Part shown: piece after piece, positions 1 through 64,000 of the stretch | Layout: each line of letters opens with the position of its first letter | Position numbering within the stretch: the stretch's first letter is position 1 | Virus record (IMG/VR): IMGVR_UViG_3300030339_000003 | Location: 124,001 to 188,000 of that record | Length of the DNA stretch: 64,000 nucleotides | Strand: one strand, 5' to 3' | The notes under the pieces: model-generated | Told to the model about the DNA's origin: nothing | What the model saw: only the letters and a program-made list of their open reading frames with translations | Database searches by the model: none | Position numbers and translations under genes: made by a program

Positions 1-365
1 ATTGTGTTTGGTGTATAACCTGCCAAAGACATTTCACACAAAGATTCATCAAGTATGGCATTAGCATACGGATAATGCTTTAACAAACGATCAGTATTAA
101 CATCGCCTAACACGCTCGCAAACCATGCTACTGCAAGAGGATTAGCAACCACGCTGAAACGTTCATCGAATTCACTTTGAGCGACGACTACTTCTTTTTT
201 CTCAAGGCGGTCATGAATAACACGAACCAGCCAAGCAATGTTTTCTTTATGGTTATGCATAGAAAGTTCTTTGAGTGGTTTAAACCATTCGATGTTAACC
301 AGTTTGTCCATGTCTAATGTGGAAGAAGCATATGGTTCTAATTTAAACATTGTTCTTTTACCCAT
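1..365 (-). CDS. hypothetical protein, 5' part (runs off the window)
   Basis: Open minus-strand frame MGKRTMFKLEPYASSTLDMDKLVNIEW... from ATG 365 (or 350) to the window edge; lies just downstream of a terminator-like hairpin. Confidence 0.7.
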   Translation of the reverse strand, partial: MGKRTMFKLEPYASSTLDMDKLVNIEWFKPLKELSMHNHKENIAWLVRVIHDRLEKKEVVVAQSEFDERFSVVANPLAVAWFASVLGDVNTDRLLKHYPYANAILDESLCEMSLAGYTPNT

Positions 366-372
366 GAAGTAA

Positions 373-399
373 ATATTTCCGCCTTTCGACGGAAATATT
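373..399 (-). terminator. intrinsic terminator-like hairpin
   Basis: ATATTTCCG/CGGAAATAT inverted repeat after the stop of the 406 ORF. Confidence 0.6.
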
Positions 400-405
400 A
401 ATTAG

Positions 406-1056
406 TTAAAATTCTTTATCTTCAGTTTTGTAATCGCGTCTGTATTCGCCAGTTGGGCTGGTGATGTCCAGATATTGATTTGCCAGATGATCATTGACAG
501 CTGCCCAAGTCTTGTGCACGTTAACACGTTCACGGAAACTCAGACGACCACCAATTGAATCATGGAAGTGCGTATGAAGCCAGCGATCTTTTTCATCACG
601 TTCTTCTTTACGCGCTACACCATCATTAGCTTGACGGAAGAAATAGTTCTCACGCCCTATGCCATGGTTGTGCGGGCTAAGATCGCCACCATAACCTTCA
701 ATGATTTCATCATCATACAACTTACGAACATTTGGGTTCGCCATGATATATTCGCGCATCAAACCTTCGGCATTTTGCAAACCAGAGATTGTACCCAAAT
801 AACCTACTTCGAAACGACCCACGTATTCGCCCTGACTATCACCTAACAGACGCGCAGAATATTCCCATAACCGAGAACTTACAAATTGTGTAAATTCCTG
901 ATTAAGTTGCGTAGCTTTTTCAGCGATCCATCCAGTTAAACCAGAAGGAACATGTTCATTTTGATTTCCAACATATTGCTGATAAGCTCCAATACTTTGT
1001 TCTGTTTGGGAACCTGCTGCGGCGAAAGCGAATATATCACTACTGTTTAGCGACAT
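406..1056 (-). CDS. conserved-type hypothetical protein downstream of nvRNAP beta'
   Basis: ORF track; AGGAG upstream favours a start at 1056/1062 rather than 1083. Confidence 0.75.
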   Translation of the reverse strand: MSLNSSDIFAFAAAGSQTEQSIGAYQQYVGNQNEHVPSGLTGWIAEKATQLNQEFTQFVSSRLWEYSARLLGDSQGEYVGRFEVGYLGTISGLQNAEGLMREYIMANPNVRKLYDDEIIEGYGGDLSPHNHGIGRENYFFRQANDGVARKEERDEKDRWLHTHFHDSIGGRLSFRERVNVHKTWAAVNDHLANQYLDITSPTGEYRRDYKTEDKEF

Positions 1057-2695
1057 CTTCATCCAACTCCTTTTTGATTGCATTCATAAACATGTTCAAG
1101 TTCATTAAATGCGTGGACGGTAGACCTGCTAGATTACTTACTTTGAATGGGATGTTCTTATCCAAAGTTTGATGATGCCCAAAGGAACCATATGCTTTTG
1201 CTTTTGATTCATTATCTAAATGAATACGGATAGGCATTTGGTCACCATCGAAGTCAGCATTATAAGACGCACAAGCCAATATGCTAATCTTCAACGACTC
1301 ATCATCTAAACTACGGTTTACACTTACCCAGAAAGACTTAATGCTCAAATATTCGTTTGATGGGTTTCGATGTGATTCCCCTAAGATCTTTCTTTCTTTT
1401 TCCATGCGGGCTAAGAAGTCATCAATGATCGGATCTACCGTATACATTGACACGTTCAAATGACGCATAGCTTTTAATGGTGTAAACCCGCGACGATACA
1501 ACATACTTGTCAAATGCACAGACAGCATCGAAACGGCTAACTTCCACGGGATAACAATTTCATTTGGATCTACCAGGCCAGTGATTGACGTAATAACACG
1601 ACGACCAGTTACCGGTAAGTTACCCGAACAAATATGTTTACGACTGATAGCTTTTTTATGGAAGATGCTGCGCTTATTCAGTTTCTTCACATACATATCA
1701 GTCAACTCGATTAACTTACGACCTACAAGGCTTTGGTTAGAAGCAAGTTCACGAGGAGTCAACGGACTGAATTCAGTAGACTTCTTACAACCAGCAATGG
1801 TGTAATAAATCTGTTTGGTTTCGAGCTGACCTTCTACACCCCAAGTACCGCGTTCATTCGTTTCCAAGATGGTCGAATAACGACTCGGCACTTTGATGTA
1901 ATGACAAAAAGCTTTATCTTTAAATTTGGTCCAAAATTCCCAAGCGTCAGCTGCTAGTTCTTTTAATCCTGTAAACTTAGAACCTGGGCCCATGATCAAA
2001 TACTGCATGAGGCGATCAGCGTTCTGGTAAAAGCCATTAATACTGATGTCAGTGATATCCAAATCTTTTAACATGTTCAGTAAAATGATTTCTGTCATGG
2101 ATCCTTTTTTCTTGAATTCACGACGATAAGTGGAATCAATGAAATAACGAGCAACGATTACTTTAGGCGAGCCTTGCTTGTTAATACTGATTGATGTAAA
2201 GAAAGTGTTATAAAAAGAATGACTAATAAAAGCATCCACACCTTCCGGACATTTAATCCACAAACCTACTTCATGTTGTTTATCGTAATGTACTTCTACG
2301 GTATTACCACAGTGACGACAAACAGTACCGCTATTGATGAGATGATTGCCGTGTAACTTACCACAGCTCGGACTACATTGCGCAACAGGCTTAAACGTAT
2401 TACCCACAAATTCTAAACGCGTTAACTGTGACAAACGTTCACGGTCTTCTTCGATGTTAATATCAAAATCGTTTAAATAGATGGGCGTGTTGTTTGCGGT
2501 GTCATGCAAGAAATCATAGTCATCAAAATCAGGATAGAGTGGCCGTATAAGTTCCATGTCATCTTGCAGACGTCCAGGAATACGTGCAGCATATTCATGA
2601 AACTTTGCAATTGGGTTAGGGTCGACCAAATTCTCGGAGGTTAGAATAGAAATAACTTCTGATAGCTCTTTGGTAGGAGTAGGATAAATAGACAT
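1040..2695 (-). CDS. non-virion RNA polymerase beta' N-terminal subunit (phiKZ gp55-like)
   Basis: Catalytic YNADFDGDQ motif, N-terminal Zn ribbon (CSPSCG...CRHC), RNP motif, adjacent to chimallin as in phiKZ gp54-gp55; GGAG RBS before ATG 2695. Confidence 0.93.
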   Translation of the reverse strand: MSIYPTPTKELSEVISILTSENLVDPNPIAKFHEYAARIPGRLQDDMELIRPLYPDFDDYDFLHDTANNTPIYLNDFDINIEEDRERLSQLTRLEFVGNTFKPVAQCSPSCGKLHGNHLINSGTVCRHCGNTVEVHYDKQHEVGLWIKCPEGVDAFISHSFYNTFFTSISINKQGSPKVIVARYFIDSTYRREFKKKGSMTEIILLNMLKDLDITDISINGFYQNADRLMQYLIMGPGSKFTGLKELAADAWEFWTKFKDKAFCHYIKVPSRYSTILETNERGTWGVEGQLETKQIYYTIAGCKKSTEFSPLTPRELASNQSLVGRKLIELTDMYVKKLNKRSIFHKKAISRKHICSGNLPVTGRRVITSITGLVDPNEIVIPWKLAVSMLSVHLTSMLYRRGFTPLKAMRHLNVSMYTVDPIIDDFLARMEKERKILGESHRNPSNEYLSIKSFWVSVNRSLDDESLKISILACASYNADFDGDQMPIRIHLDNESKAKAYGSFGHHQTLDKNIPFKVSNLAGLPSTHLMNLNMFMNAIKKELDEDVAKQ

Positions 2696-2729
2696 TAGCT
2701 CCACCTAATAAAAATAAAAAGCAGTAGTA

Positions 2730-2759
2730 TAAAGGCTGGAGGATAACCCCCAGCCTTTA
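2730..2759 (-). terminator. intrinsic terminator after chmA
   Basis: TAAAGGCTGG/CCAGCCTTTA hairpin, T-tract downstream on minus strand. Confidence 0.7.
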
Positions 2760-2785
2760 CGGTTTTAACTACACTTAACGATTAC

Positions 2786-4732
2786 TTAGATGCTGAAGAA
2801 ATCGTAGTTACCGCCGCCTTGACCATTAACGTCAGAGCCCGCTGCGAAATCAACTGCCAGCGTTGCGCCAGGTGCAAAGATTGCCTGGTTGTTCATGAAG
2901 CTACCGATCAGTGAGCTGGTGTTCAGTGTACCGATACCAGAGAACACTTTACCGATAGTTGCCATGAAGCGAGGATCCATAACACCAACACGACCGAACC
3001 CTGTGATATTGACATCAGTCAGGTTCAGGTTTTCAACCAGCATTACGCGCAGACGCTGTTGACGTGAACGTTCGTTTTCACGGCTGTCTTGATGATAGAT
3101 AGTACGCATGAAGTTCTCAGCGTGCAGGATACCATTAGGACCAGCCATGTGGCTAACTGCCATTTCGTCCAGTTCACGCAGGTTGAAGTATTCGCCGTTG
3201 AAGCAAGCGGTACCGTCAATGATGAGCTGAGGAATGGTGTGGTAAACCGGGTCAGTTGCTTTCCATACGGAATCAGCGCTTGATACATGAGCGGTGAAAG
3301 CGTTGGTGGTGATAGCATCAGCTGCAGTCAGAATGGTTTTGATTGCTGCTGCTTTACGGTCCGGTGTACCCAGGTCGACGATCAGTTTGGTCAGCGCAGA
3401 GTTGATGTTGCCTGGCAGAACCGGAACTGTGAAGATTGCTGATTGCATGATGTGGAAACGAATCCACTGGTTAACCGCATCAATGTCCAGGCTAGCTTTG
3501 CTATCCAGTTTGACGGAGTTAGTACCGACGATACGTTGAACGTTGTTGTCGCGAACGTATTTGTCCAGACGTGGTTCCAGAGAAGCCAGGCTACCACGAA
3601 CACCGCATTTAGGACGACGCAGAACGTCACCGAATGCATAACGGTTGTTAGAACACATCAGGACAAACAGACCCATCAGCCATGGAACGATACCACCATT
3701 CGAGTTCATCTGCGGACCGGCTACTGCGCAATCCAGAGAGATCGATGGACGGTAAGGTTTCCAGCCATCCGGAGTCATACCTTCGTTAAACATTGGACGA
3801 CCCTGGGTGCGACGCAGAACGTTAATGTGGTCCTGATAACCGTAAGGAATCAGAGACACGTTAGCGTAAACGCGGCAAACTTCGCGTGGCGCATTTTCAG
3901 GGTTGTTGCTGTTTTGGTTTTGACCGTTGGTGGTGATAACCTGAACTTCCATGTTGGACGGCAACAGAACACCATTGTCACCCAGCTTGGCAGTTACTGG
4001 CAGAATACGCGCATCTGCAGTTTGGTTAGGACCGTACGGAGATTTACCATGGAACACGTTCGGCAGTTGTTTGCCACGAGCACCGGCTTCAGCTGTCATC
4101 TGCGCCATGACGGAAGTTTCCCATTCACGGTCGATGTACTGAGTGATGCGTTCTACCAGTTGCTTTTCGTCGTTACGAACGTCGAAGTAGCTTTCCAGTG
4201 GAACGATGCCGTGGCCGATTTGAACGATGTTCAGATCATGACCTTGGTTCTGACGCAGGGAGTTTTCCAGCGCCAGTGTCAAATTACGACCGATGTACGC
4301 AGAAGGTGTACGAGGTACAGATACACGTTGCTGATTCGCGGCATACATCTGAACTTCTTCAAAGTCAACGATCTGATCTTTGGAGTGGAACAGGAATGGT
4401 GCGAAATAAATCGTACGACCGATTTTGGTCCAGAGCAGCAGGCCAGGCAGCACTGGTGAGATATTGGCATCGATAATATCCAGGTTCGGAACGATACCGG
4501 CTTTAGCGGTGTTGAGGCGATCTGCTTTACGACCTTCGAACAATTTCTTCAGACTTTCAGAAGCCAGGTTGATTTCACGGATATTACGGCCCGCGAAAGA
4601 ACTTGAAGTCTGAGTCATCAGCTCCATCATTTCTAACAGATCATTTGAACCACCGGCAGCAGTTTTATTTGCATTGTTGCCTTTAGCTTGTTCGTCCGCG
4701 CCCCAAGAAGTGTTATCGCTATTTACGCCCAT
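2786..4732 (-). CDS. chmA: chimallin, phage nucleus shell protein (phiKZ gp54 / 201phi2-1 gp105-like)
   Basis: ~650 aa, between the DNA polymerase block and nvRNAP beta' (invariant synteny in Chimalliviridae), highly expressed codon bias, own TATATTAC promoter, flexible N/C tails. Confidence 0.85.
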   Translation of the reverse strand: MGVNSDNTSWGADEQAKGNNANKTAAGGSNDLLEMMELMTQTSSSFAGRNIREINLASESLKKLFEGRKADRLNTAKAGIVPNLDIIDANISPVLPGLLLWTKIGRTIYFAPFLFHSKDQIVDFEEVQMYAANQQRVSVPRTPSAYIGRNLTLALENSLRQNQGHDLNIVQIGHGIVPLESYFDVRNDEKQLVERITQYIDREWETSVMAQMTAEAGARGKQLPNVFHGKSPYGPNQTADARILPVTAKLGDNGVLLPSNMEVQVITTNGQNQNSNNPENAPREVCRVYANVSLIPYGYQDHINVLRRTQGRPMFNEGMTPDGWKPYRPSISLDCAVAGPQMNSNGGIVPWLMGLFVLMCSNNRYAFGDVLRRPKCGVRGSLASLEPRLDKYVRDNNVQRIVGTNSVKLDSKASLDIDAVNQWIRFHIMQSAIFTVPVLPGNINSALTKLIVDLGTPDRKAAAIKTILTAADAITTNAFTAHVSSADSVWKATDPVYHTIPQLIIDGTACFNGEYFNLRELDEMAVSHMAGPNGILHAENFMRTIYHQDSRENERSRQQRLRVMLVENLNLTDVNITGFGRVGVMDPRFMATIGKVFSGIGTLNTSSLIGSFMNNQAIFAPGATLAVDFAAGSDVNGQGGGNYDFFSI

Positions 4733-4836
4733 TTTAAACTCCATTGTTTTACAATTGTTTGATTATTTGATATTACATTCGAATGTATTACATATAGATA
4801 CTATCGCAATTAAATAATATTTATTGTTTATACACT

Positions 4837-4856
4837 TAAGTAATATAGACTTGAAA
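4837..4856 (-). promoter_or_regulatory. early (virion RNAP) promoter, TATATTAC motif, for chmA
   Basis: Minus strand TTTCAAGTCTATATTACTTA; TATATTAC is the reported phiKZ early promoter core. Confidence 0.8.
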
Positions 4857-4997
4857 TATATTTGGGTTCAGCAAAAATACTATGTGAATGGTAAAAATTG
4901 CGTACGTCCCCAAATGTCAATGCAGATATCTGCATTAGTTTACATATAATTATACCATATAGTAAATAAATATTTATTTGTTTACAAGGATGCCTTT

Positions 4998-6095
4998 ATG
5001 AAATCCCTGTTACTTGATTTGATTAATACTCCTACTCAAACTAAGTCGTATCCTTTAATGGGTAATATAAACCGGATTAGCCAATATAACATCGATAAGC
5101 AGTTCCGTTTTATTTTATCTATGCCTTATAATCAGGAAAACCAAAACGTCTTAGTTGGGTTGTTACAAAACCTCAGTATCGATCCTGAGTGGGAATTGGA
5201 TTACGTGGTTGCTTATAGCCGTTTACGTTCTGGTTCGTTATGTTCAGCGTTTAATGTGAATAGTCAAAGTAAAAATGCGACTGCTACTAAAAACGTTGTC
5301 TATTATAATGGTTGTGACGAAACGTTATGTCTATTAGAAACAGATAAGGTTTACGACCCCGCAGTAACTTACAGTGACTTAAAACCACTTGTTCCTTTAT
5401 ACACCTCATTTGCGCTCTATACTTATAACCCTCCAGTAGAAAGATACAAACAAGAACAACTTAATTTAAAAGACCAATATGCTATCCTCGGATTAAATAT
5501 CGTTGAACTCGCTATTGGTTGGTGGTTGTTCATGAAAGACCCTGCTTTTGAAGGACTGGGTATTCACGCATATATTGCTAAAGTCGTTACTCCACGGTTT
5601 GGAATACTGTCTAACGAATTAGCTTTGTTTAACGGCGTGTATGACTACTACGTCAATCAATCAAGTAACACTGACTTATTGCTTACCGAATCTGTTGTGT
5701 TCAACACCATGTCTTACATGGACGGTATTAGCAAGTATGTGAGTTATCTGATTGATACTTTAAAAGATGCTCCGTTAAAATCTCATCTGCATTTGTATCC
5801 TTACTTTGAAGGTCGTTTAATCCCTCATTTATCTTTTTTGTTTAATACTGATGCTTATAAAGGAAAGTATTACGAAAACGTTATTTGGTGTTTAGAAGCA
5901 AGTGCGATTAAGTATTTGTCTTTGTACTTTGCTATTATTAACGATCAAGGTAAGAAAGCAGGTGGTGAACGTTCTATGTGTTTACAAACGATTCCTTTAA
6001 TCATTAATCGTTATAACCACATTAAGAATGTTAAATTACGCGAACATTTGCTGGTTCAATTGAAACAGTTACTTGACTTAGCTAAAATAAATTAA
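4998..6095 (+). CDS. conserved-type hypothetical protein (phiKZ gp52-like position)
   Basis: 365-aa ORF with AAGGA RBS; lone plus-strand gene between chmA and DNA polymerase. Confidence 0.7.
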   Translation: MKSLLLDLINTPTQTKSYPLMGNINRISQYNIDKQFRFILSMPYNQENQNVLVGLLQNLSIDPEWELDYVVAYSRLRSGSLCSAFNVNSQSKNATATKNVVYYNGCDETLCLLETDKVYDPAVTYSDLKPLVPLYTSFALYTYNPPVERYKQEQLNLKDQYAILGLNIVELAIGWWLFMKDPAFEGLGIHAYIAKVVTPRFGILSNELALFNGVYDYYVNQSSNTDLLLTESVVFNTMSYMDGISKYVSYLIDTLKDAPLKSHLHLYPYFEGRLIPHLSFLFNTDAYKGKYYENVIWCLEASAIKYLSLYFAIINDQGKKAGGERSMCLQTIPLIINRYNHIKNVKLREHLLVQLKQLLDLAKIN

Positions 6096-6098
6096 CTA

Positions 6099-6128
6099 CT
6101 AACTAAGGGGCTTGCGCCCCTTAGTTAG
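6099..6128. terminator. bidirectional terminator between convergent genes
   Basis: CTAACTAAGGGG/CCCCTTAGTTAG inverted repeat. Confidence 0.75.
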
Positions 6129-6131
6129 GTA

Positions 6132-8213
6132 TTAGTGTTCATCTGACACTAAACGCGTTATGTTTTTGTTCATCATATAAAGACCAGCAGATTCCAATAC
6201 CGCATACACCGATTTCAAGTTCTGTTTTACAATTCGTCTAATATCAGTACCCTTAATGATTTCAGAAGGGATAGTCTTGATACTTAACAAGTTATCGACA
6301 GGAACATAAAACGTGGTGAGCTTATCTTTGCCTAATGATTCTAAATGTGATTTTAAACGTTGTGATATTTCGGAATCGCCTAATAAAGCAAAGTAATCCG
6401 CTAAACGTGCTTTACTGGTTAAATCAGTTGATACCTTAACACCCACATAAGGAATAGGTGGAGCTGCACCGTATTTGTCAGCAAACACTTTTTCCCACAA
6501 CACGTGGTATTGATAAACAGATATTTCTGGGTCACTATAAACGTCTGCAGCTTTAATAGTTGATTTGCTCAACCAACTCCAATCACCTACCGCAACACCA
6601 TCAATGATTAATCTTTCCAGTTCTGCTATGTTGTGCAACAGAATAGAAGGATCCATTTTGGTTTTGTAATAAATAGCATCTAAGATATCACGCATGAGTT
6701 TGTGCGCAAAGTCTTTAATCATAATTGCTACTTTAGACGAACGTAAGTGAACACCTTTGATTTCCATCTTAGGTTTGGAGTTAATGACACCTTCTTGAAT
6801 CAATTGAGTCGCATAATAGTGTTTTGACATCGGAGTAGTAACATATGAACCGAATAAGTATTCGTTCTTCATATTTAAGTTATACAAGTTCGCGTCAGAC
6901 ACGTTCATGTTTTTACTTAACTGCGCATGCTGATGTACTGCCATCATACGGATGAAGTAAGTCAATACACCGTTAAGTTTAATCATTTGATCTGGGTCGT
7001 TACCATAAAGGTCGGTAACATCATCCGCACTATAAATGGATGAGTCAGTATCAGATGTCAATACTGCTTCACGAACCATTTCAGTAACGCTATAAACATC
7101 ATTGATAGCAGTCTTCGTTTTAAAGAACACTTCAATGAAATCGTACCATTTCTTTTCAACTTCTAAATGGATTGCGTTTAATGCGTTGATTTCTGCTTTA
7201 GATGGATCGTTACCCAGTTTGGTAATACACAACGTGTAATAGTCGCCATTGGCTGGCGCCGGATAATCTTCGGCTTTGGCATCTTTAGGCAACTTAGGCA
7301 TTTGCATCCAGTCGTCTAAATACGCTTTAATAACCGGTCGGTTAGTTGAGAACAAACCAGTTAAGTCACCAATACACAAGATCGCAGTTAATTCATCAGG
7401 ACGCAACATACCCACAAACGATTCAATCTTTTCGTATTGATCTTTGTTTGTAGAATAATAGTTAGTGCAACGTTTAACCATTGCCATAACGTGTTCAGCT
7501 GTTGCGTGAACCATGTTAAGTTTATTCATTACTTCATTTAACTTAACAAAGTTTGTCGATTTCAATACCGATATAAAGTGTTGTATTGTTTTCTTATAGT
7601 TGATAAACAATCGGTTACCATTAAGTAAACGTTCATTCATCAAGTTAACTGTGGACGTTACCGTGCGACAAATACTCGTTAACGATGTATGCCCGGACTT
7701 ATTACGAATTGGTGTACCGTTTGACGACATTGCTCCTGATTGAGCATTGTTAAAGATCTTTAAAGCATTCTGTACTTCGTTAAAGGTTTTGTAACCGTAG
7801 TCGTCATGCGCGATACTGGCTTCTTTACGTAACCCTTTATACTTCTTGCGATCTCCAATCCATTTCTTGGTACCAATCGCATTTACAGAAGGTGTTTCGT
7901 CATAGTTGGTATATCCAACAAATGATGGTGATAAGTGCAGATTCTTTTCTTGCACTTCTTCGAAAAATTGGCTTGCCGGTTTAATTTCTACTACACGATC
8001 GCCATACTTGTTCTTTTCTAATACCTGAAATTTAATTTCTTTAAAGCCATTTTTGCCAGGTTCAAAAACTTTTCTCACCCAAGGTAAGAGTTCCGCTTCT
8101 GATTTATTATAAATCTTAGAAAAGTAAAATGCGATTTGCGAATGATAGAAATTTCTGAAGTCTCGGTTAGCTGTGTACTTTGCGTCAATAAAAGGATTAA
8201 CAAGTGTAGACAC
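6132..8213 (-). CDS. family B DNA polymerase, polymerase-domain subunit (phiKZ gp50-like)
   Basis: Motif B-like QNALKIFNNAQSG, motif C-like LTSDTDSSI, KHYYA...KGV; synteny. Confidence 0.88.
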   Translation of the reverse strand: MSTLVNPFIDAKYTANRDFRNFYHSQIAFYFSKIYNKSEAELLPWVRKVFEPGKNGFKEIKFQVLEKNKYGDRVVEIKPASQFFEEVQEKNLHLSPSFVGYTNYDETPSVNAIGTKKWIGDRKKYKGLRKEASIAHDDYGYKTFNEVQNALKIFNNAQSGAMSSNGTPIRNKSGHTSLTSICRTVTSTVNLMNERLLNGNRLFINYKKTIQHFISVLKSTNFVKLNEVMNKLNMVHATAEHVMAMVKRCTNYYSTNKDQYEKIESFVGMLRPDELTAILCIGDLTGLFSTNRPVIKAYLDDWMQMPKLPKDAKAEDYPAPANGDYYTLCITKLGNDPSKAEINALNAIHLEVEKKWYDFIEVFFKTKTAINDVYSVTEMVREAVLTSDTDSSIYSADDVTDLYGNDPDQMIKLNGVLTYFIRMMAVHQHAQLSKNMNVSDANLYNLNMKNEYLFGSYVTTPMSKHYYATQLIQEGVINSKPKMEIKGVHLRSSKVAIMIKDFAHKLMRDILDAIYYKTKMDPSILLHNIAELERLIIDGVAVGDWSWLSKSTIKAADVYSDPEISVYQYHVLWEKVFADKYGAAPPIPYVGVKVSTDLTSKARLADYFALLGDSEISQRLKSHLESLGKDKLTTFYVPVDNLLSIKTIPSEIIKGTDIRRIVKQNLKSVYAVLESAGLYMMNKNITRLVSDEH

Positions 8214-8291
8214 GTTATACCTCAGAAATGAAAAAAAAAGAAATAAGTTAATGTACAGTTCCCTATTATGGGAACTGTAGCATTTTTATAA

Positions 8292-8708
8292 TTAGGATGG
8301 GGAAGTATCTTTGCTAAAGAAGGAAGCGCCTAAGTTGTTCAGCGTGTTTTCGATAGTCGGACGCATGTATTCTTGGAAATTGGTGATCACATACGTTTCT
8401 TGTTTGTTCTGGATTGATTTCCAGGTGGAGTCCAACACCCACGGAATACCCACAACCCTTTGATTGCCATTTGCATCCGCATAAGCAAAGTAATCGTATT
8501 TGGCCGGGTTATCAATGTTGTCAACTTTATCTTTAAAGTACTGATAAAAGTTGGCGTGCTTGGAATTGATATCAGGTGATAATTGGACCGCTAACGCATA
8601 ATCCATCACACCCGACGTCAGTGTTACTCCGGTGCGTTTACCGCCATCAATGGTATCGTTGACCAAAGAAAAGTCAACGGTATCACCTTTGGTAATCGTA
8701 ATCGTCAT
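8292..8708 (-). CDS. conserved-type hypothetical protein (phiKZ gp49-like position)
   Basis: ORF track; ATGA overlap with upstream gene; terminator hairpin 8254-8279 follows. Confidence 0.75.
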   Translation of the reverse strand: MTITITKGDTVDFSLVNDTIDGGKRTGVTLTSGVMDYALAVQLSPDINSKHANFYQYFKDKVDNIDNPAKYDYFAYADANGNQRVVGIPWVLDSTWKSIQNKQETYVITNFQEYMRPTIENTLNNLGASFFSKDTSPS

Positions 8709-9034
8709 ACATTCATCTCATAGGTTATTAACGGCAACGTAAAATCAACACCGTTAAGATGGAAAACGAAAGGTGTGTTAAATGAAAGTCGAGCATGAAC
8801 AGAATGTTTTTTGTTCAGCATGACTACTGCACCTTCCATGATAGTTTCGTAAAGCGGAGTCACGATACCTTCAGTTTCTGCCAGTTCAATAGATGTGTTT
8901 AATAACTCATAAGCGTTTTTGCCGTCGTAACACTGTAACGGCAAATCGTTTTCAGAAGCTAAGGAATCTAATTGTTGTATTAATTTGGCATACGTTGCTC
9001 GTGAAGTGTTTGTATAAGAAAGACCCCACACCAT
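8705..9034 (-). CDS. hypothetical protein
   Basis: ORF in tightly packed operon. Confidence 0.7.
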   Translation of the reverse strand: MVWGLSYTNTSRATYAKLIQQLDSLASENDLPLQCYDGKNAYELLNTSIELAETEGIVTPLYETIMEGAVVMLNKKHSVHARLSFNTPFVFHLNGVDFTLPLITYEMNV

Positions 9035-9037
9035 GTT

Positions 9038-9340
9038 TTATTTTCCTACTTTGAAATATACATGCGCCTTGTTACCCATGATTTTGATATCTTGAACTTC
9101 CAAATTGCCATGGTCGTTTTTCATGCGGTAAAGTTGCAAGTCCATGTTTTTAAAGTCCTGCTCCAGCATCTCCTGACACTTAGGAATGCCGTTGTGGAGC
9201 TTTTCGTATTTGCTGTTAGTATTATCAGGCAATACGTTTTTAATGCCGTGCGCGTTAAACAAAGCACGATAATGAAACACAAAGTTATCGAGATCAGTGT
9301 TCAACGGAAAATTGATAACGGTTGAAATAACGTTATTCAT
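9038..9340 (-). CDS. small hypothetical protein (putative paralog array)
   Basis: ORF in tightly packed operon, GGAG RBS. Confidence 0.7.
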   Translation of the reverse strand: MNNVISTVINFPLNTDLDNFVFHYRALFNAHGIKNVLPDNTNSKYEKLHNGIPKCQEMLEQDFKNMDLQLYRMKNDHGNLEVQDIKIMGNKAHVYFKVGK

Positions 9341-9644
9341 TGATATGTACTCCGGCAGTTGTTACGCGATAATTAATAACGTCAGTGGTTTTCAAAACAA
9401 TTGCTATTTGATTTTTCAATGACATTAAATGAGGTTTGATGGCGAGTGTAACCATGGCGACGCCTAGATCATCCCCCATATAGTTTTTTAATGCTAAGTC
9501 AACATCGTCAGGCTTTTCACTTAACAATGCCGTCACAATAGATGTAGCCAATCCGGTAGACATTGCCATGCCGTCATGGTGTTGGGCATTTATTGCGTTA
9601 ATAAGTTGGTGCATCGGTATAAATTGTTTCTTTATTTTATCCAT
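9333..9644 (-). CDS. small hypothetical protein (putative paralog array)
   Basis: ORF; visible similarity to 9632..9937. Confidence 0.75.
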   Translation of the reverse strand: MDKIKKQFIPMHQLINAINAQHHDGMAMSTGLATSIVTALLSEKPDDVDLALKNYMGDDLGVAMVTLAIKPHLMSLKNQIAIVLKTTDVINYRVTTAGVHINE

Positions 9645-9937
9645 AATAACAATCCTGTATTTGTCACGTCAAAGTCAATTAAATTAGGTTTGACATTTTG
9701 GACGTGATAATGTAAACTTTTAATTTCTTTATGTACGAGTAAATGCAACTTTCTTGTTGTTTCTGGATTACCGCATAATGCAGTCAATTTCGGCAAAGGG
9801 TCATCAATATTGTTTTCTATTAAATCACCTACGTAGGACCGTATAAACCATTGACCCCATTCGCACCATTCTCCATCTGGCACATTAGCATTAATCTTTT
9901 CAATTAATTTGTATGCAAACAGATATTGTAATTTCAT
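9632..9937 (-). CDS. small hypothetical protein (putative paralog array)
   Basis: ORF; visible similarity to 9333..9644. Confidence 0.75.
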   Translation of the reverse strand: MKLQYLFAYKLIEKINANVPDGEWCEWGQWFIRSYVGDLIENNIDDPLPKLTALCGNPETTRKLHLLVHKEIKSLHYHVQNVKPNLIDFDVTNTGLLLWIK

Positions 9938-10332
9938 AATGTTGCCTTAGGATACGACACAATCCATTGATTATGGGTAATAAAGGAAACACGTATTGGG
10001 CGATCAAAATAGTTTATACCTAGAAACCCCAATATGATATCGCGTATTTTTAATAAGATCTCGTCTACAATTTCTAAACGATCTTCTTCAAAATAAGCAT
10101 GGCGAAAAGATTTGGTTGTGTATTGTTGTTTAACGTAAGTCTTATTACGATAATAACACAATTCATTTGCAACTGATTGATAAACCCCAGGAAGAAAGAA
10201 AGATGAAGATAATTCGTGATAATGCTGTGGCGTATGATTATTGACCAGGTCAGTTACGGTATAGTCAATTGACCGTAAATCTACCATGAAACTGATTAAT
10301 GGTTCATTTTGATTTTGGGATTTGTTTATCAT
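9934..10332 (-). CDS. small hypothetical protein (putative paralog array)
   Basis: ORF overlapping both neighbours. Confidence 0.7.
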   Translation of the reverse strand: MINKSQNQNEPLISFMVDLRSIDYTVTDLVNNHTPQHYHELSSSFFLPGVYQSVANELCYYRNKTYVKQQYTTKSFRHAYFEEDRLEIVDEILLKIRDIILGFLGINYFDRPIRVSFITHNQWIVSYPKATL

Positions 10333-10813
10333 ATTCAGCGAGTTCTTCAGACGAAGGGTTATCTATGATATCTTCGCCAGTAATAGTTGTGCCCTCATAA
10401 AGTTCTTCTTCTTCTTGAATGCTGGCAATTGTCTTATCAAGATCCATTGCGAATTCAAGGATTTGATAAACTTTACCAATAGAACGCACAGAAGCTTTTA
10501 CTTTACAACGAGGGTCCCATCCTGACTTTAACATGGCTGCGATCATCTTATCGTATTCACGAGTCACATGTTCGATAGCCCCTTCCCAAAACGCATCGGA
10601 CGTTACCATATCAATCAAAGCATCTTTGTGATACCCAGCAGAGTCGCCACTGTTATACATGTCTTCCAATAAACAAAACAATCGGACAGTCATGGAATCA
10701 CTAAAATGCTCATTAATTTCCATACCAGGTTCTTTAACTTTGTTTTCAGCCTTATTATAAAACCAAAACATTTTACTGTAATATGCGAGATCAATACTGT
10801 GGATCGGTAACAT
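10304..10813 (-). CDS. hypothetical protein with acidic C-terminus
   Basis: 169-aa ORF in operon. Confidence 0.75.
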   Translation of the reverse strand: MLPIHSIDLAYYSKMFWFYNKAENKVKEPGMEINEHFSDSMTVRLFCLLEDMYNSGDSAGYHKDALIDMVTSDAFWEGAIEHVTREYDKMIAAMLKSGWDPRCKVKASVRSIGKVYQILEFAMDLDKTIASIQEEEELYEGTTITGEDIIDNPSSEELAEYDKQIPKSK

Positions 10814-10838
10814 TTACTTTGCCCTTATGTAAGCCTAA

Positions 10839-11132
10839 TTAATAAAGAAACGTAACGCCAATTTGTGTTAAAGAAACTTTAACTTTGACGATTACATCAC
10901 TTGGAATTCCCAAAGTTAACGTCTCGAGAACACTAACTATTCTATTTTTCTTAATGTGTTCTTCAGCAGTCAGCGGTCGGTGATTACTAAACTCGATAAT
11001 TTCATAACCCAAATCTTCAATTGCATGACATACAATAAAAAGAGCTGTATCAAATTCTGAGGAGTGCATTGATGAAGACATACTTTTGTGTATACCCAAT
11101 GTCTTTAAATCAATAGCAAAGCATTTAGCCAC
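10839..11132 (-). CDS. small hypothetical protein (putative paralog array)
   Basis: GTG start with AAGGAG RBS. Confidence 0.7.
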   Translation of the reverse strand: MAKCFAIDLKTLGIHKSMSSSMHSSEFDTALFIVCHAIEDLGYEIIEFSNHRPLTAEEHIKKNRIVSVLETLTLGIPSDVIVKVKVSLTQIGVTFLY

Positions 11133-11161
11133 GTTAAAGCTCCTTAAAAATAAAAAGATTA

Positions 11162-11191
11162 ATACTACTAGGGCGTTAGCCCTAGTAGTAT
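11162..11191 (-). terminator. terminator after phuZ
   Basis: ATACTACTAGGGC/GCCCTAGTAGTAT hairpin, T-tract on minus strand. Confidence 0.75.
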
Positions 11192-11214
11192 ATTTAATTT
11201 AGTTAACTTTAATT

Positions 11215-12198
11215 TTAGAAGCAGCTACCGTCTTCGTTAGCATCATCGCTGAAGTCGTCTTGCTTAACAAAAGTAGAACGAGAGTTCTGTGACGATTTTT
11301 CCAGTTCGTCCAGTTCATGTTTTACTTTTTCTACTGCTTCGCCGTGATCCAGGGTCAACACGATAGTACTGTCGGATGGTGGGTTGTTATCAAGGTTGAT
11401 AATACCCGTTGCACGATAACCTGCGCCTTCAAAAATGGTCTTCACGTTTTCACGGCTGTCATGCAGCGAGCAATACGCTACTGGCGGTTTGCCGGTAAAA
11501 TCGGCCAGATACTTTTCGTTGAAGAAATTGATTTCAGACAGCGCTGGCGGCAGGCCGGTAACTTTTGAGTATTGAAGCAAATTAACGATGTCTTCAAAGT
11601 CCAGACCTTCGTTTGATTCGGTCAGGAACAGAGAAAGGTAATTGATTTCGTTGACGGCTTCTTTGTTTACTTCGCCCCAGGTTTTATCAGACGTGTTGTT
11701 AACGCGAATGAACGGGATGACTTTGCCCAGGTAGCGTTGTTGAGTTTGGTTAGCGTAAGACTGCAACACTTTAACCGAGTTACGACGTTCTACCAGTGAG
11801 CTGAAATCAGATACCAGAACCAGAACAGCCGGAACACCTTTGCTGATCAGATAACGCATTGTTGCTAACGTCAGACCAGAACCAGAACCGCCCGCACCAG
11901 AACCAATGACAATAACAAATTTGCCAGGTTTATGTTTACGGAAAGTTTCGCCGATGAATGGAGACATATGCTCGTAGTTGAGCGTGATATCTTTACCACT
12001 ACCCTGCGCTTTTTCGCCAGGAGCGCGAGTTGAATTCATGTGTTCCAGTGGGAACATATTATCGGTCGGGTTGGAATCAGAAGTATCCAGTGCCAGATAA
12101 GATGCTTCTTTAATGATTTTAGTACCAGGCATAGCCAGCAGATCTTTACCAATGTTAATACCAGTACCGCCGCAAAGTACGATCTGTAATTCTGACAT
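11215..12198 (-). CDS. phuZ: PhuZ tubulin (phage spindle)
   Basis: GGTGINIG, GSGK and GSGAGGSGSG tubulin/FtsZ signature loops, GLDFED T7-loop-like segment, acidic C-tail, 327 aa. Confidence 0.93.
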   Translation of the reverse strand: MSELQIVLCGGTGINIGKDLLAMPGTKIIKEASYLALDTSDSNPTDNMFPLEHMNSTRAPGEKAQGSGKDITLNYEHMSPFIGETFRKHKPGKFVIVIGSGAGGSGSGLTLATMRYLISKGVPAVLVLVSDFSSLVERRNSVKVLQSYANQTQQRYLGKVIPFIRVNNTSDKTWGEVNKEAVNEINYLSLFLTESNEGLDFEDIVNLLQYSKVTGLPPALSEINFFNEKYLADFTGKPPVAYCSLHDSRENVKTIFEGAGYRATGIINLDNNPPSDSTIVLTLDHGEAVEKVKHELDELEKSSQNSRSTFVKQDDFSDDANEDGSCF

Positions 12199-12269
12199 GT
12201 TACTACTCCATTGTTGTTTAAAGGACTTACTTATACAATTAAGAAAAGATTATGAATACAACTAACACC

Positions 12270-12289
12270 TAAGTAATATAGGTCTGAAA
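12270..12289 (-). promoter_or_regulatory. early promoter (TATATTAC) for phuZ
   Basis: Minus strand TTTCAGACCTATATTACTTA. Confidence 0.8.
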
Positions 12290-12330
12290 TTATAACGCTT
12301 ACTTAAAAATACAAAAAAATAAATAGGTGT

Positions 12331-12358
12331 TAGTCTAACCGCCTCAGCGGTTAGACTA
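12331..12358 (-). terminator. terminator closing the RNA island
   Basis: TAGTCTAACCGC/GCGGTTAGACTA perfect stem, T-rich tract on minus strand. Confidence 0.75.
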
Positions 12359-12362
12359 TTAA

Positions 12363-13319
12363 ATCCCCAGAAGGTTCATTGTATTCGGAATCCTAGGATG
12401 GCGCAATGCCAATCAATATATTTCTTACGGCGTAGCGGCCGAGGATGCGCTGGTTTTAATACTTCCGAACTGGGGATGAGTTCATTGGAAGATTCGGTAT
12501 ATGTTAAACCTTTAATGGTAGCTACCACAAGATTAAACATCGTAAGTTGGGTTAGAAAGAATTTACCGGTTGAGGGTAAACGTAATATAAGAAACATTGT
12601 TACCCTCCATTTGGAATATCATTTAGAGTGAAGCATTGTGTACAAGTCAAGAGCATATCACATCGGAGGCTGCCCGATGTACGCTTCATTGGCTTACTGT
12701 TATAGCCCGTTAATCTTCCATAACGCGACGCGTCGCAACAAGAAGTTCTTTAACCGGCATGTGTGGCTCTTATTGGTACCGGATATACCGGCGGTGGTGT
12801 CCACGAGCTACCAACGTGTCTCGTCGGTGTGCTTACACAATACCCACTCTAAATGATACTAAAGCAGGTCAACTATCCTTGTTGACCTTTACTTTTATTA
12901 CAGGCTGTTTACGACAAGGCAAAAGAACGCTCACGCTGACAGGGATGAGGTTCGGTAAGTATTTGATTTACTTAACGAACATCACTTTACATAAAGGTTG
13001 ATATTGCAGTGAGAAATTATTAGTGTCTGCTAGGGGCATAGGGGTGAAAGTCCCGTTCCCATTTTCTATTCTTGTTGTTCCCACACAGACCGATGGGCAA
13101 GCAGTTTTCACTTCGGGAGAAGCAAACTTTTATCGTTGCAACGCGATAAATCTTTAATAAGGTGTAAGGTATTCAATAACTTTATCGAGTTTGGTTGTCA
13201 ATAGACGTTTCAATTAAAAACTGAGTTTCAGTTACTGGTACCTTACATAAAGAGTATTTGCAAAACAGATCGACGGTTAACAATGCGAGGTGACACCCTT
13301 AATGATCTGTTTCACAAAT
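12363..13319. ncRNA. putative large structured non-coding RNA or RNA cluster (unassigned)
   Basis: No convincing CDS; nested long-range helices, e.g. 12617-12630/12845-12858 (14 bp perfect), 12635-42/12834-41, 12363-70/12470-77, 13163-71/13239-47, 13263-71/13304-12. Confidence 0.6.
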
Positions 13320-13320
13320 T

Positions 13321-13430
13321 TGGTAGGAAGTGAAGGATTCGAACCTCCGCGCTGTCCAGTATAGCCGTGGCCATACCTTCAAGCGACAACACTTATTATG
13401 TTGGGGCTTCGGCCTCTCGCCCAACTTCCT
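13321..13430 (-). tRNA. atypical 110-nt tRNA-like RNA with very long variable arm (anticodon position ATA)
   Basis: Acceptor AGGAAGT/ACTTCCT-A-CCA, D arm GGC/GCC, CAACA-TAATAAG-TGTTG, 38-nt variable region, T arm GGAGG-TTCGAAT-CCTTC. Confidence 0.75.
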
Positions 13431-13434
13431 ATAA

Positions 13435-13521
13435 TAGTGACCAAGGTTGGAGTCGAACCAACGTACACACTTTGGTGTAACTCTATTTAAGAGTAAGATG
13501 AGCCGTTCTCTTTTCTTGATC
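13435..13521 (-). tRNA. degenerate tRNA-like RNA / pseudo-tRNA
   Basis: Acceptor GATCAAG/CTTGGTC, T arm GTTGG-TTCGACT-CCAAC, variable-arm hairpin TACAC/GTGTA, aberrant anticodon arm, ends A-CTA. Confidence 0.6.
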
Positions 13522-13531
13522 TGAATTAGTA

Positions 13532-13921
13532 TTATGACTCGACAAGTGAACTAATAAACAAAAGTTGTTTACCAATTAACTTCACTTCTGACCAGCCTTT
13601 TTCAATAGCAAGTTTAATAACCAAATTAATAAGTTCTGGTTTAATGGCTTCTTTGTTGCAGTCCATTAAAGGGGTTACATTTCCCAACTTATCATACACT
13701 GGCCAGTCTGGTTTATAATAAGACTTAATAAGTTTTAAAACACCATCGCTACTCATTAAATAAGTAGGATCGTTTTTAGTTCTTTCCCCAGCATCCGGCA
13801 AACTAACTATTTTTTGTTTAAAATAGTTAAATGGAGTGGGATCACCTGGACCCGCTAAATGTTCATTAACGCGTGGAGGTTCGGCTGGATAAGGCTGATT
13901 TAATATTAACTCGTCTTTCAT
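13532..13921 (-). CDS. hypothetical protein embedded in the tRNA/ncRNA island
   Basis: 129-aa ORF with GAGG RBS. Confidence 0.7.
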   Translation of the reverse strand: MKDELILNQPYPAEPPRVNEHLAGPGDPTPFNYFKQKIVSLPDAGERTKNDPTYLMSSDGVLKLIKSYYKPDWPVYDKLGNVTPLMDCNKEAIKPELINLVIKLAIEKGWSEVKLIGKQLLFISSLVES

Positions 13922-13992
13922 TTTTTACTTCCTCATGGATTGTGCATCAAAAACCAAAATGGTAGATGCGGATCTTCATGACTTTATGAAGT

Positions 13993-14077
13993 TGGTACGA
14001 GGGATGGGAATCGAACCCACATGATCGAAATCGAGGGATTTTAAATCCCTTGCGTCTACCTATTTCGCCACCCTCGC
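13993..14077 (-). tRNA. tRNA-Leu(UAA)
   Basis: Full cloverleaf GCGAGGG...AGGGA-TT TAA AA-TCCCT, type II variable arm, TTCGATT loop, A discriminator, encoded CCA. Confidence 0.96.
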
Positions 14078-14084
14078 GTTTATT

Positions 14085-14345
14085 AGACACCGGCTCGCTC
14101 TGTGATGAACTCACGTCACTTAAAATACTCCCTGCCGGAATGGGGAATCGCGTTGGTCACAGATATAGTCGCGTACTAAACCGTTCTCAACGTTCTTGTA
14201 TAAGGTGACGCCCCTACGAATCCCACGTAGCTTATAAGCGCCCATAAGTCAAAATCAACACTTCGCACAATGGCCTGGTTGGTTCCTACTCATTTAGGGC
14301 TTACGGTCGTCTTCTGGTTCCCAATGGAACACTGCGACAGGCATC
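14085..14345. ncRNA. putative structured RNA between tRNA-Leu and tRNA-Asn
   Basis: ORF-free, GC-richer than flanks, several stems (14099-105/14157-63, 14273-77/14338-42, 14317-21/14326-30). Confidence 0.4.
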
Positions 14346-14351
14346 ATAATT

Positions 14352-14427
14352 TGGCGACCCTAGCAGGACTCGAACCTGCGACATATGGATTAACAGTCCA
14401 CCGTTCTACCAACTGAACTATAAGGTC
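14352..14427 (-). tRNA. tRNA-Asn(GUU)
   Basis: 76-nt cloverleaf GACCTTA...GTGGA-CT GTT AA-TCCAT...TTCGAGT...G-CCA. Confidence 0.96.
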
Positions 14428-14434
14428 TTAATTC

Positions 14435-14797
14435 TTATTTCGGTTCTGTCTTACTATCCAGCTCTGGACGCTTTTGAGCTAAAACATAATATGCAAATGT
14501 GGATTTAACCCATCCGCCTTCACCGATTTCACGAACGTAGTAATCCAAGGTCGGATCTTCTGCTTCCGCTTTGTTTAATTCTGCAACCAGCTGATCATAA
14601 CCACCGATATGTTTATCATCGATATAGATCTGCGGGACTGTCGTTACTGGTTTGCCGGCAAGTAAAGATAATTCTTCTTTACCCATCTTAGCTTGAACGA
14701 TGTCAATATAATCGAATTCCATTGACAACTCTAGCATCAGAGCTTTGGCTTTGTCACAGTAAGGACAATTGGGTTTACCATAAATCACAACTTTCAT
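14435..14797 (-). CDS. glutaredoxin with C-terminal extension
   Basis: CPYC active site, TVPQIYIDDKHIGGY motif; start reassigned to MKVVIY. Confidence 0.92.
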   Translation of the reverse strand: MKVVIYGKPNCPYCDKAKALMLELSMEFDYIDIVQAKMGKEELSLLAGKPVTTVPQIYIDDKHIGGYDQLVAELNKAEAEDPTLDYYVREIGEGGWVKSTFAYYVLAQKRPELDSKTEPK

Positions 14798-14861
14798 GTT
14801 AAACTCTTTTTGTTGGTTACCACGGAGAAACATAATATATTTAACCATGGTAATAAATTAT

Positions 14862-14906
14862 TAAAAAAACAGGCGAGACGCAAGCACAGGGTTACACGTC
14901 TCGCCT
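14862..14906 (-). terminator. intrinsic terminator with large loop
   Basis: AGGCGAGACG/CGTCTCGCCT 10-bp stem followed by GTTTTTTT on minus strand. Confidence 0.75.
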
Positions 14907-14977
14907 TATCAACCCAAGTTGGGATGCAAGACAATGGAGATAACTTACAAGTAAGATGGAAGGGCGATTCCAAATTA

Positions 14978-15640
14978 CTACATAGAATGTAATGCCCATT
15001 TTAAGAAGTCCGGCAAAGTCAAATAAATATAGTGTTCTTTACTTTGGTATTCAATCAATATTTTGTTTTTCTTTAGATCAACAAACATTTGATTATGCAT
15101 CTTACGGTATGCTTCTGGTTTGATGAAACCCAACGTTACTGATTTTGCGGCTGTGGAGAAGAAAGAAGGTTTGGGATCTTCAAAGTATTGATGTACTGTA
15201 ATGGCGCATTCTTGAACACCAATGTTGCGTGATTCATGCGCACCAATTGTTTTATTTGAAACTTCTCCATTGATCTTGAATATGGAAACAGCCTTTGGAA
15301 GTTTTAAAGTAATCATGCTGGCAATGTGGGTATAGATCAAAGATCGTTTAATCAATGCAGCATGACTGGGAGTAATTTCAAACTCTTTACAATCCGTAAT
15401 AAACTTTTTGAATGTAGGTAATTCAACCTTTACACGAATTGCTGTAATCAGACGCATGCTGTCTGGGCACATTGGGTCAATGTCCATATCTTGCATGTCG
15501 TAAATAATTTGACCATTAGAAATGGTGTATTCGGGAATATAGTCAAAGAACTTATCTTCTTTTGGAGTAATAGGTCTTTGAGCACGCAGAATAGCCAGAT
15601 CAACGATACGTGCTACGTCGTCATCGAATTCTTCAGTCAT
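14978..15640 (-). CDS. hypothetical protein
   Basis: ORF; AGGTG RBS before ATG 15640. Confidence 0.75.
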   Translation of the reverse strand: MTEEFDDDVARIVDLAILRAQRPITPKEDKFFDYIPEYTISNGQIIYDMQDMDIDPMCPDSMRLITAIRVKVELPTFKKFITDCKEFEITPSHAALIKRSLIYTHIASMITLKLPKAVSIFKINGEVSNKTIGAHESRNIGVQECAITVHQYFEDPKPSFFSTAAKSVTLGFIKPEAYRKMHNQMFVDLKKNKILIEYQSKEHYIYLTLPDFLKWALHSM

Positions 15641-15704
15641 GGTAGTCACCTAAAAAATAAACATAAAAAAGAATCAGAAGGGGTTACCTTCTGACTCATA
15701 ATAT

Positions 15705-16205
15705 TTACAGGTATTTAATTTCTTCAAGGTAAGAATTAGCAATAGCTACCGGTGTCAATACTTTCACCGTGTAACCCGCTGATGTATGCGTCAAGAACGT
15801 ATTACGGGTGTAATCACTCTTTTCTTTGATGATATAACAGATCATGTGGAACAATGCATTTAACCAAGCATCGTCTTTTACTTTGCTAGGAATAATGCGG
15901 CAACCGTGCGTAACGCCAAATTTATTACGGGTAATGACGTCAATAGACTTATCGCGCAGCAGAACAATCGTGCTGGTGTTTAATTCTTCTTCACGGGTAA
16001 ATGCATAGATTTCTTTTACGTCGGGCAGTGGAGCGTCTTCACGCACTTTAATCATGCTGGCAACGAAATCAAATCCACCTGGGAAATTATTACTGTTCAT
16101 TGCTAGAATAGGGGCTACGTTATTCGTAGCAATGCAGTTGTTCATAAATACTTCAATGAACATATTAACTTGTTGACGATGCGCTTTAGTGTCAGCTGGT
16201 GACAT
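15705..16205 (-). CDS. hypothetical protein
   Basis: 166-aa ORF flanked by terminator hairpins. Confidence 0.75.
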   Translation of the reverse strand: MSPADTKAHRQQVNMFIEVFMNNCIATNNVAPILAMNSNNFPGGFDFVASMIKVREDAPLPDVKEIYAFTREEELNTSTIVLLRDKSIDVITRNKFGVTHGCRIIPSKVKDDAWLNALFHMICYIIKEKSDYTRNTFLTHTSAGYTVKVLTPVAIANSYLEEIKYL

Positions 16206-16326
16206 ATCTTTAACCCTTATTAAAAATAATTAAAATAAACGATACAACTTATAAGTGTTTTGGTAAAAAATTAAATACTGCTAACTACCGTACCCTAGGG
16301 TACGGTAGTTATACGCCGATCAGATA

Positions 16327-16947
16327 TTACGCTGTTTGTTTAGCGATTTCATCAGTTGCATGCTTGAGCGCAGCTTTGACGATGCTATCCAGGTTTTTGT
16401 TGGCTTTTTCGATCAGATCTTTTTGGGATTGAGTTTGTTCTACAGGCTTGATGTCAGCCGGCACAACTTCAGGGAATGCCCAGGTCTGAATTTCACCGCC
16501 GGTCCATGGATCGAGTTTGATGCACAGTTTGAGAACGTCTTCTGCTTTCTTACCGATAGCCAGGTAAGCATTAGCGATTGATGAACCGCTGCCGATGCTG
16601 AACAGAGTTTCGCCAGGCAGGTTGGTGAATTGGGTATTTGCTTTATCGCCGCGGCCATCAACATAGAAGATCGTGTTGTCGTCAGCAATGGCGATACAAT
16701 CAGTCCACGCAGACCATTTACCTTTGGTTTCAAAATCGATGCCTTTTTCCAGATGCATTTTCAGCTCAGCCAAACCAGCCAGATCGCCAGCGATGCCGAT
16801 AGCCAAAATACGTTTGCCATAGATGGACCAACGTTTGCCTTCTTCCGGAGTATACAGCTTTTGAATTGGGTTCGGATTGATCGCGTCACCCAGAGTCATC
16901 TGAGAATCGGAAGCCAGAACGCCTTTAGCCCAAACAATTGTAGTCAT
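16327..16947 (-). CDS. HslV/proteasome-beta-like N-terminal threonine hydrolase
   Basis: MTTIV...LASDSQ (Thr1 nucleophile), GIAGD, SIGSGS, KLDPWTGG motifs parallel HslV TTIV..AGDGQ / GFAG / AIGSGG. Confidence 0.8.
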   Translation of the reverse strand: MTTIVWAKGVLASDSQMTLGDAINPNPIQKLYTPEEGKRWSIYGKRILAIGIAGDLAGLAELKMHLEKGIDFETKGKWSAWTDCIAIADDNTIFYVDGRGDKANTQFTNLPGETLFSIGSGSSIANAYLAIGKKAEDVLKLCIKLDPWTGGEIQTWAFPEVVPADIKPVEQTQSQKDLIEKANKNLDSIVKAALKHATDEIAKQTA

Positions 16948-17007
16948 CTTTTATATCCTGTGATTTGTTAAATTTACGGTTTATATTACAAAAGTATTAT
17001 ACTGCAG

Positions 17008-17682
17008 TTAAAAAATCATTGCAGCAACTGGAACGAGGTCTAATGCTTTGGAATCTAAAGCATTATCTAAACGGTATATAATACCTGTTGCAGTCAACAC
17101 GGCTAACTGCGTTTTTGTTTCGCTTAAAGGTTTGCTTTTAGGAACACGAACAAGTGTGCCCACATAACCTAATCCCATTAAACGTTCGATACCTGGATAT
17201 TCTTTTTTATCAATTTCTGTTACAAACCAGGTACGCATCTTTTTGTTATCGCCTAGCAGAACATTGCCAGGTTCATCCAAATCAGATTGGTCGAACTGAT
17301 AAGTAATGCCTCGGGTCGCCAATTGATCGTGCAGGTCTAAACACGTTTGCAAATCAATAGCCGTTTGCAGGCCAAAGTTACTTGCAGCGTAAGTAGTGCC
17401 TATAACTTCGTTAGGACGCGTCTTAATAGCGCCAAGAGCGCGCGTATGCATTGCGACTTCGATACCTTTGCCATGTAAGTTAACAAATGGCGTGAAAGGC
17501 CGCAGACGACGTTTTAGGTACAACTCATTGGTAACGATAATACGGCCCGCGTAGTTGTTATAACGTTCATCGTGCTTCAATACCGTATCGAAATCGGAAT
17601 GAGTCAATTGAAACGTATCATCCAATTTAGCGCCGACTGGAACTAATGATCCCATCTGAAGCATGGATTTACGTATTTGCAT
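17008..17682 (-). CDS. hypothetical protein
   Basis: ORF; start at MQIRKS supported by AAGGA and a TATATTAC at 17729-17736. Confidence 0.7.
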   Translation of the reverse strand: MQIRKSMLQMGSLVPVGAKLDDTFQLTHSDFDTVLKHDERYNNYAGRIIVTNELYLKRRLRPFTPFVNLHGKGIEVAMHTRALGAIKTRPNEVIGTTYAASNFGLQTAIDLQTCLDLHDQLATRGITYQFDQSDLDEPGNVLLGDNKKMRTWFVTEIDKKEYPGIERLMGLGYVGTLVRVPKSKPLSETKTQLAVLTATGIIYRLDNALDSKALDLVPVAAMIF

Positions 17683-17746
17683 TGCGAAGTTTCCTTTTGG
17701 TTTAATATGATTGAGGTTATACAACTGAGTAATATAGTGTTGAGAT

Positions 17747-18157
17747 CTATTTGACGATGCTGATACCGAGGTAATCAAAAGACTTATCGATACTTAAACG
17801 ATTAAGTATTTGAATTTCTTTATTAAACAAATGCGCTTTAACGTATTCAGAAGCTGTTGGTCCCAAGCGTTCTAAACGTGACGTCCATTTACCGCATTCG
17901 TAATCAAAGATTTTAACTTTGTCTGTACTGAGTTCTGTACCGCGATCCAGCATTTCTTTATTAATGGCGTTAAAATACAAATCGTATTCTTCATCATTAA
18001 AAGCGTGCTTGGGGGTAAGGTCAGTAATTAAAACAAACTTATTGCCTGTGTGGTTATTAATAAATGTAAACGTGTAGCAACTTAAAGCGTAATTGTAAAA
18101 TTGATAGATTAAGCGTTCATCCGTGCAAGCCTTGGTAGCTATCATGACTAACTCCAA
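17747..18157 (-). CDS. hypothetical protein
   Basis: ORF; true start probably ATG 18146 after GGAG. Confidence 0.7.
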   Translation of the reverse strand: MELVMIATKACTDERLIYQFYNYALSCYTFTFINNHTGNKFVLITDLTPKHAFNDEEYDLYFNAINKEMLDRGTELSTDKVKIFDYECGKWTSRLERLGPTASEYVKAHLFNKEIQILNRLSIDKSFDYLGISIVK

Positions 18158-18277
18158 AAAATAAAAGATTGATATACTACCTTAAAGAACGGTTAGGCTC
18201 TTTAAGGTAGTTGTAGTAAAGAAAGACTCGTAAATTCCGATAAGCTTACGACTCGTCCTTCTGGACATGTCGTGTTC

Positions 18278-18583
18278 TTAGTTTGTCACTACCGTTACCA
18301 GACATAACCCCATCACCCATTGATAAAGACGAGTAATGAAATCAGCTTTGGTTTTAGCTTCTTTGACTTTAACAGATTCTAAATAACGTTCAGCTGCAAG
18401 TAAAGTTGTGACTGTGCGACGACTTAACAATTTAGCTTCAACCAAACTTAAGTGTACTTGATCGTGTTCTTTGATTAAAGATTTTAATTCCTTAATCAAA
18501 CCTTCAGCACGAATGTCATTACGTTGTTCTAATTCTAATACTACGCTGATCATGTTAATAACAATTACAGTATGTGAAGTCAT
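18278..18583 (-). CDS. hypothetical early protein
   Basis: ORF with AGGA RBS, directly below early promoter 18641-18660. Confidence 0.7.
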   Translation of the reverse strand: MTSHTVIVINMISVVLELEQRNDIRAEGLIKELKSLIKEHDQVHLSLVEAKLLSRRTVTTLLAAERYLESVKVKEAKTKADFITRLYQWVMGLCLVTVVTN

Positions 18584-18640
18584 GATATATATTCCTGGTT
18601 TAAAATAATTCAAAAGGTTAAACATTATTGTTTATACTCT

Positions 18641-18660
18641 TAGGTAATATAGGTCTGAAA
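18641..18660 (-). promoter_or_regulatory. early promoter (TATATTAC)
   Basis: Minus strand TTTCAGACCTATATTACCTA. Confidence 0.8.
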
Positions 18661-18705
18661 GTAATTGTAATGTAAATGAGAAAACAAAAAAATAAATAAG
18701 TTATA

Positions 18706-18733
18706 TTACTCCTACCCGCAAGGGTAGGAGTAA
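18706..18733 (-). terminator. repeated ACTCCTACCC-N4-GGGTAGGAGT terminator
   Basis: Perfect stem; same stem at 21207, 43594, 46116. Confidence 0.8.
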
Positions 18734-18740
18734 GTATTAA

Positions 18741-19400
18741 TTAACGGATGACGACTTTATTCAAATTACTGGAGACGTCTTCATTTGTTTGCAAAAGAAA
18801 CAAACGATTGGCAGTATGGATATTAGTCCAATATGTTTCTGGATCCCCAAAGTGTTTTGAAAGTTTTAAACAAAAGATTAAAACATCATCGATTAACACA
18901 TCACTTTTGAGAAAATAATTTAAACTGCTTGCCGTACTTCGAAGAATATTGTTTTCTAAAAGATATGCTTTTAAATCACTGACTTCTGGTAGGCGTGCCA
19001 TTAATGCTTCTTCAAGAGAAAGAGGAACCTGCGACTGTAAAGATTTTTGACAAATCTTTAATATGTCCGCGGAACTGGTAACTAAATGAATCCCTGGATG
19101 GAAAACAGCAATCCATTTTTCTAATGAATCTACATTGCCGTCCAGACATCCTTTACGTGGTGCTACGGCTGAACGCGTTTGAATCATAGATTCCTTTACC
19201 CAGATGTCCGGATAGTTCATTAAAACGCTGCGGGTTTTAGAAACCTGATCATCACCAAAATCAATGAAAAAGATGTGGTTCTGATTTTTTTCATCGGTGT
19301 GGAAATATCCGACCATTAATTTCTTTACGCCAAAACGCTGTTTAATCTGTTGAGCGCTTAGTGCGGGGATATAAAAATCATTAGAGTTTAATGCAGTCAT
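18741..19400 (-). CDS. hypothetical protein
   Basis: 219-aa ORF with AGGA RBS. Confidence 0.75.
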   Translation of the reverse strand: MTALNSNDFYIPALSAQQIKQRFGVKKLMVGYFHTDEKNQNHIFFIDFGDDQVSKTRSVLMNYPDIWVKESMIQTRSAVAPRKGCLDGNVDSLEKWIAVFHPGIHLVTSSADILKICQKSLQSQVPLSLEEALMARLPEVSDLKAYLLENNILRSTASSLNYFLKSDVLIDDVLIFCLKLSKHFGDPETYWTNIHTANRLFLLQTNEDVSSNLNKVVIR

Positions 19401-19409
19401 TACACTTCC

Positions 19410-19685
19410 TTATTTAAATGTTGCGCGTAATTGATTATAACGCGGTGTATCAATGAGACTGAGGGATTTAACCTCAAGGTTGTAACGCAGCGCTACCGAG
19501 TAGCCTACGTCGTTTAAAGCGTCAGGATATCGTTCACTCACAGCTTTCAATGCTGTATCACACAAAAACGATTTAGTATAACGGGTTGTCAATGCTTTTT
19601 CGAATTTAACAACTAAGATTACCCCGTGTTCATTCATCACTTCTAACTTTGAAGTCATCAATGATCTAATGTTAAAATGCCACAT
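19410..19685 (-). CDS. hypothetical protein
   Basis: 91-aa ORF with RBS. Confidence 0.65.
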   Translation of the reverse strand: MWHFNIRSLMTSKLEVMNEHGVILVVKFEKALTTRYTKSFLCDTALKAVSERYPDALNDVGYSVALRYNLEVKSLSLIDTPRYNQLRATFK

Positions 19686-19831
19686 AACTCATTCCTTTTA
19701 AACGTTATTAAGCTTACGTAAAACTACGGAATACTTTTAAGTAAAATCAATAATGCTACCTTACCCCTTTTCGGAGGTAAGGTATTATGTTGTCGTCATA
19801 CAGCCACCCTTTTTAGTTCCTTAAAAAGAGT

Positions 19832-20188
19832 TTAATTTAGTAACCAAGTGACAATGCGGATAAACCCACCAGCCGCATTACCAATGAAAGCAACAAACAC
19901 TAACCCAAGTCCGATGGAGTTATATTTGTCCCAGCGCATTTCAACTTTGAGCTTTTCTTCAACCAATTCCGTTAACACGCGTAAATCAATCGTGTCACGT
20001 TCGTCTTGGTGGTTAACAACCCAGATCAAATGGTTGCTTAACTTATGACATGCGTCGCGCTTAGTGCGGCTAAAGCTGTTATAGGCGATATCACTTAATG
20101 CTACTTGAGCTTTAGCTAAACGATCAAACAATTCAGTACGCTCTACGTTTATTTCTACGTTCTTTACTTCAGTGATCACGGTCGTCAT
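19832..20188 (-). CDS. hypothetical protein with C-terminal membrane segment
   Basis: SIGLGLVFVAFIGNAAGGFIRIVTWLL hydrophobic tail; promoter-like TACATTAT at 20257-64. Confidence 0.7.
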   Translation of the reverse strand: MTTVITEVKNVEINVERTELFDRLAKAQVALSDIAYNSFSRTKRDACHKLSNHLIWVVNHQDERDTIDLRVLTELVEEKLKVEMRWDKYNSIGLGLVFVAFIGNAAGGFIRIVTWLLN

Positions 20189-20323
20189 TCTAAGGTTCCT
20201 TTTATTAAACAGACATCAACACTTAAAACATTAACATACATTGTTAACTCGTTCTAATAATGTAGATCTATTTTTAAATGTATTTTAATATCGCCAAAGG
20301 GTATTACCCCCTCAGCGCATACC

Positions 20324-20863
20324 TTAGTTTGCGTTACCAAAATCAATGGTTTTATAAACAACATCGGTTCCTGGTTTAAATACGTAACCTAAACCTTTTA
20401 ACCAGTCAGCAAATTCAACGAAGAACATTTCAGTGGCTTCGTATTCTTCCGGAGTGTGTCGGCGCATCCACCACGTTGTTTCCCCGAGCTTAAAGCTGAA
20501 ACTATTGTCGTCACGGATATTACCGACGAAGTTATATCCTGCGTTTTCCAATGGCCAACCTACCGCAGTGATCTCTCTTTCGAAATCCCAGGCAATATCA
20601 AAGAACAACTCAAACCCCATACCGATCTTGTTCTTCAACTTAACAGCATACGCCGTACGCTTATTAAGATCAATCATCATTGCTGAAGCGTCACTGGTCA
20701 GTACTAACAAGTAATCAATCACTAACCCATTAGCAATCTCTGCTTTCAACGTTGTTTCAGTACCGTCGCGGTAACCGTCCTCATTACGAATGGATACGCT
20801 CGTCATCTTGCTGGCTTCCCATTCCCCCCGTTGTACGCCGTAACGTAACCCTACAATAGTCAT
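20324..20863 (-). CDS. hypothetical protein
   Basis: 179-aa ORF with AGGGGA RBS. Confidence 0.75.
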   Translation of the reverse strand: MTIVGLRYGVQRGEWEASKMTSVSIRNEDGYRDGTETTLKAEIANGLVIDYLLVLTSDASAMMIDLNKRTAYAVKLKNKIGMGFELFFDIAWDFEREITAVGWPLENAGYNFVGNIRDDNSFSFKLGETTWWMRRHTPEEYEATEMFFVEFADWLKGLGYVFKPGTDVVYKTIDFGNAN

Positions 20864-21240
20864 TTCTTTCCCCTTGGTTAATAAAGACTTTATTTACTAT
20901 CACACATAAAACCCTACCCCTTACTCCCTTATGGAAGTAAGTAGGCTTATATTATTTTGTTTTAACTATAGTTAAGCGTATCCCACCGTATTGATGCTGT
21001 GCAAGCTATCGTCCGTTGCACTCCCTATAGCAACAGCATCTTAACCGTTCACTCCTTACAGTCATTCACTCTATTGATGGTGTATATACTTAGTATATTA
21101 ATAAGTATTCAAAACCCCCTTACTTTCCATTCCAACCAAGGCTTACTATCCGAAGACAGTAAACATAATATACTAATACCGAGTGAAAAAATAATAAACA
21201 GTAAATACTCCTACCCATTATGGGTAGGAGTGCGGTTAAG

Positions 21241-21774
21241 TTAAACGATTGATAATGTACGTGTAGTCAGTACCCAGATTGCATGTACGTCTTTAGCTGT
21301 GACCGATTCAGGATCAAAGTCTTTCAAGATGTTTTTAATACGATCGATTTCGGCATTGACTGCATACACTTGAATCATGTCAGGCATTGAACAATCTTCT
21401 TTACCCAGCAGTTTATCGCGTAGCGCAGTTAGTGCGGCCAGGTATGTTTCGTATCTGACCTGATAACGCTCTTGTCTGAACTGAATGTTTATATTGCAAA
21501 GATGCAGAATGTTGTATACCCGAACCAAATAATCACCAACTGTAGGTTGTCCATCCGTTATTGGTGAGGCTTTCCATTCCGCAATTTCATTCTTTAAGCT
21601 AACGGCATCATTTACGATGTCAAGATAGCCGGTTTGAATGATATCATGCGCAATAGCTTTATCTAATTGAATAAGCAGATTATCGATACGCACTTCCAAT
21701 GATGCCACTTTCCAATCATCAACGATCTGATTTACCGTTTTCAATTCTTCAATCTTAGAAACAGTTAAAGCCAT
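21241..21774 (-). CDS. hypothetical helical protein
   Basis: ORF, AAGGA RBS, terminator 21207-21231 follows. Confidence 0.75.
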   Translation of the reverse strand: MALTVSKIEELKTVNQIVDDWKVASLEVRIDNLLIQLDKAIAHDIIQTGYLDIVNDAVSLKNEIAEWKASPITDGQPTVGDYLVRVYNILHLCNINIQFRQERYQVRYETYLAALTALRDKLLGKEDCSMPDMIQVYAVNAEIDRIKNILKDFDPESVTAKDVHAIWVLTTRTLSIV

Positions 21775-21797
21775 TTTTTTAATTCCTTAAAGTTTAA

Positions 21798-22007
21798 TTA
21801 ATGAAAGGTATAGTAAGCGATGTTGGCAATAATAAATAACACCATTATAACCATACTTGCATAGATCTCGCGCCTTAATTCACGCCGAGGTATTATGTAG
21901 TGCGAAGGGCATTTCTTCATACGTTTATAAAGGCTTAATATATCCGCAGCAGTCATGCCCATCCAGAAATTACCAAAACATAGCAGAATGAAATCAATTA
22001 AGTTCAT
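21798..22007 (-). CDS. small membrane protein (two hydrophobic segments)
   Basis: ATGA overlap with upstream gene; hydrophobic N and C segments around a basic loop. Confidence 0.65.
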   Translation of the reverse strand: MNLIDFILLCFGNFWMGMTAADILSLYKRMKKCPSHYIIPRRELRREIYASMVIMVLFIIANIAYYTFH

Positions 22008-22474
22008 GATTCAACTGCTGCTTTTTGTTCAGACAATGCCGAGTATTCGTTCACCAGGAAATCAACCAGTTCATCTAAGCTAAAGATGAAACGCTTTCTT
22101 TCACCATGCACAACTTTCCATTTGTCGAAGGTATCCATTACACCGTCTTCAACGCCTTCACGCGCAACACAATTACCGTTTGCACCAAAGCTACATGCTA
22201 CAAAATCAGACGGCAACACTTTATACCCAAACAAATGATTACGACTAAAGAACATTACTTCGTCATAATCAGGATGGTCGATATAACGGAAACTGAATGA
22301 ATGCGACGTAATAGTGGCGTGACTACGAATTGAGCCATACATATTAAAAAAGTCAATCACTTCAGTTTCAGTCAGCACTTCACCTCGCTGATGTGTTTTA
22401 GCCGGGTTACGCAGATCATGGTGATAGTGCGCACTTAACATCGCAATATCCAATGGTGAAACTTGGTTGTTCAT
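22004..22474 (-). CDS. hypothetical protein
   Basis: ORF, ATGA overlaps. Confidence 0.7.
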   Translation of the reverse strand: MNNQVSPLDIAMLSAHYHHDLRNPAKTHQRGEVLTETEVIDFFNMYGSIRSHATITSHSFSFRYIDHPDYDEVMFFSRNHLFGYKVLPSDFVACSFGANGNCVAREGVEDGVMDTFDKWKVVHGERKRFIFSLDELVDFLVNEYSALSEQKAAVES

Positions 22475-23121
22475 TTTTGAATGGCCTTGTTTTCAATTTT
22501 GTTATTGGTATTAGGAAACATCTGAGTCAGATCTTGATCGCGCTGCGCGTTTTGTTCTTTAGCGATCTTTTGATCCACATTCCATTTGGTGTGATTGTGG
22601 TGAATGTTCCACCAAAAATCAGAAGTGGTCCCAAAATGGATACCCAGTCTTGCGCAGACATAATACGTCCACAGATCGTCATTGATCATGCGATGTAACA
22701 ATGCTGGAATCATTCCCATTTTAACAGCCAGGTCATCCACTTCTTCTTTAGTCTTGATTCCGTATTCTTCACGGAGTATTTCAGACAAAGAAGTCGGGCA
22801 ACGTGTTTCATCTGGTTGAATAACTTCCACTGGGTTCCTGCGGATATTCAGCATGAAATGTGCCAGTGCCAGTTTTTCTTGACCCAAAGGTAGCACTTCA
22901 AGTATACCACCGGAGCCTTCACCATCATACTGGTACTTCACTTGCAAGCTGGAGTCGTCTGCCGTTTCATATTTAACATGCGCAATAATGTCCATTGCAT
23001 CACCATCATCTACAGGATGATTGTCAGCATTGACGACGTCAATAACAATGGTTTGTTTGGTGGTTTCGTTATGCAAACAAATCGCATTATCACGTACAGC
23101 AAACTTAGAAACCTTAATCAT
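22471..23121 (-). CDS. protein with C-terminal HigA/VapI-like HTH domain
   Basis: PTSLSEILREEY...DLAVKMG...RLGIHFGTTSDFWWN resembles HigA HPGEILREE...LA..LG...RL...FGTS.EFWLN. Confidence 0.7.
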   Translation of the reverse strand: MIKVSKFAVRDNAICLHNETTKQTIVIDVVNADNHPVDDGDAMDIIAHVKYETADDSSLQVKYQYDGEGSGGILEVLPLGQEKLALAHFMLNIRRNPVEVIQPDETRCPTSLSEILREEYGIKTKEEVDDLAVKMGMIPALLHRMINDDLWTYYVCARLGIHFGTTSDFWWNIHHNHTKWNVDQKIAKEQNAQRDQDLTQMFPNTNNKIENKAIQK

Positions 23122-23123
23122 GA

Positions 23124-24155
23124 TTATTCCTTACCCTTTCCAATAATGTATGGATCGATATGACTTCCACCGACAATAGTGATATCAGACAAATAAACAC
23201 GCCCGACCAAATAGAATTTACCACGCACAGTGACATTATCCAAATACCAATTTTTGCCTGAATCTGATTGTGGGAAATCTTTTTCTAAGCAACTACAATC
23301 GATAACCGAAACACCTTTCAACGTTAAAGATTTGAGTTTGCTGAGTTCACCAATCATGAAAGCAATATTTTCTTTATTATTGCCTACTAGTTTTAGTACG
23401 CCACCATTAACCAAGTCGGTGACTTCGTAACCTTTTTGGCCTTGTGGGTTAGTAAAGAACTTGGTACGATAGTTCTTGGAAGTATAAGGCTGTGTTTTTC
23501 CAGCGCCTTCAACAACATAGAAGCTAAACCCTTTTTGTCTAAAATCCTTTTGTGGCGGAATAGGTTGATCGCTCAATGGAATAAATCCAGCACTTGATAA
23601 ATGAAGGCCGTGCGATTTTACCCAGTTTTCAATTTGTTCTTCCGTCCAAATATCGCTATCTCGTTTAGCGCTGATAGGTTCTACGTTATTTCCCATCAAA
23701 GGAATACGATCGATGGAATTCAAAATGATTTTTTGCATCGGTTGTTCACATACACCAGCAAGATTACCATTATCAGCGCTCCGCTGTTTTAATGCTTCTA
23801 GATCACCATCAAACAACCAGAATGTTTTAATTGGAAGATGGTTATCTAAATTTGATAATCCCCCATTCTTTACATCTTTAAAATATTTGTAAAAATTGAC
23901 CAGTTGGTTTTCGTCAATATTAGAAACGTCCAGATTATCAAACGCTATTTCGACTGTGTCATTAAACCTACACAACAAAGTTTTGTGTTTACCAGAATAA
24001 CGGTAAATGCGGCAATGAATAAATCCCAAATCCATTACCTCTTTAAAAATAGCCATGGCAAATTCCGTGTTAACACGCTGAAAATCAAATGACATTGGAC
24101 CGTTTAAATGAATAATGCCAGCAGTTTCAGTTTTGATAATAAAAGTACGAATCAT
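23124..24155 (-). CDS. hypothetical protein
   Basis: 343-aa ORF in operon. Confidence 0.75.
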   Translation of the reverse strand: MIRTFIIKTETAGIIHLNGPMSFDFQRVNTEFAMAIFKEVMDLGFIHCRIYRYSGKHKTLLCRFNDTVEIAFDNLDVSNIDENQLVNFYKYFKDVKNGGLSNLDNHLPIKTFWLFDGDLEALKQRSADNGNLAGVCEQPMQKIILNSIDRIPLMGNNVEPISAKRDSDIWTEEQIENWVKSHGLHLSSAGFIPLSDQPIPPQKDFRQKGFSFYVVEGAGKTQPYTSKNYRTKFFTNPQGQKGYEVTDLVNGGVLKLVGNNKENIAFMIGELSKLKSLTLKGVSVIDCSCLEKDFPQSDSGKNWYLDNVTVRGKFYLVGRVYLSDITIVGGSHIDPYIIGKGKE

Positions 24156-24184
24156 TTTCTTTACCCTTTTAAATTAAAATTAAA

Positions 24185-24655
24185 TTACATGTTTAGACGA
24201 TCTTCGTAATCTTCTAAATCGGAATCATTGTCATATTCAGATAAACTCGAACGTTCTTCTTCAGCCTCGAAATCCATTCGAGCCTCTTCGTTATCATTAG
24301 CAATACGCGCCAAATGTTTTTCACCTTTTGCACATATATCACAGATGATAAATGACTCATCACCTTGCAAAGGATTAAATCCATACCACGTATATTCGTG
24401 GGTTTCTTTTGCTAACTTAGTTTGGCGGCAATCACGACAAACCACCTCTTCGTTATCTTCAGCTTCATTTTGAGTAGCTACACAAGCAGCACAAAGAATA
24501 GTGCGCTCACAACCAAAGCTGTCGTTCTCAGCAACCCAACCACGTGCTAATGACGGATCTGATTCAACGTGTTCACAACATCCAGCGTCTTGATGTGTTT
24601 CGACATATTTAACTGCTGAATTAGGTTGAATCATTCCTTTAGTAAACCAGTTCAT
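24185..24655 (-). CDS. Cys-rich putative zinc-finger protein with acidic tail
   Basis: CCEH, CAAC, CRDC, CDIC motifs. Confidence 0.7.
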   Translation of the reverse strand: MNWFTKGMIQPNSAVKYVETHQDAGCCEHVESDPSLARGWVAENDSFGCERTILCAACVATQNEAEDNEEVVCRDCRQTKLAKETHEYTWYGFNPLQGDESFIICDICAKGEKHLARIANDNEEARMDFEAEEERSSLSEYDNDSDLEDYEDRLNM

Positions 24656-24762
24656 ATATTAACCCTCTAATACAAAACGTTTATAAATAAAGCCAAGCTA
24701 TTTGACACAAGGCGATAATACCCACACAAACCAAAATAACCCAAAGCGGACCTTTTAGTTCT

Positions 24763-25677
24763 TCAGGAATTTTCATTCAGTTCCCCGAACGTTTCTTTGA
24801 AATCAGGACGAGCAGAATACCACGCAGCTTTAGTTGCGGTACAAGCCGTTGTATAAATTTCATAGAAAGGGTTAGTTCCTTCATGTTTGATTAAATGAAC
24901 ATTGTCCGGGGAAGCTTTAAATTCTTTATCTAATGAATCAAAGAATGTTCTGATTTTTAACCAGTGGCCAAGTTCAAGCCCTGTGTCTTTGATAAGCGAT
25001 AAATTGTAATTCGTTAAAGAGTTTGTATCTCCATTTGCTTCCGCAAATACAAATTGACCAACAATAACAAAATTAGGTTCTGGCAAACTTTGAACCTGAT
25101 CCAATAATTGTTTAACCATATTAACTTGTTTTAATGCAGTCAGTTGAATGATAGTGCTTAAAAACTGTTTCTGCGATTCAAGTGTTCTGTAAATAAATTC
25201 TTTATTATCTTCCTCGATATGTCGTCCATTTAAATGAACCCATATTTTTTCTAAAGCAAGTTGCAGGCCACCTAATTCTGTATTATTAAAATTTTTATTA
25301 GCCATAAGCCCAGTAACAGCTTCTTTTGCATTATTGATAATTTCAACAATATAACTCATCGGTCTTTTACTGCTAAGTTCCATTTGATTAAAATAAAATG
25401 AGAAAACTTCAGCGTAAGCAAGATAGCCTTTATTGGCATCATAAGTCAATCGACCATTGATAAAATCAATAACGTAAATATCTCCTTTGGCATTTAAAAT
25501 AGTGTCATGATCAAACGGGAGATCGGCTTTATCACCAGTAGGTGAATTTTCAGCTTTAATTAATCTTAACCAATTACCATTTAGAAAGGACAAACTATGA
25601 TAATTTGCGTTTGAGGCGGACACTGCACGTTTGAATACACGCTTAACTGCAATAACTTCACCTAAAGAATTTGACAT
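24763..25677 (-). CDS. hypothetical early protein
   Basis: 304-aa ORF, GGAG RBS, promoter variant at 25720-25739. Confidence 0.75.
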   Translation of the reverse strand: MSNSLGEVIAVKRVFKRAVSASNANYHSLSFLNGNWLRLIKAENSPTGDKADLPFDHDTILNAKGDIYVIDFINGRLTYDANKGYLAYAEVFSFYFNQMELSSKRPMSYIVEIINNAKEAVTGLMANKNFNNTELGGLQLALEKIWVHLNGRHIEEDNKEFIYRTLESQKQFLSTIIQLTALKQVNMVKQLLDQVQSLPEPNFVIVGQFVFAEANGDTNSLTNYNLSLIKDTGLELGHWLKIRTFFDSLDKEFKASPDNVHLIKHEGTNPFYEIYTTACTATKAAWYSARPDFKETFGELNENS

Positions 25678-25719
25678 TTCATTTACTCCAATTGTTTAAT
25701 AAAAGATTAGTTTAACACT

Positions 25720-25739
25720 TAGATAATGTAGAGCTGAAA
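25720..25739 (-). promoter_or_regulatory. early promoter variant (TACATTAT core)
   Basis: TTTCAGCTCTACATTATCTA aligns with the consensus TTTCAnnnCTATATTACyTA. Confidence 0.6.
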
Positions 25740-25804
25740 TTTATTACATTACTCTTATTAAAAAATATAAAATCCTATGAAGCGTATAAACTGAGGATAA
25801 TGTA

Positions 25805-26647
25805 ATGAGTTGTGTTGACCACGCCATTAACATGGTAGAGAACTCTGACATCGATCAGTATTTATTGGAACTGGCATTCCACAATCCTAACGCCAATTTC
25901 TTAGGTAACTGGTACGATACGGTAGATCAAAATACAGTAGCACAAGGTATTCGTGAAAAAGTAATTCATGGGTTGGTCTTACCTTCTTGTAAGATCAATG
26001 GTGGTAAAACAGAAATGATCGACTTGTACGGTTCGCGTACACGCGATATGGGTAATGGCTGTATCGAAGTTAAGGTTCCTACATTCGTTACAGGCGGGCG
26101 ACACATTGTCTTAGTACAAGAAGTCTACTTAGGTTCTTTAAACTCCATATCGGGTGTCCTGGGACTTAACTCGACGAATGCTGCATGCGGACAAGGTATC
26201 ATGAATGAAATGATGATGAACTTGACCGATACCATGCAATCATCCCGCGCCATCCCACAAACGTATACCAATATTCATATGAACGGCAATAACTCATTTG
26301 TTATTTTTGGTATGACTAATCCATTGTTCTCCATGTGCGCTAAAATGATTTTAGAATACGATGATAACTTAACTGCTATTCACCCACGCTGCTGGGATGC
26401 ATTTGGTGACCTTTGTATCTTAGCCACTAAGAACTATATTTGGCGTACATGTAAACGTCCTGCTGAAGAAGCGGTTCGTCGTTCAGGTGTTCCATTAGAA
26501 GGTATCCGCGATGATATCTCTGAATACCGCGATGCGTGGAAAGAGTACCGTGAATTGTTTTCTGGGCTGTGGACTAAGTTAATGTCTCACTCCGACACTC
26601 AGAAGAAAATGAACGCCATTCAGTCTATCACACAACGAAGAATGTAA
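25805..26647 (+). CDS. conserved-type jumbo-phage protein, possibly virion
   Basis: 280-aa ORF, GAGG RBS, TATG late-promoter-like motif ~28 nt upstream. Confidence 0.7.
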   Translation: MSCVDHAINMVENSDIDQYLLELAFHNPNANFLGNWYDTVDQNTVAQGIREKVIHGLVLPSCKINGGKTEMIDLYGSRTRDMGNGCIEVKVPTFVTGGRHIVLVQEVYLGSLNSISGVLGLNSTNAACGQGIMNEMMMNLTDTMQSSRAIPQTYTNIHMNGNNSFVIFGMTNPLFSMCAKMILEYDDNLTAIHPRCWDAFGDLCILATKNYIWRTCKRPAEEAVRRSGVPLEGIRDDISEYRDAWKEYRELFSGLWTKLMSHSDTQKKMNAIQSITQRRM

Positions 26648-26721
26648 TCATAGGTTGTTAGCTGATCAATGATTTTTATATAAAAATCTTAATTACATTG
26701 AGGTGGGGATAACCTGCCTCA

Positions 26722-27594
26722 ATGAGTTTATTTCTTAAAGAGGTTATGATGAATCAAGTTAACACCATGCACGTCGATCGTATCCTTTTGGGGTTCAGTG
26801 ATTATTTTTTAGATAACACAAGTTTTGAAGCACGACACGCCGCTAGCCAATTATTCTTACATGGAAATGCTAATCCTTTAGACGTCTCTTATAGTCGAGG
26901 GTTCGGTGGTAGTTTTGAAACGCGGTTAAACTATTTCTTTAATTGGTTCGAACACTTCTTTAAGAAATATACTGTTCCATTTAAAGTTGATAATAAACAA
27001 GTGATTAATATTAAACATCCTTTACGTGGAATACGCAATCTCATCACCATGAGTGACTACACTGGACACGTTAATAATTTGGTTGGGGTTAATTCTTTCT
27101 TTTCACCCAAACATGATGATTACATAACTGTGCAAAAATCTTTAAGTACATTATCCTTTAATGGGGTAGAAACAATATTCATTAATAATTCCTTTACTTG
27201 CCTAGATAATTTTAAAGAAGATTTAACGTACTTTATTAATTTATTACGTAAAGAAATCAATGGTGCTTTGTTATCACCCACAGCTACGTTGACATTCAGT
27301 TCTAATTATGAACAATTGATTGGTTTAATTAAACAAACCAACAACGTTAAAGAATGGCCTAAATTATCTGTAAATGAAAAAGAATTAACGTTGGCAAATC
27401 TTCCAGACATCATTGTCAAATGGAAAGACGCATACAGTTCAAATTTAATGACGTTTAAAAATGAACTCTTACCTTTCTTGGTTAGCTATATTGAATTACT
27501 GGGTTTCATTCACCACGTTAGCCAATCATTAATAAATAAGCAAATCAATTGCTTAAATATCTTCGAGAAACTTTATTATGAACAAAGCGTTTGA
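26722..27594 (+). CDS. hypothetical protein (AT-rich)
   Basis: ORF; start may be a later ATG (~26746-26749) after GAGG. Confidence 0.7.
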   Translation: MSLFLKEVMMNQVNTMHVDRILLGFSDYFLDNTSFEARHAASQLFLHGNANPLDVSYSRGFGGSFETRLNYFFNWFEHFFKKYTVPFKVDNKQVINIKHPLRGIRNLITMSDYTGHVNNLVGVNSFFSPKHDDYITVQKSLSTLSFNGVETIFINNSFTCLDNFKEDLTYFINLLRKEINGALLSPTATLTFSSNYEQLIGLIKQTNNVKEWPKLSVNEKELTLANLPDIIVKWKDAYSSNLMTFKNELLPFLVSYIELLGFIHHVSQSLINKQINCLNIFEKLYYEQSV

Positions 27595-28909
27595 ACCAGA
27601 ACACAGTTTATTTATTGAACCTGTAAGTGGGTTCGAAGCATTCTTAGATCAATACTCCGGGTTGGAAGCTTATAACGTCCCTAACTCTGGTATCTTATTT
27701 CAAATCTTCTTTGAACAAGACGATGGAGAATACGACGCTAAGTGGGCGCGTGCTTTAAACCATTACGTGTTTAACTTTACCACACGTAAACAAGGTATGA
27801 CCGATTACATGGAGTTCTTTGGTTCGCCTTATTTAGGTTTGCAAAAGATCGTCTTTACTACAGCAGACCGCAACCAATGGTTTACTGAAATCTTTGATGC
27901 TGACGAAGATACGATCTATGACAAAATGCTGGCTTCTAAAGTGGTTAAGAAAGAATGGAACACAGTGTCTGACGTATTCAATATGTCAATCTGTTATCTG
28001 ATGTGCCAAGCGTACAATTCCAAGAAACTCAACCCTAAGGAAAAACATCAAGCATTAAAAGACTTAGTGTGTATGTATCACTACAAATGCTTGACCAGTA
28101 TTTTGTCTAATGACTATCCATTCCTGGCGCGTAAAGAAGTGGCTATTGAGACGTATAACCGCTTGTCATTGAAATACGACATTAAGCGTTATGAATCATG
28201 GATGGCATTGATTGAAGCCCGTGCTGAGTTCATCATTGATCCTAAAACGGGTATCCACTTTGATACGTTCACAACCATGCGTAACGATGCTAAAGTCGTA
28301 TACATGATCGGTGACATACAAGACCGTTTGCGTGGTGTCATTAATGACATTAACAAAGTGTTCCATGACGTTAAGAACAAAATTGATATCATTAGTATCG
28401 AAGGTTCGACCGTAAAAATGGAAGACGGCATCACTATCAAGAACGTGGCCAAAGAAGTCCCTCAATATAAAAACTATATTGAACAAGTACTGACTTCTGA
28501 AAACGCTTTCTACAAAAACGAATTGATTCAATACGCGTGCAAAATTGCTGAATTTGGCGCAGAAGATAAATTGTCTTATATCGTCCGTGCTTTCCCTGGG
28601 ATTTATAATTCCAAGAAAGGTAATGAACCAGCAGTTAAGTTTGTTGAAGAATTAACGATTCACCTGTTTGAGTACATACGTTTAAACAATATCAACAAGA
28701 CTCATATTGTCGATATGGCCCGCAAAATGAAAGGCGCGTATAATTCTCCGCGTTCTGTTAACGAAACTGTGTTGTATCTGCGTGCTTTTGGTGATGAGCT
28801 TGTTACTTCCCAAACTGGCATCAAAACACCAAGCAGCATTATTTCACTGCGTACAGCATTCCTTGTGTATATGTGCCTCCGAATTATCGCGAGGGACTAC
28901 TATCAATAG
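27578..28909 (+). CDS. conserved-type jumbo-phage protein, possible head protein
   Basis: 443-aa ORF; N-terminal SGFE/SGLE resemble prohead-protease S/A/G-X-E sites. Confidence 0.65.
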   Translation: MNKAFEPEHSLFIEPVSGFEAFLDQYSGLEAYNVPNSGILFQIFFEQDDGEYDAKWARALNHYVFNFTTRKQGMTDYMEFFGSPYLGLQKIVFTTADRNQWFTEIFDADEDTIYDKMLASKVVKKEWNTVSDVFNMSICYLMCQAYNSKKLNPKEKHQALKDLVCMYHYKCLTSILSNDYPFLARKEVAIETYNRLSLKYDIKRYESWMALIEARAEFIIDPKTGIHFDTFTTMRNDAKVVYMIGDIQDRLRGVINDINKVFHDVKNKIDIISIEGSTVKMEDGITIKNVAKEVPQYKNYIEQVLTSENAFYKNELIQYACKIAEFGAEDKLSYIVRAFPGIYNSKKGNEPAVKFVEELTIHLFEYIRLNNINKTHIVDMARKMKGAYNSPRSVNETVLYLRAFGDELVTSQTGIKTPSSIISLRTAFLVYMCLRIIARDYYQ

Positions 28910-28918
28910 GGGAATGTA

Positions 28919-29533
28919 ATGACCACAGAAACTAAACTTGATCTGTTCATCAAAGATGTAATGGGTGATGTGAAAAAAGAATCAATTGATGAACTGAAAG
29001 ACTTCTTTATCAATACAGACATTGAAAACTTAAGTGCGCTGTATTGGATCCGCAAACTGCATATTGATCAACCGTATTATAATGTCGTTGAACTGTTCCG
29101 AGCATTAATGGCCAAAGAAGTCCGGCACGTGCAACAGTTTACCGATGCGGGGGCAAGGCGACGCGTCTATTCGCATATCTCGAAGTCTGAGATCAGTGAT
29201 GAAAAGGAAGTGTCGCTTTACGTCAAAAGTGCAAACGGGGAAGAAGAAGAATGGATTCCTACTGCAGTAGTCATTAACCAAGGGAAGTGGGTATCGATAC
29301 CACGACCAGATCAGTACGTTGGTTATGGTATTGCGTTGGAAGCTTTACAAGCTGGTTTCTGTGATTACATACGTTGTGAAGACTGGGCTGATCAAACTCT
29401 TTATCTTGAAATAGATAAACGTACTGACAGTACCATGGAACAACGCTTGGTTACCTTAAATGACCAAACTATCTTTACTCCTTCGATGACCTCTATGTTT
29501 AGTCGTCGTTGGATTATGATTAATTTAAAATAA
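28919..29533 (+). CDS. protein with C-terminal DUF2829 (Tad2-like) domain
   Basis: YGIALEALQAG...IRCEDW...LYL...FTPSMTSMFSRRW matches the DUF2829 pattern F..AL..LK.G..V.R..W...W.PS..D....DW. Confidence 0.55.
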   Translation: MTTETKLDLFIKDVMGDVKKESIDELKDFFINTDIENLSALYWIRKLHIDQPYYNVVELFRALMAKEVRHVQQFTDAGARRRVYSHISKSEISDEKEVSLYVKSANGEEEEWIPTAVVINQGKWVSIPRPDQYVGYGIALEALQAGFCDYIRCEDWADQTLYLEIDKRTDSTMEQRLVTLNDQTIFTPSMTSMFSRRWIMINLK

Positions 29534-29547
29534 AAGGACTCACACAC

Positions 29548-29691
29548 ATGAAAAAGGGTATTACCAAAAGACGCATGACCGCGCAAAAGGTCAAAGGTAT
29601 TAACTTGTTCAAACGTTTGCTGGTTAAGAACAATGTTAATCTGAATCGTTCTGATAGTCCCGTGACTGAGGTGGCTAAAGATGGGGAGTAA
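29548..29691 (+). CDS. small basic protein (47 aa)
   Basis: MKKGITKRRMTAQKVKG..., AAGGA RBS; below the ORF-track cutoff. Confidence 0.55.
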   Translation: MKKGITKRRMTAQKVKGINLFKRLLVKNNVNLNRSDSPVTEVAKDGE

Positions 29692-29797
29692 CTATAACCC
29701 GCGTAACCGTAAACGCCGTTACGAGTCCATCGAAGAACGCGCTGCGCGTACATGGCTTAAACTTCTGAAAAGGAGTGGCAAATGTATATCGTCGTAG
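29681..29797 (+). CDS. small basic protein (38 aa)
   Basis: MGSNYNPRNRKRRYESIEERAARTWLKLLKRSGKCISS, GAGG RBS, fills the operon gap. Confidence 0.45.
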   Translation: MGSNYNPRNRKRRYESIEERAARTWLKLLKRSGKCISS

Positions 29798-30324
29798 AAG
29801 GTCATGACCTGGCAGGAAAGGGTGTGTTTATCAATAAGCTTAAAACGCTTTACGGTAGACACAAAGGCGAACCTTTAATTGTTACTGAACCGTATATGGG
29901 TCATCCTACCGGCGTCGCCATACGTCAGTTCCTAGCAGAAAAACATACTAACAGCGAAGAACTTTATCGCCTGTATCGTGAAAACCGTAACTACCTGTGG
30001 TTAGACGTCATACGCCCGGCGTTACAACAAGGTAAAATGGTTATTAGCGATCGTAACTATTTAAGCTCAATGGTGTATCAGGAAAAGATGGGCATGATGA
30101 ATGTCATGAACCACAATACCGAAAACATTCCTGATATGCTTTACCTCATCACTACCGACCATGAAACTTATCTTGAACGTTTAAAGAAAAAGAAAGGTTT
30201 GGAAGTCATTGAAAAAGCATTGGCTAAGAAAGAAAACTTCGACCATTTAGTTCGTCGTTATTCTGAAGCAGCTAAACTCATTGATCGTTTAACCCGTACG
30301 ATGGTTATTAACGTTAAAGGGTAA
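29782..30324 (+). CDS. tmk: thymidylate (dTMP) kinase
   Basis: VVEGHDLAGK P-loop, TEP, ISDRNYLSSMVYQ motif. Confidence 0.92.
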   Translation: MYIVVEGHDLAGKGVFINKLKTLYGRHKGEPLIVTEPYMGHPTGVAIRQFLAEKHTNSEELYRLYRENRNYLWLDVIRPALQQGKMVISDRNYLSSMVYQEKMGMMNVMNHNTENIPDMLYLITTDHETYLERLKKKKGLEVIEKALAKKENFDHLVRRYSEAAKLIDRLTRTMVINVKG

Positions 30325-30326
30325 TA

Positions 30327-30716
30327 ATGGATACGTCTTTTTATGCAGACCCGACTTTAAATATTTATGGTCAAATAGCAGCAAGAACTTTAATCATTAG
30401 CCGTTTAGCTGGTGTTCTTTTTCAGATAGAAGCTGATTTAAAATTGCACCGCATAACGGAAAATAAAGAATCGCATAATCCAGTTATTACTCAAATTGGT
30501 GATGTCGATTATGTTACCGGTTATTTTGTTGACACCGAATTTTACCCATCTTTAAATCATCCTTTATTTGAAAAGTGGGCAACTGAACAATTAATGGTTG
30601 AATCGTCTCGTTTGAAAACACCGTTCGAGCATATCGATATCATGTTCATGCCGGGCAACATTCGTTTAGCGATAGTGTTAAAAGAACCTGTTCATAAATC
30701 TTTAATCAAAGCATAA
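30327..30716 (+). CDS. hypothetical protein
   Basis: 129-aa ORF in operon. Confidence 0.7.
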   Translation: MDTSFYADPTLNIYGQIAARTLIISRLAGVLFQIEADLKLHRITENKESHNPVITQIGDVDYVTGYFVDTEFYPSLNHPLFEKWATEQLMVESSRLKTPFEHIDIMFMPGNIRLAIVLKEPVHKSLIKA

Positions 30717-30720
30717 TACC

Positions 30721-30756
30721 AACTACTACTACTCCCTTGCGGGAGTAGTAGTAGTT
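30721..30756. terminator. bidirectional terminator
   Basis: 16-bp perfect stem AACTACTACTACTCCC-TTGC-GGGAGTAGTAGTAGTT between convergent genes. Confidence 0.8.
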
Positions 30757-30767
30757 ATATGGTTTTA

Positions 30768-31772
30768 TTAGTTTTTAGGAGCGCGAATAAAATAAACGCC
30801 ATCACAAATGTCTTTCTTGATATTTGCCAGCCAATCACTGATATCTAACAAACACCAACAATTGTAATCCGAACGCAATAACCGCATTAATATTTTGGTG
30901 CATTCAGTTTGTTTATCTTCACTAATACTGGAAATTTTTGATTGGAACACACTATTCAGCGTTTCTTTAGTTGCACCATTTTCTATATTAACTTTAGGAA
31001 ATGTCCGCGTTTTAACAATGGCTTCCTCAACCAATTTACAAATATGTGTAATTTGATTGTTCGCTAGATCTTTTAAGTTTTCAATAGTAACGTTATCAAA
31101 GTTAGGTGCAGCATTAAATTTCTCTACCGCTTTGTTTATTGGTTCCAAAGCAGTAGTCATTGCATCAGTACTAATTACTTTAATACCGGCCCAATGTTTG
31201 ATTTCCTCAAACCCATCTATTAACTTAACGGTAGGAACATAAGAAGAAGTGATCGACTCTATACGTGTTCCAAACTCAATATTACATTTACGCAATCTTC
31301 TATAAAGATCATCTAAACGATGTGGGACTAAAACCATTTCGACTTCTTTTTCAGGCTCCTGTTTATCAGGTTCAGCAATCCGCTTAATTGATTTAATTTT
31401 CAGTTTACCTGATTTCTTTTGCTCGGCCGTAGGCTCATGCACTTTAGGCGCGGCAGCTTCTGGTTTCAATTCACTTACCACAACCGAAGTTATTTTTGTT
31501 TCTTCTGGTTTAATGATCGGAATAGTTTTAATGCCTTTTTCTTTAGTTGCTTTACCCGTGCTTTCTTTGCCGGAAAATAAGCCAGCAAACCAAGCGCAAA
31601 ATTGTTTAATTTTTTCCATAATAGAAGCAATTAAACCTTCCGATCCATTAATATCTTTCAGATTACATGCACCGTTAGAAAACATGAGTCCTTGAACATA
31701 ACGCATCGAGTAAGACTCATTACCTTCAATAAGGTCATCCATGCCCTTATTAATTTGTAACTCATTCATCAA
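30768..31772 (-). CDS. putative internal head protein
   Basis: GNES and GSEG followed by amphipathic IMEKIKQFCAWFAGLF, typical of phiKZ-like protease-processed head proteins. Confidence 0.6.
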   Translation of the reverse strand: MMNELQINKGMDDLIEGNESYSMRYVQGLMFSNGACNLKDINGSEGLIASIMEKIKQFCAWFAGLFSGKESTGKATKEKGIKTIPIIKPEETKITSVVVSELKPEAAAPKVHEPTAEQKKSGKLKIKSIKRIAEPDKQEPEKEVEMVLVPHRLDDLYRRLRKCNIEFGTRIESITSSYVPTVKLIDGFEEIKHWAGIKVISTDAMTTALEPINKAVEKFNAAPNFDNVTIENLKDLANNQITHICKLVEEAIVKTRTFPKVNIENGATKETLNSVFQSKISSISEDKQTECTKILMRLLRSDYNCWCLLDISDWLANIKKDICDGVYFIRAPKN

Positions 31773-31824
31773 TAACCTCTTTAAATAATACGTTGGGTGG
31801 CATAAAATTTACCACCCACGTTGT

Positions 31825-34800
31825 TTATGCCGCTCTACGTTGTTTACCTAACCGCTGACTACGTTCAACCTTAGCTTGTTCAATGATACTGTCCACCGTT
31901 CTTACACGTTTATTATCCTTAGGCAACAAGCGCGTCAGCTTATTGATTTCGTATTCTAAACGAGAAGCAAGCAAGTTGTCATTTGTCTTCACGTATTCTT
32001 CAGTTAACTTAATAACACGTAAACGAATCGCATCAATGAATTCAATAACTTTAGGATTATCAAATACCGTTGTTGCGTTTTCTGCAACCAAGTTACGAGT
32101 ACGCGTCAATTCAATCCCAGAAGGAATACCAAAGATTGATTTGTTAACACGTTTAATAAACCAGAACGTTAACAGCCAACTAATGACTAAGTCATCGTGT
32201 CCATCAGTGTCATGGTCAATACGGTCGTGTTTGATTTTCAATGCAATAAGTTCATCAATTAACTTATCGTAGTGAATACCAGCACCCGTTACTCCTACAG
32301 CTTCTTTAACTAAACCATAAAGATCTTTACGTGTTTGAGCATTGGTAACAAAACCAAACATCTCTTTAAAGCGCAGATAAAACTCTTTAGTACGACTGCC
32401 TGGACGAACTCGTTTAACTTCTTCGAATTCTTTTGCATAACGGACTGGGTCATAATAAATGCGGTTAAACATTTTCTTAAACGGATCCATACCTCTGGAC
32501 CACATAGTCGTCAACAGGTTGTCAACCATATGGTGCGCATAGTTACGCTCAATAACCAAAATACTGTTATTGATAGAAGTCAGCAAGTCCATAATAATGC
32601 TTTCAACGTCATCCAAGAAGGCTAAAGGATAACGACCTACCGCAATGGTATCACCGGACACCATAGAACGCACCACAACGGTACAGGCATCTTTATTGAT
32701 CGCAGACGATGTATCACATCCAATTAAGAAGTAGTCGTTGTGTTCAGGCTTACAGGCTTCCATGAGTTGTTCTTTGGTAATAAAGAAATCCATGTACAAA
32801 TTGGAATCTTTATATTCCTTAGACCACAATGCATCGCTTTTGTTTTCACTGAGCTTTTCACGGGTTAAGTCATCGAACAGACGATCTTCACCGTCTTCCA
32901 CCCACATTAACAGCAAGTCAATCTTAGCCTTACTTAAAGACAAACCTAATTCGTTAATGATCTTAGCAACCCAGTTTTTATTCTTACCTAATTTCAGATA
33001 GTTATAAATCATGGATATGGAAGGAGATGCGGTGTTAATATCTTTCACACCCATTGGAGCACGCTTAATGACTTTGTAAACCAAATGAGATTCACTGTAA
33101 CAGTCAAAGAAAGTTTCACGCCATTCAGTTGCATCCATAACCTTTTTATACATATACGCACCGCTTGGATGCTTAATGGTATTTGGGGTTGTGATGTAGT
33201 TGATGCCGTAAGGTAATCCTTTCTTACGCATGTTCTCCATTTCAGTCAGTGCAGAAGGCGTACAACCATCGACGATAGCCATGATATAACTGATATAACC
33301 AGGTTCGTCAAAGTTAGTAGTACCAACGGTTAAACCACGACCCAAGTCACCCGCAGCGGCTTCTGATTGCTGTGGAACGGATATGGTTAATACGTTAGCT
33401 TTACCTTCACCAAAAGCTCGATAGGTTAAGTAAGTCCCTGAGTCTTTGTCTTTGTATGTGGTGTTAACCAAATACTTAGGCATTTGTGTGCGAATGTTTT
33501 TGATGGCTTCAATGAACTGTGCCCGGTTATCTGATTTCAGTGTAATCAGATGCGTCTTATAAGAACGCCCCATGATGTACGTTAACCAGAAGTCAATAAC
33601 TTGAACACTTACTGTGTTGTGTGTAACGATAAAGTCATCGGTCACATAAGTCGAGTCATCGTTATTTACTTCAATACAAACACATTCACGATCACCCGAA
33701 TATAATACCGACTCAACAAACAGTTTGTTAGGGTAAGCAGGAATATCCTTCACATCTTTAAAAGCAAAGTAAGGAATAGCTTCCGGTAAAGTAATAACGA
33801 GTTTATTAATCTTTTCAATAAACTTAGCGGTACCACCTAATGAACGTACCAAGTATTGAACTTGACGCATAAACGGAGTGTTCTTGGTTTTAACAATAAC
33901 ACCGTCAGTTCCTAACGCACCTTGCGCATCCAGAATACCGTGCAGTAATTCCATGCGCGTACTGATACTAGAATCCAGTAAGTTTAATGGAACGCCAACG
34001 TCATTGTTGATAACAAATGCACTGTTATCTTTCTTAACAATCCCTAATCCATTTGACATTACCACAACGTTATAAGTATCAGGAGAATCCCGGTCTAATA
34101 ACGCCTGTAAAGCTTCCAGAGACGATTCATTTACACCAGGCAAGCAAATACACACGGATTCATTTAAAGCGCCTGACAGAGCCCCAAACAAGTAAGCATT
34201 TTTATCGTTAACTTTATTAGTGTTATCGACATTTTGGATTAGCGGTATTTGGATTGGGTCTTTAGTGTAGTCTTCACGTTTAAGTAAATCCAGGAAATAA
34301 GCTGTTGTTGTTTCACTCCATGATTCAACACCACAATCTCGGTTAGTGCGATAACGCCACATATGTTCAGGACAAGCACGCGTCTTACGACCATCACTCA
34401 TCTTAACTTCATATGTACGTTTAAAGCCTTGATAATGTAAGCCGTTAATTAATGCTTCTTTACCGTGTGGATCGATAATCGTGTCACCTGTTTTAAGGTC
34501 ACCAATTTCTTTCCATATTGGGTCGTAAGGCTTTAAAGGTTTAACACGAACCTTGGCACGTTTATCTTGTGCTTTTCCTTGCTGACGAGGCATGATGTTG
34601 TACGTAGTAATGTGGTTTAAATAAGTCCAAATAAAAGACACATTACCGCGGTTAGCCATAAAGGGTTGGTCTTCTTTCAGATGAACCACTTCACGTAAAT
34701 GATACCAGAAGTTTTCACGGTTCTCTTTAGTAATCCAAATCTTTTGTTCGTTGGTTAAATTCGCTTCATCTCGAGGATTGACACCCATCAGCATTGGGTT

Positions 34801-35118
34801 ATTCAATTGCAAAATAAACGCGTAGTTTTTAATACCCTGTAAACGAAACAATTCCGCTGTACGTTTAAAGCTCATGTTCTTTGTGGTGATATCAGGCTGA
34901 GCTTGATAACGATAAAAGTCTTTTAAGAAACGTACCGTCTTAATACCACTTAAAGAATCTTCCCGGAAGTGCTGTAGAATTACCTCATCTTGGGACTTTT
35001 TGCTGGTATCGATTTCTTCCTTTAAGTCATCAACAAAGTATTTAGGCAGTTCTTCAATACCTAAGAAGCGTTGCAAATCCTTAGCAACTTTAAGTTCATC
35101 AAGTAGTGCTGGTTCCAT
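31825..35118 (-). CDS. terL: terminase large subunit with intein (phiKZ gp25-like)
   Basis: Walker A PRQQGK/T split by intein, GRGLT..FDE Walker B, ITTP motif, nuclease IGCDTS and HDD motifs. Confidence 0.92.
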   Translation of the reverse strand: MEPALLDELKVAKDLQRFLGIEELPKYFVDDLKEEIDTSKKSQDEVILQHFREDSLSGIKTVRFLKDFYRYQAQPDITTKNMSFKRTAELFRLQGIKNYAFILQLNNPMLMGVNPRDEANLTNEQKIWITKENRENFWYHLREVVHLKEDQPFMANRGNVSFIWTYLNHITTYNIMPRQQGKAQDKRAKVRVKPLKPYDPIWKEIGDLKTGDTIIDPHGKEALINGLHYQGFKRTYEVKMSDGRKTRACPEHMWRYRTNRDCGVESWSETTTAYFLDLLKREDYTKDPIQIPLIQNVDNTNKVNDKNAYLFGALSGALNESVCICLPGVNESSLEALQALLDRDSPDTYNVVVMSNGLGIVKKDNSAFVINNDVGVPLNLLDSSISTRMELLHGILDAQGALGTDGVIVKTKNTPFMRQVQYLVRSLGGTAKFIEKINKLVITLPEAIPYFAFKDVKDIPAYPNKLFVESVLYSGDRECVCIEVNNDDSTYVTDDFIVTHNTVSVQVIDFWLTYIMGRSYKTHLITLKSDNRAQFIEAIKNIRTQMPKYLVNTTYKDKDSGTYLTYRAFGEGKANVLTISVPQQSEAAAGDLGRGLTVGTTNFDEPGYISYIMAIVDGCTPSALTEMENMRKKGLPYGINYITTPNTIKHPSGAYMYKKVMDATEWRETFFDCYSESHLVYKVIKRAPMGVKDINTASPSISMIYNYLKLGKNKNWVAKIINELGLSLSKAKIDLLLMWVEDGEDRLFDDLTREKLSENKSDALWSKEYKDSNLYMDFFITKEQLMEACKPEHNDYFLIGCDTSSAINKDACTVVVRSMVSGDTIAVGRYPLAFLDDVESIIMDLLTSINNSILVIERNYAHHMVDNLLTTMWSRGMDPFKKMFNRIYYDPVRYAKEFEEVKRVRPGSRTKEFYLRFKEMFGFVTNAQTRKDLYGLVKEAVGVTGAGIHYDKLIDELIALKIKHDRIDHDTDGHDDLVISWLLTFWFIKRVNKSIFGIPSGIELTRTRNLVAENATTVFDNPKVIEFIDAIRLRVIKLTEEYVKTNDNLLASRLEYEINKLTRLLPKDNKRVRTVDSIIEQAKVERSQRLGKQRRAA
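33616..34572 (-). mobile_element. class-3-type intein (319 aa) with degenerate LAGLIDADG domain
   Basis: Starts Ala (AQDK), block B ACPEHMW, block F ECVCIEV, block G IVTHN/T; AYLFGAL and LLHGILDAQG motifs. Confidence 0.88.
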
Positions 35119-35170
35119 ACGTCACCCATATAGATAAAAGAGCTATGGCGTACGCCATAGCTCTGGGTTT

Positions 35171-36892
35171 TTATGCAGTTGTGTCAATAACAACACCTGT
35201 CATAGCGAGTTGTGCTTCATTACCTGTACCGTCTTCTTTAACCCAGCACAAGAACCCTGTTTGACCATTAACTAAGTTAATACCCACGTTCAAGTTCTTA
35301 TTCCAGTTAGCCAAAGTAATCGGCCACTTACGTCCATCAGCCAACATAAAGTAGAGCTTAGTAGGCGTAGGTGCTTTTTCTTCATTCCATTTATCGAATG
35401 AAGGAATGACAGACCAGTACAATGCAGTCAACCAATCAGCTTGATTCGTAAAGCCGTTAGTTAAATTAATTGTAGTGCCGGTATTGTTATTAACCGTTTT
35501 GGCAAACAGTGAATCATAAACCGCAGAAGCACCTTCGTACTGCACACCCCAACGACGACCCGGACCGTTCACGTTATTGTAAAGTACAATCGTGGTGGTT
35601 TGTTTATAGATCGTTGAGTTGTAAGACGAACTCACATCTCTTAACGTCAAGAGGAACGTTAATGTTTGGAGCGTGTTATAGGTGCTTGGTTTGAATACCG
35701 GAGAACTTTCACTGATACGTACTTTGCCAGTGACGTCTACGAATTCTTTACGGTCTAAGTTATAGAAGAAATGTTTTAATGACCAAATACTACCTTGTGA
35801 TTCCCAATACGGGAAGGTATAGATCTTCGGCGCATAAGCACCTTGAACGTTACCCGCAACGATATCGTAAACGCGTGTCTTACGACCGTTCACACCTGGG
35901 TTAGCGATATAGAACTGTTCATCATCAGCCAGTGTATAAACCAACGTCAATTCCGCACGTTGCCCTGGATAAGAAGGACGGAATTCATCTGTGCCGAGTA
36001 ATTGGAATTGATCACCATTAACCACACGCTCATCAATGTCACCGTTACTGTAGTGAACAGCAGCGCTAAACACAATACCTGATAAAGGTGTAGTGATAGG
36101 GAGAACAATTTTGTCCGGAGCATTCGCATCAGTAAACCATGGGCTTACTAACTCAATGTCTTTCACATAACGAACACCCAATTCACGATTACGTAAATAA
36201 GAGTTCTGTTGAATGACAATACGCTGAGAAGGTAAAATAGGCTGTTCGCCATTAAAGAATACCAGTGTCGCACGTGTACCGTTAACCAGCATGTCACTAC
36301 CCAACGTTACGCTGAATTCACTCGTAACATAAATCATTTTGTTGGTGTAGTTATTAATGGCAGCAAGTTCTACCGGGATCTTGTTAGAGATCAAATTACT
36401 GGATGCATCGTAAACCGCACTAATGATTTTAGCGCCATTATCGATATCCAGGTTTTCACCCAAGAACAAATACGCGTGTGTTGCACCGGGACGCATGATG
36501 GTCGAATCGATAGAGGCACGAGGAGGACGAACTGAATAGTCAATCCCCATAATACCTTCACCCGCCAATGGCCCGCCTTTTGTACCAAAAATAACATCTT
36601 GGTCTTCCGTGGTATCTGATTCTTCAGTTACCAATGCGCACGGTTTTAATTCTGATTTGTTCTGGTAAACTTTATAAACGTAATACCATTGCAATTCAGA
36701 ATCGTTCAAACTCCAAACCAGCCAACCTTCTTTAGGTACGACATATTTAGAGATGTCATCAGCAGGCATGGTATCTGGATCCCACACGTCACCGATAAAC
36801 ACAATGTTACGACGCAAACCTTGCCCGATGGTAGTAATATCATTAGCACCGGCAGCAAGTATGTTGCTTGTACTAGGAGAGTCATCAAACAT
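35171..36892 (-). CDS. virion structural protein (phiKZ gp26-like position)
   Basis: Synteny between terminase and sheath; beta-rich; start at MFDDSP after GAGG. Confidence 0.7.
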   Translation of the reverse strand: MFDDSPSTSNILAAGANDITTIGQGLRRNIVFIGDVWDPDTMPADDISKYVVPKEGWLVWSLNDSELQWYYVYKVYQNKSELKPCALVTEESDTTEDQDVIFGTKGGPLAGEGIMGIDYSVRPPRASIDSTIMRPGATHAYLFLGENLDIDNGAKIISAVYDASSNLISNKIPVELAAINNYTNKMIYVTSEFSVTLGSDMLVNGTRATLVFFNGEQPILPSQRIVIQQNSYLRNRELGVRYVKDIELVSPWFTDANAPDKIVLPITTPLSGIVFSAAVHYSNGDIDERVVNGDQFQLLGTDEFRPSYPGQRAELTLVYTLADDEQFYIANPGVNGRKTRVYDIVAGNVQGAYAPKIYTFPYWESQGSIWSLKHFFYNLDRKEFVDVTGKVRISESSPVFKPSTYNTLQTLTFLLTLRDVSSSYNSTIYKQTTTIVLYNNVNGPGRRWGVQYEGASAVYDSLFAKTVNNNTGTTINLTNGFTNQADWLTALYWSVIPSFDKWNEEKAPTPTKLYFMLADGRKWPITLANWNKNLNVGINLVNGQTGFLCWVKEDGTGNEAQLAMTGVVIDTTA

Positions 36893-39497
36893 GTTGAGCA
36901 ACCTCGAAATAACCTTCAATACTTAACACATTATTGAGGTAAAGTTTATTAACTTGTTTTAAGAAAGTAAATTGGTCACTGGTGACAGTCAACTTACCGA
37001 TGTTCGCGAAAGGCAAGATACCGAAATAACGTAAATCAAACTTTAACGTAATCGGGTCGTATGGTAACCACCATTTATACAACTGCACCAATTCACTGAC
37101 TGTTTGGTCGGGGTATAATTCATCAGTAGAAGGTTTAGTCGGTACCGTCAATACACCGTTTACAATTGCATTAGCAACCACATTCATAAACGGACTATAC
37201 ATCAGATATTTTTCACGCATGTTAAAGTCAACACTAATCGTCGGCTTAACCGCATACAGTGTTAGATAATCCGACACACGTTTATCTGTTGCACGACCGG
37301 CATCATACAAATAATGTTGGTCGTAGTCTTTGGCATAGTTTACCGGAGCATAGGTATGTTTAACCATGTACGGAAAACCATTTAACGGATTGTTGTAATC
37401 GTTAGGATCATTTAATTCAGATGTATTAAGTTCACCGGGTAACATCAAACGGCCATTAATAACGATGCGCGTAACACGGTCTTCACGGACATTATAACGT
37501 TTACCGTTTCCGATTACCCCACCTTCCATATAACCAAGTTCGACTTCGGTCTTAGGTTGAGTAGGATCGCTCCATTGGCCATAACAACGAACCACAACAG
37601 TTTGCGCGCCTTCGACAATGTGTTGACGGTTGTTAATAAAGATACGGCGGTCTTTAAATAACCAATCCACTTTATCAATCAATGTTTTACCATTCATGAT
37701 AACATCAATTTGCGCAAAGCTAATGGCTAGGTTCCCAGTAACTTTGGCATAAAGATCATCAAGACTAAAAGCCAGAGAGTGATCGATATGATCGATAGAC
37801 AAAGTATGGCAGAGATACACGTCGTTATAAACGATAACACCGCGTTGGTTAACTTTGTCGAGTTTATCCCAAACCAATAAGCCAGACGCATCAATATGGT
37901 ATACATCAGTTCCAGTAACATCTTTTAATGCCCCCGTAAGTTGATTAAGGACAATGCTGTAAGAACTGGTATAAACCCGGAACTCAGCTTTGTTAGTGAG
38001 TTGCAGATTTAAATTCGTTACATCATAATGAATGTTACGTGATGGTTGACCATAAATAAATTCAACCTTTGCACAACCAGTATACTTAGGCGTGATAGTT
38101 GGTTTATTTAAGATACCGTAGAAACCTAACAAATAACCATCAGCGTCGTATTCCCACACTGTACTGTCCCCGACAAATGTAACAGGAACGTCAATAGTGG
38201 TACGACCTTCGGCGACGACTCCGCTAATTGGAGATGCCGACATAGCCAATGTTTCGGCATTATAACCTAATGCTTGGTTAACGAGTTCTGTATTAATGCC
38301 ATCGTGTTTGGCACGTACATACGTCATTACCGGGCCGCCTTCTAATTCGTTAGCAGTCCATTCAGGCATAACCGAACGATCACCCGTCATTGCTTTAACA
38401 ATGTTGGTATCATCCATACGGTAAAGATATTTAATACGCTGTGATTCCCACGGCCATTGTAACGTCCACTTTGTATCACGTTCTAAAACCATGACACGCA
38501 ATGTTTGATCGTCACTAAGTTCAGGCAAACTACCGCGCTGCACTTCGATTTGATCAATAGCAATGGCCACATCAACATGAGTTAATTGACGAATTGCCTT
38601 AACGCTATTACGGTGGAAGTAAACCCCTTTACCGTTACCGTCGACCAAGTAATAATCATTGTCGTCAAAATAACGGAAAGTAAAGTCACCATCTTTAGGG
38701 GGATGTAAAATGAATTTACGCTTAGCATCTAAATCACTGTAAAAATCATTCAGTGTTTTATAGCTGTAATAAAGAACGCGTTTAATGGTAGGGTCATGCC
38801 ATATTTCAACCACATCCCCTGTGACTAATTGACTAGTAGGAGGGATAGCAGGAACCTTATAACCGTTAACAAACACACCCGTATAACCTGGACGAGATTT
38901 AATCACACTGAGACGGGTAGCGAACACGCCCAGTTCAGTTGGGTTTTCATACGTCATCGATTCAAAGACATAGGGGTTGCCAGTGTCTGCCATTGCGTTA
39001 GTTGACTTGGTAATATCCAAATCAGTCGAATAACAACGGAAGTGCATATCGTCAACAGGTAACACGTCAAAGTTATTAATGTGTTCAAACGCAATTAACA
39101 CTAACCCATCTTGTGTGCACAAGATCCAAGTCTTGGTACGCGGGTATTGACGACCTAATGTATTATAGAAGTCAACTTGAACACCACGGCGCTTTGCCAT
39201 AACAGAAGCATTAATCCATTTGTTGATTGGATTACGCGTTTTAAACAAATAGGCAAAGTTCCACATACCTGGATGAGTACCACCGGCAGTAAAGACATGA
39301 AAGCGGCGATTCCATAACGGAGTCATACGCCAAGCACCCATGTAATTAAAGTTACCGATAGCGCCTACGTCAGTAGTAATACGTTTAATACTGACTTGGA
39401 ATTGTTTATCGTTTTCGGGATTACCCCACAAAGCTTTACCCGCATAATTAACCAACGGGTTGTCATCACTTACACCACGTACGATTTCAGTTGGCAT
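36885..39497 (-). CDS. virion structural/baseplate protein (phiKZ gp27-like position)
   Basis: 870 aa, synteny. Confidence 0.7.
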   Translation of the reverse strand: MPTEIVRGVSDDNPLVNYAGKALWGNPENDKQFQVSIKRITTDVGAIGNFNYMGAWRMTPLWNRRFHVFTAGGTHPGMWNFAYLFKTRNPINKWINASVMAKRRGVQVDFYNTLGRQYPRTKTWILCTQDGLVLIAFEHINNFDVLPVDDMHFRCYSTDLDITKSTNAMADTGNPYVFESMTYENPTELGVFATRLSVIKSRPGYTGVFVNGYKVPAIPPTSQLVTGDVVEIWHDPTIKRVLYYSYKTLNDFYSDLDAKRKFILHPPKDGDFTFRYFDDNDYYLVDGNGKGVYFHRNSVKAIRQLTHVDVAIAIDQIEVQRGSLPELSDDQTLRVMVLERDTKWTLQWPWESQRIKYLYRMDDTNIVKAMTGDRSVMPEWTANELEGGPVMTYVRAKHDGINTELVNQALGYNAETLAMSASPISGVVAEGRTTIDVPVTFVGDSTVWEYDADGYLLGFYGILNKPTITPKYTGCAKVEFIYGQPSRNIHYDVTNLNLQLTNKAEFRVYTSSYSIVLNQLTGALKDVTGTDVYHIDASGLLVWDKLDKVNQRGVIVYNDVYLCHTLSIDHIDHSLAFSLDDLYAKVTGNLAISFAQIDVIMNGKTLIDKVDWLFKDRRIFINNRQHIVEGAQTVVVRCYGQWSDPTQPKTEVELGYMEGGVIGNGKRYNVREDRVTRIVINGRLMLPGELNTSELNDPNDYNNPLNGFPYMVKHTYAPVNYAKDYDQHYLYDAGRATDKRVSDYLTLYAVKPTISVDFNMREKYLMYSPFMNVVANAIVNGVLTVPTKPSTDELYPDQTVSELVQLYKWWLPYDPITLKFDLRYFGILPFANIGKLTVTSDQFTFLKQVNKLYLNNVLSIEGYFEVAQHV

Positions 39498-39506
39498 AAC
39501 ACACCT

Positions 39507-40391
39507 TTAAATGACAGGTGAAAGATCGTAGTTGTAGGAAATGTTACGAATGAAATCATCAACCAGATCGCGGTTATATTTAGGATCTAATTGAAGACCT
39601 AATGCTGTTTTGTTATATGCTTTGTTGGTTACCGCAGCATAAATAAAACCACACATCAAGAATGGACTTTCAAGCATAACACTGACTACTTTACCACCTA
39701 CACCGATATAGGTTAAACGACTGGTCATCGCAATGAAATCAGCCAAGAACAAGTTCTTTAATTTGAATAAGGTAGGTTCTTCTTTGATCGCATTTACTAA
39801 CGCAACGACATCTTTCAGATAACCAATATCATCAATAATCATCTGACTTGTATCGCGATTAATGCCAAACGCAGATTTGATGGCATTAGAAGAAACAAAT
39901 GAATGCTCATCACTGTCGTGTTCAAACACACAGTTAACGTAATGCCCGAGCACAATACGCAATGTTAAAGCTTCATTAGTATCCAGTCCATAACGGGTAG
40001 ATAACAATTGAGCTAATGCTCCGCCCACACCTTTAACACAAATAAACTTACTTGAGTTGAGTGTGGATGTCTGACCCATCGCGTAGTCTTGTTGCATATA
40101 AGCTGTCAAACGAATAATGTTTAATTCAGTCTCGTTAACAACTTTATCTTTAGTATTACGGAACTGACGTTCATCATAAACTGTTTGAGTGGTGTTGTCA
40201 TAACCTTTAAAAGTAATTGGAAGCGGAAAACGAGGAAGTCCCGTATCGTTACTATTAGTGATAGTAAACACCCCGGCTTTGGTTGTCGGCAACAAGTCAC
40301 GACGTAAAGCCAGCGTTTTTATGATTTCTTCAACATGATCTTTTACTTTTAAAGGCTTTCCGATTAGGGTATCGTAACCGTTAATAATCAT
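39507..40391 (-). CDS. virion-associated protein (phiKZ gp28-like position)
   Basis: ~295 aa, AGGAG RBS, synteny. Confidence 0.65.
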   Translation of the reverse strand: MIINGYDTLIGKPLKVKDHVEEIIKTLALRRDLLPTTKAGVFTITNSNDTGLPRFPLPITFKGYDNTTQTVYDERQFRNTKDKVVNETELNIIRLTAYMQQDYAMGQTSTLNSSKFICVKGVGGALAQLLSTRYGLDTNEALTLRIVLGHYVNCVFEHDSDEHSFVSSNAIKSAFGINRDTSQMIIDDIGYLKDVVALVNAIKEEPTLFKLKNLFLADFIAMTSRLTYIGVGGKVVSVMLESPFLMCGFIYAAVTNKAYNKTALGLQLDPKYNRDLVDDFIRNISYNYDLSPVI

Positions 40392-40519
40392 TGCCAAAAC
40401 TCCTTAATTAATTCTATGAGCCGAAAACAGTACGATAGAAGGGCTGGTATAGCTTTCACATACGATTGTGACGGCACGTCGACGCTAAATTTTGATCAAA
40501 TCCTCATGAGGAATTTTAC

Positions 40520-42655
40520 ATGGTAAGTACGGTAGCTATCGTCCCCGGCAAAGTTGAGCTGAACGGTATCCGTGATATTAGTATCCCGGATTATCAACCA
40601 GTTGCACCTTCCACGCCGATATCTTTGCCTGTCATCCATATGGTGACACCAAAAGGCGAATTAGGGACTCAGTTCATTCCAACGTCTCAGTTCAAACTTC
40701 GCTTCGGCGATGTGTTTGACGATACAACTCTTTATTATAACCCTAACTCAGTTCTGCTGAAACAGCTGACTCTGGGTGGACAAGCGCGTACTGGTATCCG
40801 TCGTCTGACTGCCAACACCGTTGTTTCTCGTATTCCATTGAGCGCATATGTTCAACAGCGCCCAGTGACTTCTTACGAGCGCGATTCAACTGGCAAGTTT
40901 AAGATTGATGCTAACGGCGACCGCATTCCTACTGGTACCGTAGATGGCCTTTATATCACCATCAAAGTCGATGACTCTGCTGTCGGTAAAGCGCCAGGCG
41001 AATTGACTGTACGTGAAATTGCAGGCGCTAACGAAGGTGATCCGTCAACTCACGTTTACCCGCTGTTTGAATTGCCAGCAGGTATTGGTGATGCGTATAA
41101 CAAAAATGGTATCCAGTTCGGTAGCCGTTCTAACGCAATAAACCAGCAGAACGTTGCAGCATTCGTCCGCGCAACAGGCGTTTATCCGTTTACCCTGCGC
41201 ATGTTCGAATCTTCTAATGCTGGCGTTCGTAGCTACGCATCTACCATTAATCAGGGTGATACTGCTTCATTGACGTTGTTTGAAACAACTTACAACAACA
41301 CCAAGTATTCCCTGAAACGTGGTGTTCAGCAGTTTACTGACCGTAAGACCAGCAATCTGGTTGACACGATCCCTACTCCGTTTACCGCACCGATTGTTTA
41401 TCAGGACAACTTAGACCTGATCGCACAGCTGCTGTATTCAGTAGAAAAACCTCTGAACACTAATCTGGTTGATACCGGTATTTATTCGTATCGTCAGATG
41501 AACCCGTTCACTTGCGTCGACCACACCGGTGTTCCTTATTACGGTATCGCAACAGATGATATCGTGACCTGGGATATGACCTATGCGGTAATGTCTCAAT
41601 TTGGTATTTCTCCATTCTTAACTGAAACCGGCGAAATGCCTGACTTCGTAACCAAGACTGTGCTGAACGACCCGTTTGGTATTTTGACTGGCGTTGAAGT
41701 TCCGATGACTGCTAAACAAGCCTGGCAGATCAATGACCAACTGACCCTGGCCGATATGGTAACTTATACCGCTTCTGCAGAAATGCAAAACGTTATGGTT
41801 AACCGTCAGTCTATGTGGTGGGACGTTGGTTACTCCATGGACACCAAAGAAAAAGCAGCTGAGCTGTTGAGTGCACGTAAAGATATCTACGTTCATTTCT
41901 GCGCAACTGTATTTGAACCGGGTGTACCTAACCTGATCGAAGACATTTATTCTCGTCTGTCACTGATCACTTCCAATGCTCGTCTGTATCCTGAGTCCGA
42001 TGTTTGGGGTACTGCTGCTCTGCGTTTCTCTGTCAACAAAATTGAAGCGATTCCGAACAGCGAAGACAACGATTGGCCAATGTCCGGTAACCTGGATCTG
42101 GCAATGAAGTGGGCTCAAGCAGGCGGTAATGATACCGGTATCTTCCGTGTGTCTATGTCTCCTGACCATGGCGATTATCGTATCCTCGATACCATGCATT
42201 CTCCAAACATCACGTTTGAAGAAGATTTGATCGGTGCTGTTGGTCTGGAACTCGGTGGTATCACACTGCGTCCATACGACACTGGCGTTTACTTCCGTCC
42301 AGCGTTACCAACTGGTTATGCTACTTCAGTTGACTCTGTGCTGAAAGATCAGGTTCCTGCAATCATCTGTATTGCCATCGAAAAGATTGCGCAATCCAAA
42401 TGGGGCCTGGTGTGTGGCGATTCTACTATCACTTCTGATAACTACGCGTCTATTGTTAAAGATGCAATCGAAATCGATGTGCGTGATAATTTGGGCGGCT
42501 ATGTGAAAGTTAACGTAGTGACTTCTTACAACGAAACAGAAGTAGGTGGTCTGGCTAAGTTGAAAGTCATTGCGTATTGCTATTTCAATAAAGCTAAATA
42601 CATGATGGAATTCGATCTGTTCGCGGATAACATCAATAACTACACTGCGGCTTAA
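40520..42655 (+). CDS. contractile tail sheath protein (phiKZ gp29-like)
   Basis: 711 aa, strong expression codon bias, N-terminal PG...GIRD.S, divergent from the gp28-like gene as in phiKZ. Confidence 0.85.
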   Translation: MVSTVAIVPGKVELNGIRDISIPDYQPVAPSTPISLPVIHMVTPKGELGTQFIPTSQFKLRFGDVFDDTTLYYNPNSVLLKQLTLGGQARTGIRRLTANTVVSRIPLSAYVQQRPVTSYERDSTGKFKIDANGDRIPTGTVDGLYITIKVDDSAVGKAPGELTVREIAGANEGDPSTHVYPLFELPAGIGDAYNKNGIQFGSRSNAINQQNVAAFVRATGVYPFTLRMFESSNAGVRSYASTINQGDTASLTLFETTYNNTKYSLKRGVQQFTDRKTSNLVDTIPTPFTAPIVYQDNLDLIAQLLYSVEKPLNTNLVDTGIYSYRQMNPFTCVDHTGVPYYGIATDDIVTWDMTYAVMSQFGISPFLTETGEMPDFVTKTVLNDPFGILTGVEVPMTAKQAWQINDQLTLADMVTYTASAEMQNVMVNRQSMWWDVGYSMDTKEKAAELLSARKDIYVHFCATVFEPGVPNLIEDIYSRLSLITSNARLYPESDVWGTAALRFSVNKIEAIPNSEDNDWPMSGNLDLAMKWAQAGGNDTGIFRVSMSPDHGDYRILDTMHSPNITFEEDLIGAVGLELGGITLRPYDTGVYFRPALPTGYATSVDSVLKDQVPAIICIAIEKIAQSKWGLVCGDSTITSDNYASIVKDAIEIDVRDNLGGYVKVNVVTSYNETEVGGLAKLKVIAYCYFNKAKYMMEFDLFADNINNYTAA

Positions 42656-42668
42656 TTAAGGAATCGTA

Positions 42669-43568
42669 ATGGCTGATAGTAACTATATCCACCGTACGAA
42701 CGAGACACTGCTCGGTAAAAGTGATCCGTTTGTACAGGGCATGGGACTGGAAAACCGTCCTGTTGTTAACCCCGCTTTAGGCGGGGTAGGTTCTTACACG
42801 CACAACGTGTTCGAATACCTGAACGTGCAACCGCACATCCAGCAGCAAGCTTATTGCATCGTGTTGTCAACGCCTAACCTGTTCAGCAAATTGCCGGCGG
42901 GTACTCGTTTACACTCAATGTGTAAAGCATTCTTCGAAAACCGTTCTCTGAAATTCGAAGGCTTGTCAGATCGTACTGAATTCGAATACGCTGACGTTAC
43001 CTGGACTGGTCACAAGTTGTCCTTCCCTACTGGTGCAACGCGTACGCTGGGTGCTGTTACGCACTCTACCTATGATATCGAAGGTGAAGCATTCCGCTTC
43101 CTGTTCGAAGCATGGGGTAACTGGTGTATCATCAACTCTGATACTCAGATGGCAAACGCTGTAACACTGGCTGACCCAGGCGACATGCTGCTCGATGACA
43201 TTTCCGTGTCTTGTATCTATTTCGATACTACACGTAACGGTCGTGACATTTCTTCTGCCCAGTTAATGGTCGGTATGATGCCACGTTCTAAAGTGAACAT
43301 CGAAATGCGTCGTGACAAAAACGAAGCTGGCAACATGCGTAATATCGATATGGAGTTCACCGGTCTGGTTGAATCCAATACGTACGCTGTTAAACAGATC
43401 GCGCGTTCGTTCCTGGCACGTATGCCTTGGTTCAACCCATCTGGTCAGCAAGCTCCATCTGCGTTTATGAACCGTACCGCAATCCTGGAATCTATCACTG
43501 ATACCGGCTTGCTGGAAACCATGTCTCTGCAGAAAGCTAAAATTGTTTCTCCAACATACATCGGTTAA
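42669..43568 (+). CDS. tail tube protein (phiKZ gp30-like)
   Basis: 299 aa directly after sheath, C-terminal MEFTG motif, high-expression codon bias. Confidence 0.8.
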   Translation: MADSNYIHRTNETLLGKSDPFVQGMGLENRPVVNPALGGVGSYTHNVFEYLNVQPHIQQQAYCIVLSTPNLFSKLPAGTRLHSMCKAFFENRSLKFEGLSDRTEFEYADVTWTGHKLSFPTGATRTLGAVTHSTYDIEGEAFRFLFEAWGNWCIINSDTQMANAVTLADPGDMLLDDISVSCIYFDTTRNGRDISSAQLMVGMMPRSKVNIEMRRDKNEAGNMRNIDMEFTGLVESNTYAVKQIARSFLARMPWFNPSGQQAPSAFMNRTAILESITDTGLLETMSLQKAKIVSPTYIG

Positions 43569-43590
43569 ACAAAAAAAAATAAAGATAACA

Positions 43591-43620
43591 ATAACTCCTA
43601 CCCGTGAGGGTAGGAGTTAT
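43591..43620. terminator. bidirectional terminator (repeat family)
   Basis: ATAACTCCTACCC-GTGA-GGGTAGGAGTTAT. Confidence 0.8.
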
Positions 43621-43638
43621 ATATTGTTTATGTATTTA

Positions 43639-43719
43639 TTAATTACAGAACTTATTGACGAATTTTCTAACATAATAAACAATGACCGCTGCCAAAATTA
43701 ATATCAAAATTATTTTCAT
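43639..43719 (-). CDS. 26-aa single-pass membrane microprotein
   Basis: MKIILILILAAVIVYYVRKFVNKFCN, AAGGTG RBS. Confidence 0.5.
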   Translation of the reverse strand: MKIILILILAAVIVYYVRKFVNKFCN

Positions 43720-43752
43720 TTAACACCTTTCTTATTATAGGGTAAGAGTAAA

Positions 43753-44283
43753 TTACACGCTGCGATATAGCGGAGCTTTTAAAGGCAAGTATTTCGCAGT
43801 GGGCATGTTTTCGTGGATATACATAATACTTTTTAATGCATATCTATTATTGCGCATACAACGTAAAATAGCACGATGATGAGCAGGTACTTTAAACAAG
43901 GGAACTTCTTCCAAGTCTAATGTGTAGTAATACAACAAAGTAGCGCGTAATAATTCTAACGCCTCTTTGCCTTTTGCCGCATAGTGTTTAGAAATCTCCA
44001 CACTGTGTAGCCAATTCAATATTTGATTCGTTGTCATCTCAACAGGAACCACAAAACTAAAGTGATCGAAATTCTTTAGGATGGTAGGTTTCTTAATAGA
44101 ATCAGAACGCCTCAGTACAGCACGACGTTTACTGAATCCATGTTGATAGTGTAAAACAATGGATGCATTTAAGTAAGTAACACTGACGCGGAAAGGTTTC
44201 CACACAATCATAACAACAGTGTACAATACCAAAAATGTGTAAATACCGATCAAACACAGATTGATAACATCATCGTAATACAT
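43753..44283 (-). CDS. membrane-anchored early protein
   Basis: N-terminal TM helix; TATATTAC at 44330-44337 upstream. Confidence 0.7.
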   Translation of the reverse strand: MYYDDVINLCLIGIYTFLVLYTVVMIVWKPFRVSVTYLNASIVLHYQHGFSKRRAVLRRSDSIKKPTILKNFDHFSFVVPVEMTTNQILNWLHSVEISKHYAAKGKEALELLRATLLYYYTLDLEEVPLFKVPAHHRAILRCMRNNRYALKSIMYIHENMPTAKYLPLKAPLYRSV

Positions 44284-44326
44284 GGCACATATCCTTATAA
44301 AGTTTAACAGCTAAGTTTACTACTCC

Positions 44327-44346
44327 TAAGTAATATAGATTTAAAA
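44327..44346 (-). promoter_or_regulatory. early promoter (TATATTAC)
   Basis: Minus strand TTTAAATCTATATTACTTA. Confidence 0.75.
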
Positions 44347-44390
44347 CGTTATGTAATCTAAATTCCCCACCCTCTCAGGCAGGGAATCAG

Positions 44391-45440
44391 TTACTTAGGT
44401 AAGTGAGCAAGTGCGTGTCCCAACAATGATAATACGTCATCTAGATCTGCATAAGCCGAATTAATAGAGATCTTAGAATGAGGAGAAATCAAATCACTAT
44501 TGATGACTGTGGTGTAACCAATACCGTTAGGTGTTTTAAGAAGACCCACGTAGGTATTAGCTTCTTTGATTTGAACAGCCGCATTAAAGTAATTGGTACC
44601 CACTAATAAGTCTTGATCAATACCAACGTGAATATAGTGATTCTTTTCCAAATTAGGATTATCGATAATAACACGAACTAATTTTTGTAAAGCATTTTGA
44701 ACTGAAATTAAGAACTCTTCCAGTAATGCTGAACGTTGACGGTCATATGGGTGGCTACCATCTATTAGGTCCCGAACCATTAAACGATGCCAACCAAAAC
44801 GTAACACTAAAACGTGTTCGCGTTGCTCTTTGTAATCCCGAGCTTTCAGGTTAACACTGATAGGGGTAAATGACGACTCTAAGGTACCTACATTTGTTTT
44901 ATTTACCATACCGCGATAATACGCCGACGATAGTTGTAAATCACGAGCATAGTCCTTAGGTTCAACAATCGCACCATGGAACTGCCAGTTTTCAATTGTC
45001 TCTTTAATTGAATCTAACCAATTCAAGAAACGCATGACTTCACTAAGCGACCGCGTGTTCATTAAGAACATCTTGGTATTTTTGTATACTAATGTAACTT
45101 GAGTACGACTAATTTCAAAACGCAATGAAGCAAAGCCAGTTTCACCAATAACACGCACCCATTTTTTAGCTCGAGGGTTTGATTGTTTGATGTCTTGCAG
45201 TGAACCAATGATATTGCTCATTTCGCCCAGTACGTTAATGTCTGGGTTAATGAACGAATTATCACGATAGTTACGAATAACCATTTTAACTTGATGGAAA
45301 GGAATGGCTGTTTCGCCAACAGGCGTTACACGTTCGAGCAGTAAACTGAATACTGTTTCTGCGTCGTTATCTATGAGATATCTGTATTCCGCATGCGGAA
45401 CAATATCTGGATAATCGTTATAGTCCATACATTCATCCAT
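44391..45440 (-). CDS. hypothetical protein
   Basis: ORF; the track's 45491 start runs through a terminator hairpin, so 45440/45428 is preferred. Confidence 0.75.
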   Translation of the reverse strand: MDECMDYNDYPDIVPHAEYRYLIDNDAETVFSLLLERVTPVGETAIPFHQVKMVIRNYRDNSFINPDINVLGEMSNIIGSLQDIKQSNPRAKKWVRVIGETGFASLRFEISRTQVTLVYKNTKMFLMNTRSLSEVMRFLNWLDSIKETIENWQFHGAIVEPKDYARDLQLSSAYYRGMVNKTNVGTLESSFTPISVNLKARDYKEQREHVLVLRFGWHRLMVRDLIDGSHPYDRQRSALLEEFLISVQNALQKLVRVIIDNPNLEKNHYIHVGIDQDLLVGTNYFNAAVQIKEANTYVGLLKTPNGIGYTTVINSDLISPHSKISINSAYADLDDVLSLLGHALAHLPK

Positions 45441-45504
45441 TACAAAAAAATAAATAAATATTACAGGGATCCTAAGACCCCTGTAATTCATTATTAAAGT
45501 TTAC

Positions 45505-45945
45505 TTAACCGAACAGCTTGGCAGCGGCTTCGCTGTTAGAATTTGACATTTGTTCACGGTAGTTGTTCAGGTCATCGGAATAGTTATAATCGATTGACGT
45601 GATTGCTTGACCGTACAGTGTGTTATCGCCGACTTCCTGTTTCAGGAAATGCTGGCTCTGAATTTGTGCGTACCCCAAATCGAGCGTTGAATCGAAACTG
45701 ATATTTTCATTATTTTCATCGAAAGCTGAGCGCGCCAATTGCGCGGTAGCTTGTTCAGACTGCGCCACCAGGTTGTTCAGGAAATTAAGGTGAACACCCA
45801 GAGAATCCTGAGTCACTTCTTCATTGAAGATTTCTGGTCCGGCCTGGAAAGTCGCATGCGAAGTAACATTGTTAACGTCTGCACCAGCAACTAATGCAGT
45901 AACGCCATTTTCCATAATTTCATCAAAATTGGTATTCAAAGACAT
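45505..45945 (-). CDS. highly acidic early protein
   Basis: 146 aa, ~21 D/E vs 4 K/R; early promoter upstream, terminator downstream. Confidence 0.75.
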   Translation of the reverse strand: MSLNTNFDEIMENGVTALVAGADVNNVTSHATFQAGPEIFNEEVTQDSLGVHLNFLNNLVAQSEQATAQLARSAFDENNENISFDSTLDLGYAQIQSQHFLKQEVGDNTLYGQAITSIDYNYSDDLNNYREQMSNSNSEAAAKLFG

Positions 45946-46035
45946 GAGGATTTCCTTTAGATTAACGGTTGAATTAATAAAGACAAAACAGAGGTAGCAG
46001 TCGCATCCTCTTGAACTCTTGTTCGTTGTGTCACC

Positions 46036-46055
46036 TAAGTAATATAGGTTTGAAA
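46036..46055 (-). promoter_or_regulatory. early promoter (TATATTAC)
   Basis: Minus strand TTTCAAACCTATATTACTTA. Confidence 0.8.
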
Positions 46056-46111
46056 TTAGTTTAGACTAACAAATATATTGTCAAGTTAAAAAATAAATAT
46101 AAAAGAATATA

Positions 46112-46143
46112 TACTACTCCTACCCGCAAGGGTAGGAGTAGTA
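46112..46143 (-). terminator. terminator (repeat family)
   Basis: TACTACTCCTACCC-GCAA-GGGTAGGAGTAGTA. Confidence 0.8.
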
Positions 46144-46156
46144 GGATTACTGTAGT

Positions 46157-46597
46157 TTAAGGACGGAAAATGCCTTTAGTCAAACGTTTACTATTCAGAT
46201 GATTGACTACAGAAGTAGGATCACATAAATAAGCATGTTTGGCTGTATCGCTAAAAACAACAAACGATGAAACATTAGCCAACCCATTGTGTTCCACGAT
46301 AACCGAATATTGTACAGTATCGTTTAGCACGTCAAGTGAATCAATGCTACCGCCTTTATCCTTTTCGATGTTAGCCAAACCCGTTTCAGTAATTGGGTTA
46401 CTGACATCGGCAATAATGACATTACTACTGTCAACAGCTTTTACGTTCACATCAGTACCAGAACGCGCTGCGACTACAGTGCCACCATCTGCCAGTTTAC
46501 ATTGAAAAAGAATACCCTCTGCAGCATTAGCACTAAAAACTGTCAACATGTACAGCGCTACAACGCTAACTAATGTACAAAGGAATTGCTTTACCAT
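46157..46597 (-). CDS. secreted/periplasmic protein with signal peptide
   Basis: MVKQFLCTLVSVVALYMLTVFSANA-A signal peptide, two mature Cys; GGAG RBS. Confidence 0.7.
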   Translation of the reverse strand: MVKQFLCTLVSVVALYMLTVFSANAAEGILFQCKLADGGTVVAARSGTDVNVKAVDSSNVIIADVSNPITETGLANIEKDKGGSIDSLDVLNDTVQYSVIVEHNGLANVSSFVVFSDTAKHAYLCDPTSVVNHLNSKRLTKGIFRP

Positions 46598-46673
46598 GTG
46601 ATACTCCATTTTAAATCATGAAAGGAAAAAGATTAAAGCGATAAAATCTACCAACGCACCAAACTTACGTTCT

Positions 46674-47363
46674 TTATTGGATATTGGCGGCATCGCTTTC
46701 GGTAAGCGTTCTGATAACGGTTTGCAAGGCATCGAAGAAATCGGTTCCGTCTTCGTAGCCGGTGTGGATGTGGTTGAGGCATGCATTAACAAGCTCCTCA
46801 CGCTTTTCGAGATACGGATATCCGCTTAAAGCTAACACCGTATCTTCGCAGGTAAATGACCAGTCTTCAGGAGTAACAATGTCACCCGTCATACTGCCTA
46901 AGAACCATGTTAAAGCTTCTGCGCGAGTTTCGAGATCTTGTGCAGGCAGCAATGCAAAGTCTACCAAGTACGGATCAAAACAGACCAGTTCGGTCATAAC
47001 CGCTTTGAAAAGATTTGCATTGTTATCGTACTGTCGATGTGACAACAGTGAAATAACAGCTTTGCGATGGTCGACGCTCAAAGTGAAAGCACGCTTAGCA
47101 AAGAGGCTAAGGTTAGGATGCTTGCTTTCAATAAACATTTGAACGACTTGCAGTGCATAGTCCGAGATAGCGGTGAGCTTCCCGGCGTCATTACCCAGCT
47201 TCCGTGCGATCATGTGTCCTTCGGATTGGAGATCAATAGCGCGATCCCAAATCTTTTCGGATTCATCAAAAATTGAACGAATCAGATTACCGTTACCAAT
47301 GGCGTTACCCAAACCAATGAAATACCCGGCCATCAATTGTTTGTTCAAGTTCAGATCTTGCAT
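46674..47363 (-). CDS. hypothetical early protein
   Basis: ORF, AAGGA RBS at MQDLNL, promoter 47468-47487. Confidence 0.75.
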   Translation of the reverse strand: MQDLNLNKQLMAGYFIGLGNAIGNGNLIRSIFDESEKIWDRAIDLQSEGHMIARKLGNDAGKLTAISDYALQVVQMFIESKHPNLSLFAKRAFTLSVDHRKAVISLLSHRQYDNNANLFKAVMTELVCFDPYLVDFALLPAQDLETRAEALTWFLGSMTGDIVTPEDWSFTCEDTVLALSGYPYLEKREELVNACLNHIHTGYEDGTDFFDALQTVIRTLTESDAANIQ

Positions 47364-47467
47364 ATATTGTCCTTTACCTAAGTTGATTAAATTGACTAAG
47401 TTAATTGTCCACAATATACTTAATCGTGTAACATTTCATTCACATAGAAATAAATGTTGGACACTCT

Positions 47468-47487
47468 TAAGTAATATAGACTTATAA
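47468..47487 (-). promoter_or_regulatory. early promoter (TATATTAC)
   Basis: Minus strand TTATAAGTCTATATTACTTA. Confidence 0.75.
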
Positions 47488-47543
47488 TTATTTATAATCT
47501 AAAAGAGAAGTTAAGTTGCGGGCTACCGCAACTTAACCATTAT

Positions 47544-48398
47544 TTAAAAGATACTCAGCGGGTTAGCACGCACTAATGTGTGTTTGGTATTACGGGTAGC
47601 AGCCAAACGTTGCATCATTGCTTCTAAGCCAGTAAATGATTCCATACCGGCGTAGCGCTCCATTACTTTAGGGTTAGAACGAATACGTTCCCAGCTGTCC
47701 AACAGATCTTCGGTTTCTACAACAAATTCAGATTCTTTATCGTAGATATCCATACCGTTGTTTGCTGCTGCTAAGAATTGTTCACAACCCGCAGTAAGGT
47801 GTTTACACGCAGTATGTTCGCCAGGTTCCCAAACCAAATCAACACCAGTGAAGTATTCGATTTGACGGTCTTTCCCTTTTACCTGAGGAGCAGTAACAGT
47901 ACGCATACTTAACGCAGTATTGATATCAGGATTCGTTAATGAGTCCTGAGCAATTTGCTTATGAGTACCAAACGGAATAACTTCTGCTTGTAACTGCACC
48001 GGGTCATAACGACCGCCCATCATGTTGAAGTGGATCTTACGGATGTGTAATGCGACGTTATCATCCATAATAGTACGGAGACGCATAATCCATTCGAATT
48101 CTTCAGTAATAGGTGTACGGCAAACTACACCATTAACCTTTTCAAAATAGAAAGGTTTAGGGTGCCCCAGTTCTGCATAAACTTCGCCACGTGCAACACG
48201 ACGGTGTAAATCAGAATTAGGATTCATACATTCCATTACATAATCATTGACCACGTAACGGTGACCTAAACGTAACGGAGCATTTAACATCCCCGCATTC
48301 ATAAGGTAATACCCGGTATCATCCATGGGTGACAAAGCACCCTTCTTACCAGTTTGGGCTAACAAGGTATTACCGAATGTTAAAGTATTAGTCGACAT
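47544..48398 (-). CDS. prohead (head maturation) protease (phiKZ gp175-like)
   Basis: ELGHP His motif, ALSMR Ser motif, VDLVWEPG; C-terminal AGCE/AGME/TGLE autocleavage-like sites; synteny. Confidence 0.88.
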   Translation of the reverse strand: MSTNTLTFGNTLLAQTGKKGALSPMDDTGYYLMNAGMLNAPLRLGHRYVVNDYVMECMNPNSDLHRRVARGEVYAELGHPKPFYFEKVNGVVCRTPITEEFEWIMRLRTIMDDNVALHIRKIHFNMMGGRYDPVQLQAEVIPFGTHKQIAQDSLTNPDINTALSMRTVTAPQVKGKDRQIEYFTGVDLVWEPGEHTACKHLTAGCEQFLAAANNGMDIYDKESEFVVETEDLLDSWERIRSNPKVMERYAGMESFTGLEAMMQRLAATRNTKHTLVRANPLSIF

Positions 48399-49122
48399 CA
48401 GTCGGTATCCCTCTAATCAGACGGTCTAAATTAGACACTTTATCGGCAGGCTTAATAATTGCTGATAACAGGTTGTCCGCTAAATAACCACCCATGATCT
48501 TACTGAACGAATCATTAATCAACATGGATGGGTTATTCAGACCTACGATAACTGGCTCTCTGCCTTCTTTCATCGCTTTACTACCACGATAAGGTTTTTC
48601 CAAGTCATCCGGGTCACGGTAAATAATGGATGCCAATACACGCATAACGTGAGGACTGGAACCCACTGCTTTACCTATTTCAGAGCGCGCTGAATCGAAA
48701 AGAGAACTGTGTGCTTTATAATCCATATACCAAGGTATTTTGGCATAGTTCACAAATTCCATGAAATAGAAATAAGGAACGTTTGGATCTATAGATGCTT
48801 GAATGTTTTCAAAGACAATATCGCCTTCACGAAACACCATGCAAATATATTTGTCGCCTTTAACACTAACATCACGCATTTCACTTGGGAACATACGCAT
48901 TGGAAGCATAGACGTCCAGCACATATAACACTCATCAGGAATAACAAAACCTAATACCGGCAATACCGAAACGTAGTCAATAACTTCCGCCATTTTGTTT
49001 TGTATAAACCGTTGAGGGAAATATACATTCAATTCACGATTGGCAACTACTGAACCGTCATCCAGAACAGTAATTGCCTTACGCACTTTATTCGGGTCTT
49101 TCACCAAATCAGTGAGTTCCAT
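48388..49122 (-). CDS. conserved-type protein (phiKZ gp176-like position)
   Basis: Synteny, 244 aa. Confidence 0.7.
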   Translation of the reverse strand: MELTDLVKDPNKVRKAITVLDDGSVVANRELNVYFPQRFIQNKMAEVIDYVSVLPVLGFVIPDECYMCWTSMLPMRMFPSEMRDVSVKGDKYICMVFREGDIVFENIQASIDPNVPYFYFMEFVNYAKIPWYMDYKAHSSLFDSARSEIGKAVGSSPHVMRVLASIIYRDPDDLEKPYRGSKAMKEGREPVIVGLNNPSMLINDSFSKIMGGYLADNLLSAIIKPADKVSNLDRLIRGIPTDVD

Positions 49123-49134
49123 AATTGGTCCGCG

Positions 49135-50649
49135 TTATTTATTGGTAAACAGCATGTTAACTAAATAGTTAATTACTGCAACGTGTAGGACTTTACGCTG
49201 GTCAACTTCAGTTGCCGTGTGGTGACTGTGAACGCCGACTTCACGCAAGATCTGACTAGCGTCTTTACAGCCAATGCCATCTAAGAAATTGTTAACTAAA
49301 CCGCATTCTTCAATAGCAACAGAAACGTGTTTGTTTTCACGCGCTACAGTGTAATTGATGCTTTCGCCGTAATTAACAGGTAACACTTTTGTAATCAATG
49401 CATCAATGTTACCCGCGTAAACAGTTTTAACAACTTCATCCAGTTCCGGAGAATGTTCAACAAAATGGATAATGGCTTTACGAATCGCGTCGTTCAAAAC
49501 GGAAGAACGTTCTTTTCCGACAACTTCGTTAAGAGCATTAACAATATTGTTATAACCTTTACGAGCAGAACTAAAATCAGCAAAATAACCACGAGCTTCT
49601 GCACCATTCAGACCCACATATTTAGTCCAGAAATACGCAGTAACAATTTCAGACATAGTGATCTTTGATTCGACACACATGTCAACACCAGTTGTGTTAT
49701 AGAACACATTGGCTTTTGCTTTAACGCGTTTGAATGGACGAACACCAGCAACAGGAGCAACTTCACGAATGCTACCGTCAGTCAGTTCAACAACACGTAA
49801 TGGAGAATCAGCCAGCGTAGAAGCGGCGACCTTCAATTCAATCAATGCTTCGGTATAGGCGTCAAACAAAGTACCCACTAAAGCACGATACGCTTCCAGA
49901 GAACCTGCAGTCAGACCTTCGAACGGTTCATCTGTCTTTGCCATTTTAGCTAAGAAAATGTACTGAACGAAAATGGTATCCATGCGTGTAATACGTGGCT
50001 GAGTAAAGTCAATAGATTCTTTCTCGTAATCGACTGCAAACGGTAAAGAATAGAAATTTGACATACTGGACAGCGCGTCTGTCAAATCAACGTTTGATGA
50101 CATCAACAGCTTTTTGATTTCTGGATTATCAATATCCAACCAATCAATGATCTTACGCGAATCCCAACGTGCAAATGTAACTTTCGGGAAATTCGTTTTG
50201 CGGTAATCTGCAAAGCTTAAAGATGGGTTAGACTTTGCAGTCGGGTAATACAGTGAGCTAAAGAATGGATGATCGGTTTTAACAAATTCCAGTTCCAGGT
50301 CATCTGATAAGAAGTTATTCAGACTGCCACAGAAATCGTTTTCAAACACCGGATATAAACGTTCTTCGAGCAACGTCGCAAAAGGTTTGGCGTAAGCGCG
50401 AATTTGGTCAAAGATAGTACGAACTTTTTCTGATAAAATATCTGTTACGTTCTCAAACGTATTCAGATAATCACCATTGGTCGCAGAGTTCTGTGTTACG
50501 ACCGCACGATAGTTGTCGCTAGTGATTGGAAGAGCGCCACCTAATTGATCGTTTAACGCAATAACCACCGGACTAAGACGTGGGGTGATATCTTTATCAG
50601 TTGATACTGCCAATGTTTCAGCAATAGCAAGGTTTGTTGTATTGATCAT
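49135..50649 (-). CDS. conserved-type protein (phiKZ gp177-like position)
   Basis: Synteny, 504 aa. Confidence 0.7.
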   Translation of the reverse strand: MINTTNLAIAETLAVSTDKDITPRLSPVVIALNDQLGGALPITSDNYRAVVTQNSATNGDYLNTFENVTDILSEKVRTIFDQIRAYAKPFATLLEERLYPVFENDFCGSLNNFLSDDLELEFVKTDHPFFSSLYYPTAKSNPSLSFADYRKTNFPKVTFARWDSRKIIDWLDIDNPEIKKLLMSSNVDLTDALSSMSNFYSLPFAVDYEKESIDFTQPRITRMDTIFVQYIFLAKMAKTDEPFEGLTAGSLEAYRALVGTLFDAYTEALIELKVAASTLADSPLRVVELTDGSIREVAPVAGVRPFKRVKAKANVFYNTTGVDMCVESKITMSEIVTAYFWTKYVGLNGAEARGYFADFSSARKGYNNIVNALNEVVGKERSSVLNDAIRKAIIHFVEHSPELDEVVKTVYAGNIDALITKVLPVNYGESINYTVARENKHVSVAIEECGLVNNFLDGIGCKDASQILREVGVHSHHTATEVDQRKVLHVAVINYLVNMLFTNK

Positions 50650-50658
50650 TATCAGCCC

Positions 50659-50829
50659 TTATTCTTCAGCAGTTAAATGACGGTTGATAGCCTTGCTGAT
50701 CTTTTCATCTTTGATCGCAGGTTCCAAAGGCGCCATGAATTCAAGGCCGATTTTCTTAATGGTGGCGTTGACTACGGCTTCAATGTTTGCAATGCTGATG
50801 ACATTACCAACGAATACATCATTGTCCAT
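50659..50829 (-). CDS. 56-aa hypothetical protein
   Basis: MDNDVFVGNVISIANIEAVVNATIKKIG..., TAATG-coupled to the endolysin stop; below the ORF-track cutoff. Confidence 0.6.
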   Translation of the reverse strand: MDNDVFVGNVISIANIEAVVNATIKKIGLEFMAPLEPAIKDEKISKAINRHLTAEE

Positions 50830-51698
50830 TATTTAGTTCTCCGGTTAACGAGTTGCATACCTTCAAAATAAGACGCGTAAATACGCTGACTGATTTCGCC
50901 AATGGTGATGAGGTTATCTTTATTGACGTCAAGCCCGGCGTTCTGAGTATAACCCGTTTGACCTTTAGTAAAGATCACTTCATTTGGATTATGCCCAATA
51001 GCTTTAGGATAGAAGACGCTCAGATAGAAATCATCAAGACGAGTAAATTTACCGTACTGTTTCATACGCATTTCAAAATACTTGAATACGTATTGCAATT
51101 GGTCACGTTGGCTCAGACCTTTCAGGAAGGCCAAGGTTACGCCCATGTCAGAAGCAGCACCTTTCATGAACTGAATCAGGCCGTAAGCTTCAGCACCCGC
51201 CATATTTTGTTTAGCAGGGTCAAACGTACCAGCCGACTCAAAGCCCATAATACCCATACAACAATGAGCGCCACGCCAACCTAAACCAACTGTCGGTTTA
51301 TCAGCCCAGTCTTTAACGTCCTGAGTAAATTCAACAGGAACACGTTTAGACCAACAAATATCCCATTCCGGTAATTTGTTATCTGCACGGTATTCTTTGT
51401 TGATAGTGTAGAAGGCAAAGGATGTACCGTCGCCATAAAGACCATCGGCTGTACCAGAGTAAAGACCCAATACTTTTAACGCTGTTTGTAAGTCTTTCAA
51501 AATGCCGTCTGGAGTAAGGGTGCCGAACAGGCCACCCGGAACAGTTACATTACGTTTCTTAGCGGCTAACGCTAATAACATGTTAGCCGCTTTAATGCTA
51601 CCGCCACCCCAAACGCCATCAATGGCACCTGCATATAAACGTGATTCGCTCAAGCCTACTTGCAGATCTTTAATTGCATTGATGCCGCTGTTAATCAT
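50829..51698 (-). CDS. modular endolysin: peptidoglycan-binding repeats + lysozyme/transglycosylase-like domain
   Basis: LQ..L...LY.G..DG.WG/YG repeats; FESAGTFDP (catalytic Glu) and YGLIQF motifs. Confidence 0.85.
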   Translation of the reverse strand: MINSGINAIKDLQVGLSESRLYAGAIDGVWGGGSIKAANMLLALAAKKRNVTVPGGLFGTLTPDGILKDLQTALKVLGLYSGTADGLYGDGTSFAFYTINKEYRADNKLPEWDICWSKRVPVEFTQDVKDWADKPTVGLGWRGAHCCMGIMGFESAGTFDPAKQNMAGAEAYGLIQFMKGAASDMGVTLAFLKGLSQRDQLQYVFKYFEMRMKQYGKFTRLDDFYLSVFYPKAIGHNPNEVIFTKGQTGYTQNAGLDVNKDNLITIGEISQRIYASYFEGMQLVNRRTK

Positions 51699-51701
51699 AA
51701 A

Positions 51702-54700
51702 TTACTTCCCTCTATAAATGCTAATAAATTTATCTTTAACCGCATAACTAAATTCAGTAACAACGGCTTTGTTACGTAAACTTATTACCATACGTTTAAA
51801 CATGGATTTGAAACTGAACTTTAATGGTACAGGACGACCGTCTTCGGTAAACATTTGTTTGTCAGTAATGTGACCTAACGTACCTTTCATCTGGTTACCA
51901 AATACATATTTATTTGAAATCGCCCCAGTGCCTGTAGTTTCGATAACGATATTGATGCGGACGCTGCCATATGGAATACTGGCTTTCTTAACGTTGATAC
52001 CTGTACCGATACGTACGCTGTCAGGTCCTTTGCCCAGTAACTTACTTAAGCCACGTTGCTTCTTATCATGTTCACGAACCAATGCCTTAATTGATTCAGA
52101 CATATCTTCTTCCGCTGCATTATAAGCAACTTCGATTGCAATGACTTTACCATGATAATGAGACTTGATTTGTTTGATGCCGTACTTATTAGCTTCACTC
52201 AGGATATCGTCTTCCGTCATATATTCATCAATATAGGCTTCGGAGATTTCGCATAAAATCGAGTCGTACTCAACACTATCCCCAATTTTGCGTTTAAAGC
52301 GAACAGATTTGTCTGAATCAACAAGGAATTCATTGTCCTTAGGTAATGGTGTAATGAATTCCTCAGCCAGACCACGATAGAACTCCATGGAGTCTTCATA
52401 GACTGTCTGGTCTTCAATAAACAACGCGCGTGTCATACGACCCGTTTTAAGGGACACCTGGCCAGGGTTGTAAATATCAGGAGCAAACCATTCTTCATCG
52501 TACGCCAATACACGACCTACAGGGAATTTATCCCCAGCAGACAATGACGTAACTAATGTGTGACGATAAAGATCACCGTCAGCTTTACCTAAACGCAAAC
52601 CTAATTGACAACTATCGGTGGTACCGTCTTCATAAGTGACCGTAATACCATCTTTAGTTATCGCCGTAACCGTACCCGCTTTCTTAGCAACCTTAGAATA
52701 GATATCATCTAAACGGTGAGCTGCTGTAACATCACCACCTGTACGGATAATGTTGGGGGTATAGTTCTTTGCAGATATTGCATGACTTGACTGTATGGAA
52801 GAGAACGATGAACGTTTAGGGTCATCAAGCAAACCACCATAACGTAAACTACCGATAGAACTTAAAAGCTGAGCACCTTTACTTTGTTCTTTGGTGTCAA
52901 TACCACCACGGAAGTCTTCGATGCGTGGGTCCGATGTTAAGAAAGCACTAAAGCCAACTTTACCGGAGTCTTTGTTAGCCTCAGATATTACGCCTTTGTA
53001 AGACTTAAGTTGTCCACGTGTGCGTTTCAACATCGTTTGTTCGTCACGACCTTTGAACCCACCAAAGGTTACATCTTCCTGACTTTTCAAAGCATGGAAC
53101 GGAGACATTTCTTTGACATCACCTTTGGACGAGTCCGTAATGATATTAGTAATGACCGCCTCAGGGTTTAAATCAAATGTCTGATTACCCGTCTTAGGCT
53201 TGCTTTGGAATTGCCTATTAGACTTACACAGCTCAGAATAGATGTGACTAACAAAACGCTCGTAACCGATAACTAATTGTTCTTCAATTTCTACTTCATG
53301 GCGAGTATGGTCATTAACCAACATCTTAACCGCATCAATCAAAAGGTAATGGAACGTTGTACTGTAACCCATCCCCTTTAAACGTTCTTTGGTGATTGGG
53401 TCAATAAACAGATCGAACATGTTTTTCATTTCGTTGAAATGATTAGGCCGCACTTTAGGGTCACCCATTAAAGGAACCCAAATGCCACGCTTGTTCAAAT
53501 CTGCACGACTGAAGTTAATCATGTTGTTTAACTTAGTCATCCCACCAAAGACTAATGCTGTCAAACGATCGCGTTTGTTAAAGATTAAACGCTCGTCATT
53601 AAAGTCTAACGAATACTCGTCTTTATCCAGTTTATAACGTTGACCAGAAGGAATAGTGCGATAGCGTGCTTTCAGAACTTTTAACAGTTCATCAATACCG
53701 AAGTAATAACACAACACAACACCAGCAGGGAAACGATAACCGCCAATATTAATTACAGAATACTCGACTGGCATCTTAGCCATATCGATACCTAACAGGT
53801 CTTCAAAAGCACCTAAGGTTTCTGTACCCACACTGATGTTACCGTATTCATCAACACACATGGCTTTGCCACGATATGTCCCCACAACCCAGTTATCCGG
53901 CTTATTCAAGTTCTTCCATTCAGGATGTTGCTCGATTAAACCGTGGGTATCGAAATCAAAATCTAATGTGCTTTCTTTATAAGGAACCACAATGGTTTTA
54001 AATTTGCGACTTAACATGGTGACGTAACGAGGACTGACGACAGAACGATCGACCAAGTTACCGATAGAGATAAACAATTTCTTTTGACGTGCTAACAACT
54101 GAATACGTTTAATCAATTCATTACCGTAATTATCAGCAACAAATTCACTACGTGTAATGTTAACTTTCTTATCGTAATAAGAAGTCAATACCACACGGTC
54201 TTCAGCGATCTTACGAATGGGCTTTTCGATACGTTGGAATTGGAAATAAGATTTCACACCATCGACCAAAAACATCCCATTGTCGTCAACTGTAGGGAAA
54301 CGGAATACACGCACAGCGGCTTTACCATTAACCGGCATCAGCTGGACTTTAATAACTTGGTAAGAGCCTTCGATATCTTCTACTTGGTCAATTTGGTAAT
54401 CGGCCAAAATAATGCCTGTATTCTGAATGTTCAGAACAGCAGCAGCGATATCTTTATGCATGAACTTTTTAGGGTAATCGTTACGTAACGAAACAACACG
54501 TTGACGTAATAAGGTTTCATCCAATATGGTAGTAAAATCACCACGAATGTCACCACCAATGTCTTTCAGTTCTTCCGGAGTAATCTTAATGAAGTCTTCC
54601 AACGATTGACCATTAGGCATTCCGATGGTTTTATAAGACTCTGCTTTCTTTTCGTAATACTGTTGTTGTTTAACAGTAAGTGAACCTTCTTTAGCCAGTT

Positions 54701-56054
54701 CACGCAAAGCAAGCTTAATACCGGATTCAGGAGTATCAAAGATATCACGTTGAGTTGCAATAGCTTCGCTCACTAACATAGGTTCTAACAACGCATCATC
54801 AATTGGACTTAACCAGTTTAATGCGTCTTCATCACCTAAGGTATCTGCTGTTCCTTCTCCTTCTCCAGTTTTTGGAATAACAGGGTTTCCTGTTCCCTCA
54901 GTTCCATTGCTTGTCGGAACAGATGTGCTTCCTTTACTGCTACTGGTTCCGGTGTCAGTCCGAGGAACCTCTTTAGGCTTGCTGAAAAGATCAGTAATAG
55001 AACGAGGACTAGTATCGTCCTCCCCATTGACATCTTCGCCAGCTTCGACTTCGTCAGATGGTATTTGTACTTGTCCTTCTCCTCCAGCTGAGTCTTCAGT
55101 CTTTTCCGTTCCTCCAGCCAGTCCTCTATTATCTTGTTCTTGGTCATCGGTAATTTCCGGGGTATTGACATGTTGCGTGTTATTAACAAAGTTAATCAAT
55201 AACAAATAGAAACGTTTAACCGCAACAGTAATTTTGGCTTCAGTGTCTTGTAGTGGTTTATACCACGACATCAACATACCTAAGTTAATGATTATTGTAC
55301 GACTACCTGTTACAAACATAAGGTGAACTTTATCTAAGACGTTAGGATCCAGTTTACCAAACAATGATTGTTCAGTGTTACCAGATAAATACATCCACAA
55401 GTCCATCAGCCAATAACAGTTCTCAGCTTTAGTAGCGTGCAAGAAACTATTATCAGGAACAGGTAATCCTTCAACAAAGCTCTTTTCATAACGCACAATG
55501 TCAGCTGTTAATAATTTCCAGCCTGGCATGTTCAATGGTAAATCAATACGAATAAATTGATTACGCATTGGGTGGTTGTGCCCGGTTTCATTAACGCAGC
55601 TAAACAACATGTTCCAGTCGTTATAAGCTTTAAAGAAGTTAATGTATTTATTCGGACTGTATTTCCACCCACGTTGTGCCAAGGCATGGTTTTGTACAAC
55701 TAACCGCGAATCTTTATTATAAACAGCAGAAAGATCACGCATCCATTTATAGTTGTAATGTTTGTTACGATAGAACTTAATTACCGGCGTACTGTTAAAA
55801 GTAACAGGATGACCTTTACCCAAAATGGGAGTGAACCCGAATTGGAAGTCAATATACGTTTCACCTGGGTAATTACTGATAAAGGTTTCTTTAACGCCAG
55901 GACCTTCGTCTTGTTCATGCTTAGGCATATAGTGAATCAAACTACCACGCGGTAAAATGATATCACTAACAGGATGATTGCGTGGAGCCATAATGTCTTG
56001 CTTTTTACGTAAGACGTAGGCTTTGAAGAATTCAGCGTAAGTATAAAGTCTCAT
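51702..56054 (-). CDS. virion RNA polymerase beta subunit (phiKZ gp178-like)
   Basis: 1450 aa; DSGKVG, YEDS and GNQMKG beta-like motifs; synteny. Confidence 0.9.
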   Translation of the reverse strand: MRLYTYAEFFKAYVLRKKQDIMAPRNHPVSDIILPRGSLIHYMPKHEQDEGPGVKETFISNYPGETYIDFQFGFTPILGKGHPVTFNSTPVIKFYRNKHYNYKWMRDLSAVYNKDSRLVVQNHALAQRGWKYSPNKYINFFKAYNDWNMLFSCVNETGHNHPMRNQFIRIDLPLNMPGWKLLTADIVRYEKSFVEGLPVPDNSFLHATKAENCYWLMDLWMYLSGNTEQSLFGKLDPNVLDKVHLMFVTGSRTIIINLGMLMSWYKPLQDTEAKITVAVKRFYLLLINFVNNTQHVNTPEITDDQEQDNRGLAGGTEKTEDSAGGEGQVQIPSDEVEAGEDVNGEDDTSPRSITDLFSKPKEVPRTDTGTSSSKGSTSVPTSNGTEGTGNPVIPKTGEGEGTADTLGDEDALNWLSPIDDALLEPMLVSEAIATQRDIFDTPESGIKLALRELAKEGSLTVKQQQYYEKKAESYKTIGMPNGQSLEDFIKITPEELKDIGGDIRGDFTTILDETLLRQRVVSLRNDYPKKFMHKDIAAAVLNIQNTGIILADYQIDQVEDIEGSYQVIKVQLMPVNGKAAVRVFRFPTVDDNGMFLVDGVKSYFQFQRIEKPIRKIAEDRVVLTSYYDKKVNITRSEFVADNYGNELIKRIQLLARQKKLFISIGNLVDRSVVSPRYVTMLSRKFKTIVVPYKESTLDFDFDTHGLIEQHPEWKNLNKPDNWVVGTYRGKAMCVDEYGNISVGTETLGAFEDLLGIDMAKMPVEYSVINIGGYRFPAGVVLCYYFGIDELLKVLKARYRTIPSGQRYKLDKDEYSLDFNDERLIFNKRDRLTALVFGGMTKLNNMINFSRADLNKRGIWVPLMGDPKVRPNHFNEMKNMFDLFIDPITKERLKGMGYSTTFHYLLIDAVKMLVNDHTRHEVEIEEQLVIGYERFVSHIYSELCKSNRQFQSKPKTGNQTFDLNPEAVITNIITDSSKGDVKEMSPFHALKSQEDVTFGGFKGRDEQTMLKRTRGQLKSYKGVISEANKDSGKVGFSAFLTSDPRIEDFRGGIDTKEQSKGAQLLSSIGSLRYGGLLDDPKRSSFSSIQSSHAISAKNYTPNIIRTGGDVTAAHRLDDIYSKVAKKAGTVTAITKDGITVTYEDGTTDSCQLGLRLGKADGDLYRHTLVTSLSAGDKFPVGRVLAYDEEWFAPDIYNPGQVSLKTGRMTRALFIEDQTVYEDSMEFYRGLAEEFITPLPKDNEFLVDSDKSVRFKRKIGDSVEYDSILCEISEAYIDEYMTEDDILSEANKYGIKQIKSHYHGKVIAIEVAYNAAEEDMSESIKALVREHDKKQRGLSKLLGKGPDSVRIGTGINVKKASIPYGSVRINIVIETTGTGAISNKYVFGNQMKGTLGHITDKQMFTEDGRPVPLKFSFKSMFKRMVISLRNKAVVTEFSYAVKDKFISIYRGK

Positions 56055-57667
56055 TTATTTAACCCACTGGTCGCCGCTTTCAATAAGAACGAAACTGGTT
56101 CACTGAAAGGATCATATAAGAAATCGCCTGAACCACTGATGTAGTATTCACGTTTGTTGAAAAGTTCTCTGATTTCATCTTTAGAGTCTTCACTACAAAT
56201 AGAGTTAGTTGTTAACTGGTCACCATCATGGTCGGCATCGAGCGGAGCTGTACGGGTCGGGTCTACACTCAGTGAATCGAAGTAATCTGGCTTATCTGTT
56301 TTGTGCGGGTAATGTAACAGTGTGTCAGTGGGTTCCCAATACTCGTTTAATACAACGCGCTGCTTAGCATTTAACATTGTTTTTAAGTTTACCATCGACG
56401 GGTAAATAGAACCAATCCCGATGATAGGGTAACGCGTTTGTTGGATAAAGGATTCCATGATAGGACGCGCACAATAAATATAAAACATTTCAATGTATGT
56501 CAAAGGTGTAACGTATTTACGGTCACGTCCTTCTGGCAAGTCGTTAATATCAAACAATACACTGACTTCTTTACCGTCATCATAAACTAAACCTAAGTAA
56601 CAACCATTTACGGTAATTACGCGGTTACGCACACTGGGTTCTTTAAACCCGTTAAACATTTTAATCAAGCCTTCGGTGGTTGTCCATTTGTCCAACACAC
56701 TTGGATTCAATTCTTCATAGGTATAGCTTAACGTTTTAGGGTCAATCAATTTCACGTTTGCAGAACCCATGGTGAAAACTTGTTCAATAAAGTTTTTCAT
56801 TAAAGCATGGATACACACATACTGGAAATTCATTAATCCTTGGTACAACCCGATATCTGAAGAATTTGGGTTTACGCCATCATCATCATCTAAACGTTGA
56901 CGACTGACTTTACGTGCTGTGATGATATTACGAACACCACCAATAATACCACGCGTACCAATCTTACGTTGAATGAAACCACCTTTACCATCTAACAGAT
57001 CAAAGACATAATCGTCGATGGTGTTCATTGCAGATTGTAATCCCCAGCGAACATTGTCATATAAAGGGTTAGCTTCATCACCAGGCGAGATATTTTGTAC
57101 TGCGCGGGTTTTAAACATTAACTTACGATACAGTTCATTGATCTCGGGTTCAGTCACTTTACCAGAAGGTGAGAACTCGATGTCGCGTAAGCCAGCTGGC
57201 GGAACGATGATGCGATGATGTAGGGCAATGTCCTTATAATCGTTTACAACCTGTATACGCTGTTTACGACGCGAGGATTGATTAAGTTTAGGATCGATCA
57301 CACCGAAGTATTGCATAAAGAATGAAAAACCGGTTTGACCATCCAAAACGTTGGATTTTATGAAATCCTTTTCGACAGGATCCCACACAGCATATACTGC
57401 GCCTTTAATAATTCCGGCGTATAGTGCTTTTAGTTTGATCAAGGAATCAAAGTAAGTGGGGTTAAAGATAGGAAGGTAAGTGCGAATAAACGCTTCCGTA
57501 GTATCACGCGTATCAGTGCCGACGCGACCAAAGATTTCAACAGAAAACAATCCATCTGGATTAAAGTTTTGGGTCATGCCCTCAAAACTGTCTGTAGAAG
57601 AAACCTCTTTATACAGTCCTGGTACAACAGTATTGGGATCCAATAAAGAAATTTTAGTGGGTTTCAT
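56051..57667 (-). CDS. virion RNA polymerase beta' N-subunit (phiKZ gp180-like)
   Basis: DGLFSVEIFG, VPPAGLR, DGKGGFI, TRYP and catalytic DADHDGD motifs. Confidence 0.93.
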   Translation of the reverse strand: MKPTKISLLDPNTVVPGLYKEVSSTDSFEGMTQNFNPDGLFSVEIFGRVGTDTRDTTEAFIRTYLPIFNPTYFDSLIKLKALYAGIIKGAVYAVWDPVEKDFIKSNVLDGQTGFSFFMQYFGVIDPKLNQSSRRKQRIQVVNDYKDIALHHRIIVPPAGLRDIEFSPSGKVTEPEINELYRKLMFKTRAVQNISPGDEANPLYDNVRWGLQSAMNTIDDYVFDLLDGKGGFIQRKIGTRGIIGGVRNIITARKVSRQRLDDDDGVNPNSSDIGLYQGLMNFQYVCIHALMKNFIEQVFTMGSANVKLIDPKTLSYTYEELNPSVLDKWTTTEGLIKMFNGFKEPSVRNRVITVNGCYLGLVYDDGKEVSVLFDINDLPEGRDRKYVTPLTYIEMFYIYCARPIMESFIQQTRYPIIGIGSIYPSMVNLKTMLNAKQRVVLNEYWEPTDTLLHYPHKTDKPDYFDSLSVDPTRTAPLDADHDGDQLTTNSICSEDSKDEIRELFNKREYYISGSGDFLYDPFSEPVSFLLKAATSGLNK

Positions 57668-57692
57668 TTGATATTCCTGAAAGAGGGTTCAC

Positions 57693-60600
57693 ATGAGTGA
57701 CAATTGGAATGACGATCCTTTTAATGGCGATATCGATTTTGATTCTGATTTTGATTCCGACAAGAAAGGATCGAAGTTAAAATCATTCGCTATAGGATTT
57801 CTAGGAGGTGCAAAAGACGCCCTCGTAGGATCAACCGACGCCAAGATTAAAACAGTTAAAATGGCCCTTCCGGCATCGTTCCACGGGACATTTGAATTCA
57901 TTAACGATACACGTCGTTTAGTCAGTCAAGTCACTGACGAATTCAAAAAGAACACCGCTGGTTCAATGCAAGATATCCAGCAGATTATGGAAGGCCGCAA
58001 AGGACGCATTAATGATTCGACTGGTGGTGTCATTTCTAGCCAGTTGGATAAGTTCAGCCAATACGACTTTAGTACTTGGAATACAGGAGGGACAACCACT
58101 TCTGAATCCACAGGTCAGCAAGACACGACTGATGAAGAAGTTAATGAGCTAATTGGTGTAACAAAACAAACATCATTACTTACACTCGGCGGATTAAAAC
58201 AATTAGGCGGTGATCTCACTAACGCCATTGTATCAGCTGGCGCAGCACAATCATCTGCATTAACCGGTATTAACGTTGGATTAGTCAAGTCTAACGCTTA
58301 TTTGAAAAACTTAGTCGACTATCAAATTAAAGTTCAAGCTAAGAACGATGCGATGAAAATTAATTTGTTAGCTCGCATGCATTTAACTAATGCTAAGTTC
58401 TACAAATTCGTTGAAGCTTCCAACCACATGATGATGAAAGAATTCAGAGACATCGCTAAGTTTAGCAAAATGCCTGACTTCCAGAAAATGTCAATGACTG
58501 ATGAAGTCAAGAAACGTATTCGTGGTACGTTCTTTGACACCGTCCGTGGCGGCATGGGTGGTATCGGTGGACTGGTTAATGACCGTGTAGGTAAATACGC
58601 ACGTGACAACGGTTATAACGCGTTAAGTAACATAACCTCATCTCTTGCTATGGCTAAGGATATGACCGGCGGTATGTCGTCTCAGGACCTCATGCAGATG
58701 TTCGGTGGCATGGTAGGTGGTGGCGCTATTGATATGCTTCCACGTATGATGAACGGACCTATGGCTGCTAAGTTGAAACAACGCTTTAGTAAAGCCAATC
58801 CGGCCATGGCCAGACGCATGGGTAAGAACTGGGGCAAATTGACAACTCGTGGCAATCAGCTCAGCTATGGTTTACAAAACATGGAAGGGATGTTTAATAC
58901 GCTGTCACAAAACTACCAGGGCGGTCACTTCTTTGATGAGGACGAAGGAACTTACGAGGACTATGTTGCAGCTTTACCTCCAGACCAAACACCAATGTCT
59001 AAACGCAAATGGTCTATGTCTAAGTGGGGCAAATCTGCGGCTAATAAAGGGTTAGGTGCTATTTTAGATCAAACTTACGGTTCTGGTAAAACCAAATACG
59101 AACTCAAGAAACGTACACTGTCTGATAACCCGGAACAACACATCTGGACTCGTCAGTCCGATCGTACGTTAAATGAAATCATTCCTGCATTGATTACCCA
59201 AACAAACTTGTCTTTAGAGATGATGCGTACGGGTAATAACAATTTAAAACCAATGCGTTATGATTGGACTAAAGGCCAGTTTATTAACCCTAATCAGGCT
59301 AAGGCTTTAGTTACTCGCGACATCTATGGTGAGAACGCTTTAGGCTCTGCAGTTTATAGTGCGAAGTCTGCGGCAGGCACCATCGATAAAGAAAACCAAT
59401 TATCTAAAAGTGCGAAAGATACTTTAGCGTTACAACTTGCTAAGAACTCGCATGCTAAATTAGATTTCTCTCCTTACCATTTATTGAACTTAGAAAAAGA
59501 CGGTATTGATCCAAAGATCGCTAAAGAAATCCGTGAGATGACTTTAAAGAACTTTGGTATTACGACCGATAATCTTAATCAGTTCACAAATGGCACTGAC
59601 CGTGACCGTGCTAAGTTATTAGCCTTCATGCCAGGCAAAGGTGCCGCATTAGCAAACGAAGCGTTACCGATGGTTAAGGACATCCGTCGTGGACTTTCTG
59701 ATTCTAGCGCGATGATCGACCAATACCGTAATTCTGGTCATTATGACACATTACGCGAAGCAGGTATTATTACTACTGATAAAAATGGTCGTGAAGAAAT
59801 CGATGAACAGAAAATGTGGGATATGTTCAAGCTTCAACAGAACGATCCTAACTTTAATAAAAAGCTTACACAGCAGTACGCCAAGAAAGGTCGTAAACCA
59901 GGTGCGACTGTTAACCGTCCAGGAGTATTAGGCGGAGACGCTGGTGAAGCCCCAGACTTTGGTGAATTGACCGAAACAGTAAGTCAACTGAATACCAACA
60001 TCAAAGGGTTAGGCGCAGGCGGTTTAGGCGGTTCTGCTAACAGTGACACCGGAGCTTATTTTAATAAGTTATCTGGGCAAATGGACACACTGATTGGGAT
60101 CCAAACTAGCCACACTGAAATTTTCCAAAAGCTTTTAGAAAAACAACCAACTATTATCCGCTCTAAACGTGCGAAAGCCGAAGAAGAGCAAGGTAAGAAA
60201 ACACTGATGGATCGTATTAAAAGTATTTCACCACGAAATATCTTTAATAAAGGTGTTGAGACGTTGTTAAACAATGAACCACTTATTTTGGGTGGGTTAA
60301 TTGGTGGTCTGGGTGCGTACGCTTTACATGACCCTAAGACTGCCGCATTGTTAGGCGCCGGTGCATTAGCCATGGGTGCTTATTCTAAAGTCCGTTCACT
60401 AAACGCAGCTCGCTTTGCAGAACAAGAAGATCTGTATGAGAACCCGGGTGACGAAGAACCATTGTTACGGGGTGAGCGTTTAAAACGCGGGGATTACTTT
60501 GACAGCGCTACACGTAAAGTATTAAAGACTTGGAGTGACGTAACTGGCGCCATCATTGATCGTACCGGCAATATCGTTGCTTCTGTTAAACAGTTAGGTG

Positions 60601-63600
60601 GTAAGCTGTTTGGTAAAGACGGTCGTGCAGTTATGTTGAAAGGGTTAAACAAACTTAAAGCTTTAGGCTTGAAAGTGTTTAATGCCTTTGACCCGATTGG
60701 TCGTACCAAGAAAGCCTTTAATAAACTGGCTACTCGCTTTAATCAAATGGATGTATATAAAGCGGGTGAAAAGACACCTATCTTGATCGGTAAGAAATTC
60801 GATACAGGTTTTTACTACAAGCATGATGCTGACGGTAAACCTGTGATGTTAAAAGGTTGGAACGAAATTGATGGCCCTGTCTATACCAAAGACGGTGAAT
60901 GTATTGTTACTCAAGATGATTTTGATCGTGGGTTGCGTACATCTATTGGGGTATCGATTAACCGCTTGGGTTCTATGTCTAAAACAGCCGGTATCTTTGG
61001 TATGGATCTCTTAGGGAAACTTAAAGATAAAACCATTGCTGGCGGTAAGAAAGCATACGACAAAGGTAAGGAATTCGTTAAAGCCGATTATACACCAATC
61101 GTAAGTTCTGTTGACCGTATCTATTACCTGTTGTGCTCTAAGTTTGGTATCGAGCCCGCAACATTAACTAACGAAGAAAAACTCCAAGTTGTTAATGCAG
61201 CAGGTAGCGGTAAGAAACTCTTTGAACATCCGAAAGATCCTGCTGAACGTTTGAATTCATTGGAAGATGAAAAACGTCAGAAAGCCGCTAAGAAGGAAGA
61301 AAAGGTTAAGGACTCTATCATTAATATCGCTGATTCATTAGGTGGTATGAATAAGGGTGAGAAAAAGAAAGAGAAGAAAACAGGATTCCTTGGCTTGCTC
61401 ATGGGCGGACTTGGAATGATTAAAGGCTTAGCTGAAAAGATCTTTGGTAAAACAATCATTAATGGTTTCACCACGCTCTTTAAGTTTGCCGGCATGGGTC
61501 TGTCTGTGTTACCAAAAATCGGTGGCGGCATCATGTCCATCGCTAAGTTCTTTACGGGTGGTAAGGAAGAAGCTAACCCGCTCGAAGAACTGTTAGGCGG
61601 TTTAGGCGGCGGAGATGACGAAGAAGAAGAAGGTAATGGACGCCGTCGTAATCGTCGTGACCGTAACCGTGGCGGTGAAGAAGGAGATGAGGACACCCGC
61701 ACTGGTCGTCGCAGGAATAGGCGCCGTAACAGACGTCGCAATGGTCGAGGTGGACGCGGAGGGAATGGACCGACTCCAGGTAATCCGCCACCAGCACCAG
61801 ATGAAATAAATGATCGTGCCAACCCAAATAGACGTAACCGTAACAGACGTCGTCGTCGTGGACCAGGCCCGGGGCCTACACCTCCTCCATCTCCACCACC
61901 ATCAAGAGGTCGTCGTTTATTAAACCGCTTTAAGAAAGTCCCTAAAAAGATTGGTATTGGTGGTTTATTAACGTCAGGTGCTTTAATGGCAGGCGGTGCA
62001 TTGGCCGGTAACCTCATGGACAGTGAAACGCTGGAAACTGCAGGTAACGTGGCTGGTCTGTATTCGTTAGCTTCTACAGTAGCGGGTGCGGCTGGCATTG
62101 ATATCGGTATCGGTGCGTTGGCCTCAGGCGCAATGACGGGTCTTGGTATGGCCGGTTCTGGCTTAGCAGCCGCAGGTACCGCAATAGCGGGTATTATCTC
62201 GGCTCCAGTATTAATTGGTGCTGCGGTAATAGGTGGTTTAGGTTTAGCGGGTTATGGTTTGTACAAATGGTACACCAAAGGAAAATACCGCCAAGTTGAT
62301 ATTCGTTTTGCACAATACGGTATTAAAGATGTAGATAGTGACTTAGGTAAGAAAATCTTTGCTATTGAAAGTATGCTTACCAAACACGTCATTGTTAATA
62401 ATGGTGGTGCGTCATTTACAACCGATACACCTATCCAAGAAATCTTTAAAGCGTTGTCTGTAGACTCAGAAGGAAAACAGTCTGCAGAAATTGGTAACGT
62501 GTTCAGTTGGTTTAACGGACGTTTCAAACCCGTCTTCTTAACGTATATGTCTTGTTTAGACACCTTGAAAATTAAGTCACTTGAGGAATACGATAAGTTA
62601 ACCGACAAGCGCGCGTATGATATCGCTTACCAAGCAACGCAGGCTATCGTGGGCATGCCTTCTCAGCCGTACACCATTACTCCAAACATTGATTCTAAAA
62701 TTGAATTGATGGGTAAAGATGAAACGACTGCGGAAGTAGGTCAGTACTTGGAAGAACTGAAGAAATACACATTAAAAGACAAAGAAGGTGCTAAGGTCCG
62801 AGATGTGATGGTTCAAACCGAGTCGATGAGTAAGTTGGCCAGTGAAAAATCAATGCTCGAAGAAAAGCTTAAACATAAGTCTTTCTGGGGCGGCGGTGGC
62901 ACAACATCTTACCTTGAATCCCAAGATGCTGAAAACCGTATTAAAGAAATCGATAAAGAAACCAAAGCTTTGTCTGACGCCTATGGTCCAGGTAAAGTAG
63001 CTGGTAACGTCGATGTTAAAGACCTTATTCCTGAAACCGGAATATTGGAAGCTTTCACTGCAGTACGTATGAACGCCTATGGTACGTCTTTAACATCAGG
63101 GGCAGAATACGGCGCAGCAGTAAATGCGGGATGGAAGTTTGAAGCATTAGCACGATTAGAAAGACGTTGTGAATCCTTAATCCAAGTGATTGGTAAAGAT
63201 GTTCGGTTTGTCGGTAAGACCGGTGAATTGTTCCAGGAATTCAAAGCAGCTTTCCGTGTTAAAGACAGCAAAGCAAATGATTGGTGTTTGTGGTTCCGTG
63301 ACCGTTTCTTACCGGTCCTGATGACTTACATGCGTCAGTACAATGCTTATGGCCATGGACGTCCTGGCGCTAACTGGAAGGCTTTGACAGCTACAGCTAA
63401 GTACCAGATCGCACTAGCCATTGTTGACTCACGTTCGCAAACTGATAAGAAACAATTTATTCCAGTTTGGAACGTAGCAGTCAGTCCGTTTGAAGGTGGT
63501 TACTCTATACCTAAGACGGGCGAAGTCGACAAGCTAATGAACTCCATGGAGGAATTGTCTAATCAGGCAAAACTCCGTAACCCTGTATTGGAAGCAAGCA

Positions 63601-64000
63601 AAACCAGCTCATTGCAAGGCGTTAATGCAAACACTGCTCACGCAGTTGGTGGTGGTGTTACTGACAAGCTATCTGGAAGTGGGGCACCAGGTACTCGTTT
63701 AGATCTAGCTTCTCAACAAAGCTTCTACATTAACCCTCCGACGACCAACTATGCACCGCTAGGCGGCAACACTGATCTTAACCAAGTGGATCTGTCTGGT
63801 GTTAAACCTTCTGCTGCGGGTAACGATACAGGTGTTACTGTACCGCGTGCTGCTGCCGAACAGTTAATCATTAAGGAAATGATTGCTGAAGGATTTACGG
63901 ATCCTCGGGCTATTGCAGAAATGTTGGCGTTAACTAACTACGAATCACAAGGTTATACCCAAACCACTGAGAACATGCGTTACCGTGACCCTGCTCGTTT
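57693..64000 (+). CDS. large tail protein with lysozyme-like domain (phiKZ gp181-like / tape-measure-like), 3' truncated
   Basis: MSDNWNDDPF... stays in one frame at every point checked up to the window end (>2100 codons); divergent from the gp180-like gene; hydrophobic Gly/Ala segments; last residues AEMLALTNYESQGY...ENMRY resemble the GH19/lysozyme ES motif; absent from the track, consistent with no stop in the window. Confidence 0.82.
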   Translation, partial: MSDNWNDDPFNGDIDFDSDFDSDKKGSKLKSFAIGFLGGAKDALVGSTDAKIKTVKMALPASFHGTFEFINDTRRLVSQVTDEFKKNTAGSMQDIQQIMEGRKGRINDSTGGVISSQLDKFSQYDFSTWNTGGTTTSESTGQQDTTDEEVNELIGVTKQTSLLTLGGLKQLGGDLTNAIVSAGAAQSSALTGINVGLVKSNAYLKNLVDYQIKVQAKNDAMKINLLARMHLTNAKFYKFVEASNHMMMKEFRDIAKFSKMPDFQKMSMTDEVKKRIRGTFFDTVRGGMGGIGGLVNDRVGKYARDNGYNALSNITSSLAMAKDMTGGMSSQDLMQMFGGMVGGGAIDMLPRMMNGPMAAKLKQRFSKANPAMARRMGKNWGKLTTRGNQLSYGLQNMEGMFNTLSQNYQGGHFFDEDEGTYEDYVAALPPDQTPMSKRKWSMSKWGKSAANKGLGAILDQTYGSGKTKYELKKRTLSDNPEQHIWTRQSDRTLNEIIPALITQTNLSLEMMRTGNNNLKPMRYDWTKGQFINPNQAKALVTRDIYGENALGSAVYSAKSAAGTIDKENQLSKSAKDTLALQLAKNSHAKLDFSPYHLLNLEKDGIDPKIAKEIREMTLKNFGITTDNLNQFTNGTDRDRAKLLAFMPGKGAALANEALPMVKDIRRGLSDSSAMIDQYRNSGHYDTLREAGIITTDKNGREEIDEQKMWDMFKLQQNDPNFNKKLTQQYAKKGRKPGATVNRPGVLGGDAGEAPDFGELTETVSQLNTNIKGLGAGGLGGSANSDTGAYFNKLSGQMDTLIGIQTSHTEIFQKLLEKQPTIIRSKRAKAEEEQGKKTLMDRIKSISPRNIFNKGVETLLNNEPLILGGLIGGLGAYALHDPKTAALLGAGALAMGAYSKVRSLNAARFAEQEDLYENPGDEEPLLRGERLKRGDYFDSATRKVLKTWSDVTGAIIDRTGNIVASVKQLGGKLFGKDGRAVMLKGLNKLKALGLKVFNAFDPIGRTKKAFNKLATRFNQMDVYKAGEKTPILIGKKFDTGFYYKHDADGKPVMLKGWNEIDGPVYTKDGECIVTQDDFDRGLRTSIGVSINRLGSMSKTAGIFGMDLLGKLKDKTIAGGKKAYDKGKEFVKADYTPIVSSVDRIYYLLCSKFGIEPATLTNEEKLQVVNAAGSGKKLFEHPKDPAERLNSLEDEKRQKAAKKEEKVKDSIINIADSLGGMNKGEKKKEKKTGFLGLLMGGLGMIKGLAEKIFGKTIINGFTTLFKFAGMGLSVLPKIGGGIMSIAKFFTGGKEEANPLEELLGGLGGGDDEEEEGNGRRRNRRDRNRGGEEGDEDTRTGRRRNRRRNRRRNGRGGRGGNGPTPGNPPPAPDEINDRANPNRRNRNRRRRRGPGPGPTPPPSPPPSRGRRLLNRFKKVPKKIGIGGLLTSGALMAGGALAGNLMDSETLETAGNVAGLYSLASTVAGAAGIDIGIGALASGAMTGLGMAGSGLAAAGTAIAGIISAPVLIGAAVIGGLGLAGYGLYKWYTKGKYRQVDIRFAQYGIKDVDSDLGKKIFAIESMLTKHVIVNNGGASFTTDTPIQEIFKALSVDSEGKQSAEIGNVFSWFNGRFKPVFLTYMSCLDTLKIKSLEEYDKLTDKRAYDIAYQATQAIVGMPSQPYTITPNIDSKIELMGKDETTAEVGQYLEELKKYTLKDKEGAKVRDVMVQTESMSKLASEKSMLEEKLKHKSFWGGGGTTSYLESQDAENRIKEIDKETKALSDAYGPGKVAGNVDVKDLIPETGILEAFTAVRMNAYGTSLTSGAEYGAAVNAGWKFEALARLERRCESLIQVIGKDVRFVGKTGELFQEFKAAFRVKDSKANDWCLWFRDRFLPVLMTYMRQYNAYGHGRPGANWKALTATAKYQIALAIVDSRSQTDKKQFIPVWNVAVSPFEGGYSIPKTGEVDKLMNSMEELSNQAKLRNPVLEASKTSSLQGVNANTAHAVGGGVTDKLSGSGAPGTRLDLASQQSFYINPPTTNYAPLGGNTDLNQVDLSGVKPSAAGNDTGVTVPRAAAEQLIIKEMIAEGFTDPRAIAEMLALTNYESQGYTQTTENMRYRDPAR

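What the first reader, a model, noticed from the sequence alone, without database searches (positions are those of the whole stretch)
12331..14427. A ~2.1-kb RNA island beside phuZ: canonical tRNAs, aberrant tRNA mimics and large structured ncRNA(s)
Seen: in an otherwise tightly gene-packed genome, ~1 kb (12363-13319) plus ~260 bp (14085-14345) lack credible CDSs yet are full of nested helices, and sit with two normal tRNAs and two tRNA-like RNAs. Known: phage tRNA clusters can carry stable RNAs of unknown function (T4 RNAs C/D) and giant ornate RNAs such as GOLLD/ROOL occur beside phage tRNAs. Inference: an uncharacterised multi-RNA system of a nucleus-forming phage (decoys for anticodon nucleases, RNA scaffolds, or translation modulators), processed at tRNA-like ends.
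Basis: partly seen in the sequence, partly recalled or inferred. Interest (0 to 1): 0.85.

Follow-up and report, generated by a model that had tools for sequence, protein, structure and literature searches.

The report
Modular structured RNA island beside phuZ
Between a glutaredoxin gene and phuZ, this uncultivated nucleus-forming jumbo phage carries two normal tRNAs, two defective tRNA look-alikes and three conserved folded RNA modules of unknown function that match no catalogued RNA family, mixed with two real small protein genes.

Summary
tRNA-Asn (14352-14427) and tRNA-Leu(UAA) (13993-14077) are canonical. Two cloverleaf-like elements (13437-13521, 13321-13430) fall below tRNA thresholds; the second derives from the clade's tRNA-Ser.

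About 520 nt (12607-13128, minus strand) hold three structured RNA modules (A, B1, B2). They are conserved in 6-9 related uncultivated chimallivirus lineages. Compensatory base changes support them: 90-95% of cells paired against 33-52% in slid controls. Covariance models also recovered members outside their seeds. Rfam gives no match to GOLLD, ROOL, introns or riboswitches.

ORF 12376-12597 (73 aa) is a conserved real gene. The 274-nt tRNA-Asn/tRNA-Leu spacer folds no better than shuffles (z +0.41).

Modules behave as cassettes. Relatives delete, replace or separate them exactly at module borders, sometimes with an ORF or a tRNA between A and B1. So this is not one giant RNA.

No expression data could be obtained, and function is unknown. 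My best guess is that stable RNAs are processed from a tRNA-containing precursor. The main rival is a cis-acting leader for the small ORF.

The parts
14352..14427 (-). tRNA-Asn(GUU), canonical
   Evidence: ARAGORN. Rfam RF00005, 73.8 bits.
14078..14351 (-). 274-nt spacer between the two tRNAs. No credible CDS and no structural signal. It behaves as a discrete cassette.
   Evidence: Fold z +0.41. Only 61 nt (14246-14304) are conserved, 79% with L004. In run X1 it lies in a contig whose flanks differ on both sides.
13993..14077 (-). tRNA-Leu(UAA), canonical class II
   Evidence: ARAGORN. Rfam 57.1 bits. The same tRNA is present in L014 and L015, and is disrupted in L004.
13532..13921 (-). ORF129, a real protein gene of unknown function, present or absent as a cassette
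   Evidence: Homologues of 45-88% identity. In L135 and L136 they also sit just downstream of a tRNA-Asn cluster. The X1 relative skips 13528-13991. No Pfam hit.
13437..13521 (-). tRNA-like A: cloverleaf with a canonical T-arm, A instead of U at position 8, a long variable arm and no CCA
   Evidence: Fold z -2.45. ARAGORN calls it only at the ps85 threshold, as 'tRNA-Phe(aaa)'. No Rfam tRNA hit at E<=10.
13321..13430 (-). tRNA-like B: a tRNA-Ser-derived cloverleaf with a non-canonical anticodon loop (UAAUAAG, A at position 33), a 37-nt variable arm and an encoded ACCA end
   Evidence: Fold z -2.90. Acceptor, D-arm and T-arm align to the clade's tRNA-Ser(GCU). ARAGORN calls it only in relaxed/intron mode. 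This unit alone (13321-13434) is absent in the X1 relative.
13129..13320 (-). Lineage-specific structured spacer with three hairpins
   Evidence: z -5.48, 0 of 200 shuffles. Retained in the X1 relative. No homologue found in more distant relatives.
13014..13128 (-). RNA module A: invariant CUUC-UCCC-GAAG hairpin, a two-tier hairpin P2, a two-tier hairpin P3 and the GACACUA linker
   Evidence: 77-82% nucleotide identity to relatives whose PhuZ is only 60% identical. 95% of cells paired against 35-52% slid; 9 pairs changed on both sides; 0 of 500 shuffles. Model R2 scores 124 bits here and finds non-seed L015 (63.7 bits) and L014 (29.6 bits). Its own MFE z is only -0.10.
12853..12994 (-). RNA module B1: a long hairpin with the conserved apical stem UAAGUA/UACUUA and 3' CCGAACC, a variable middle, and a hairpin with a conserved A-N-GGAU loop
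   Evidence: z -4.80. 90% of cells paired against 33-44% slid; 9 pairs changed on both sides; 0 of 500 shuffles. Model R1 gives 97 bits, a single site in the 64-kb window, and finds non-seed L014 at 31.8 bits.
12616..12859 (-). RNA module B2: a roughly 27-bp imperfect closing helix capped by a multi-hairpin junction; motif UAUGGAAG
   Evidence: MFE structure. In 7 relatives the homologous long helix has compensatory changes at most positions: 26 of 57 predicted pairs, plus conserved G-U pairs. Homology of the window copy rests on position, architecture and short motifs only.
12376..12597 (-). Conserved small CDS (73 aa; MF..(Y/R)LP..G(K/E)(F/Y)...W(Q/H)xAI(W/L)GFR), with Shine-Dalgarno GGAGGG at 12603-12608
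   Evidence: Open and in frame in 8 lineages. Indels are multiples of 3. Codon position 2 changes least, and position 3 most in nearly all pairs. No Pfam or PHROG hit.
12311..12358 (-). Terminator-like element closing the island: a perfect 12-bp stem with a tetraloop (12331-12358), then a U-rich tract
   Evidence: Read from the sequence and present in the MFE fold. The simple scanner did not call it, because the U-run starts 9 nt after the stem.
12265..12285 (-). Promoter-like motif cTATATTACttaggtg, 75 nt upstream of phuZ. It marks the start of the next transcription unit.
   Evidence: The motif is enriched in the window: 11 sites against 3.4 expected, 0 of 100 shuffles. The extended consensus is shared by 6 minus-strand sites. 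This block is conserved in relatives.

Best explanation
The Grx-phuZ gap is a cassette-built RNA gene cluster on the gene (minus) strand. It holds:
- two functional tRNAs;
- two degenerate tRNA derivatives;
- three independently foldable, conserved structured RNA modules (A, B1, B2), which together form a new RNA family restricted to one clade of uncultivated chimalliviruses;
- two real small protein genes.

Proposed working (inferred, not shown):
1. The cluster is read through from an upstream promoter as one precursor. That precursor ends at the strong hairpin at 12331-12358.
2. The tRNAs and tRNA-like elements recruit RNase P/Z. The long B2 helix may be an RNase III-type site. The modules are thereby released as discrete stable RNAs.
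3. The released RNAs act in trans as protein-binding or decoy RNAs during infection, like the stable RNAs of the T4 tRNA cluster or GOLLD/ROOL.
For: Structure under selection:
- Compensatory changes in module A, B1 and the B2 helix.
- Paired fraction 90-95% against 33-52% when partners are slid.
- Models built without L014 and L015 still find them, with the helices kept by different sequences.

RNA strand:
- Conserved G-U pairs exist only in gene-strand orientation.
- z is -4.43 on the minus strand against -1.87 on the plus strand.

Non-coding:
- 1-nt indels between close relatives shift every frame in module A.
- Module A is the best-conserved DNA in the 2.8 kb compared.

Separate modules rather than one RNA:
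- A and B1 are split by an ORF cassette in L007, L008 and L016, and by an ORF plus tRNA-Leu in L015.
- A is absent from L004 and replaced in the X1 relative.
- B2 is reduced to a plain hairpin in L004.

Link to tRNA processing:
- B1 starts 10-25 nt after the CCA end of tRNA-Leu in L004 and L015.

Transcription unit:
- There is no promoter-like TATATTAC motif with the extended consensus inside the island. One lies just after its terminal hairpin.
- L010, L016 and L015 have a GC-stem plus U7 terminator right after B2.
Against: - No transcript evidence. The runs holding the sequence have flat, DNA-like depth. The only cDNA-labelled run (X2) gave two short contigs inside B2 (12688-12822), and the tool flags that run as probably DNA.
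- Only about 6-9 lineages are available, with effective sequence numbers of 1.55-3.2. The covariation statistics are therefore not phylogenetically corrected.
- Module A alone is not thermodynamically special, z -0.10.
- Homology of the window's B2 to that of relatives is positional and architectural only.
- Processing enzymes, RNA stability and trans action are all inferred.
- The constant position of B1/B2 directly upstream of the small ORF fits a cis role equally well.
Confidence: 0.5

Rival explanations
1. Cis-acting leader or attenuator. B1 and B2 (and A, for the cassette ORF where present) are structured untranslated regions. They would control transcription read-through, processing or translation of the conserved small ORF, and possibly downstream phuZ. 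They would not be free-standing RNAs.
For: - B1/B2 always lie directly upstream of the small ORF in every lineage, including L004, where B2 is only a hairpin plus U-tract.
- In L010, L016 and L015 a strong terminator sits 10-15 nt before the ORF's Shine-Dalgarno sequence, the classic aptamer-terminator-SD layout.
- In three lineages module A lies immediately upstream of a homologous 88-92-aa ORF.
Against: - No Rfam riboswitch, T-box or leader match at E<=10.
- The window copy has no terminator between B2 and the ORF.
- Module A stays highly conserved in five lineages (window, L005, L009, L012, L010) that lack the cassette ORF, where it abuts B1.
- 520 nt is far longer than known attenuators.
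Confidence: 0.3
2. One large ornate RNA of the GOLLD/ROOL type, a single roughly 0.5-0.7-kb transcript that may form multimers. The ORF and tRNA insertions would be tolerated in a flexible linker.
For: - Size, phage origin and position next to tRNAs match what is described for GOLLD and ROOL (PMC5737381, read).
- A, B1 and B2 are contiguous in the window and in four other lineages.
- The whole-stretch z is -4.43.
Against: - No hit to any Rfam model, including GOLLD and ROOL.
- No covarying long-range pair joining the modules was found.
- The insertions carry their own terminator hairpins.
- Modules are lost or replaced one at a time.
Confidence: 0.1
3. DNA-level or neutral features. The inverted repeats would be recombination or insertion hot-spot sequences, MITE-like ends or decaying pseudogenes, with no RNA function.
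For: - Module borders coincide with recombination breakpoints, and mobile ORFs (an HNH gene, the 88-92-aa ORF) invade the region.
- B2 is bounded by a long inverted repeat.
Against: - Helices are kept by compensatory changes with conserved G-U pairs, which would be A-C mismatches on the other strand.
- Folding is asymmetric between strands.
- There is a single copy per genome window.
- Conservation exceeds that of neighbouring coding DNA.
Confidence: 0.07

Closest known systems
GOLLD (RF01998) and ROOL (RF03087) large ornate RNAs
   Same: Large structured RNAs of unknown function, used by phages and prophages and often next to tRNAs, possibly co-transcribed with them (PMC5737381). The combined length here, about 520-620 nt, is similar.
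   Different: No sequence or structure match in Rfam. Here the RNA is three separable modules, not one fold. It is restricted to one chimallivirus clade. No evidence for multimers.
Stable RNAs C and D (species 1 and 2) of the phage T4 tRNA cluster (from my own knowledge)
   Same: Non-tRNA stable RNAs encoded inside a phage tRNA cluster, matured by tRNA-processing enzymes, function still unknown. This is the closest analogy for how the modules would be made.
   Different: The T4 RNAs are about 120-140 nt and tRNA-like at their 3' ends. No model was available to test homology. A, B1 and B2 are not tRNA-like.
Phage tRNA clusters with pseudo-tRNAs
   Same: tRNA-Asn and tRNA-Leu, plus degenerate derivatives gained or lost as whole units. 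tRNA-like B aligns to the clade's tRNA-Ser(GCU).
   Different: B keeps a perfect acceptor stem, T-arm and encoded CCA, but has an anticodon loop that cannot decode normally and an over-long variable arm.
Transcription-attenuating leader RNAs (riboswitch or T-box layout)
   Same: Structured RNA, then a terminator, then a Shine-Dalgarno sequence and an ORF, in L010, L016 and L015.
   Different: No Rfam match, much larger, no terminator in the window copy, and a phage-encoded RNA polymerase context.

Membership tests
tRNA (Rfam RF00005 / ARAGORN) | Cloverleaf scoring above the gathering score (29 bits) or called at ARAGORN default settings | tested here: met
   tRNA-Asn 73.8 bits and tRNA-Leu 57.1 bits. 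This applies to those two genes only.
tRNA (applied to tRNA-like A and B) | Score above threshold; 7-nt anticodon loop with U33; U8 | tested here: not met
   No RF00005 hit at E<=10, and none at ARAGORN default. A is called only at the ps85 threshold and B only with a forced 10-nt intron. A has A at position 8. B has A at position 33 (sequence).
GOLLD / ROOL | Match to the family covariance model | tested here: not met
   cmscan of the window at gathering score and of 12000-14700 at E<=10 found no hit. Relatives also gave none.
GOLLD / ROOL | Phage or prophage location next to tRNA genes; length above 500 nt | tested here: met
   A chimallivirus contig with PhuZ, chimallin and tRNAs in the same gap. 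A+B1+B2 is 522 nt in the window. However, the modules are separable.
GOLLD / ROOL | Homo-oligomeric RNA-only assembly | not testable with these tools
   Needs biochemistry or cryo-EM (10.1101/2024.12.08.627333, listed).
Group I / group II intron | Ribozyme core model match, with flanking exons of an interrupted gene | tested here: not met
   No Rfam intron hit in the window or in relatives. The insertion in L004's tRNA-Leu replaces 15 nt of the tRNA and carries its own promoter-like motif, so it is a disruption, not an intron.
tmRNA | tRNA-like ends plus a tag reading frame | tested here: not met
   ARAGORN found no tmRNA in the window.
Riboswitch / T-box / attenuator leader | Known aptamer model; terminator or sequestering helix between the RNA and the regulated ORF | tested here: inconclusive
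   No Rfam model matches. A terminator precedes the small ORF in L010, L016 and L015 but not in the window.
T4 tRNA-cluster stable RNAs C/D | Sequence or structure homology; maturation by RNase P and CCA addition | not tested
   No model or sequence was available from the tools. The resemblance is contextual only.

The most novel reading that the evidence does not exclude
A, B1 and B2 (perhaps together with the tRNA-Ser-derived mimic) are a new class of abundant structured RNAs specific to nucleus-forming phages. They would work as an RNP or RNA-only assembly in host take-over, for example by titrating a host RNA-binding defence or translation factor in the cytoplasm while the genome is shielded in the phage nucleus.
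Probability: 0.2. Interest if true: 0.85.

Novelty: new variant of a known kind. Interest (0 to 1): 0.6.

Why it matters
Large conserved bacterial and phage RNAs without a known function are rare, and they have repeatedly led to new biochemistry. Here three covariation-supported modules match no Rfam family. They sit in a clade of chimalliviruses, where RNA biology (mRNA export, translation take-over, defence evasion) is an open field. The review read (PMC13282480) says only that phiKZ expresses non-coding RNAs.

The cassette-like gain, loss and replacement of modules gives natural 'knock-outs' for comparative work. The tRNA-Ser-derived mimic gives a testable case of a tRNA gene converted to another use.

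The limits are real. No cultured host or phage is known, no expression data exist, and the clade is small.

Tried and rejected
- Rfam at gathering score and at E<=10 on the window and on relatives gave only tRNAs.
- BLASTN of the island against 50,697 phage records matched only the tRNAs. There is no close cultured relative.
- Erwinia phage RisingSun, Shewanella phages FishSpeaker and SXP01, and Aeromonas phage pAEv1810 have no match to models R1 or R2.
- The motif scan CTTCTCCCGAAGYGA was too unspecific: 105 mostly chance loci.
- The metagenome scan also returned three chance hits in unrelated coding DNA: L125, L128 and L130.
- Group I intron in L004's tRNA-Leu: rejected.
- Reading module A as a protein: rejected, because close relatives differ by 1-nt indels.
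- A promoter inside the island: the TATATTAC at 12582-12589 lacks the extended consensus and lies in codons 3-5 of the small ORF.
- Expression from public runs: the four runs behave as DNA.
- A covariance model for B2 was not built, because about 300 positions exceeds the calibration limit. MAFFT could not align the window's B2 interior to relatives.
- PHROG and Pfam gave nothing for the small ORF, ORF129 (only short sub-threshold PHROG pieces) or the 88-92-aa cassette ORF.
Full report
**Source and layout**

The window is part of IMG/VR contig IMGVR_UViG_3300030339_000003, 231 kb. It encodes PhuZ (PHROG 4733, E 2.5e-67). Syntenic relatives also carry chimallin and the divergent DNA polymerase, so this is an uncultivated chimallivirus.

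The nearest cultured phages share only 39-40% PhuZ identity and no island DNA except tRNAs. Genes run on the minus strand. Read 5' to 3' on that strand, the Grx-phuZ gap holds:
- a glutaredoxin-like ORF (14435-14848; Pfam Glutaredoxin 2.4e-16)
- tRNA-Asn
- a 274-nt spacer
- tRNA-Leu(UAA)
- ORF129
- tRNA-like A
- tRNA-like B
- a 192-nt structured spacer
- RNA modules A, B1 and B2
- a 73-aa ORF
- a strong terminal hairpin
- a promoter-like motif, followed by phuZ

**Checking the observation**

The two tRNAs are canonical.

The two 'mimics' fold as cloverleaves, with z -2.45 and -2.90. They fail Rfam's tRNA model even at E<=10 and fail ARAGORN's default settings. Relaxed ARAGORN calls A 'tRNA-Phe(aaa)', and calls B 'tRNA-Ser' only by inventing a 10-nt intron.

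tRNA-like B aligns in its acceptor stem, D-arm and T-arm to the tRNA-Ser(GCU) that relatives carry next to tRNA-Asn. Its anticodon loop is UAAUAAG, with A at position 33. Its variable arm is 37 nt, and its discriminator is A rather than G. It is therefore a converted or decaying tRNA-Ser copy.

The stretch 12607-13128 is strongly structured on the gene strand (z -4.43) and much less so on the other strand (z -1.87). The stretch 13129-13321 has z -5.48.

- The 274-nt spacer between the tRNAs folds no better than shuffles (z +0.41).
- The '1 kb without credible CDS' contains a real small gene at 12376-12597. It has a GGAGGG Shine-Dalgarno sequence. It stays open in eight diverged relatives, with indels only in multiples of three. 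Codon position 2 changes least, and position 3 changes most in nearly all pairs. The termini are conserved: MF..(Y/R)LP..G(K/E)(F/Y) and W(Q/H)xAI(W/L)GFR.

ORF129 is also real. It has homologues of 45-88% identity. In two other jumbo-phage contigs these again follow a tRNA-Asn cluster, near Tad2-like and glutaredoxin genes.

**Relatives and conservation**

PhuZ homologues of 54-71% identity led to 13 syntenic loci. A motif scan of IMG/VR and of the JGI metagenomes added more copies, all from the same clade. Three chance hits were discarded.

BLASTN of the island against these loci aligned the non-coding block 12949-13125 at 77-82% identity, in genomes whose PhuZ protein is only 60% identical. 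It also aligned the small-ORF region and the phuZ promoter block.

Close relatives differ by single-base indels inside block A. These shift every reading frame, so the conservation is not protein-coding.

**Structure and covariation**

- *Module A (13014-13128).* It has an invariant CUUC-UCCC-GAAG hairpin and two two-tier hairpins. On alignment A2, 95.1% of cells are paired, against 35-52% when partners are slid. Nine pairs changed on both sides, and 0 of 500 shuffles reach this.
- *Module B1 (12853-12994).* It has a long hairpin with a conserved apical stem and a conserved CCGAACC strand, plus a second hairpin whose loop keeps A-N-GGAU while its stem changes completely between lineages. On A3, 90.2% of cells are paired against 33-44% slid. 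Nine pairs changed on both sides, 0 of 500 shuffles.
- *Module B2.* In seven relatives, RNAalifold finds a 27-bp closing helix in which almost every pair shows compensatory change and none is broken. 26 of 57 predicted pairs have double changes. The window has the same architecture at the same place. Its interior could not be aligned, so its homology is positional.

Conserved G-U pairs in all three modules place the RNA on the gene strand.

Covariance models gave an independent check. R1 (B1) and R2 (A) each hit the window once, at 97 and 124 bits. They also recovered copies that were not in their seeds:
- L014, B1: 31.8 bits
- L015, A: 63.7 bits
- L014, A: 29.6 bits

In these copies the helices are formed by different sequences. 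Neither model hit RisingSun, FishSpeaker, SXP01 or pAEv1810. R1 also gave no hit in the control viral loci. R2 gave only weak hits (at most 22.6 bits) in control loci, which had been picked because they contain a 15-mer of module A.

Caveat: only about 6-9 lineages exist, with effective sequence numbers of 1.55-3.2. No phylogeny-aware test was run.

**Modularity**

The pieces behave as cassettes:
- A homologous 88-92-aa ORF, with its own Shine-Dalgarno sequence and (in L007, L008 and L016) a terminator hairpin, lies between A and B1 in L007, L008, L016 and L015. In L015 it is accompanied by tRNA-Leu.
- L004 lacks A. There B1 follows tRNA-Leu directly, and B2 is reduced to a plain AU-rich hairpin.
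- In run X1, a 95-99% identical relative replaces A with 95 other bases. It lacks exactly tRNA-like B (13321-13434) and exactly the ORF129 cassette (13528-13991).
- The X3 and X4 relatives diverge precisely at 13022, the A/B1 border.

This argues against one giant RNA and for several units.

**Transcription context**

A motif, cTATATTACttaggtg, is enriched in the window: 11 sites against 3.4 expected. It precedes phuZ at 12273-12280 and several other genes. From memory, it resembles the phiKZ early-promoter motif.

No site with the extended consensus lies inside the island. The island ends in a perfect 12-bp hairpin followed by a U-rich tract. So it is probably read from upstream as one precursor.

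In L010, L016 and L015 a GC-rich hairpin with U7 follows B2 immediately, just before the small ORF's Shine-Dalgarno sequence.

**Expression**

None could be shown. The four public runs holding the sequence have flat depth across genes and look like DNA.

The one run labelled as cDNA gave two short contigs (12688-12822, inside B2) and nothing on the neighbouring genes. The tool marks that run as probably DNA. This is a hint at most.

**Interpretation**

What is shown:
- a clade-specific set of three structured RNA modules under selection for base-pairing on the gene strand
- their position inside a tRNA cluster that also holds two defective tRNA derivatives and two real small genes

What is inferred:
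- co-transcription
- release of the modules by tRNA-processing enzymes and possibly RNase III
- action in trans

The strongest rival is a cis-acting leader for the small ORF. Its constant adjacency and the terminator layout in three lineages support that reading. A's conservation where no ORF follows it, and the lack of a terminator in the window, speak against it.

Membership in GOLLD, ROOL, introns, tmRNA or known leaders was tested and not met. The resemblance to GOLLD/ROOL (PMC5737381) and to the T4 stable RNAs is one of context and probable biogenesis only.

I found no description of such an RNA in papers on jumbo phages.

**Verdict**

This is a real and apparently undescribed structured-RNA locus. 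One 'RNA' segment is really a protein gene, and another shows no structural signal. Function is unknown and expression is unverified.

Noticed in passing
L004:1799-2744 (relative with 71% PhuZ identity): tRNA-Leu(UAA) is destroyed by an ~870-nt cassette (ARAGORN's forced-intron call: 849 nt) that encodes a 243-aa HNH_3-like endonuclease with its own TATATTAC promoter-like motif. Fifteen nucleotides of the tRNA (positions 21-35) are replaced, so this is a gene disruption, not an intron. There is no Rfam group I hit.
   Followed up: yes
window 4840-4847, 12273-12280, 18644-18651, 44330-44337, 46039-46046, 47471-47478 (minus strand): An extended motif, cTATATTACttaggtg, recurs upstream of genes. 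It is enriched: 11 sites against 3.4 expected. It is probably this phage's early-type promoter.
   Followed up: partly
window 57902-60055: A second stretch of about 2.1 kb without any ORF of 70 aa or more. Its short ORFs have no PHROG hit, there is no Rfam hit at gathering score, and no notable repeats.
   Followed up: partly
L007:5779-6057, L016:4266-4532, L015:5693-5962: A homologous 88-92-aa ORF family (C-terminal SAYL(I/L)N..GKTIQ.I) sits between RNA modules A and B1 in some lineages and is absent in others. No Pfam hit.
   Followed up: partly
L135:2712-3390 and L136:2755-3375: ORF129 homologues in other jumbo-phage contigs again lie directly after a tRNA-Asn cluster, near a Tad2-like (anti-Thoeris family) gene and a glutaredoxin gene.
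   Followed up: partly
L005:5791-5992 (also L009 and L012): These relatives carry a further structured segment of about 200 nt between the glutaredoxin gene and module A. It has no counterpart in the window, where the unrelated structured spacer 13129-13320 occupies that place.
   Followed up: no
L002:4070-4292 (Aeromonas phage pAEv1810) and L001:4754-4839 (Shewanella phage SXP01): Cultured jumbo phages also have long unannotated gaps in their tRNA clusters. The pAEv1810 spacer between tRNA-Asn and tRNA-Leu is strongly structured (z -3.97) and ends in a tRNA-like fold. SXP01 has a just-sub-threshold tRNA (28.3 bits).
   Followed up: no
window 12688-12822: In a wastewater library labelled RNA-Seq/cDNA (run X2), the only non-tRNA contigs on the 5-kb stretch fall inside module B2, at 90-95% identity. 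The tool flags the run as probably DNA.
   Followed up: no

What the first reader, a model, noticed from the sequence alone, without database searches (positions are those of the whole stretch)
12617..12858. 242-nt multibranch RNA domain closed by a perfect 14-bp helix
TATCATTTAGAGTG (12617-30) is the exact reverse complement of CACTCTAAATGATA (12845-58). It continues inward with ATTGTGTA/TACACAAT and encloses AAGAGC/GCTCTT, ACATCGG/CCGATGT, GGCT/AGCC, GTTAA/TTAAC, a GCGACGCGTCGC palindrome and CCGG/CCGG. This nesting looks like one folded RNA, not a terminator. G-U extensions favour the plus strand, antisense to the tRNAs (inference).
Basis: seen in the sequence. Interest (0 to 1): 0.75.

Follow-up and report, generated by a model that had tools for sequence, protein, structure and literature searches.

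The report
Structured RNA beside jumbo-phage tRNAs
A 242-base stretch next to the tRNA genes of an uncultured, tubulin-encoding giant phage folds into a conserved multi-hairpin RNA; it is read from the same strand as the genes, not the opposite one, it matches no described RNA family, and its job is unknown.

Summary
The exact 14-bp inverted repeat lies at 12617-30/12845-58 and closes a 242-nt multibranch fold.

The strand call is wrong. The RNA is on the window's minus strand, the sense strand of the tRNAs, phuZ and every neighbouring gene.
- Single-sequence folding gives -91.3 kcal/mol (z -6.0) on minus and -82.1 (z -4.0) on plus.
- In eight distinct natural variants (83-100% identical), the same 81 pairs are 99.1% paired read as minus-sense and 89.2% as plus-sense.
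- Eleven pairs vary only through G-U wobbles that work on the minus strand. Two do so on the plus strand.
- Four pairs show double compensatory changes.

The window is part of a 231-kb PhuZ-encoding jumbo phage known only from metagenomes. The element sits between a conserved hairpin and the ribosome-binding site of a conserved 73-aa gene, just upstream of phuZ.

It is single-copy and absent from bacterial genomes and IMG/VR. It has no Rfam match and no conserved ORF.

More distant relatives carry, in the same slot, unrelated-looking 210-230-nt domains. These are also closed by 24-33-bp stalks and have their own early-type promoter.

Best reading: a lineage-specific structured non-coding RNA or leader with an RNase III-type stalk. 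Its function is unknown.

The parts
12617..12858 (-). The 242-nt structured RNA domain. It has a closing stem P1 and five branches.
   Evidence: MFE is -91.3 kcal/mol, z -6.0. The consensus of 13 sequences (8 distinct) has 81 pairs and -84.8 kcal/mol. 99.1% of cells are paired. CM R1 scores 255.7 bits on minus and 29.2 on plus.
12835..12858 (-). 5' strand of closing stem P1 (alignment columns 1-24).
   Evidence: It pairs with 12617-12641: 24 bp with one bulge, comprising the 14 exact pairs plus G-U, G-C and U-A/U-G pairs. The 5' strand is invariant in all variants.
12617..12641 (-). 3' strand of closing stem P1 (alignment columns 221-245).
   Evidence: There is one variable site (column 228, A or G), and it stays paired with U17. 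The strand ends 8 nt before the Shine-Dalgarno of the 73-aa ORF.
12778..12833 (-). Hairpins P2, P3 and P4, in the almost invariant 5' half of the domain.
   Evidence: Columns 26-81. Three one-sided changes all keep pairing: C-G/U-G, G-C/G-U and G-U/G-C. This part is 95-100% identical among variants.
12759..12777 (-). Conserved unpaired stretch ACCAAUAAGAGCCACACAU.
   Evidence: Columns 82-100 are invariant except column 93. No convincing complementary target was found at translation start regions of the phage genome.
12705..12758 (-). Long hairpin P5/P6. Its tip is the GCGAC..GUCGC palindrome.
   Evidence: Columns 101-154. 96.9% and 98.8% of cells are paired, with four one-sided wobble changes.
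12642..12697 (-). Long hairpin P7/P8. This is the fast-evolving part.
   Evidence: Columns 162-220. It is 72-99% identical among variants while phuZ DNA is 93-97% identical. It holds all four double compensatory changes: 166-216, 168-215, 181-204 and 184-198.
12866..12888 (-). Conserved hairpin AGGUCAAC-AAGGAUA-GUUGACCU, 7 nt upstream of the domain.
   Evidence: It is flagged as terminator-like. Every relative has it, with the loop A-N-R-GGAU-N and covarying stems. In L017 one A-to-G change gives a U-G pair on the minus-sense strand.
12376..12608 (-). Shine-Dalgarno GGAGGG (12603-12608) and a conserved 73-aa ORF directly downstream.
   Evidence: The ORF is listed and translated. It is 97-99% identical in protein in most close variants at about 96% DNA identity, and 92% in L017. 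Its homologues in relatives are 39-54% identical in protein and share the C-terminal motif W-x-x-A-I-x-G-F-R. The SD is predicted to pair with codons 7-10.
12331..12358 (-). Intrinsic-terminator-like hairpin with a T-run that ends the unit.
   Evidence: A 12-bp perfect inverted repeat is followed by TTTATTTTTTT on the minus strand.
12266..12281 (-). Phage promoter motif CTATATTACTTAGGTG in front of phuZ. It is a context marker for the transcribed strand.
   Evidence: The motif matches 7 times in the window, all on the minus strand, against 0.69 expected. It agrees with the published early-promoter consensus of phiKZ-like phages (PMC7058600).
13993..14427 (-). tRNA-Leu(UAA) and tRNA-Asn(GUU) upstream, on the same strand.
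   Evidence: ARAGORN and Rfam.

Best explanation
The interval encodes a structured non-coding RNA of about 242 nt. It is read from the window's minus strand, the same strand as the tRNAs, the 73-aa gene and phuZ. It lies in the tRNA and small-RNA island of an uncultured PhuZ-encoding jumbo phage.

Shown:
- The fold exists, and its pairs are kept by selection at the RNA level on that strand.
- It is a single-copy, lineage-specific element.
- Relatives carry an analogous stalk-closed domain in the same slot.

Inferred:
- The RNA is made as part of a longer sense transcript. No promoter is recognisable between the upstream hairpin and the stem.
- The 24-bp, almost perfect closing stalk is long enough to be a host RNase III substrate. 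It serves as a processing and closure element, as the stalks around pre-rRNAs or the T7 early-RNA sites do.
- Cleavage would release a compact multi-hairpin stable RNA and give the downstream 73-aa mRNA a new 5' end.
- The nearly invariant 5' half (P2-P4 plus the 19-nt unpaired stretch) would be the working surface, for example for binding a protein. The 3' hairpin P7/P8 would need only its shape.

The molecular target is unknown.
For: - Fold: -91.3 kcal/mol, z -6.0.
- Variants: eight distinct natural variants from independent metagenomes.
- Consensus structure: 81 pairs, -84.8 kcal/mol minus-sense against -63.2 plus-sense.
- Pairing: 99.1% against 89.2% of cells paired for the same pairs.
- Wobble direction: 11 pairs vary by wobble-preserving single changes on the minus-sense strand against 2 on the plus-sense strand. 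My binomial estimate from those tables is p about 0.01.
- Compensation: four pairs have changes on both sides.
- Column variability: 15% of paired columns vary (24/162) against 41% of unpaired columns (34/83).
- No conserved ORF.
- Context on the same strand: tRNAs, the 73-aa ORF, a terminator, and promoter motifs found only on the minus strand.
- Same slot in relatives (PhuZ 54-60% identical): 210-230-nt domains closed by 24-33-bp stalks with invariant G-U pairs and covarying pairs. They are preceded by the early-promoter motif, and in L010 followed by a terminator.
- Not a repeat or mobile element: one copy in the genome, and none in 185,579 species genomes or in IMG/VR.
Against: - No expression data exist, so no 5' or 3' ends are known.
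- No promoter motif lies in front of the element in this lineage.
- The upstream hairpin looks like a terminator, which would argue against read-through.
- The outer 14 bp of the stalk never vary, so they give no covariation evidence either way.
- Only eight closely related sequences are available, so most support comes from wobble changes and from one swapped hairpin rather than from many independent compensatory events.
- L004, the next-closest relative (PhuZ 71%), has only an 11-bp AT hairpin at this place, so the element is dispensable in that lineage.
- Homology with the domains of the other relatives could not be shown.
- RNase III cleavage is an inference from helix length only. The phage encodes no RNase III of its own.
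Confidence: 0.5

Rival explanations
1. It is a cis-acting 5' leader of the 73-aa gene. The domain is not a separate RNA but the structured 5' untranslated region of that mRNA. It would set the mRNA's stability or its translation, for example by binding the gene's own product or another factor next to the sequestered Shine-Dalgarno.
For: - The 3' strand of the stalk ends 8 nt before the SD, with no terminator in between.
- In every lineage that has the 73-aa gene, a structured element sits directly upstream of it.
- The SD is predicted to pair with codons 7-10, and those segments are conserved. That looks like a translational switch.
Against: - A 24-bp stalk is far too stable to act as a switching P1 helix.
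- In L010 a strong terminator separates the analogous domain from the gene, so there the RNA is its own unit.
- The leader differs completely between lineages while the protein is conserved.
- L004 has no such domain.
- The protein has no recognisable RNA-binding fold. Its model had a mean pLDDT of 56.6 and was uninformative.
Confidence: 0.28
2. It is a miniature inverted-repeat transposable element or another DNA-level palindromic insertion. Its terminal inverted repeats (TCATTTAGAGTG...) and a TA target duplication would mark an IS630/mariner-type MITE that landed between a terminator and a gene.
For: - It has perfect 14-bp terminal inverted repeats whose outermost TA/TA could be a target duplication.
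- It is present in this lineage and absent at the same spot in L004.
- Its size is typical of MITEs.
Against: - There is one copy only in the 231-kb genome, with no stray arms.
- The terminal-repeat pattern and a 26-nt core have no match in 185,579 species genomes or in IMG/VR.
- The substitution pattern is strand-asymmetric, 11 against 2 wobble-type changes, as expected for RNA and not for DNA symmetry.
- Internal helices are kept by compensation.
- The genome has no reverse transcriptase. A transposase was not searched for.
Confidence: 0.07
3. It is a plus-strand RNA, antisense to the tRNA and gene strand.
For: - The plus strand also folds better than shuffles: -82.1 kcal/mol, z -4.0.
- The inverted repeat places the promoter-like words TATCATTTAGAGTG at both ends pointing inward. 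The resemblance to the promoter motif is by eye only.
Against: - The consensus energy is 21.7 kcal/mol worse than on the minus strand.
- 70 of 648 cells are unpaired, against 6 for the mirror structure.
- All promoter motifs and genes of the region are on the minus strand.
Confidence: 0.05
4. It is non-functional structured spacer. On this view it is a fortuitous palindrome-rich intergenic remnant, for example decayed promoter and terminator pieces, with no role of its own.
For: - The element is missing in L004 and is not alignable to the other relatives.
- Its average divergence among close variants is not lower than that of the flanks.
Against: - Paired columns vary much less than unpaired ones.
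- Almost every change keeps pairing: 99.1% of cells.
- The 5' 100 nt are 95-100% identical.
- z -6.0.
- The slot holds a stalk-closed domain in five other lineages.
Confidence: 0.08

Closest known systems
Stalk-closed domains in the same slot of related metagenomic jumbo phages (L005/L006/L012 type, L010/L016 type, L015)
   Same: - The position is the same: after the conserved ANGGAU-loop hairpin and before the 73-aa gene and phuZ.
- The size is similar, 210-230 nt.
- They have the same architecture: a 24-33-bp closing stalk with sense-strand G-U pairs and a multibranch interior.
- They are strongly stable, -75 to -111 kcal/mol.

   Different: - No detectable sequence or covariance-model similarity to the window's element (global alignment z 0-2).
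- They have their own early-type promoter, and in L010 a terminator, both of which the window's element lacks.
Stable RNAs of unknown function in the phage T4 tRNA gene region (species 1 and 2 RNAs, rnaC/rnaD). This comparison rests on my own knowledge and was not tested against their sequences.
   Same: Both are small stable non-coding RNAs encoded beside a tRNA cluster of a large lytic phage. They are on the tRNA strand, have no known role, and sit in a region that also attracts homing-endonuclease genes.
   Different: - No sequence similarity to any GenBank phage, T4 included.
- The element is larger (242 nt) and closed by a long stalk.
- Its expression is unproven.
RNase III processing stalks (pre-16S/23S rRNA stems, T7 early-RNA sites). 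This comparison rests on established knowledge of RNase III substrates.
   Same: A near-perfect double helix of two or more turns (24 bp), formed by the sequences flanking a structured RNA inside a probable polycistronic transcript.
   Different: - Cleavage is not shown.
- No RNase III gene is in the phage.
- The enclosed RNA is not an rRNA.
Large phage-associated ncRNAs found near tRNAs (GOLLD, ROOL) and other Rfam phage motifs
   Same: Complex multi-stem RNA in a phage genome next to tRNA genes, with unknown function.
   Different: - No match to any of 4227 Rfam models, even at E up to 10 on a 1.3-kb search.
- It is much smaller than GOLLD or ROOL.
MITEs transcribed into RNase III-cleaved hairpins (for example Neisseria Correia elements). 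This comparison rests on my own knowledge.
   Same: Terminal inverted repeats starting with TA, an intergenic position next to a gene start, and a long hairpin once transcribed.
   Different: - It is single-copy, with no copies in any searched genome.
- It has a conserved multibranch interior with RNA-type compensation.

Membership tests
Any Rfam family (tRNA, tmRNA, RNase P, 6S, group I/II introns, riboswitches, GOLLD/ROOL, ribozymes, phage motifs) | A score at or near the family's covariance-model threshold. | tested here: not met
   Nothing lies in 12617-12858 at E up to 1 (7 kb searched) or E up to 10 (1.3 kb searched). Only the two tRNAs upstream match. The analogous domains of relatives have no match either.
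Structured non-coding RNA (generic) | Thermodynamic stability beyond composition. | tested here: met
   z -6.0 on the minus strand, with 0 of 200 shuffles as stable. With flanks the z is -5.4.
Structured non-coding RNA (generic) | Base pairs maintained by compensatory or wobble changes in homologues, on one strand. | tested here: met
   81 pairs with 99.1% of cells paired. 11 pairs have wobble-type single changes and 4 have double changes. The mirror structure on the other strand is 89.2% paired. Caveat: the 8 distinct sequences are closely related.
Structured non-coding RNA (generic) | A discrete transcript covering the interval. | not testable with these tools
   No transcriptome data are available. 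Promoter motifs and genes of the region are all on the minus strand.
MITE (IS630/mariner-type) | Terminal inverted repeats with a target-site duplication. | tested here: inconclusive
   A 14-bp perfect repeat is present. The TA/TA ends could be a duplication or simply part of the repeat. No exact empty site is available, because the flanks of L004 have diverged.
MITE (IS630/mariner-type) | Multiple dispersed copies in a genome or across genomes. | tested here: not met
   One copy in the 231-kb genome. Zero matches for the end pattern or the 26-nt core in 185,579 species genomes and IMG/VR.
Retron msr-msd RNA | A flanking inverted repeat closing the RNA, plus an adjacent reverse transcriptase gene. 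| tested here: not met
   The inverted repeat is present, but no RVT_1 match occurs anywhere in the phage genome. The neighbours are a 73-aa ORF and phuZ.
Y RNA / Ro RNP | An RNA closed by a long terminal stem, together with a Ro (TROVE) protein. | tested here: not met
   No TROVE match in the phage genome. No Rfam Y RNA or YrlA hit. A host-encoded Ro was not examined.
Riboswitch or attenuator leader | An aptamer upstream of a gene, with a P1 or terminator that alternates with an expression platform. | tested here: inconclusive
   The position directly upstream of an SD is met. No alternative pairing between the domain and the SD is predicted: the 24-bp stalk and the SD hairpin fold independently. 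There is no known aptamer match.
RNase III processing stalk | About 22 bp or more of nearly uninterrupted double helix. | tested here: met
   24 pairs with one bulged base in all variants. The analogous domains of relatives have 24-33 bp.
RNase III processing stalk | Staggered cleavage by RNase III in vivo or in vitro. | not testable with these tools
   Needs an enzyme assay or end mapping. The phage has no RNase III gene, so the host enzyme would be required.
Protein-coding gene | An open frame conserved among homologues. | tested here: not met
   The 72-aa plus-strand ORF (12638-12856) carries stops and frameshifts in 7 of 8 variants, and the longest open frame changes strand and frame between variants.

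The most novel reading that the evidence does not exclude
A clade of PhuZ-encoding (nucleus-forming type) jumbo phages keeps a dedicated slot between its tRNA island and phuZ. In that slot each lineage carries a different, fast-evolving RNA of about 210-245 nt, closed by a double-stranded stalk of 24 bp or more. In relatives this RNA is driven by an early promoter. These would be a new class of early phage ncRNAs, for example dsRNA or protein decoys used against host defences or RNases, or RNAs tied to traffic in and out of the phage nucleus. Their interiors would diversify under an arms race while the stalk and the neighbouring 73-aa protein stay constant.
Probability: 0.15. Interest if true: 0.8.

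Novelty: new member of a known kind. Interest (0 to 1): 0.5.

Why it matters
Nucleus-forming jumbo phages are studied intensively for their proteins (chimallin, PhuZ, their own RNA polymerases), but almost nothing is known about their non-coding RNAs. This work gives:
- a strand-resolved, comparatively supported secondary structure for an unannotated RNA next to phuZ;
- a covariance model and a set of natural variants;
- the observation that related phages keep a promoter-driven, stalk-closed RNA in the same place.

Together these turn an anonymous 1.3-kb gap into a concrete candidate ncRNA locus that can be tested in cultured relatives. If the stalk is a processing site, or the RNA is a decoy, it would add an RNA layer to jumbo-phage early gene expression or counter-defence. 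If not, it remains one more well-supported orphan phage RNA motif.

Tried and rejected
- **Rfam.** Four searches of the window and the relatives gave no family for the element.
- **GenBank phages.** blastn at distant sensitivity on the whole 1.3-kb gap found no match.
- **PhuZ single-protein scan of IMG/VR.** Nothing. The alignment-based scans worked but added no new version of the element.
- **Homology with the same-slot domains of relatives.** All four tests failed, so homology is not claimed:
  - blastn found only the flanks;
  - an nhmmer profile of the relatives' domain does not hit the window;
  - CM R1 hits nothing outside the close lineage with default filters, and without filters on L005 (the multi-locus unfiltered run failed);
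  - global alignment z-scores were 0-2.
  A shared 'hairpin + UAUG(C)GGAAG' word is short, sits in different structural contexts, and is treated as chance.
- **MITE idea.** Rejected on copy number and strand-asymmetric substitutions.
- **Retron, Y RNA, phage RNase III.** No RT, TROVE or RNase III gene in the genome.
- **Coding potential.** Rejected.
- **Trans-target search.** The invariant 19-nt unpaired stretch was tested against 547 translation-start regions. The best real hit was -15.2 kcal/mol, against a shuffled-query mean best of -17.2, so there is no candidate.
- **The 73-aa protein.** No Pfam or PHROG family was found and the Atlas search was uninformative. The AlphaFold model was of low confidence (pLDDT 56.6), so no fold search was run.
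- **Promoter idea for the 5' arm.** By eye, TATCATTTAGAGTG resembles a shortened copy of CTATATTACTTAGGTG. It does not match within 3 mismatches, so it is left as a remark.
- **Other long-range inverted repeats of similar span in the window.** They lie inside ORFs and are not unusually stable.
Full report
**What is in the sequence**

The two 14-mers at 12617-12630 and 12845-12858 are exact reverse complements, 214 nt apart. The interval lies in a 1.3-kb gap without credible ORFs, spanning 12199-13531. On one side is a 129-aa ORF with two tRNAs (Leu-UAA at 13993-14077, Asn-GUU at 14352-14427). On the other is a 327-aa tubulin-like gene at 11215-12198. All of these are on the minus strand.

The window is bases 124001-188000 of a 231,366-bp virus record with direct terminal repeats. 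The tubulin is a PhuZ, 39% identical to those of Erwinia phages RisingSun and Joad and about 37% identical to that of Pseudomonas phage EL. The genome is therefore an uncultured PhuZ-encoding jumbo phage.

**Is it more than chance?**

A perfect 14-bp repeat at this distance is only mildly unusual. The window has one other perfect 13-nt long-range pair and three imperfect ones. The two of those that were examined are inside ORFs and fold no better than shuffles.

The interval itself folds far better than shuffles on both strands:
- plus strand: -82.1 kcal/mol, z -4.0;
- minus strand: -91.3 kcal/mol, z -6.0.

With 30-90 nt of flank on each side, the minus-strand fold keeps the same domain (z -5.4).

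**Relatives**

PhuZ homologues were found at 99, 71, 60, 59, 58, 56 and 54% identity, and the DNA around them was fetched. Synteny is conserved: glutaredoxin, tRNAs, a non-coding gap of about 1.2 kb, phuZ, then a run of small genes and the DNA polymerase.

blastn of the gap showed that both flanks of the element are conserved but the element itself is not. The conserved flanks are:
- upstream, a non-coding 'block A';
- downstream, a stretch that is a 73-aa ORF with a Shine-Dalgarno.

Members of the protein clusters of PhuZ and of the 73-aa ORF led to short contigs from independent samples. This gave 13 copies of the element, 8 of them distinct, at 82.8-100% identity. A fourteenth copy, L100, differs from L017 at one position and was not used to build the model. 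It scores 262.9 bits and has 79 of 81 pairs intact.

**Structure and strand**

RNAalifold on the minus-sense alignment gives 81 pairs in eight helices:
- a 24-bp closing stem P1 with one bulge;
- hairpins P2, P3 and P4;
- a 19-nt unpaired stretch;
- a long hairpin P5/P6;
- a long hairpin P7/P8.

The consensus energy is -84.8 kcal/mol. The mirror alignment on the plus-sense strand reaches only -63.2 kcal/mol.

| Measure (same 81 pairs) | Minus-sense | Plus-sense |
|---|---|---|
| Cells that are standard pairs | 99.1% (6 of 648 unpaired) | 89.2% (70 of 648 unpaired) |
| Pairs that vary through one-sided wobble changes | 11 | 2 |

The eleven minus-sense pairs change only through G-C/G-U or A-U/G-U. 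On the opposite strand the same changes are A-C mismatches. If the direction of such transitions were random, 11 of 13 or more has probability about 0.011 (my calculation from the two tables).

Four further pairs change on both sides and stay paired, all in P7/P8. Paired columns vary in 24 of 162 cases and unpaired ones in 34 of 83.

In the stem itself, the pairs that extend the 14-bp core inward (G15-U, U17-G or U17-A) are pairs only on the minus strand.

The plus-strand 72-aa ORF that overlaps the element is broken in 7 of 8 variants.

**Rate pattern**

Among the close variants, phuZ DNA is 93-97% identical to the window. The other segments compare as follows:

| Segment | Identity to the window |
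|---|---|
| About 170 nt upstream of the element | 96-100% (100% in most segments and variants) |
| First 100 nt of the element | 95-100% |
| Positions 101-160 | 75-97% |
| Positions 161-242 | 72-99% |

The 5' half is thus as constrained as its surroundings or more so. The 3' hairpin changes at roughly the neutral rate but keeps its pairs.

**What it is not**

- **No known RNA family.** Rfam has no match, even at permissive thresholds.
- **No GenBank phage homologue.** blastn found no similar DNA.
- **Not a repeat.** There is one copy and no stray arms in the genome. Neither the terminal-repeat pattern nor a 26-nt invariant core occurs in IMG/VR or in one genome for each of 185,579 prokaryote species. 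Together with the strand-asymmetric substitutions, this argues against a MITE, although the TA...TA ends and the absence of the element in L004 fit one superficially.
- **No partner proteins for three RNA classes.** The phage has no reverse transcriptase, Ro/TROVE or RNase III gene.

**The same slot in more distant relatives**

In the phages with PhuZ 54-60% identical, the same place holds a 210-230-nt domain with these features:
- It is closed by a stalk, 5' UUGAUGGA... and 3' ...UUCAUUGA, of 24-33 bp with invariant G-U pairs. The stalk is followed inward by pairs that covary between subtypes, for example GUCCUG/CAGGAC against AUAUCU/AGAUAU.
- It lies after a hairpin with the conserved loop A-N-R-GGAU-N and covarying stems.
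- It lies before the 73-aa gene.
- It is preceded by the motif TTTCA-N4-(C)TATATTAC-TTAGGTG or a close variant.

That motif occurs seven times in the window, only on the minus strand, against 0.69 expected. It agrees with the early-promoter consensus reported for phiKZ-like phages (PMC7058600, Table 2).

In L010 a strong terminator follows the domain. There the domain looks like an independent early ncRNA gene.

The window's element has the same position, size and architecture, but I could not show homology:
- the nhmmer profile of the relatives does not hit the window;
- the covariance model of the window's family hits nothing outside the close lineage;
- global alignment scores are at background.

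The closest outgroup, L004 (PhuZ 71%), has only an 11-bp AT hairpin there. The domains are therefore positional and architectural analogues. Whether they are fast-diverged homologues or replacements stays open.

**How it probably works**

*Shown:* this is an RNA-level structure on the gene strand, kept by selection.

*Inferred:* the following steps.
- In this lineage no promoter motif lies between the upstream hairpin and the stem. The RNA is therefore most simply part of a longer sense transcript that runs from the tRNA/block A region to the terminator at 12358-12331.
- A 24-bp near-perfect helix joining the two ends of a structured RNA inside a polycistronic transcript is the classical layout of RNase III processing stalks. 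This rests on established knowledge of pre-rRNA and T7 early RNA processing.
- A stalk of two helical turns or more is the one feature shared by all lineages.

I therefore favour excision or closure of a compact stable RNA at this stalk, with the invariant 5' half as the functional surface. The main rival is a purely cis-acting leader of the 73-aa gene. The leader's 3' end lies 8 nt from the SD, and the SD is itself predicted to be sequestered by codons 7-10. The stability of the stalk and the terminator in L010 speak against a switching leader.

No trans target was found for the conserved unpaired stretch. The 73-aa protein gave no functional clue.

**Verdict**

The finding is real, and it is a good candidate for a new phage ncRNA motif. 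The strand assignment must be reversed. One of the proposed inner helices (GGCT/AGCC) is contradicted, and one (AAGAGC/GCTCTT) is only an alternative pairing.

The kind of thing is known: an orphan structured RNA beside phage tRNA genes. The family is new and so far confined to one narrow lineage of metagenomic jumbo phages, and the function is unknown. Interest is moderate, and it would rise if the same-slot RNAs of the wider clade prove to be one fast-evolving early ncRNA system.

Noticed in passing
window 12866-12888 (minus); L004-L016 at the corresponding place: A hairpin with the conserved loop A-N-R-GGAU-N and stems that covary in every relative (AGGUCAAC/GUUGACCU, GGGAUAA/UUAUCCC, GGGCC/GGCCC, GGGUC/GACCC). 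It lies just upstream of the element or of the relatives' promoter. It could be a terminator with a conserved loop or a protein-binding site.
   Followed up: partly
window about 12949-13129 (minus), 'block A': This non-coding block is 96-100% identical among close variants and 72-82% identical (blastn) to phages whose PhuZ protein is only 59-60% identical. Its 5' half exists in two unrelated forms: the window, L005, L010 and L016 carry one, and L017 and L014 the other. L008, L009 and L016 carry an 88-92-aa ORF inserted in it. Its 3' half has a covarying hairpin UAAGUA-N7-UACUUA followed by CCGAACC. It is possibly another RNA gene or a target of a mobile element.
   Followed up: partly
window 13437-13521 and 13321-13430 (minus): Two tRNA-like sequences have good acceptor and T arms, and the second ends in CCA. 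ARAGORN calls them only at relaxed thresholds: Phe-AAA at 80%, and Ser with a 10-nt intron. Rfam's tRNA model does not report them. They are probably decayed or aberrant tRNAs.
   Followed up: partly
window 4833-4848, 12266-12281, 17722-17737, 18637-18652, 44323-44338, 46032-46047, 47464-47479 (all minus): The phage promoter motif (TTTCARRY)CTATATTACTTAGGTG occurs seven times, always on the minus strand. It matches the published early-promoter consensus of phiKZ-like phages.
   Followed up: yes
window 12376-12608 (minus): A conserved 73-aa protein of unknown function has the C-terminal motif W-x-x-A-I-x-G-F-R and is restricted to this clade. Its Shine-Dalgarno is predicted to pair with codons 7-10 (UUACCCUC). 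A third conserved segment, GGUAAA, could compete for that pairing, which looks like a translational switch.
   Followed up: partly
L004:1894-2750: In the closest outgroup, the 3' half of tRNA-Leu(UAA) lies right after a 243-aa ORF and no intact tRNA is called. This suggests an insertion, such as a homing-endonuclease-type gene or an intron, into or next to the tRNA gene. L016 has an HNH_3 ORF nearby.
   Followed up: no
window 11162-11191, 16282-16311, 30721-30756, 43591-43620, 46112-46143: These are perfect 13-16-bp hairpins, most with 4-nt loops and related arms (..ACTAC..CCC / GGG..GTAGT..). They are probably this phage's standard intrinsic terminators.
   Followed up: no
L010:7000-7058, L014:7007-7065, L016:6487-6547 (just after phuZ): There are weak, sub-threshold matches to Rfam cow-rumen-4 RNA (29-35 bits against a gathering score of 48.5) at the same place in three relatives. 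This is probably a terminator-like hairpin.
   Followed up: no

What the first reader, a model, noticed from the sequence alone, without database searches (positions are those of the whole stretch)
13321..13430. 110-nt tRNA-like RNA with giant variable arm and non-canonical anticodon loop
Intact acceptor stem, encoded CCA, D arm and T arm, but a 38-nt variable region (CGCT/AGCG, internal loop, GTATGGC/GCTATAC), much longer than in Leu/Ser/Tyr/Sec tRNAs. The anticodon loop TAATAAG lacks the invariant U33 (anticodon position ATA). Preserved pairing suggests selection for shape rather than decoding: a candidate tRNA mimic/decoy or non-translational aminoacyl carrier (inference).
Basis: partly seen in the sequence, partly recalled or inferred. 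Interest (0 to 1): 0.75.

Follow-up and report, generated by a model that had tools for sequence, protein, structure and literature searches.

The report
Phage tRNA-like gene, giant extra arm
A giant nucleus-forming phage carries a 110-base gene that folds exactly like a transfer RNA, but it has an extra arm about twice the normal length and a crippled anticodon loop; sister strains of the same phage lack it, so it is an optional tRNA look-alike, not a working decoder.

Summary
On the minus strand, 13430..13321 folds into a complete class II (long-arm) tRNA cloverleaf. It has a 7-bp acceptor stem, A73 and an encoded CCA. Every universal tertiary nucleotide is intact except U33, which is A. The variable region is 38 nt. 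ARAGORN and Rfam miss it only because of that arm: once the arm is trimmed in silico to 26 nt or less, default ARAGORN calls tRNA(ata).

It lies in a hypervariable tRNA islet (Asn, Leu, ORF129, a second tRNA-like RNA "TLS2", then this element). The islet sits upstream of the PhuZ tubulin gene of a 231-kb chimallivirus-like jumbo phage.

The element is a clean 114-nt presence/absence cassette. It is identical in four assemblies, counting the window's own genome. It is absent from five contigs of the same phage species, one of which has an identical PhuZ. No diverged homologue or parent tRNA was found in any collection, so covariation cannot be tested.

My best reading (0.4) is a non-decoding, tRNA-shaped accessory RNA that host tRNA enzymes process. 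Two other shape-intact tRNA-likes with contracted loops in this phage group support this. The main rival (0.35) is a young, neutral tRNA pseudogene. Interest is moderate.

The parts
13321..13430 (-). The 110-nt tRNA-like gene (whole element)
   Evidence: Sequence. Cloverleaf minimum-free-energy fold. ARAGORN calls tRNA(ata) after the variable arm is trimmed.
13424..13430 (-). Acceptor stem, 5' strand AGGAAGT (A1:U72 first pair)
   Evidence: Pairs with 13325-13331. Pair probabilities 0.81-1.0.
13405..13421 (-). D arm: 3-bp stem, loop with A14, G15, G18, G19 and A21, and G13.A22
   Evidence: Read from the sequence and the fold. The D-loop is of the class II (Ser/Tyr-like) type (alignment).
13387..13403 (-). 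Anticodon arm: 5-bp stem CAACA/TGTTG. The loop TAATAAG (13392-13398) has A33, A34, U35, A36 and A37. The minimum-free-energy fold closes U32.G38, leaving a 5-nt loop.
13349..13386 (-). 38-nt variable region: base stem CGCT/AGCG, a 4x4 purine-rich internal loop, and an 8-bp upper hairpin (13358-13377) with two G.U pairs
   Evidence: There is no second copy of this hairpin in the 231-kb genome and none in viral contigs.
13332..13348 (-). T arm GGAGG-TTCGAAT-CCTTC (G53:C61, T54, T55, C56, A58)
13321..13331 (-). Acceptor 3' strand ACTTCCT, discriminator A73 and encoded CCA
   Evidence: The CCA is followed directly by the conserved flank AATTTGTGAAACAG.
13321..13434 (-). The 114-nt presence/absence cassette (TTAT plus the element)
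   Evidence: Absent in L031, L032, L033 and L050, where TLS2-CTA joins AATTTG directly. Present in the window's own genome (L047), L036, L037 and L051.
13438..13521 (-). TLS2, a second class II tRNA-like gene 7 nt upstream. It has A73, no CCA, and a 5-bp stem with a 5-nt loop in place of an anticodon loop.
   Evidence: Rfam tRNA 23.5 bits, below the cut-off of 29. ARAGORN calls it only at lowered thresholds. Fold. 84/84 identical in L031-33 and L050.
13532..13921 (-). ORF129, a protein of unknown function that always lies directly 3' of a tRNA in relatives
   Evidence: No Pfam family. The AlphaFold2 model is poor, pLDDT 53.
13993..14077 (-). tRNA-Leu(UAA), a canonical tRNA
   Evidence: ARAGORN. 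Rfam 57.1 bits.
14352..14427 (-). tRNA-Asn(GUU), a canonical tRNA
   Evidence: ARAGORN. Rfam 73.8 bits.
13153..13320 (-). Conserved non-coding flank that always follows the last tRNA or tRNA-like gene of the islet
   Evidence: 92-96% identical in L030 and L031. It is joined to Leu-CCA in L030, to TLS2 in L031 and L050, and to the element here.

Best explanation
The element is a tRNA-derived accessory gene. It comes from a class II tRNA whose variable arm has been lengthened by a 20-26-nt hairpin and whose anticodon loop no longer supports decoding.

I infer that it is transcribed with the co-oriented tRNA islet. Host RNase P would cut it out at A1 and 3' trimming would stop at the encoded CCA. 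It would then fold into a normal L-shape with a roughly 16-layer rod projecting from the elbow side.

Because only the acceptor/T/D core is kept, it most likely acts by shape. It would occupy proteins that recognise the tRNA body or CCA end and do not need an anticodon. Candidates are processing and CCA enzymes, an aminoacyl-tRNA synthetase (A73 plus U35 fit bacterial TyrRS best), or a host tRNA-targeting defence factor.

It is optional equipment. It is carried by one strain lineage as a 114-nt cassette and is missing in sister strains.

Shown: the structure, the tRNA ancestry, why the finders miss it, the cassette-like distribution, and the existence of sister tRNA-likes. Inferred: expression, processing, charging, and any decoy or competitor role.
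For: - All 20 canonical stem pairs (7 acceptor, 3 D, 5 anticodon, 5 T) and all 12 variable-arm pairs are intact. Every universal tertiary nucleotide is intact too (U8, A14, G15:C48, G18, G19, A21, G53:C61, T54, T55, C56, A58). The only lesions are at U33/A34 and in arm length.
- Default ARAGORN accepts it as a tRNA once the arm is 26 nt or less.
- The arm extension stacks on the old variable stem. It contains two G.U pairs, which count as pairs only in RNA.
- It has the same strand and register as tRNA-Asn, tRNA-Leu and TLS2. U(-1) precedes A1 and the CCA is encoded.
- There is precedent in the same phage group. TLS2 has a 5-nt loop and is 84/84 identical in three genomic contexts, while the adjacent ORF129 is 89.5% identical and the non-coding background 92.8%. 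The L034 Trp-like gene keeps its cloverleaf through compensatory acceptor and T-stem changes relative to the L035 tRNA-Trp, but has a 6-nt loop and no CCA.
- A patchy, cassette-like distribution is typical of phage accessory genes.
- The identity determinants A73 and U35 of bacterial tRNA-Tyr are present (PMC9976931).
Against: - No diverged homologue exists in IMG/VR contigs, JGI metagenomes, GenBank phages or 185,579 species genomes. There is therefore no covariation, and no evidence of long-term retention.
- Five contigs of the same phage species lack it, including one with an identical PhuZ protein, so it is dispensable.
- Intact stems are also what a very young pseudogene would show.
- The 100% identity of TLS2 could reflect recent recombinational spread and not purifying selection.
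- No expression data are available. No promoter motif was found between 13431 and 17729.
- The genome encodes no tRNA ligase, CCA-adding enzyme or class Ib synthetase that would point to a tRNA conflict.
Confidence: 0.4

Rival explanations
1. It is a young tRNA pseudogene. A class II tRNA cassette was disabled by a palindromic insertion or expansion at the tip of its variable arm and by two anticodon-loop substitutions. It now rides neutrally in a hypervariable islet until it is deleted.
For: - It is present only in one strain lineage, and all copies are 100% identical.
- It is cleanly absent in L030, L031-33 and L050.
- L030 looks like a deletion between two direct TACCAA repeats that removed the whole Leu-to-element segment.
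- The clade shows ongoing birth and death of tRNA genes: tRNA-Leu split by an HNH-like ORF in L029, tRNA-Asn without its anticodon arm in L045, and a degenerate Trp-like gene in L034.
- No homologue was found anywhere.
Against: - All damage sits in the two places that abolish decoding, with none in about 64 paired nucleotides or in the D and T loops. Two random substitutions in an 84-nt parent would both hit the 7-nt loop less than 1% of the time (my estimate; it assumes a canonical parent).
- The inserted segment forms a perfect coaxial helix with RNA-only G.U pairs.
- CCA is retained, whereas the L034 copy has lost its CCA.
Confidence: 0.35
2. It is a working but unorthodox decoder: a tyrosine-accepting tRNA with anticodon AUA. 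It would read UAU, the phage's preferred Tyr codon. Its altered loop (A33, A34) and bulky arm would let it escape host nucleases that deplete tRNA-Tyr.
For: - A73 and U35, the critical bacterial tyrosine determinants, are present, and the body is class II.
- TAT makes up 62% of Tyr codons in this genome.
- ARAGORN labels the trimmed form Tyr(ata).
- Phage tRNA-Tyr is known to rescue T5-like phages from retron-Eco7 PtuAB (PMC11555353), and phage tRNAs can evade nucleases through loop changes (PMC10264068).
Against: - U33 is missing, and the loop can close to 5 nt through U32.G38.
- G34 is missing.
- From my own knowledge, A34 in a two-codon box is essentially unused in nature.
- The neighbour TLS2 would by the same logic be Phe(AAA), yet it has a 5-nt loop. 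This suggests A/U drift in unconstrained loops, not design.
- In the T5 case, changing the anticodon abolished rescue, so decoding fidelity mattered there.
Confidence: 0.12
3. It is a cis-acting processing signal. A tRNA-shaped module would recruit RNase P and 3' trimming enzymes to cut the long islet transcript, defining the 3' end of the ORF129/TLS2 RNA and the 5' end of the conserved non-coding RNA region downstream.
For: - In every variant the conserved flank AATTTG(T/C)GAAACAG follows directly after a tRNA or tRNA-like 3' end: Leu in L030, TLS2 in L031 and L050, and the element here.
- ORF129 homologues always start just after a tRNA.
- About 1.1 kb with almost no coding capacity follows. 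It includes a structured block that is conserved across the clade.
Against: - TLS2 or tRNA-Leu already supplies that punctuation in strains without the element, so the element is redundant for the purpose.
- This role does not explain the long arm or the retained CCA.
Confidence: 0.08

Closest known systems
Bacterial class II tRNAs (Tyr, Ser, Leu)
   Same: 7/5 acceptor/T architecture, a 3-bp D stem with G13.A22, a Ser/Tyr-type D loop, a variable arm that starts one nucleotide after the anticodon stem and ends at C48, and an encoded CCA. The clade's own tRNA-Ser(GCU) shares A1:U72 and about 75% of the body outside the anticodon and variable arms.
   Different: The variable region is 38 nt, against the 12-20 nt seen in the class II tRNAs aligned here. 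From my own knowledge, natural class II arms rarely exceed about 25 nt. It has A33 in place of U33. Its anticodon AUA is unknown for Tyr. It fails the bacterial Ser identity set and parts of the Leu set.
Phage tRNAs that counter tRNA-targeting defences: T5/SP15 tRNA-Tyr against retron-Eco7 PtuAB (PMC11555353), anticodon-loop variant phage tRNAs (PMC10264068), and the tRNA-Lys variant against PARIS AriB (PMC12409363)
   Same: It is encoded in a phage tRNA-rich, variable region. It is Tyr-like by A73 and U35, and its anticodon loop differs from the host norm.
   Different: Those tRNAs are canonical and must still decode; changing the anticodon of the SP15 tRNA-Tyr abolished rescue. They have normal variable arms and standard tools find them. 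No defence-related phenotype is known for this element.
Non-translating pseudo-tRNAs with cellular roles, e.g. Bacillus cereus tRNA-Other (PMC3399842)
   Same: A tRNA-shaped RNA that does not function in translation but may still have a biological effect.
   Different: tRNA-Other is chromosomal and bacterial, has ordinary size, and has a demonstrated phenotype. This element is phage-borne and strain-specific, has a giant arm, and has no phenotype data.
tRNA-Sec and allo-tRNAs (PMC5389517)
   Same: A long extra arm, and poor recognition by standard tRNA finders.
   Different: Those have 8/5, 8/4 or 9/3 acceptor/T branches and functional anticodon loops. This element is 7/5 with a defective loop, has no UCA anticodon, and lacks a 6-bp D stem.
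Stable RNAs of unknown function in the phage T4 tRNA gene cluster (species 1 and 2, rnaC/rnaD). Recalled from memory; the paper library returned nothing.
   Same: Small stable non-tRNA RNAs encoded among phage tRNA genes and matured by the tRNA-processing machinery.
   Different: No sequence relationship was tested. The T4 RNAs are conserved parts of the cluster, whereas this element is a strain-level cassette.
TLS2 (window 13438-13521) and the L034 Trp-like gene of a related phage
   Same: The same islet type, intact acceptor, D and T domains, and an anticodon hairpin contracted to a 5-6-nt loop.
   Different: Neither has an expanded variable arm, and both lack an encoded CCA. No sequence similarity to the element beyond the T loop.

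Membership tests
Canonical elongator tRNA (Rfam RF00005 / ARAGORN) | 7-bp acceptor stem, discriminator base and 3' CCA | tested here: met
   AGGAAGT/ACTTCCT, A73 and CCA. Pair probabilities 0.81-1.0.
Canonical elongator tRNA (Rfam RF00005 / ARAGORN) | Conserved core nucleotides U8, A14, R15:Y48, G18, G19, A21, G53:C61, T54, T55, C56 and A58 | tested here: met
   All are present when the sequence is numbered against the cloverleaf.
Canonical elongator tRNA (Rfam RF00005 / ARAGORN) | 7-nt anticodon loop with U33 and a purine at position 37 | tested here: not met
   The loop is U32 A33 A34 U35 A36 A37 G38. U33 is replaced by A, and the minimum-free-energy fold closes U32.G38 to leave 5 nt.
Canonical elongator tRNA (Rfam RF00005 / ARAGORN) | Variable region within the accepted range (ARAGORN accepts up to 26 nt) | tested here: not met
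   It is 38 nt. Default ARAGORN detects the element only when the region is shortened to 26 nt or less.
Canonical elongator tRNA (Rfam RF00005 / ARAGORN) | Score at or above the family threshold (29 bits) | tested here: not met
   No RF00005 match at this site even at E<=10.
Bacterial tRNA-Tyr | Discriminator A73 | tested here: met
   A at window 13324. Identity set from PMC9976931.
Bacterial tRNA-Tyr | Anticodon determinants G34 and U35 | tested here: not met
   U35 is present but position 34 is A, not G. The set is met only in part.
Bacterial tRNA-Tyr | Charging by TyrRS | not testable with these tools
   Needs an aminoacylation assay.
Bacterial tRNA-Ser | G73, C72, C11-G24 and G30-C40 (with G2-C71, R4-Y69 and a large variable region) | tested here: not met
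   The element has A73, U72, G11-C24 and C30-G40. Only G2-C71, A4-U69 and the large variable region fit.
Bacterial tRNA-Leu | A73 plus A15-U48, G18G19 and A20a | tested here: not met
   A73 and G18G19 are present, but the Levitt pair is G15:C48 and position 20a is C.
tRNA-Sec | 8/5 acceptor/T branch, 6-bp D stem and UCA anticodon | tested here: not met
   7/5 branch, 3-bp D stem and an AUA anticodon triplet. No Rfam clan hit.
Phage anti-defence tRNA (nuclease-evading or tRNA-replenishing) | Decoding-competent tRNA whose expression rescues the phage from a tRNA-targeting system | not testable with these tools
   Needs phage-host assays. The structural prerequisite, a canonical loop, is not met.
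Conserved structured non-coding RNA family | Diverged homologues with compensatory base changes | tested here: not met
   Only 100% identical copies were found (L036, L037, L051 and the window's own genome). There were no other hits in any collection.

The most novel reading that the evidence does not exclude
The element, TLS2 and the L034 Trp-like gene represent a previously undescribed class: mobile, non-decoding tRNA mimics in the tRNA islets of nucleus-forming jumbo phages. They would keep only the acceptor/T/D core, here with an added rod-like arm, and would act in trans on host tRNA-recognising proteins. Possible modes are as decoys or inhibitors of tRNA-targeting immunity, or as anticodon-independent aminoacyl carriers.
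Probability: 0.2. Interest if true: 0.75.

Novelty: new variant of a known kind. Interest (0 to 1): 0.42.

Why it matters
Phage tRNA genes are now known to be weapons in conflicts over host tRNA pools, but the known examples are ordinary decoders. A phage RNA that keeps the full tRNA body, gives up the anticodon and grows a rod-like arm would extend that picture to tRNA mimicry. The same goes for the two sister RNAs with contracted loops.

Nature has already provided strains with and without the element, so a function could be tested directly.

There is also a practical point. tRNA finders silently drop such genes because of a hard limit on variable-arm length, so similar elements may be under-counted in phage genomes.

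If the element is only a young pseudogene, it still documents how fast tRNA cassettes are gained, broken and lost in these islets.

Tried and rejected
**Homologue hunts that found nothing useful**
- blastn of the 401-nt region and of the 110-nt element against GenBank phages gave only generic T-arm/acceptor matches.
- Exact-pattern scans of IMG/VR found no homologue. The patterns were the arm hairpin, the D loop plus anticodon loop, and the D arm plus anticodon stem with a free loop.
- A scan for the 3' 23-mer found only an unrelated viral tRNA-Tyr(GTA), L002.
- A giant-arm pattern found a different tRNA-like family, L022-L028.
- The one JGI metagenome scan returned only two identical copies.
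- Two scans of 185,579 species genomes gave zero hits.
- A TLS2 pattern scan gave zero hits.
- The genome search 'relatives' is not available for virus records.

**Ideas tested and rejected**
- tRNA-Sec or allo-tRNA: rejected on branch geometry.
- An intron in the tRNA: ARAGORN with -i only forces a spurious 'Ser(act) with a 10-nt intron'. The 4x4 internal loop is not a bulge-helix-bulge motif, and the insert is far too short for a group I intron.
- A repeat or mobile hairpin: there is no second copy in the genome, and no partial matches in any of the 54 fetched loci.
- An origin from the clade's tRNA-Ser(GCU): the body is about 75% similar, but it is just as similar to an unrelated viral tRNA-Tyr, and the anticodon arm does not match. 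This stays unresolved.

**Side checks that led nowhere**
- ORF129 function: no Pfam family, a weak LPD7 feature lead, and an AlphaFold2 model too poor to search with (pLDDT 53).
- The genome encodes no phage RNA ligase 1 (that search also found nothing in the control genomes, so it is uninformative), CCA-adding enzyme or class Ib synthetase.
- Tad2-like genes flank the islet in relatives, but this genome has only weak, distant hits.
- Literature searches found no report of a comparable giant-arm phage tRNA.

Full report
**What is there**

The window is bases 124001-188000 of a 231,366-bp viral genome with direct terminal repeats. It encodes a PhuZ tubulin, a multisubunit virion RNA polymerase beta subunit and a divergent DNA polymerase. 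In a close relative the syntenic neighbour gene is a chimallin. This is therefore a nucleus-forming (chimallivirus-like) jumbo phage. Its nearest isolates, Erwinia phages RisingSun and Joad, share only 39% PhuZ identity.

The finding lies on the minus strand, read from 13430 down to 13321. It has these parts:
- A 7-bp acceptor stem (AGGAAGT/ACTTCCT, with A1:U72 as first pair), A73 and an encoded CCA.
- U8.
- A 3-bp D stem with G13.A22, and a D loop carrying A14, G15, G18, G19 and A21.
- A 5-bp anticodon stem and the loop U32 A33 A34 U35 A36 A37 G38.
- A 38-nt variable region.
- A T arm, GGAGG-TTCGAAT-CCTTC.

The variable region consists of U44, a 4-bp stem, a symmetric 4x4 internal loop (TGAA/GGAC) that can form tandem G.A pairs, an 8-bp stem with two G.U pairs capped by CACG, and C48. 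C48 can make the Levitt pair with G15.

The unconstrained minimum-free-energy fold is exactly this cloverleaf (-41.1 kcal/mol, z = -2.76, 1 of 200 shuffles folds as well). Every helix has pair probabilities of 0.63-1.0. The fold also closes U32.G38, which leaves a 5-nt loop.

**Why the standard tools miss it**

ARAGORN finds only tRNA-Leu(taa) and tRNA-Asn(gtt) in the window and in the whole genome. Rfam's tRNA model reports those two plus a sub-threshold hit at 13438-13521 (23.5 bits), and nothing at the element even at E<=10.

I removed base pairs from the top of the upper hairpin in silico, one at a time. Default ARAGORN calls a tRNA with anticodon ata as soon as the variable region is 26 nt or less, and never above that length. 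The failure of the detectors is a length limit, not poor tRNA character.

**Context**

Reading along the minus strand, the order of genes is:
1. A glutaredoxin-like gene (14848-14435).
2. tRNA-Asn (14427-14352).
3. A conserved 274-nt spacer.
4. tRNA-Leu(UAA) (14077-13993).
5. ORF129 (13921-13532).
6. A second tRNA-like gene, TLS2 (13521-13438).
7. A 7-nt spacer.
8. The element.
9. About 1.1 kb with almost no coding capacity.
10. A terminator-like hairpin, a CTATATTAC motif and PhuZ.

CTATATTAC occurs seven times in the window, always on the minus strand, against 0.6 expected. One copy lies just before PhuZ, and the motif is conserved before PhuZ in relatives. From my own knowledge it resembles phiKZ-type early promoters. 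None lies between 13431 and 17729, so the islet is probably read through from upstream. That is an inference.

**Comparative evidence**

PhuZ and ORF129 homologues let me fetch the same region from other assemblies.

| Status | Locus | Source |
|---|---|---|
| Element present, 100% identical | own genome (L047) | JGI 3300030339 |
| Element present, 100% identical | L036 | Ga0302272 |
| Element present, 100% identical | L037 | Ga0302271 |
| Element present, 100% identical | L051 | ENA ERZ27249832 |
| Element absent | L031, L032, L033 (ORF129 88% aa identity) | ENA |
| Element absent | L050 (PhuZ protein identical to the window's) | Logan SRR28490303 |
| Element absent | L030 (PhuZ 99%) | Logan ERR8576894 |

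- In L031-33 and L050, TLS2-CTA is joined directly to the flank AATTTGCGAAACAG.
- In L030, the CCA of tRNA-Leu is joined directly to AATTTGTGAAACAG, so ORF129, TLS2 and the element are all missing.
- The element is therefore a clean 114-nt indel (TTAT plus 110 nt).
- The 672 nt missing in L030 are bounded in the window by two direct TACCAA repeats, at the 3' ends of tRNA-Leu and of the element. A simple deletion from a window-like ancestor would produce L030. This hints that the element predates that split, but it is only a hint.

More distant relatives (PhuZ about 60% identical) carry tRNA-Asn plus tRNA-Ser(GCU) and no such element.

No diverged copy, and no parent lacking the insert, was found anywhere. 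I searched GenBank phages, IMG/VR, JGI metagenomes and 185,579 species genomes.

**Sister elements**

TLS2 folds as a class II cloverleaf with A73 and no CCA. In place of an anticodon loop it has a 5-bp stem and a 5-nt loop. It is 84/84 identical between the window and L031-33, and it is also present in L050. The adjacent ORF129 is 89.5% identical and the non-coding background 92.8%. TLS2 occurs in three different upstream or downstream contexts.

In L034, a Trp-like gene differs from the intact tRNA-Trp(CCA) of L035 by compensatory changes that keep, and even improve, the acceptor and T stems. However, its loop is cut to 6 nt and its CCA is gone.

Overtly broken genes also exist:
- In L029 the tRNA-Leu is split after the D loop by about 870 nt carrying an HNH-like ORF.
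- In L045 the tRNA-Asn lacks its anticodon arm.

The islets therefore combine rapid cassette turnover with a recurring type of RNA: tRNA-shaped, with a closed-up anticodon hairpin.

**What could charge it**

I compared the element with the bacterial identity sets compiled in PMC9976931.

| Identity set | Met | Not met |
|---|---|---|
| Tyr | A73, U35 (the critical determinants) | G34 (A here) |
| Ser | G2-C71, R4-Y69, large variable region | G73, C72, C11-G24, G30-C40 |
| Leu | A73, G18G19 | A15-U48 (G15:C48 here), A20a (C here) |

Tyrosylation is the best guess, but it is unproven.

TAT is 62% of Tyr codons, TTA is the commonest Leu codon, and TAA is 81% of stops. An anticodon AUA would thus match the preferred Tyr codon. 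However, A33, A34 and the closable loop argue against efficient decoding.

**Interpretation**

The damage is confined to the two features that matter for decoding, while 32 base pairs and all tertiary nucleotides are intact. The arm extension stacks coaxially and uses RNA-only G.U pairs. The phage group also has other tRNA-likes that keep their shape but have lost a normal anticodon loop.

On this basis I favour a non-decoding, tRNA-shaped accessory RNA that host tRNA enzymes process and that acts through its acceptor/T/D core (confidence 0.4).

The main rival is a young pseudogene in a birth-and-death islet (0.35). It explains the strain-limited distribution and the lack of homologues equally well, and the present data cannot exclude it.

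An unorthodox Tyr(AUA) decoder that evades nucleases (0.12) and a pure processing signal (0.08) are less likely.

They are compatible with the data, but nothing computed here supports them directly.

**Comparison with what is known**

The nearest known things are:
- Ordinary class II tRNAs.
- Phage tRNAs that replenish or evade tRNA-targeting defences (PMC11555353, PMC10264068, PMC12409363). These must still decode.
- Non-translating pseudo-tRNAs such as B. cereus tRNA-Other (PMC3399842).
- tRNA-Sec and allo-tRNAs with long arms but different branch geometry (PMC5389517).
- From memory, the stable RNAs of the T4 tRNA cluster.

The element fails membership of canonical tRNA on U33, on arm length and on the Rfam score. 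It also fails the Ser, Leu and Sec tests. I file it as a new variant of a known kind: a phage-encoded non-canonical tRNA or tRNA-like gene.

**Limits**

- All copies found are identical.
- No expression data are available.
- The host is unknown.
- Pattern scans need exact matches, so moderately diverged copies could have been missed.

Noticed in passing
window 13438-13521 (-): TLS2, a second class II tRNA-like gene 7 nt upstream of the element. It has A73, no CCA, and a 5-bp stem with a 5-nt loop in place of an anticodon loop. Rfam tRNA scores it 23.5 bits, below the cut-off. It is 84/84 identical in L031-33 and L050, although the neighbouring ORF129 is only 89.5% identical.
   Followed up: partly
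window 12930-13140 (-); L012, L038, L042, L044: A non-coding block of about 190 nt with 79% mean column identity across phages whose PhuZ is only about 60% identical. RNAalifold gives 52 pairs, 11 of them with compensatory changes. In L044 one helix flips from GGG/CCC to CCCC/GGGG around an invariant ACUUUCAC loop. There is no Rfam match. L040 and L041 carry a 92-aa ORF inserted inside the block. It is probably an undescribed structured RNA of this phage clade.
   Followed up: partly
window 14078-14351 (-): The 274-nt spacer between tRNA-Asn and tRNA-Leu is 93-97% conserved in L030 and L031 and partly recognisable in the 71%-PhuZ relative L029. It has no credible ORF and no Rfam hit, so it may be another islet-encoded RNA.
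   Followed up: no
L029 1800-2750: tRNA-Leu(TAA) is interrupted after the D loop by about 870 nt carrying a 243-aa ORF with a weak HNH_3 match (E = 3.6e-4, below the cut-off). The 3' part of the tRNA resumes after the ORF. This is either an endonuclease insertion or an unusual intron.
   Followed up: partly
L034 214-288 versus L035 3838-3914: A Trp-like gene with an intact cloverleaf and compensatory acceptor and T-stem changes, but a 6-nt loop (CACAAA) and no CCA. It sits where the relative L035 has a normal tRNA-Trp(CCA).
   Followed up: partly
L045 about 4395-4470: A tRNA-Asn homologue that lacks the whole anticodon arm; the acceptor, D and T arms are retained. ARAGORN does not call it.
   Followed up: no
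L022-L028 (IMG/VR contigs; e.g. L022 7956-8062): An unrelated family of about 105-nt tRNA-like RNAs with an acceptor stem, a D arm (GAGAGGCCGAAG loop), a T arm and an ACCA end. The roughly 50-nt middle section forms a long hairpin that covaries between members. ARAGORN does not call them.
   Followed up: partly
window 13532-13921 (-) and its leader 13922-13992: ORF129 family. In every relative examined it starts just after a tRNA (Leu, Trp, a Trp-like gene, or Ser). It has a conserved leader containing a hairpin, which some gene callers translate as MKIRTYRFGF. It has invariant IPDxGERTxNDPxYLMS and GWxEVKLIGKQL motifs. There is a weak Atlas feature lead to LPD7 (0.86) and no confident fold.
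   Followed up: partly
window 12273-12281 (-) and six other minus-strand sites: CTATATTAC occurs 7 times, always on the minus strand, against 0.6 expected. One copy lies just upstream of PhuZ and is conserved there in L029 and L031. It is probably the early promoter motif of the phage RNA polymerase.
   Followed up: partly
L035 3004-3306; L055 339-638; L056 970-1269: In more distant relatives a Tad2-like gene (Pfam PF11195; from my own knowledge an anti-Thoeris family) lies just upstream of the tRNA/ORF129 islet. The window's genome has only two weak sub-threshold matches about 30 kb away.
   Followed up: partly
L030 6930-7060 and L031 1725-1850: Strains that lack the element carry, further downstream, a 43-aa ORF followed by tRNA fragments: a T-arm-like GGTGGTTCGAATCCTCC, then a D-arm-like GTAGCTCATAGCGGTCTAGAGC. 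The order looks permuted. This segment is replaced by different sequence in the window.
   Followed up: no
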